From: Armatimonadota bacterium
GTDB taxonomy: Bacteria; Armatimonadota; UBA5829; DTLH01
Reading direction: 5' to 3'
Length of the DNA stretch: 17,621 nucleotides
Assembly (NCBI GenBank): GCA_039680575.1
Contig: JBDKSP010000090.1
Span: forward strand, 1 to 17,621
This document shows, one piece after another, positions 1 through 17,621 of this stretch (its first letter is position 1; each line of letters begins with the position of its first letter). A program made the position numbers and the translations under genes. The notes under the pieces are model-generated. The model was not told the origin of the DNA. It searched no databases and saw only the letters and a list, made by a program, of their open reading frames with translations.

Positions 1-1
1 A

Positions 2-151
2 TATAAACAGTTCTCTGATATAGCTTTATCTGTTGATTTTACACTTACACCTGAAACTCTTCCGGAAGATTTTCGGCAACAGCCAATATATGATTGGCCG
101 TTAATTAATCAGCTGAAAATCTATAGGGAACAGAAAGTAAACTATGTCTGA
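2..151 (+). CDS. 3' end of an upstream hypothetical protein (partial, runs off the window)
   Basis: Frame is open from base 2 (YKQFSDIALSVDFTLTPETLPEDFRQQPIYDWPLINQLKIYREQKVNYV*). Its TGA (149-151) overlaps the mazG start (ATGTCTGA), as in coupled genes. Not in the ORF track because its start lies outside the window. Confidence 0.55.
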   Translation, partial: YKQFSDIALSVDFTLTPETLPEDFRQQPIYDWPLINQLKIYREQKVNYV

Positions 152-929
152 TCGGATTGCAGAAGAATTCAGAAAACTTGTGGATGTTGTAGCAGCCTTG
201 AGAGGACCTTCTGGCTGCCCCTGGGATAAACAGCAGGATCATAAAAGCCTCCGAAAATACCTCATCGAAGAATCCTATGAAGTTATCGACGCAATCGATA
301 AAGACTCACCTGCAAAAATCGAAGAAGAACTCGGAGATGTATTGCTTCAGGTGCTCCTCCATTCGCAGATTGCTTCGGAACGCGGTGAATATGACGCAGC
401 GGATGTCTGCGAGCAGATCAGAAAGAAGCTGATACGGCGTCACCCTCATGTTTTCGGTGAGGTCGAGGTCGCAGGCGTCGATGATGTGCTCCACAACTGG
501 GAAGAGATCAAATCCAGGGAACCCGGCAGAGAGGAAATCACTTCTGCTATAGGCGGGGTCCCCGAAAGCTTGCCCGCGCTTATGAGAGCGGCGGAAATAT
601 CCAAGCGTGCCGCCAGAACAGGCTTCGAATGGCCGAATATGGAAGGTGTGCTGGACAAGCTCCATGAGGAAACCGAGGAACTTAAAGAAGCAATCGCTTC
701 AGATGACAAAGAGGAAGTCAAAAGTGAGATCGGGGACACACTCTTTACCATCGTGAACATCGCCAGATGGGCTAAAGTCGACCCGGAGGAATCGTTACGA
801 GAGATGCTTCAGAGATTCCAGACCAGGTTCTCAGCAATAGAGGACCACGCCCGCGCCGAAGGAAAGTCCATAGGCGATCTTACGATAAATGAGATGGACG
901 AGGTTTGGAATAGGGCGAAAGGAAGATAG
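144..929 (+). CDS. mazG: Nucleoside triphosphate pyrophosphohydrolase MazG (two MazG domains)
   Basis: LRGPSGCPWD, EESYEV, EELGDVLLQV, KLIRRHPHVF, LPALMRA, GFEW and second-domain EIGDTLF motifs. Confidence 0.95.
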   Translation: MSDRIAEEFRKLVDVVAALRGPSGCPWDKQQDHKSLRKYLIEESYEVIDAIDKDSPAKIEEELGDVLLQVLLHSQIASERGEYDAADVCEQIRKKLIRRHPHVFGEVEVAGVDDVLHNWEEIKSREPGREEITSAIGGVPESLPALMRAAEISKRAARTGFEWPNMEGVLDKLHEETEELKEAIASDDKEEVKSEIGDTLFTIVNIARWAKVDPEESLREMLQRFQTRFSAIEDHARAEGKSIGDLTINEMDEVWNRAKGR

Positions 930-959
930 CTGATAGCAATCAGCATTCAGCCGTCAGCT
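925..959. repeat. Five degenerate tandem heptamers
   Basis: GATAGCT GATAGCA ATCAGCA TTCAGCC GTCAGCT; contains the hairpin GCTGAT-agca-ATCAGC. Confidence 0.55.
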
Positions 960-1050
960 TCTGAACCGCGGAGACACGGAATAATCGGAAACGCGGAAGT
1001 CTCAACTGTATCGCCATTCCGCGCCCTACGCCCTGCCGCGATTCAAAAGC
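957..1050. repeat. 94-bp MITE/REP-like palindromic element
   Basis: Terminal inverted repeats GCTTCTGAACCGCGG (957-971) and CCGCGATTCAAAAGC (1036-1050) match at 13/15; inner inverted repeat CGCGGAA (992-998)/TTCCGCG (1017-1023). Confidence 0.55.
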
Positions 1051-1074
1051 CCTCACTTGTACTTACCCGCACTC

Positions 1075-1083
1075 TGGTACAAT
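1075..1083 (+). promoter_or_regulatory. Extended -10 promoter of the hydrolase gene
   Basis: TGgTACAAT, 5 nt before the ATG at 1089. Confidence 0.55.
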
Positions 1084-1088
1084 ACTCA

Positions 1089-1832
1089 ATGGAGCGGAAA
1101 AAGAGAATGCAGAGCTCAATTTGGAACGAATACGAACGCTTGGATTTTGAAGTAGAGAACCGTCCATCCCTGCTGGTCCTGCCGAAGACTGCGGCGTCCG
1201 GCAACCCGTGGATATGGCGAACGGAGTTTTTCGACGCATGGCCGGCGGTGGATATCGCCTTGCTGGATAGAGGCTTCCACGTGGCCTACATGAATATGAA
1301 GAATCAATACGGCGGTCCCCTGGCGATGAAGCACATGGACGCCTTCTATGCCTATCTCACCAGGGAACGCGGTCTCTCGCCGAAACCGGTGCTGGAAGGG
1401 TTCAGTCGGGGTGGCCTGTTTGCATACAACTGGGCAGCGCGCAATACTGGCAAAGTCGCCTGCATCTACGCCGACGCCCCCGTCTGCGACTTCAAGAGCT
1501 GGCCTGGCGGCAAGGGCGTCGGCGACGGTTCACCCGAAGACTGGGAGCGCTGCAAGGCCGTGTATTGCCTCACCGAGCAGGAAGCCCTGGATTATAAGCT
1601 CAATCCGATAGACATCCTTGAGCCTCTCGCCAAAGCCAACATCCCCCTGATCCACGTCTGCGGTGATGCGGACGCGGTAGTGCCGATGGAAGAGAACACA
1701 ATGGTTGTCGAGGATCGCTACAAGAAACTGGGCGGAACAATCGAGGTCATCACCAAACCAGGTTGCGGCCACCATCCGCACAGCTTGGAAGACCCGACAC
1801 CGGTCGTGGATTTCATGCTGAAGCACGTGTAG
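1089..1832 (+). CDS. Alpha/beta-hydrolase (esterase/peptidase S9-like); alternative start at 1107
   Basis: Nucleophile elbow GFSRGG, acid residue in HVCGDADAVVP, catalytic His in GHHPH. Confidence 0.85.
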   Translation: MERKKRMQSSIWNEYERLDFEVENRPSLLVLPKTAASGNPWIWRTEFFDAWPAVDIALLDRGFHVAYMNMKNQYGGPLAMKHMDAFYAYLTRERGLSPKPVLEGFSRGGLFAYNWAARNTGKVACIYADAPVCDFKSWPGGKGVGDGSPEDWERCKAVYCLTEQEALDYKLNPIDILEPLAKANIPLIHVCGDADAVVPMEENTMVVEDRYKKLGGTIEVITKPGCGHHPHSLEDPTPVVDFMLKHV

Positions 1833-1845
1833 CACACTGTCGATT

Positions 1846-1886
1846 CCCCCTCTCCCCAATGCGGGAGAGGGTCGGGGTAAGGGGGG
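1846..1886. repeat. REP-like GC-rich palindrome between convergent genes, possibly also a terminator
   Basis: CCCTCTCCC-caatgc-GGGAGAGGG (1848-1871) followed by tcggggtaagggggg; the common intergenic 'ccctctccc...gggagaggg' repeat type. Confidence 0.7.
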
Positions 1887-1901
1887 AGTCACGATCGATT
1901 A

Positions 1902-2621
1902 TCAAAGATTCATCAATACCGCGCTGATCTTCCCCGGAGCATCTATCTCGACTTTTCCGACGTAGTGAGCGAACCACCCCGCCTGCACAATCGCCGTTTT
2001 GCCCACCCATTCCGGCGATTCCAGCACGGTATGCGTGTGTCCGCCGACTATTAAGTCGATTTCCGGCACTGTTGCAGCCAGTTCTTTATCCTTCTTTAGC
2101 CCGATATGAGTCAACGCGATGAGTATATCTGCCCGTTCCCTCAATCCAGGGACTAATGCCGTCGCTGTTTTGATAGGATCATCGAAAACGCAGCAGGAAA
2201 CTTTTCTTGAAAGCATACGCTCTGTAATCATCGGCACGGTAAGCCCGAAGACAACTACCTTTATGCCGCCGATGTCGAAAGTCACGTCGCTTTTTACGGG
2301 GAGACCGGTATGGTTGGTGGAACGGATGTTGGCCGAGAGCACAGGAAACTCCGCCCAGCCGATCTTTTTTCTTAAGCCTGTCGCAAGAAAATGGAATTCC
2401 CTGTTGCCGAGCGCCATAGCGTCGTAACCGGCATCGTTCATCAGCTTCAGGACAGGTTCACCATCCGGGCGAAAGTAGATATTTCCCGCCCATATAGCGT
2501 CGCCACAGTCGAGAAGCAGGCTGTTCGGGACTGAATCCTTCATTTCTTTCAGTCTGGCAGCCTGCTCCTGAGTAAGCCGGTTATGGAAATCATTCGTATG
2601 AAAGACCGTTATCTTCTGCAC
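1902..2621 (-). CDS. Calcineurin-like metallophosphoesterase, 5'-nucleotidase/UshA N-terminal domain only, with a GNRE variant motif
   Basis: HTNDFH, LDCGD, ALGNREF, LTHIG, VGGHTH and AG...VG motifs; no signal peptide; no C-terminal 5'-nucleotidase domain; starts 3 nt after the kdsC stop. Confidence 0.85.
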   Translation of the reverse strand: MQKITVFHTNDFHNRLTQEQAARLKEMKDSVPNSLLLDCGDAIWAGNIYFRPDGEPVLKLMNDAGYDAMALGNREFHFLATGLRKKIGWAEFPVLSANIRSTNHTGLPVKSDVTFDIGGIKVVVFGLTVPMITERMLSRKVSCCVFDDPIKTATALVPGLRERADILIALTHIGLKKDKELAATVPEIDLIVGGHTHTVLESPEWVGKTAIVQAGWFAHYVGKVEIDAPGKISAVLMNL

Positions 2622-2624
2622 CGC

Positions 2625-3185
2625 TTAAGTGACCACTCCGGGAGCTTCGCCTCTTTCCTGCTCGGCTCGGAGAAGCTCAAGGAACCCCCGGACGCCGTCA
2701 TCCCATTTTCCCTGCTGTTTCAGGATCATTTCAATGGCCTCACGGACAGCGCCATGCCCGCCGGACTTCTCCGTTATAAAATCAGCCGAAGTCTTCACCT
2801 CTGATGCAGCATTCGCCACAGCAAACGCCGCCCCTGCCTCCTCTATTGCAGGAAGATCGTTCAGATCGTCGCCGATGTAGGCTACCTCATCGAGTGATAG
2901 CCCCTTTCGCTCGGTAATCTCTTTCAATGCAGCCGATTTATACCGCTGCCCCTGGTGGAGTTCGGTCACCATAAGCGATTTCGCGCGCTCCGTGACCGGC
3001 GCAGAGACGTTTCCGGTGATCCAGGCTATCTCGAGTCCGGCAGCTATCGCCAGACGAATACCAAGACCGTCCATCACGTTGAAGAGCTTCATCTCTCCTT
3101 CCGAGCCGTAAACCATAGACCCGTCAGTCAATACGCCGTCGACATCCATTGCGAGCAGCTTTATCCGGTTAAGTTTTTCAAACAT
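2625..3185 (-). CDS. kdsC: KDO-8-phosphate phosphatase (HAD, YrbI family)
   Basis: IKLLAMDVDGVLTDG, FNVMDGLGI, AYIGDDLNDL, GGHGAVRE; adjacent to kdsD. Confidence 0.93.
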   Translation of the reverse strand: MFEKLNRIKLLAMDVDGVLTDGSMVYGSEGEMKLFNVMDGLGIRLAIAAGLEIAWITGNVSAPVTERAKSLMVTELHQGQRYKSAALKEITERKGLSLDEVAYIGDDLNDLPAIEEAGAAFAVANAASEVKTSADFITEKSGGHGAVREAIEMILKQQGKWDDGVRGFLELLRAEQERGEAPGVVT

Positions 3186-3189
3186 CGTT

Positions 3190-4185
3190 TTAGAGTATTC
3201 CCGCCTGCAGCAGGTCTTTCAGCATAAGTATGCCTACGGGCTTGCCGGACTCGTCCAGTACCGGAATCTCGCCGATCTGCTTCTCACGGCTGTCCATCAG
3301 TTTCAGCCCTTCGGCTGCCAGCTTGTCCGGGTGGATGGTAGTAGGCGCGCTATTCATGGTACCGAAAACTTTTTGGTGAAGCGCAGCCTCGTCTTTCAAG
3401 AGCGCGCGCCTTATGTCGCCGTCCGTAACGAACCCGCTCAATTTTCCGTTAGCATCCTCAACACAGGCTGCGCCTGCGTGAGCTTTGGTGATGCTGAACA
3501 ACACGTCCCTGAGCAGCATATCCTCCGGTACGACTGCCACAGCGTCCCCTACCCTCATAACATCCGATACCCTGAGAAGAAGCCTTCTTCCGAGTGCTCC
3601 GGCGGGGTGTATCCGTGCAAAGTCATCTTTCGTAAACTTCCTGACCATCATAACCGAGAGCGCGAGCGCGTCTCCGAGCGCAAGCTGTGCTGTCGTGCTG
3701 GCTGTCGGAGCAAGATTATATACACAGGCCTCCCTCTCGACTGTGACATCGAGGATCGCCTGCGAGTATCTTGCTAGTGTAGATTCGGTATTTCCGACTA
3801 TAGCTATGATTTTGGAGCCAATTCGAGCAACTACAGGCAGTATACTGACCAACTCGTCGGATTCGCCGCTATGAGAGAGCGCAAGGAGCACATCATCCCC
3901 GGTCAAGACTCCGAGATCGCCGTGTACACCTTCCGCAGGGTGTAAAAATAGCGCCGGTGTGCCGGTGCTTGAGAAAGTTCCAGCCAGCTTGTGGCCTATT
4001 GCGCCGGATTTGCCCATACCCGTGATTACAAGCCGCCCTTTGCAGTTCGCAATCAATTCTACGGCATGGATGAAGTCGTCTCCCAGCCGACTCACCAATC
4101 CAGCGACCGCTGCCGACTCGATCTCAAGAACTTCACGAGCCCGTGTTATTACGCTTGCTTTATCTATATCTGTAAAATCTTTCAT
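3190..4185 (-). CDS. kdsD: Arabinose-5-phosphate isomerase (KpsF/GutQ family, SIS + CBS domains)
   Basis: GMGKSG, SSTGTPALFLHPAEGVHGDLG, LAPTASTT, GDALA, HPAGALG; C-terminal CBS pair (TDGDIRR). Confidence 0.95.
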   Translation of the reverse strand: MKDFTDIDKASVITRAREVLEIESAAVAGLVSRLGDDFIHAVELIANCKGRLVITGMGKSGAIGHKLAGTFSSTGTPALFLHPAEGVHGDLGVLTGDDVLLALSHSGESDELVSILPVVARIGSKIIAIVGNTESTLARYSQAILDVTVEREACVYNLAPTASTTAQLALGDALALSVMMVRKFTKDDFARIHPAGALGRRLLLRVSDVMRVGDAVAVVPEDMLLRDVLFSITKAHAGAACVEDANGKLSGFVTDGDIRRALLKDEAALHQKVFGTMNSAPTTIHPDKLAAEGLKLMDSREKQIGEIPVLDESGKPVGILMLKDLLQAGIL

Positions 4186-4193
4186 CCTGAAGC

Positions 4194-4202
4194 ATTATAG
4201 CA
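4194..4202 (-). promoter_or_regulatory. Extended -10 promoter of kdsD
   Basis: Minus strand TGcTATAAT, 8 nt before the ATG. Confidence 0.65.
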
Positions 4203-4268
4203 GAGCTTCGGCATAAGAAAAAGCCCGAAAAATTAAAATATTAAAATCAAAATAATCTCAATGCAGAC

Positions 4269-4297
4269 TTGCCATAGGTTGCTATAGGTTGTATAAT
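4269..4297 (+). promoter_or_regulatory. Sigma70-type promoter of the GAF-PP2C gene
   Basis: TTGCCA-17 nt-TATAAT with an A-rich UP-like tract upstream. Confidence 0.75.
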
Positions 4298-4335
4298 CAA
4301 CCCGATGTTATAGAAATGTCCAGTGATTATCATAT

Positions 4336-5637
4336 ATGCCAAATACTCGGAGATTGAGTCATAAATACTTGCGGAGGTACCATGCGAATATGCCCCTAGA
4401 CCGGCATGACAAGAGGCCTTCCGTCACAGGAAGACTTGCGGATGTAGCCCAGGAGCTGGCATTGGATGTCGAATGGGAAACCAGGCTGCAAAATGTTCTG
4501 TCGATGCTCCGCGAGATACTTTCCTCTGATCTCGCTGCTCTGGCCGTATTTATGGACGAGTGGAAGACCGTTATCTCTCCCCAATCCTTCGAAGATTCCG
4601 ACCTTCCGCGAAATCTCATAACCCATCATGCTGCTTTGGCCAACATCCCCTATCCGCCAAACCCTATCGCTTCGATTGCTGAGAATAAACCATGTCCATC
4701 CGGTTCCCTGACTATACCAATCCTCGGAGATGACAGATTTTTGGGCGTACTGCACATCGGAAACAAAAACGGAAGCACGTTTTCGCAGGATAATGTCAAT
4801 GTGCTTGCAATAGCCGCATCACTGATCGGCCTTTTCCTTCGAAACGTTATCGCGCAATCGAGCAAAATATACGTCCGGCAAGAGGTGGAAGCTCTGGAGA
4901 CCGCGTATGAAAGGGAACACCTGATAGCCGACACTTTCCAGCGGGCACTGATAACCGATGTCGCCCGTGACCTGCCCGGCCTGTCGATAGACGGTAAATA
5001 CCTGCCTGCGCTGAAAGAGGCTGAGATCGGCGGAGATTTCTACGATGTGTTCGACCTTGCCGACGGCAAGCTGGCTATAGTTGTGGGCGATGTATCGGGA
5101 AAAGGCCTCCGTGCGGCAGTCCATATGTCCACCGCAAAGAATATGCTCCGCGCTTATGCGCATGAAGACCCCGATCCATGCTACGTAATCGAGCGGCTCA
5201 ACCAGGCAATGTGCACATATACACCCGAAAACCTGTTTGTAACGATATTTTACGGCGTCCTGGACCCCGTAAAACGCACTTTAGTCTATAGCAATGCCGG
5301 ACATGATGAGCCGGTTCTCTACCGATACAGCTCAAATAGTGTTATCACCCTGGATGTTACAGGCCGCGCTGTTGGTATAATCCGCCAGAGCGGCTATGAC
5401 ACGAGGTTCTTGAGGCTTGAGCCGGGAGACGTACTGCTCATTTACACCGACGGGATCACCGACGCCAGGAATAATGGCCATTTTTTCGGGATCGAAGGTG
5501 TCTCCAGAGTCCTCATCAAAAACGCCGGTAAAAAGGAGCGAGCCATAGCCGACGCCGTATTCGAGGCCGCATCGGCAGCGGCAGCGGGCGATCTACGTGA
5601 CGACGCTGCCGTGCTTTTGATAAAAACAAAGCTTTAG
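4336..5637 (+). CDS. GAF domain + SpoIIE/RsbU-type PP2C serine phosphatase (start may be 4390)
   Basis: GAF signature LTIPIL...FLGVLHI...F; PP2C motifs GGDFYD, GDVSGKG, FVTIFYG, NAGH, YTDGITD, DDAAV. Confidence 0.9.
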   Translation: MPNTRRLSHKYLRRYHANMPLDRHDKRPSVTGRLADVAQELALDVEWETRLQNVLSMLREILSSDLAALAVFMDEWKTVISPQSFEDSDLPRNLITHHAALANIPYPPNPIASIAENKPCPSGSLTIPILGDDRFLGVLHIGNKNGSTFSQDNVNVLAIAASLIGLFLRNVIAQSSKIYVRQEVEALETAYEREHLIADTFQRALITDVARDLPGLSIDGKYLPALKEAEIGGDFYDVFDLADGKLAIVVGDVSGKGLRAAVHMSTAKNMLRAYAHEDPDPCYVIERLNQAMCTYTPENLFVTIFYGVLDPVKRTLVYSNAGHDEPVLYRYSSNSVITLDVTGRAVGIIRQSGYDTRFLRLEPGDVLLIYTDGITDARNNGHFFGIEGVSRVLIKNAGKKERAIADAVFEAASAAAAGDLRDDAAVLLIKTKL

Positions 5638-6332
5638 CCCCACACCTTCACCGGTTTGAAACCCGTGTGATCGACCGATGCAAGGTGGTAACGGACGCCC
5701 CCGACATCGCCGCGTAGGTAAGAACCGGTACCCTTGTGGATATGCCCATAGACCAGGATGTCGACCCGGTATTCCTGCAGCAGAGAACTGAACTCGTTGG
5801 GTCTCAGTCCCAGGTCGAACGGCGGGTAATGAAGCATAGCTATCTTCGTCGAGACACCTTCAGGGATGGATTCCAACCCCCGGCGGAGGTATGTTAGTTC
5901 CCTGTCGAATATCTTTTTGTCGCCTTCCGCTGTGCCTTCCAGGTTGCAATCTTCAAGCCGCCATCCCCTGGTACCTGCTATCCCGACTCCGTCAGCGACA
6001 CAGCTTGATCCCTGAAGGAGGGTTATGCTCGGGTCGAGCATCCGTTGTATCTTGTTTGTGGCCTGCCTGCCCCACCAGTAGTCGTGATTGCCCCTGATAA
6101 GTATCTTTCTGCCCGGGCGGGCTGCCAGATACTCCAGGTCCGGCATCGCATCGGGCAATTTGAGCGCCCATGATGTGTCGCCTGCGACAAGGACCAGATC
6201 ATCATGGGTAACAACTTCATCCCAATTACTGGCAATTTTCACGGGATGGTCCTTCCAATGCGGCCCGAATATATCCATCGGTTTCGGATTGGCGAATGAC
6301 AAATGCAGGTCTGCTATTGCATATATTATCAT
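5634..6332 (-). CDS. Metallophosphoesterase, COG1768/DR1119-like
   Basis: IADLHL, AGDTSW, RGNHDYWW, GTRGW, HYPP, YGHIH; its stop codon overlaps the stop of the convergent PP2C gene. Confidence 0.88.
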   Translation of the reverse strand: MIIYAIADLHLSFANPKPMDIFGPHWKDHPVKIASNWDEVVTHDDLVLVAGDTSWALKLPDAMPDLEYLAARPGRKILIRGNHDYWWGRQATNKIQRMLDPSITLLQGSSCVADGVGIAGTRGWRLEDCNLEGTAEGDKKIFDRELTYLRRGLESIPEGVSTKIAMLHYPPFDLGLRPNEFSSLLQEYRVDILVYGHIHKGTGSYLRGDVGGVRYHLASVDHTGFKPVKVWG

Positions 6333-6338
6333 ATACTA

Positions 6339-6347
6339 ATGATAACA
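6339..6347 (-). promoter_or_regulatory. Extended -10 promoter of the COG1768-like gene
   Basis: Minus strand TGtTATCAT, 6 nt before the ATG; no Shine-Dalgarno. Confidence 0.6.
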
Positions 6348-6468
6348 CCCCTGAAATCACGACAGTTATTCACACTATCGCTTAATAGTTGCTAGTTATA
6401 ACTGTATATATCCTTGATCTATCGCGCATTCGTAACAATAACTTAAGCGCACGGACGGTATTTTGCCC

Positions 6469-6497
6469 TTGTATGTGCAACCGATCATACATATAAT
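6469..6497 (+). promoter_or_regulatory. Sigma70-type promoter with no annotated downstream gene
   Basis: TTGTAT-17 nt-TATAAT. Confidence 0.7.
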
Positions 6498-6502
6498 TAT
6501 AA

Positions 6503-6580
6503 ATGAGGCAGGGATCATTCTTTGAATGGTCTGAACCTCCAGGCCGGGAAGTAGGCCAGGCTTCCCGGCCTATTTATTTT
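6503..6580 (+). ncRNA. Putative small RNA (about 75 nt), family not recognised
   Basis: Lies between a near-consensus promoter and an intrinsic terminator in the same orientation; internal hairpin GATCATTC-TTT-GAATGGTC; both flanking genes are on the minus strand. Confidence 0.55.
6541..6580 (+). terminator. Rho-independent terminator
   Basis: 11-bp perfect stem AGGCCGGGAAG-9 nt-CTTCCCGGCCT followed by ATTTATTTT. Confidence 0.8.
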
Positions 6581-6679
6581 CCCCATCTCTTCTCTACTAC
6601 TACTATTGATATGAAATAGACGTGCTCATATGTTTGGTTGGCAGCGGCGGGACAGGGTCGAAGCCGGATAGTGGGTGGT

Positions 6680-7714
6680 CTACTCGTCGGCAAACGGGTT
6701 GTAGTCCGGTTCCAGCAGTTCGTCTATGCTCTGAGCATCAGCAGATGGGTTCATTATCTCGGATGGCAGGCCTTTGAGCAGTGGCCGGTCGAATACCCAG
6801 TTCCTCTCCGTCCAGAGGTCGGATTCGCTTGCAGGAGCATCCTTACCCACAGCCTGCCTGAAGGTGTTAACCTTCGCGTCGAGGTCTTCCAAAACATGGA
6901 GGATAATAGCCTCAATGACTTTAGGCCGCTTTGCGGCTCCCCATTCTTTCTCTCCGTGATGAGAGAGTATAATGTGGACCATCACAGACTTGAGAAGCGG
7001 ATGGAAACCCTCGATTGTGTCGGCGGCTTCCTTTACCATCTGAGCGCCAATTACGACATGGCCGATCAGATGCCCGTTGTCGGAGTATCTTATCGACTTG
7101 TCCCAGCAGAACTCTTCCACCTTGCCGATGTCGTGCAGCACGGCTCCCGTTATAAGCAGGTCACGGTCCACGCCAGGGAAATGCGACGCTCCGAACTCAC
7201 ACAGCTTTGCGGCGGAGAGAGTATGCTCCAGCAGCCCGCCTATATAGGCATGGTGGATCTTTTGTGCAGCAGGCGCTGTAGAGAACCTGGATAGAAACTC
7301 CTGGTCTTTGAAGAAGTGGTCCAGAAGCGCTTTCAACTGCGGATGCTCGACCGAATCGATGATCTTTTTAAACTCTGCGAGCATCTCATCGATGTCTTTT
7401 TCCGAGCGGGGCAGAAAATCGGTCGGATCGATGCGGTCGTTATATGGACGGAAGGTATCGACCTTGATCTGCAGTCTGCCGTTATATGTGGTGACGATGC
7501 CCCGGACTCGAATGAATTCGTCACTCGATATTGCATCGCATGCTGCTTCGCTCGCATCCCACTTTATGGCATCGATGGTCCCGGTACGGTCGCCCAGCCT
7601 CATGCGTACAAACGGCGATCCATCCTGCGTGTAACCGAGTGATTTATTGTGTATAAGGAAAATGTCGTCGATCCGTGAGCCGTCGCACAGCCCGGACACA
7701 TAGTAGTTCTTCAT
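6680..7714 (-). CDS. yhaM: 3'-5' exoribonuclease YhaM/Cbf1 family (OB fold + HD domain)
   Basis: OB fold (LGDRTGTIDA..W, G.V..YNGRLQ); PAA..IHHAYIGGLLEHT, LHDIGK, GHLIGH, ILSHHG. Start moved to ATG 7714 (GGAG upstream) because ATG 7738 sits inside the -10 box. Confidence 0.9.
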   Translation of the reverse strand: MKNYYVSGLCDGSRIDDIFLIHNKSLGYTQDGSPFVRMRLGDRTGTIDAIKWDASEAACDAISSDEFIRVRGIVTTYNGRLQIKVDTFRPYNDRIDPTDFLPRSEKDIDEMLAEFKKIIDSVEHPQLKALLDHFFKDQEFLSRFSTAPAAQKIHHAYIGGLLEHTLSAAKLCEFGASHFPGVDRDLLITGAVLHDIGKVEEFCWDKSIRYSDNGHLIGHVVIGAQMVKEAADTIEGFHPLLKSVMVHIILSHHGEKEWGAAKRPKVIEAIILHVLEDLDAKVNTFRQAVGKDAPASESDLWTERNWVFDRPLLKGLPSEIMNPSADAQSIDELLEPDYNPFADE

Positions 7715-7733
7715 GCGCTCTTTCTCCAAAAGA

Positions 7734-7763
7734 ATCATACTCGTAGGAGGCAGGCGCTGTCAA
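7734..7763 (-). promoter_or_regulatory. Sigma70-type promoter of yhaM
   Basis: Minus strand TTGACA-18 nt-TATGAT. Confidence 0.7.
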
Positions 7764-7972
7764 CGGGCTACTCTTTGGAAAGTCTCTTTAGGGAGTTCTC
7801 TTTTAGTTCTAACTCATGATATACTATATAAATAAACGCCCGCCTGTAGTCAATAGATCAGTCAGTAGGTTGATGGTTCGCTTGCTTATCCTCCAGGCGT
7901 GCCATTTTATCGCATACTTGCTCATTCCAGCAGTAAGTTTGGCTAAAAATACAACTTATTGAGGGGGATAAC

Positions 7973-8947
7973 TTGAATAAGCGGATCAGCTGGATTGACT
8001 ATGCAAAAGGCATCGGCATTATTTTAGTAGTATACGGTCACGTACTCCAGGGATTGTGCAAAGTCGGCCTTGACATTTCACCCAAGATATTCAGCTTTTC
8101 AAATTCACTGGTATATGGGTTTCACATGCCGTTATTTTTCCTCCTTTCCGGCATGTTTGCAGAAAGCTGGCTCGCCAAATACAAAACCTCAAGCGCAATT
8201 AAGGCTAAAGTATTCTCAATATTATGGCCGTACCTCGTCTGGTCACTTGTGCAGGGTGCTGTCAGTGTCGGGGTATCCGATTATACAAACTACCCAATGA
8301 CGTGGCCCACAGTTCTCAAAAGAATCCCTTTATCCCCATTCCTGCAGTTTTGGTTTCTGTATGTTTTGTTTATACAGCACATGCTTTATCTTGTACTGCG
8401 CCGTTATCTGAACCCAAAAGCAATTGCGATTGTCTCACTGGCCTTGTACATCGTATGTCCTTGGCTCAATTTTTGGGTTACAGAGCGGGTGTTCAGGTTC
8501 TTTATCTACTTCTGCCTTGGAGCGCTTATAAACCGCAACAGCATAGAGAGCGTCCTGAGCAAGTTTGACAACAAGTGGGGTTTTTCCGCAGCGATATTGG
8601 GGTTTGCCGGGATTAACGCTTTGTATCTTTCAGGGAAGGTAGATTTTCCACAGTTTAGCGTGATCATTGCCCTTGCGGGGGTTATCCTGACTATTTTAGT
8701 GTCGCACAGACTGGCGCAGTCATCGATACTGCAATGGCTCCGGGTAGTGGGAACACTATCAATGCCGATTTATCTGCTGCACGTAATGAGTGGTGCGGCA
8801 GCAAGGATAATTCTTCTGTACTGTTTTAAAGTCCGTGATGTCTATATTCACGCGATCCTCGGATGCGCTACCGGTGTAATTCTACCTGTGCTGTTCTACA
8901 AAGCTATGACGAAGATTAAAGCCAACACCCTGCTTTTCGGAAGATGA
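7973..8947 (+). CDS. Acyltransferase family 3 membrane protein (polysaccharide O-acyltransferase-like)
   Basis: RISWIDYAKGIGIILVVYGH, FHMPLFFLLSG, WFLYVLF, SMPIYLLH; many hydrophobic segments; GAGGGG Shine-Dalgarno before the TTG start. Confidence 0.92.
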   Translation: MNKRISWIDYAKGIGIILVVYGHVLQGLCKVGLDISPKIFSFSNSLVYGFHMPLFFLLSGMFAESWLAKYKTSSAIKAKVFSILWPYLVWSLVQGAVSVGVSDYTNYPMTWPTVLKRIPLSPFLQFWFLYVLFIQHMLYLVLRRYLNPKAIAIVSLALYIVCPWLNFWVTERVFRFFIYFCLGALINRNSIESVLSKFDNKWGFSAAILGFAGINALYLSGKVDFPQFSVIIALAGVILTILVSHRLAQSSILQWLRVVGTLSMPIYLLHVMSGAAARIILLYCFKVRDVYIHAILGCATGVILPVLFYKAMTKIKANTLLFGR

Positions 8948-8962
8948 TAACAGAAAGATTTT

Positions 8963-9775
8963 TCAGTTATTATCTCTCTGCCTTGCGGCTTCGTAAGCCA
9001 TAATCGCAGAGGATACGGCGATGTTGAGCGACTCCATCTTCCCAGCCATCGGTATTTGGATGAACCAGTCGGCTATGTCACGGATCGATTGCCGGACGCC
9101 AGTGTGTTCGTTCCCCACGATCAAGACACGGGAACCGGTGAAATCGGTAGCCCAGATGTTTTTTGTGGCATGGGCAGACGACGCAACCACTTTGAACCCT
9201 TCCTCCTGTGCCTGCGCCAGCCAGTTTTCAGGTTCGGAGACTATAGCGAGCCTCAGGCTGAGGACGGAGCCCCGAGAAGCCCTTACGCACAGCCTGGAGA
9301 ACGGGTCGACGCTGTCTGATGTGATGGCAACGCCGTCTACCCCGGCTGCATCGAGAGATCTGAGAAGCATCCCCAGGTTATCCGGGTTTTCGCACCTGTC
9401 TATGAGCATCAAAAGCGGGTTTTCACCGTCCAGCAGCTCAGAAGGTTTGTACAAACGCCGTTCGACGACCGCGACGACACCCGGAGCGGGCTTGGCTGGC
9501 ACGATTTTTGTCATGAGCCCTTCGGTGACGGAATAAATGTTCACTCCAGACTGTTCTGATGCGATTTGGATACTTTGACACTCGGCTGAGGACAGAAATT
9601 TGTCTGTGAATACGATACACCGAACGCCGGGACCGTATTCCAGAGCGCGGCTCACGAGCATAGCGCCTTCTACGTGGAACGCGCCGGTCTCGGCGCGTGA
9701 TCTCTCGGTCTGCAGATCACGAAGCATCTGAATGACCTGATGCTTCTGGCTGTCTATTCGTTCGATATCCATCAT
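8963..9775 (-). CDS. TrmH/SpoU-family RNA 2'-O-methyltransferase
   Basis: VEG, NPDNLGMLLRS, RASRG, VGNEHTG, IPMAGKMESLNIAVS SPOUT motifs. Confidence 0.92.
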   Translation of the reverse strand: MMDIERIDSQKHQVIQMLRDLQTERSRAETGAFHVEGAMLVSRALEYGPGVRCIVFTDKFLSSAECQSIQIASEQSGVNIYSVTEGLMTKIVPAKPAPGVVAVVERRLYKPSELLDGENPLLMLIDRCENPDNLGMLLRSLDAAGVDGVAITSDSVDPFSRLCVRASRGSVLSLRLAIVSEPENWLAQAQEEGFKVVASSAHATKNIWATDFTGSRVLIVGNEHTGVRQSIRDIADWFIQIPMAGKMESLNIAVSSAIMAYEAARQRDNN

Positions 9776-9790
9776 TTACTCTACATATAG

Positions 9791-9820
9791 CAAAAGCCGC
9801 CCGATAACGGACGGCTTTTG
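9791..9820 (-). terminator. Intrinsic terminator downstream of tRNA-Ala (potentially bidirectional)
   Basis: Minus strand CAAAAGCCGTCCG-TTAT-CGGGCGGCTTTTG. Confidence 0.8.
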
Positions 9821-9827
9821 TCGATTC

Positions 9828-9903
9828 TGGTGGAGCCAAGGGGATTCGAACCCCTGACCTATTGGCTGCCAGCCAACCGCTCTCCCAGCTGAGCTATGGC
9901 CCC
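9828..9903 (-). tRNA. tRNA-Ala(GGC)
   Basis: GGGGCCATAGCTCAGCTGGGAGAGCGGTTGGCTGGCAGCCAATAGGTCAGGGGTTCGAATCCCCTTGGCTCCACCA: 76 nt, anticodon GGC, G3:U70 Ala identity pair, TTCGAA T-loop, encoded CCA. Confidence 0.98.
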
Positions 9904-9917
9904 TCGAAGACACTAAT

Positions 9918-9946
9918 AATATACCATCGGTCGGAAATTACGTCAA
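9918..9946 (-). promoter_or_regulatory. Sigma70-type promoter of tRNA-Ala
   Basis: Minus strand TTGACG-17 nt-TATATT with a TG extension. Confidence 0.8.
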
Positions 9947-9950
9947 GCGT

Positions 9951-10169
9951 TTATGAGCGTAAAAAAGAGTCAGCTTTCATGCTGCAGCTGAATTTAATCC
10001 TAAAAACATCCGACAGCCTAAATCTCAATAAGGGTTCACTCTTACTGAGAGATTGTACATCAACTCGAACAACCAACACATCATCATGGAAGGACGTCAC
10101 CCTGAAACTCTCCAATGTTATACTCATCAACTCTGAACTCTTATAAATATCCATCCATTTGAAATTCAT
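9951..10169 (-). CDS. Small hypothetical protein or gene remnant (72 aa)
   Basis: AGGTGAT Shine-Dalgarno 6 nt before the ATG; fills an otherwise empty AT-rich gap; no recognisable motif. Confidence 0.35.
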   Translation of the reverse strand: MNFKWMDIYKSSELMSITLESFRVTSFHDDVLVVRVDVQSLSKSEPLLRFRLSDVFRIKFSCSMKADSFLRS

Positions 10170-10247
10170 GCTATAATCACCTGCTTTTTGGCAACCTTAC
10201 GCTCAGTTTCCGATAAACCGTATATTTTCTTGGTAATGATATACGTA

Positions 10248-10264
10248 TTGGCATATATAATGCA
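10248..10264 (+). promoter_or_regulatory. Putative sigma-54 (-24/-12) promoter of the PEP-CTERM gene
   Basis: TTGGCATATATAATGCA: GG-N10-GC, close to the consensus YTGGCAC-N5-TTGCW. Confidence 0.6.
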
Positions 10265-10347
10265 GAGATTAGTTGCACCGAGCAACCTGGAACCGATGGG
10301 CTGGCTGCTCGAGCAATATAATAAAAACGAGAAGGGAGGGAAAATTA

Positions 10348-11037
10348 GTGAAAACAAGACTGATGATATATATGGTGATAGCGTTGCTGGCAATCTCTGT
10401 CGCGGCTCAGGCAGCGATCACACTTTACACTCCGGCTGCGGGAGATGCCACATATTCATGGAACAGCAAATACGCCGATACCAGCTATGGTGTGGGCGAA
10501 AACGCTATGGGCATCGGTCTGAATAATGGCGGCTTTTATGGTAATGACTACACAGTGTCGATTTTCGAAATTCCCGTTATCGGACTTACCGGCAAGACCT
10601 TGACCAGTGCGACACTCTTGGTGGATTCGCTCGGGTTTAACACAGGTTACTATTATGGTTCAGCATCTATCGGTTGGCTAGATACCGGAACAGCTACACT
10701 TACCGGCGATGTGGTAGCAGATAAGCTGGGGCCTGTCAGCACGAGTCGGCCCGGTGGATTTACAATCTATGACAGTGGCTCCGTCGATACACCAGGTCTT
10801 AAGTCGTTCGATGTCCTGACCTGTGTCCAAGCGGACTTAACCGCTGGCCGAACGTTTTCGACATTCGTCATGTCCGGTTCGAGAGACACCTATGGTTCGA
10901 TCTGCACCGCCGAGAGCGGCTCAGGTCCACGGATTGTTGCCGACGTCGCTGGTAATAACGTACCCGAGCCAACGACAATCACAGTGCTGGGCGCAGGCTT
11001 GGCGAGTCTACTGTTCAGGAGAAGGCGCGAGGGATAA
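10348..11037 (+). CDS. Secreted PEP-CTERM sorting-domain protein
   Basis: GGAGG Shine-Dalgarno before GTG 10348; signal peptide ending AQA; C-terminal VPEP + hydrophobic helix + RRRR. Confidence 0.92.
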   Translation: MKTRLMIYMVIALLAISVAAQAAITLYTPAAGDATYSWNSKYADTSYGVGENAMGIGLNNGGFYGNDYTVSIFEIPVIGLTGKTLTSATLLVDSLGFNTGYYYGSASIGWLDTGTATLTGDVVADKLGPVSTSRPGGFTIYDSGSVDTPGLKSFDVLTCVQADLTAGRTFSTFVMSGSRDTYGSICTAESGSGPRIVADVAGNNVPEPTTITVLGAGLASLLFRRRREG

Positions 11038-11059
11038 TCACAGACCTTTAGCCCATTCC

Positions 11060-11087
11060 ACCCGCCATAGCTTTCGCTATGGCGGGT
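11060..11087. terminator. Strong hairpin between convergent genes
   Basis: 12-bp perfect stem ACCCGCCATAGC-TTTC-GCTATGGCGGGT; weak U-tract. Confidence 0.6.
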
Positions 11088-11169
11088 TGGATGGTTGATT
11101 AAGGCAATCGGCAGGTTCGGTGCAAAGGACACGCACTAAAAGCAGACGCCTTCACCTACAGAAGAGCCT

Positions 11170-11847
11170 CTATGGCTTCTTCTCTGAATCCGACAGCTTG
11201 GCTGATGTGATGACCGCGTCTATCACGCTGTAGATATAGAGAAACACCATTATGCCGGTGAAAATGATTACCAGTGAGCCTAGGGGCGGCGGTTTCACGG
11301 CTGATCCCGACGGGTTGAGCCACACGCCGACGTTCCTGAGCAGGTTTCCCGTGTCCGGCGAGACAGAGAGGATCAGGACAGAAAACAAAAACACGCCAAG
11401 GATTATAAGCCCCTTTATCCTCTCGCCGTTATACAGCTGCCCCAGCCCCGGAACCACCGCAGACAGCAGAAACGCAGCGAGCGGGTGCTGCGGCGGGTTC
11501 GAATACTTGCCTGGGTTCTCTATCATATCGCGGGCGAGTTTTTTCTCATACTCGTTCTCGCCCTTCTCAAGCATCACTTTGGCGTACTTGGTCTCAGCAG
11601 ACGCGCAACCGGGGTTGGCTTCCATGATGTTCTTATATTCCTCGGCTGCCGATTCCAACTGCCCGCGCCCGTAAAGCATATCCGCCATCATCTCATGCAC
11701 GTCCACGCGGGACTCATCGAGCGAGAGCACTTCTTTCAGCACATCTTCGGCCTCGATATACTCGCCCCTCATCCGGTGGACGTTCGCGCGCGAGAGCAGC
11801 CGGTCTATCTCCGCTTTACGCTTGATATCTTCAGAGTCTGTTGACAT
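11170..11847 (-). CDS. TPR-repeat membrane protein with a C-terminal TM2/DUF5683-like segment
   Basis: TPR-like helices (RGEYIEAEDVLKEVL, RGQLESAAEEYKNIM); PLAAFLLSAVVPGLGQLYNG..KG followed by transmembrane helices; start placed at ATG 11847, just after the rsfS stop. Confidence 0.8.
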   Translation of the reverse strand: MSTDSEDIKRKAEIDRLLSRANVHRMRGEYIEAEDVLKEVLSLDESRVDVHEMMADMLYGRGQLESAAEEYKNIMEANPGCASAETKYAKVMLEKGENEYEKKLARDMIENPGKYSNPPQHPLAAFLLSAVVPGLGQLYNGERIKGLIILGVFLFSVLILSVSPDTGNLLRNVGVWLNPSGSAVKPPPLGSLVIIFTGIMVFLYIYSVIDAVITSAKLSDSEKKP

Positions 11848-11852
11848 AGGTT

Positions 11853-12206
11853 TTATTTTGCGGCCAGCCGCTCCTCCGTAGCCCGCCACAGGGACTCGAG
11901 GTCGTAGAAATCCCTCTCCTCCGGCGCGAATACGTGAAGCACAACATCTCCGTAATCGACAAGCACCCATTTAGCTTCGCTGTAGCCTTCGACACGGTCA
12001 GCACGCTGGCCTTGCTCCTTCATTCTTTCCAGTGTCTTATCGACAATCGCTCTGATATGCACGTTGGACGTGCCGCTTGCCAGTACAAAATAATCTGCGA
12101 TGATCGTCCTGTCCCGCAGGTCGATTACTTCGACGTTTTCCGCTTTCTGGTCGACAACTGCGTTTCGGACTATCTCAAGCCTCTTATCGGTTTCTAAATT
12201 GGTCAT
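11853..12206 (-). CDS. rsfS: Ribosome silencing factor RsfS (Iojap)
   Basis: KAENV, ADYFVLASG, WVLVDYGDVVLHVF, RDFYDLESLW. Confidence 0.96.
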   Translation of the reverse strand: MTNLETDKRLEIVRNAVVDQKAENVEVIDLRDRTIIADYFVLASGTSNVHIRAIVDKTLERMKEQGQRADRVEGYSEAKWVLVDYGDVVLHVFAPEERDFYDLESLWRATEERLAAK

Positions 12207-12229
12207 ATTCCTGTCTTATTATCTCTTTC

Positions 12230-13444
12230 TCACTGCTTGTAGTTTTTACCTATAATCACGGTAATATCGGCACTAGCAGATGTACTTTCTGAATCGGCAG
12301 CCGTTTTTACCTCTGCATTTCCTACCAGCGGGGCTATTTCCCTGGCTTTGTCCTCCATCCCGGCGCGAGCATTGATCTGAGAGCGTTCATAGTTGAAACC
12401 GCTTGCATTACCGGTCGATATTACCCTGTAACCCAGCGTCTGCAGTTGGTCCGCAACCTGCTTCGCAAGCCCTGCCGTACCGGAACCGTTCAGCACTTCC
12501 ACACTCGGAGCGAGGTTTCCGCCTCCCGGAAGCAGGAGCTTCGCTACCTGTTCCGATGTCTTTGCCGTGTCGATTACCCAATAGCTGGCGCCATCGATAT
12601 TCTGAGGCGCTCCCGCCGCCATCTCCATCTCCATTTTGTCCGGCGGAATATCGCGTGCAAGCTCAACAAGCGCCTTCAGGTCCTTCAGGTTCAGGTTAGT
12701 CTTTACATAACCCTTTTCGTAGATTTCGCCGACTACCGCAGGCGCATGCACGAGGTTCTTAGGTTCCAGCATGTGCCGGGCAATCGCCCGGAGAAACTTC
12801 TGCTGGCGCTGGATGCGCGTTATATCACCCAGCTTATCGTGCCTGAACCTGACGTATTGAAGCGCCTGGTCTCCGTTCAGGTGCCTGTAACCTTTTCTGA
12901 GGTTGATATAGAGTCCGCCTCGCCGGTCGGTGTAGTGCATGTTTTTCTCGACATCGATCCCCACACCTCCAAGCAAATCGACTATGTTCTTCAGCCCGGC
13001 AATATCCGTCTGCATATAGTAGTCGACCTTGACACCGAGCACACCCTGAACGGCATTAACCGCAAGCTCCGGTCCACCGATAGAATACGCTGCGTTGATC
13101 TTGCTGGTGCCATGACCAGGAATTTCTATCATGGTATCCCTGGGGACCGATAGCCCTCGAACGGTCTTTTTATCCATATCGACCGCAACTACGAGAATCG
13201 TGTCGGACAGACCCCGGCCTGTGGCACTGGATTTATGCGTATTGTCTTCGCCGAGCGCAAGAATCCTCACAAACCTCTGACCATTGAAAGGAGGCTTCAT
13301 CATCTGCGTCACGGTTGTATGCGCTGCACGAAGCATGAAATACGCCTTAACGCCCCCATATCCGATTGCAGCGCCAAGCACTATGGATATGATCCATGGC
13401 CAGATGCACTTTTTCTGTTTGCCATCAGCCGGTTTTTGCATCAC
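12230..13444 (-). CDS. LCP (LytR-CpsA-Psr) family protein with a C-terminal LytR_C domain
   Basis: N-terminal transmembrane helix; SDTI, SVPRDT, KINAAY, ALQYVRFRHD..GDITRIQRQQ; C-terminal VEVLNGSGTAGLA ... DITVIIGKNY. Confidence 0.93.
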   Translation of the reverse strand: MMQKPADGKQKKCIWPWIISIVLGAAIGYGGVKAYFMLRAAHTTVTQMMKPPFNGQRFVRILALGEDNTHKSSATGRGLSDTILVVAVDMDKKTVRGLSVPRDTMIEIPGHGTSKINAAYSIGGPELAVNAVQGVLGVKVDYYMQTDIAGLKNIVDLLGGVGIDVEKNMHYTDRRGGLYINLRKGYRHLNGDQALQYVRFRHDKLGDITRIQRQQKFLRAIARHMLEPKNLVHAPAVVGEIYEKGYVKTNLNLKDLKALVELARDIPPDKMEMEMAAGAPQNIDGASYWVIDTAKTSEQVAKLLLPGGGNLAPSVEVLNGSGTAGLAKQVADQLQTLGYRVISTGNASGFNYERSQINARAGMEDKAREIAPLVGNAEVKTAADSESTSASADITVIIGKNYKQ

Positions 13445-14106
13445 TTTTCCACCACGTACAACTTATTATCGGTTATATAATCCTCTACCGCTTTTGGAAC
13501 CATATATTTAATGGGCCTGCCGGAAGCAGCACGGTTTCTGAGATCAGTTGCCGAAACATTCACTCCCGGAGCATCCATGAAGGTTATGCGTTCCAAATAT
13601 TCCTCAGGTAGTTTCTTTTTTACATCAGAAAGGCGATACCCCGGCCTTGTCGTGGCGATGAACCTGCACATACATCTGAGCTTCTCAGGCTTGTACCACG
13701 TTAGAATTTCGAGAATCGCATCCGCGCCTATTATAAAGAATAGACGAGTATTATTGCCATAGATTTTCTTAAGCTCTGCGAGCGTATCGACCGCGTAGGA
13801 TGGACCGGACCTGTCGATCTCGATTCTGGAGACCTCGAATGCCGGGTTGTCTTCCGTCGCCAGCACGGTCATATCGAACCGGTGTTCCTTATCCGTGATA
13901 GGCCGGTCCGGCTTGTGAGGAGGCACACCTGCCGGAATAAAAATCACCCGGTCGAGCTGAAACTGATACCTGGCTTCCTCTGCGATGATCAGGTGCCCCA
14001 GGTGAATCGGGTCGAACGTCCCGCCTATAATACCTATACGCGCGCCGGAGCCCTGTTCCTCGCACTCACTAATCACCGGTTTTTGATTTTCAGTCCCCAT
14101 ACGCAT
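13441..14106 (-). CDS. nadD: Nicotinate-nucleotide adenylyltransferase
   Basis: GGTFDPIHLGH, PPHK, SYAVDTL, FIIGADA, VSATDLR, P..VEDYI...LY. Confidence 0.95.
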   Translation of the reverse strand: MRMGTENQKPVISECEEQGSGARIGIIGGTFDPIHLGHLIIAEEARYQFQLDRVIFIPAGVPPHKPDRPITDKEHRFDMTVLATEDNPAFEVSRIEIDRSGPSYAVDTLAELKKIYGNNTRLFFIIGADAILEILTWYKPEKLRCMCRFIATTRPGYRLSDVKKKLPEEYLERITFMDAPGVNVSATDLRNRAASGRPIKYMVPKAVEDYITDNKLYVVEK

Positions 14107-14165
14107 CTATATAGTAAGAAGAAACTAAACGCCAGTTTGTTCGAGGAAATCTGCACAATCTGCCC

Positions 14166-15550
<1,385 letters not shown>

Positions 15551-15560
15551 AGCTCAAAAG

Positions 15561-16553
15561 CTACTCTGCTGCTTTCGCCGGCTTCGGATCAGCTATAAAC
15601 CGGCCCATCTGCCTGAACTTTTTATATCGTTCATCGGCAAGCTCATCACCTGACATCGAGCTGAGCTCACCCAAATGCTTCAGTATCACGTTTTTGAGGT
15701 TTCTCGCAGTCACATCGACATTTCGATGCGCGCCTCCGAGCGGTTCAGGGACGATTTCGTCTATCACTTCCAGCTCAAGCGCATCCTGCGATGTGATTCT
15801 GAGCGCTTCCGCAGCTTCGATCTTCCGATTCGGGTCACGGAACAATATCGCGGCGCAGCCCTCCGGCGGGATGACCGAATAGACTGCGTTTTCGAGCATC
15901 AGAACCCTGTTTCCGATCGCTATTCCGAGCGCGCCGCCGCTTCCGCCCTCACCAAGCACCGCAACGATCACCGGGACCTTGAGCGTGGACATTTCCATAA
16001 GGTTTCTGGCTATCGCCTCGCTTATACCCCGTTCCTCTGCACCGACGCTGCAGTCCGCAGCAGGAGTGTCCACCAGACAGATGATCGGACGGCCGAATTT
16101 CTCAGCCAGTCTCATCAGCCTCATCGCTTTTCGATAGCCTTCCGGCTTCGCGCTCCCGAAATTTCTATACTGCCGGTCTTTCAGGTCCCGGCCTTTCTGC
16201 TGGCCGACAAACACAACCTGATACTTGCCTATCGCACCGATCCCACCGAGCATGGCCTTATCGTCTGAAAAAAGCCTGTCCCCGTGGAGTTCGAGGTAAT
16301 CGTCGAATATAAGGCGGATAAAATCCATCGCATAAGGGCGCTTCGGATGCCGGGCGAGGAGTGTCTTGTCCCAGGGAGCCAGCTTGGAGAAGACCTGCTT
16401 CATCAACCGGTCTCTGTGCTTCTCCAGCGCGGCTATCTCCTCGGACCGGTCCTGTCCCTCTTCAGCAGTAAGGCGTTTAATCTCTTCGATCTGCTCTTCA
16501 AGCTCAAGAATCGGTTTTTCGAAGTCGAGTACATTCAACTGGTTAAGCGACAT
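15561..16553 (-). CDS. accA: Acetyl-CoA carboxylase carboxyltransferase alpha subunit
   Basis: [60 protein letters not shown] Shine-Dalgarno 6 nt before ATG 16553. Confidence 0.97.
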
Positions 16554-17409
16554 CAGCGTCCTCCTTACCACAGAAGTCCAGCAGCTTGACCAGAGTCTGC
16601 TTCATATCTCTTCGCGCTACTACCATATCGATCATTCCGTGGTCGAGCTGGAACTCCGCTCTCTGGAAGTTCGGCGGGCGGTTGATGACTCCGGCCTGTT
16701 GGGCAACCCTCTCTCCAGCGAAACCTATCAGCGCGCCGGGCTCCGCTATGATGACATCACCGATAGATGCGTAACTTGCATGCACTCCGGCGGTCGTCGG
16801 ATCGCACAGGACGACTATATACGGTAGTCCGGCCTCGTTCAGCTTTCCGATAGCCGCACTCGTTTTCGCCATCTGCATAAGTGAGAGTATCCCCTCCTGC
16901 ATCCTGGCGCCGCCGGAAGCGGAAAAGAGAATGAGCGGCCTTTTTTCTTCGATTGCCCGCTCGACAGCAAGGACGACTTTCTCGCCCTGCACACCGCCCA
17001 TGCTGCCCCCCATAAATCCGAAGTCAGCCACACCTATCACAACGGGACGCGATTCTATCGCAGCCGTGCCTACGAGCATCGATTCGTTGATGCCTGATGT
17101 CTGCCGGCCTTTTTTGATTTTTGCTTCATAATCCGGAAAATTGAGCGGGTTTGCGGTACTGATATCAGTTGCAAACTCATCGAAGCTGCCGGGATCGACC
17201 GTGAAAGCCAGCCGCTCTTCCGCCCGCAGCCTGAAGTGATAGTTACACTTGCTGCAGACCCGCAGGTTCTTTTCCAGTTCCTTGTTAAATAGTATTTCAT
17301 TACACTTCGGACACTTAGTCCAGAGGCCGTCAGGAAGCGCATCTACACTCTTGCGCGCGATCTTCTGAGCACTCTTCGACTTACGTCCGAACCAGCCTAT
17401 ATTTGCCAT
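16543..17409 (-). CDS. accD: Acetyl-CoA carboxylase carboxyltransferase beta subunit
   Basis: Zinc finger LWTKCPKC...[40 protein letters not shown]...GMID. Confidence 0.97.
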
Positions 17410-17426
17410 GGATGGGCTAATCCTCC

Positions 17427-17459
17427 ATACTGTAGCCTTAGAATGGGCAGCTACAGTAT
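17427..17459. promoter_or_regulatory. Perfect 10-bp inverted repeat, operator candidate
   Basis: ATACTGTAGC-13 nt-GCTACAGTAT, overlapping the -10 box and abutting the Shine-Dalgarno. Confidence 0.6.
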
Positions 17460-17483
17460 ATCAATTGCTGAGTCACTTCGCAA
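17455..17483 (-). promoter_or_regulatory. Sigma70-type promoter of the accD operon
   Basis: Minus strand TTGCGA-17 nt-TATACT with a TG extension; GGAGG downstream. Confidence 0.7.
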
Positions 17484-17621
17484 TCCGAGGCGCACAGGGC
17501 AAACGCATCTTAATCAGGGGCGCAGTGTGAACGAAGTTTACATAAAGTATCATTACCGCAACACAGGTACTTTGGAAGCTCACGTCGAAGTAGCAAGTAT
17601 TACACATATAGGAGTTTGCCT

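Follow-up and report, generated by a model that had tools for sequence, protein, structure and literature searches.

The window, a 17,621-nucleotide stretch of an Armatimonadota genome, carries a compact cluster of three genes in the order kdsD–kdsC–MPP, where MPP denotes a metallophosphoesterase (Table 1). The intergenic gaps are 4 and 3 nt, and an ORF check recovers the frames and gaps of the kdsD–kdsC–third-gene operon described in the original prediction. The kdsD product is of the KpsF/GutQ type by the curated TIGR00393 cut-off. A promoter scan of positions 1700–4500 returned 4 candidates against 2.3 ± 1.5 by chance, and thus no excess.

Table 1 Features of the kdsD–kdsC–MPP cluster, in coordinates of the window.
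Feature	Position	Strand	Description
kdsD (arabinose-5-phosphate isomerase, SIS + 2 CBS)	3190..4185	-	331 aa; cluster gene 1; TIGR00393 293.7 bits (cut-off 203.7)
kdsC (Kdo-8-phosphate phosphatase family, HAD)	2625..3185	-	186 aa; TIGR01670 161 bits (cut-off 107)
MPP (GNR-type catalytic-domain-only UshA-fold metallophosphoesterase)	1902..2621	-	239 aa, GTG start; candidate UDP-2,3-diacylglucosamine pyrophosphatase
GNREFH motif, G72-N73-R74-E75-F76-H77	2391..2408	-	aligned on UshA GNHEFD
Loop and short helix, residues 129–146 (flap)	2184..2237	-	possible membrane- or acyl-binding flap

PF00149 is the sole domain of the 239-aa MPP, with no 5_nucleotid_C in the same chain, and in profile searches UshA/5'-nucleotidase models align with the protein only over their N-terminal domain, always below the full-length cut-offs. 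HHalign relates it to E. coli UshA at 99.9% with the metal ligands in the same order, and its predicted fold is that of the N-domains of the solved 5'-nucleotidases E. coli UshA (1USH), T. thermophilus 2Z1A, H. influenzae NadN (3ZTV) and human CD73 (VIA Z 27–28, rmsd 2.3–2.8 Å over ~230 residues). The predicted metal ligands Asp-11, His-13, Asp-41, Asn-73, His-172, His-195 and His-197 are invariant in 71/71 aligned sequences. UshA has a signal peptide and a C-terminal domain, whereas MPP has neither. The first β-strand of the MPP model begins at residue 3 and the metal motif at residue 8; since 168 of the 184 short GNR proteins have this motif beginning among their initial 10 residues, there is no room for a signal peptide, and hydropathy over 19 residues peaks at 1.15 within the first 110 residues of MPP. 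These data confirm the initial description of a 239-aa UshA-type domain with GNRE and without C-terminal domain or signal peptide, the latter as judged from the motif position. A domain-only state is not unusual by itself, because Bacteroidota records also include catalytic-domain-only 5'-nucleotidases, ~310 aa long and with GNHD.

The GNHEFD motif of UshA contains a catalytic His-Asp pair. In the alignment Arg-74 of MPP occupies the His position and His-77 the Asp position, and the GNR family as a whole displays GNRE(F/S/T/L/Y)(H/N/F). The Arg-74 codon is AGG (2400–2402), which had been argued to be an unlikely product of a base error; a sequencing error is indeed rejected because GNR is found in 120/120 of the best homologs (117 GNRE, 3 GNRD). 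Compared with UshA, GNR proteins are single-copy, lie in LPS gene clusters and have a more hydrophobic flap at residues 129–146, which includes a predicted helix at 137–140. This flap is enriched in large hydrophobic and basic residues relative to GNH relatives, with a hydrophobic fraction of 0.43 (GNR, n = 62) versus 0.29 (GNH, n = 40) and a net charge of +1.0 versus +0.3 in the same sets. On the predicted structure it is a possible membrane- or acyl-binding element.

UshA-type domains occur exactly twice in this genome, as the N-domain in MPP and as a C-domain encoded by itself in a 5_nucleotid_C gene on another contig, C23. MPP might accordingly supply catalysis in a two-chain 5'-nucleotidase in which the C23 protein binds the substrate, the LPS setting being incidental, and the catalytic-only GNHD proteins of Bacteroidota lend this some precedent. 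Such a pairing is nevertheless very improbable: the C23 gene opens with a signal-peptide-like stretch (by eye) that MPP does not have, the UshA stretches GGGIR and PFGN are replaced by ASELK and AYTDD, and the two genes are unlinked while the LPS linkage of MPP is kept across two phyla.

The tree places the GNR proteins in one clade with support 1.0, in which all 62 tips carry GNR. This clade branches out of GNH 5'-nucleotidases and is common to Armatimonadota and Vulcanimicrobiota (Eremiobacterota), the two phyla forming reciprocal subclades. Among taxon-assigned records GNR homologs were found only in these phyla, both of which bear LPS genes, and mostly adjoin kds or lpx genes. On this point the original prediction is not refuted. 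The gene was located in 99/101 Vulcanimicrobiota genomes (88 short matches and 11 further) and is present in most Armatimonadota families; such counts are not independent, because members of one phylum share ancestry. One Vulcanimicrobiota ortholog lies at L369:7113–7862. Two relatives on viral contigs are both GNHE. No description of the GNR family was found in the open-access literature.

LpxH (TIGR01854/PRK05340) resembles MPP in its binuclear metallophosphoesterase superfamily, a length of ~240 aa, GNR at motif III and a terminal GHxH; the reaction is also the same, for MPP by proposal only. A divergent LpxH is rejected, however, as TIGR01854/PRK05340 gives no match on MPP at E 0.001 and HHalign against E. 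coli LpxH (b0524) yields a probability of 1% (E 0.056). His-172 and His-195 of MPP are separated by 23 residues and one helix, in contrast to 81 residues in LpxH, where the helical insertion of PaLpxH spans ~residues 119–173 between His-114 (motif IV) and His-195 of GHxH (PMC5016852). The LpxH lipid-binding lid that had been proposed as a structural comparison is thus not matched, the MPP model displaying no LpxH-type insertion. The fold search returned 5'-nucleotidases as top matches and LpxH is not among the matches listed, which does not exclude it. Because MPP is not an LpxH homolog, its arginine would be convergent with that of LpxH, which is described as the only metallophosphoesterase with Arg at the motif III His position, where it forms a salt bridge with the β-phosphate (PMC5016852). 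For CthPnkp it is reported that Mn-dependent monoesterase activity requires the motif III His and that diesterase activity does not (PMC2190708), in line with MPP being something other than a monoesterase.

LpxH, LpxI and LpxG are described as non-orthologous replacements of one another (PMC4807358). LpxG (Chlamydia Ct461, NF033458), found by a complementation assay of the lipid X step, is a separate calcineurin-like recruitment to that step (PMC4807358); its motif is GNHD and a transmembrane helix is predicted at its N terminus, whereas MPP has GNRE and no such helix, and NF033458 does not match MPP. LpxI (PF06230) catalyses the same overall reaction as proposed for MPP, is unrelated in sequence and mechanism, attacks at the β-phosphate (PMC4807358) and is often encoded inside the lpx cluster, e.g. 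lpxACDIBK (PMC5007114).

Contig C95 of this genome carries lpxD–lpxC–fabZ–lpxA–lpxB–msbA–waaA/lpxK–lpxL. Profile searches of the 96.8%-complete assembly gave no match to LpxI_C or TIGR01854 and no LpxH, LpxI or LpxG over cut-off, so that the canonical enzyme whose presence elsewhere in the genome would have refuted the original prediction was not found. For LpxH and LpxI the same hole extends over both phyla. The Armatimonadota sample has LpxC in 250/251 and LpxB in 248/251 genomes, with LpxI and over-cut-off LpxH in 0/251; the Vulcanimicrobiota sample has LpxB in 99/101, LpxI in 0/101 and TIGR01854 in 0/80 even at E 1e-5. LpxH2-like proteins were rejected as the enzyme of the phylum: weak TIGR01854 matches occur in only 19/251 Armatimonadota genomes, are all GNHD, and belong to families that also have the GNR gene. 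P. aeruginosa lpxH2 does not complement, as cited in PMC3087551, which also describes phyla with neither lpxH nor lpxH2. Against an LpxG cut-off of 350 bits, three YkuE/YaeI-like proteins of this genome reach 158, 144 and 87 bits; two of them share with LpxG the GNHD motif and a hydrophobic stretch at the N terminus. Genes for the three lie at C21:20021–20890, C94:5936–6931 and C108:19467–20318. Similar sub-cut-off proteins occur in Armatimonadota families f8, f12 and part of f33. These scores are not diagnostic, because Bacillus, Lactococcus and Methanosarcina controls also give sub-cut-off matches to the LpxG model.

The gene neighbourhood of MPP differs between the phyla. In 48/82 Armatimonadota loci (26/39 families) the gene immediately before MPP is kdsC or kdsD, at some loci kdsD with no kdsC between, and the metagenomic locus L490 has lpxD-like, kdsC and MPP in order. 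An obligate MPP–KdsD link is unsupported, KdsD being present in 79/80 genomes. The kds setting, the UshA ancestry and the LpxG-like proteins would suit a soluble enzyme with UshA-like chemistry that hydrolyses nucleotide sugars or sugar phosphates of the Kdo/LPS precursor supply, such as CMP-Kdo, UDP-sugars or Kdo-8-phosphate, a YkuE/LpxG-like or other enzyme then making lipid X. We regard this as rather improbable, since no kds gene was seen adjoining MPP in the mapped Vulcanimicrobiota loci, where it follows lpxB, the nucleoside-binding domain of UshA is missing, and the LpxG scores carry no diagnostic weight. Among the 88 Vulcanimicrobiota genomes with a short match, 78 encode MPP downstream of lpxB, on the lpxB strand and at most 5 kb away; in 42 the distance is ≤200 nt. 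The 11 further genomes have it inside or beside the lpx cluster. This adjacency gives firmer support to an LpxH-step function than the kds link.

The tightest Vulcanimicrobiota partner of MPP is TIGR03492, an LpxB-related glycosyltransferase with weak GT-B matches only, which directly follows MPP in 42/45 loci and travels with it even through an inversion. In P0225 the two are fused (305 bits for the TIGR03492 domain, cut-off 219), and P0281, 55.5% identical to P0225, is the same fusion. In addition, an LmtA-like methyltransferase gene often lies between lpxB and MPP. The glycosyltransferase neighbours in Armatimonadota are a GT2 and two GT-C proteins, with a GT-C gene ≤1.4 kb downstream in 40/82 loci; no solved relative was found for the GT-C profile. 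These partners point to the main alternative, a cytoplasmic phosphoesterase acting after LpxB on a phosphate of the lipid A disaccharide or early core, or on a methyl-phosphate made by the LmtA-like enzyme, and readying the product for the neighbouring glycosyltransferases. This is unlikely on balance but the most serious competitor. TIGR03492 is not co-distributed with MPP, being missing from this genome and from 2/3 other MPP-bearing Armatimonadota tested. MPP as an obligate GT-C partner was rejected, GT-C being present in 78/80 genomes, including genomes without MPP, and members of the GT-C family are also found in clusters made up mostly of Chloroflexota. Moreover, the loss of the motif III His speaks against a monoesterase by analogy with CthPnkp (PMC2190708), and the lipid X step would stay unfilled in both phyla.

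Three Armatimonadota families bear on the choice. The short GNR gene was not found in f8 (0/21 genomes), f12 (0/4) and f33 (0/12), including assemblies of 1–3 contigs, while together they keep LpxB in 36/37, LpxC and KdsD in 37/37 and GT-C in 36/37 genomes, the last a further point against a phosphoesterase tied to GT-C. In 7/8 f8 loci kdsC is followed by GT-C, MPP being cleanly gone and the site unfilled; no replacement gene was seen at the kdsC–GT-C site in the three families, nor a replacement hydrolase beside lpxB or lpxC in the gene-lacking lineages examined. None of 41 metallophosphoesterase matches in four gene-lacking genomes is a GNR protein (34 assessed automatically, 7 by eye), and G114 and G123, two genomes without MPP, have no LpxG-like match either. 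Clean loss fits a dispensable modifier, as a post-LpxB phosphoesterase could be, as well as it fits a displaced essential enzyme.

With the LPS-gene setting, and with LpxH and LpxI found in neither phylum, MPP likely performs the unfilled lipid A step. We give a probability of about one half to the reading that it is a UDP-2,3-diacylglucosamine pyrophosphatase of a fourth class, which evolved independently and has made lipid X ever since Armatimonadota and Vulcanimicrobiota shared an ancestor. The UshA-derived solution of the original prediction thus gains from the pathway hole and the lpx/kds linkage, and loses from the lack of an LpxH-type insertion and from the three families without the gene. 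Against it stand the retention of LpxB and LpxC without MPP in f8, f12 and f33, TIGR03492 as tightest partner and the sub-cut-off LpxG-like proteins. As a lipid X enzyme, MPP would act in the cytoplasm, cleaving UDP-2,3-diacylglucosamine to UMP and lipid X for LpxB (lipid A step four). Two metal ions, probably Mn2+, would activate a water that attacks the α-phosphate, as in LpxH and LpxG. Arg-74 may hold the β-phosphate as Arg-80 of LpxH does, and would therefore also stand in for the arginines that UshA draws from its C-terminal domain. The 129–146 flap may do the work of the LpxH helical insertion by docking onto the acyl chains or the inner membrane. The protein would have a single origin in a full-length periplasmic 5'-nucleotidase/UDP-sugar hydrolase in the ancestor of both phyla, from which the export signal and substrate-binding domain would have been lost while a His-to-Arg change converged on LpxH. 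Armatimonadota families that lost MPP would use another enzyme.

In lineages without LpxH, LpxI or LpxG the otherwise conserved Raetz pathway has a gap at the lipid X enzyme, for which the GNR MPP provides one single-copy, apparently soluble candidate in two phyla. If the lipid X role fails, MPP is still an LPS-linked family, and the TIGR03492 and GT-C genes become leads. If it holds, MPP would add another independent recruitment for lipid X formation, with the LpxH arginine reached from a different scaffold, and the Armatimonadota without MPP, LpxH and LpxI (G114 and G123 even without an LpxG-like protein) would need a fifth solution.

The kdsD-kdsC-MPP cluster, in which MPP is a 239-aa metallophosphoesterase, consists of three minus-strand ORFs with gaps of 4 and 3 nt, and reading of the ORFs and codons agreed with the first description in giving GNRE as its motif and AGG as the codon of its arginine (R74). 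Genes 1 and 2 lie above the cut-offs of KdsD-type and KdsC-type models, and MPP matches are restricted to the N-terminal domain of UshA-type models, with PF00149 as the only Pfam match. The replacement of GNHE by GNRE is borne out by the 120 best homologs of MPP, all of which carry GNR and whose source-named members are all Armatimonadota. In a diverse alignment, 71 of 71 sequences keep R74 and all seven residues predicted to bind metal. The Asp of UshA GNHEFD is likewise lost, its place being taken by H77 in MPP and, in certain relatives, by N, F, G or E. With a mean pLDDT of 96.5, the AlphaFold model matched 5'-nucleotidase catalytic domains at Z 27–28 in a fold search. HHalign gave 99.9% for E. 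coli UshA against MPP, in contrast to 1% for E. coli LpxH, which possesses a helical insertion that MPP lacks. In a FastTree phylogeny of 102 domains, for which 40 Armatimonadota and 30 GNH database rows were picked at random, the GNR proteins form a single clade of 62 domains (support 1.0) that splits into Armatimonadota (0.975) and Vulcanimicrobiota plus fusion proteins (0.952).

Features of the window and of related loci (C, contig of the window's genome unless another genome, G, is named; L, fetched locus)
Feature	Position	Strand	Remarks
mazG	144-929	+	
alpha/beta hydrolase	1089-1832	+	
MPP (GNR gene)	1902-2621	-	third gene of cluster
GAF-SpoIIE phosphatase gene	4269-5637	+	divergent from kdsD
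sigma-70-like promoter match	4269-4297		11/12; by GAF-SpoIIE gene
second metallophosphoesterase, GNHD-type	5634-6332	-	232 aa; PRK05340 very weak, 20 bits (cut-off 134); after OB-HD gene; linked to cluster only in window's genome and L115
OB-HD gene	6680-7738		
tRNA-Ala(GGC)	9828-9903		
254-aa ORF	10273-11037	+	no Pfam match; C-terminus VPEPTT, hydrophobic stretch and basic tail, which we take to resemble a PEP-CTERM sorting signal
accD, accA, obgE, nadD-like, LCP-LytR_C, rsfS, TPR protein	11170-17409	-	housekeeping run
bamA, skp, lpxD, lpxC, fabZ, lpxA, lpxB, LmtA-like methyltransferase, msbA, waaA-lpxK fusion, lpxL	C95		named in part by profile matches, the remainder by reading of translations
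WaaA (Kdo transferase)-LpxK fusion	C95:32142-34535 (L003:4143-6536)	-	one 797-aa ORF; also one ORF in G155, separate genes in G214 and G128
LmtA-like (PEMT) methyltransferase	L003:8912-9646	-	after lpxB; TIGR04571 46.6 bits, below cut-off
GT-C examples	C117:14860-16947; L158:5301-7247 and relatives		membrane glycosyltransferase
stand-alone 5_nucleotid_C domain	L214:1393-2055 (C23)		signal-peptide-like N-terminus; UshA motifs degenerate
GNR-family match in two pieces	G234 C5:68878-69722		immediately follows kdsD; frameshift or misassembly
lpxD-like, kdsC, divergent GNRE gene	L490:2329-4711		metagenomic; in a row

The original prediction saw in MPP a possible further enzyme for the lipid X step, which converts UDP-2,3-diacylglucosamine into UMP and lipid X. 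In a 2025 review (PMC12444477) and a 2026 paper (PMC13018214) the named enzyme classes for this step are LpxH, LpxI and LpxG, and PMC5007114 notes lpxABCD in Armatimonadetes. No description of the GNR family was found in the open-access literature. The window's genome, 96.8% complete, is without a match to LpxI_C or TIGR01854 (the LpxI and LpxH models), for which control searches were positive in Caulobacter and E. coli. Among its 11 PF00149 genes, GNR within the full motif set occurs only in MPP; three are YkuE/YaeI-like and reach 158, 144 and 87 bits with the LpxG model, nothing exceeding the cut-off of 350, and comparable sub-cut-off matches also occur in LPS-free controls. The LmtA-like gene in the lpx operon points to methylation of the lipid A 1-phosphate, by analogy with Leptospira.

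An even draw of 251 Armatimonadota genomes contained LpxC in 250 and LpxB in 248, with no LpxI and no LpxH over cut-off; weak LpxH2-like matches with a GNHD motif occur in 19. The MPP family profile matched 212 of these genomes, including some whose best match is a full-length GNH nucleotidase. GNR was read directly at 82 loci from 82 genomes and 39 families, drawn from the top matches listed, with flanks of only 1.5 kb for 22 loci. The gene directly 5' is kdsC in 36 loci and either kdsC or kdsD in 48 (26 families), and a GT-C of about 630 aa (DUF8201/PMT_2-like) lies downstream in 40. At least one of the three is a neighbour in 65 loci, and the 17 loci without any belong mainly to families f13, f21 and f26. 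Further downstream follow a second GT-C and a GT2 gene, and in one family also lptB-like and lptF/G genes. The GT-C is near-universal (78/80 genomes) and mostly single-copy, within a conserved operon kdsC-(MPP)-GT-C-GT-C-GT2, and its profile found no solved relative; in the window's genome GT-C and GT2 have been relocated to other contigs. The best 150 matches from a 1.84-billion library include 80 GNR proteins, each about 40% or more identical to an Armatimonadota or Vulcanimicrobiota member, the library carrying no taxonomy so that further phyla could be among them. Distinct metagenomic GNR loci have a kdsC, kdsD or GT-C-type neighbour in 56 of 77 cases, and in 31 of 39 given at least 1 kb on each side. 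A role of MPP as a soluble hydrolase of precursors is judged improbable.

Since a short MPP-type match was present in a Vulcanimicrobiota genome (locus L019), 101 genomes of that phylum were searched. LpxB is found in 99, LpxI in none, and TIGR01854 in none of 80. The best short match per genome, chosen for 88 genomes from 150 matches listed, shares the strand of lpxB and lies no more than 5 kb downstream of it in 78, and within 200 nt in 42; the remaining ten comprise eight on a contig other than that of lpxB, one on the opposite strand and one in a genome without an LpxB match. Of the other 13 genomes, 11 carry the gene within the lpx cluster or next to it, 10 of these in an inverted block, and in one the fetched region ended without a GNR gene. 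GNRE is present in all 45 genomes with the gene inside the fetched region. Typical orders are lpxD-lpxC-fabZ-lpxA-lpxB-MPP-TIGR03492 and lpxA-lpxB-(LpxB-like)-methyltransferase-MPP-TIGR03492, the LmtA-like methyltransferase being common in these clusters too. A gene for TIGR03492, an LpxB-related glycosyltransferase family that may, speculatively, be a core-sugar transferase, lies directly 3' of MPP in 42 of 45 loci. The two domains are fused in two 650-aa proteins, probably through one event because these are sisters in the tree. TIGR03492 is absent from the window's genome and from four of five other Armatimonadota tested, and its partnership with MPP is therefore lineage-specific. As the main alternative, MPP could be a modifier acting after LpxB, which we consider somewhat unlikely. 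The Vulcanimicrobiota clusters (L354-L373, L388-L399) encode up to three LpxB-like proteins, namely LpxB, TIGR03492 and a divergent paralog that in some cases shares one ORF with LpxB (805-844 aa), and no waaA, lpxK or kds genes were seen in these regions. Ahead of lpxA these clusters have a gene for a Gfo/Idh/MocA dehydrogenase, which hints at a diamino backbone.

Three Armatimonadota families, f8 (21 genomes), f12 (4) and f33 (12), yielded no short GNR gene when searched with a broader profile at E 1e-8. Of three matches in f8, two are GNHE proteins of full length and the third is a broken match of unread motif. These 37 genomes retain LpxC (37), LpxB (36), KdsD (37) and GT-C (36), and in seven of eight f8 loci kdsC abuts GT-C with no substitute gene between. 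Armatimonadota can evidently make lipid X without the GNR gene, and the gap argument thus fails to single it out. In two f33 genomes (G114 and G123, 90-91% complete) LpxB and LpxC are present, and LpxH, LpxI, an LpxG-like match and the GNR gene were all not found; both genomes may thus encode a lipid X enzyme of a further kind. Separately, f8 loci L400, L401, L403 and L404 encode FabZ and LpxA as one fused protein of about 490-560 aa, and lpxC stands by itself at another site in these genomes.

The C-terminal domain of UshA supplies an arginine and base-stacking roles, and R74 would make up for the loss of this domain in MPP. That MPP is one half of a split nucleotidase is highly improbable. 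In LpxH, Mn2+ binds the alpha-phosphate and Arg80 the beta-phosphate, and an Arg at that position is stated by the authors for LpxH only (PMC5016852). By the same mechanism R74 would act as Arg80 does. The equivalent His of CthPnkp is required for Mn-dependent monoesterase activity but not for diesterase activity, according to PMC2190708. Residues 129-146 of MPP could form a membrane-docking flap: their large hydrophobic fraction is 0.43 vs 0.29 in GNH relatives, sequences whose relatedness precludes a P value, and they are also more basic, although in mean hydrophobicity the two sets are close (0.09 vs 0.03). LpxG performs the lipid X step without the conserved LpxH insertion, as described in PMC5016852 and PMC4807358.

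The sole constant across Armatimonadota and Vulcanimicrobiota is an LpxB pathway without LpxH and LpxI. An action like that of LpxH is the most likely candidate reading (probability about 0.5), and MPP represents a real, LPS-linked subfamily derived from UshA that lies outside the LpxH, LpxG and canonical UshA classes.
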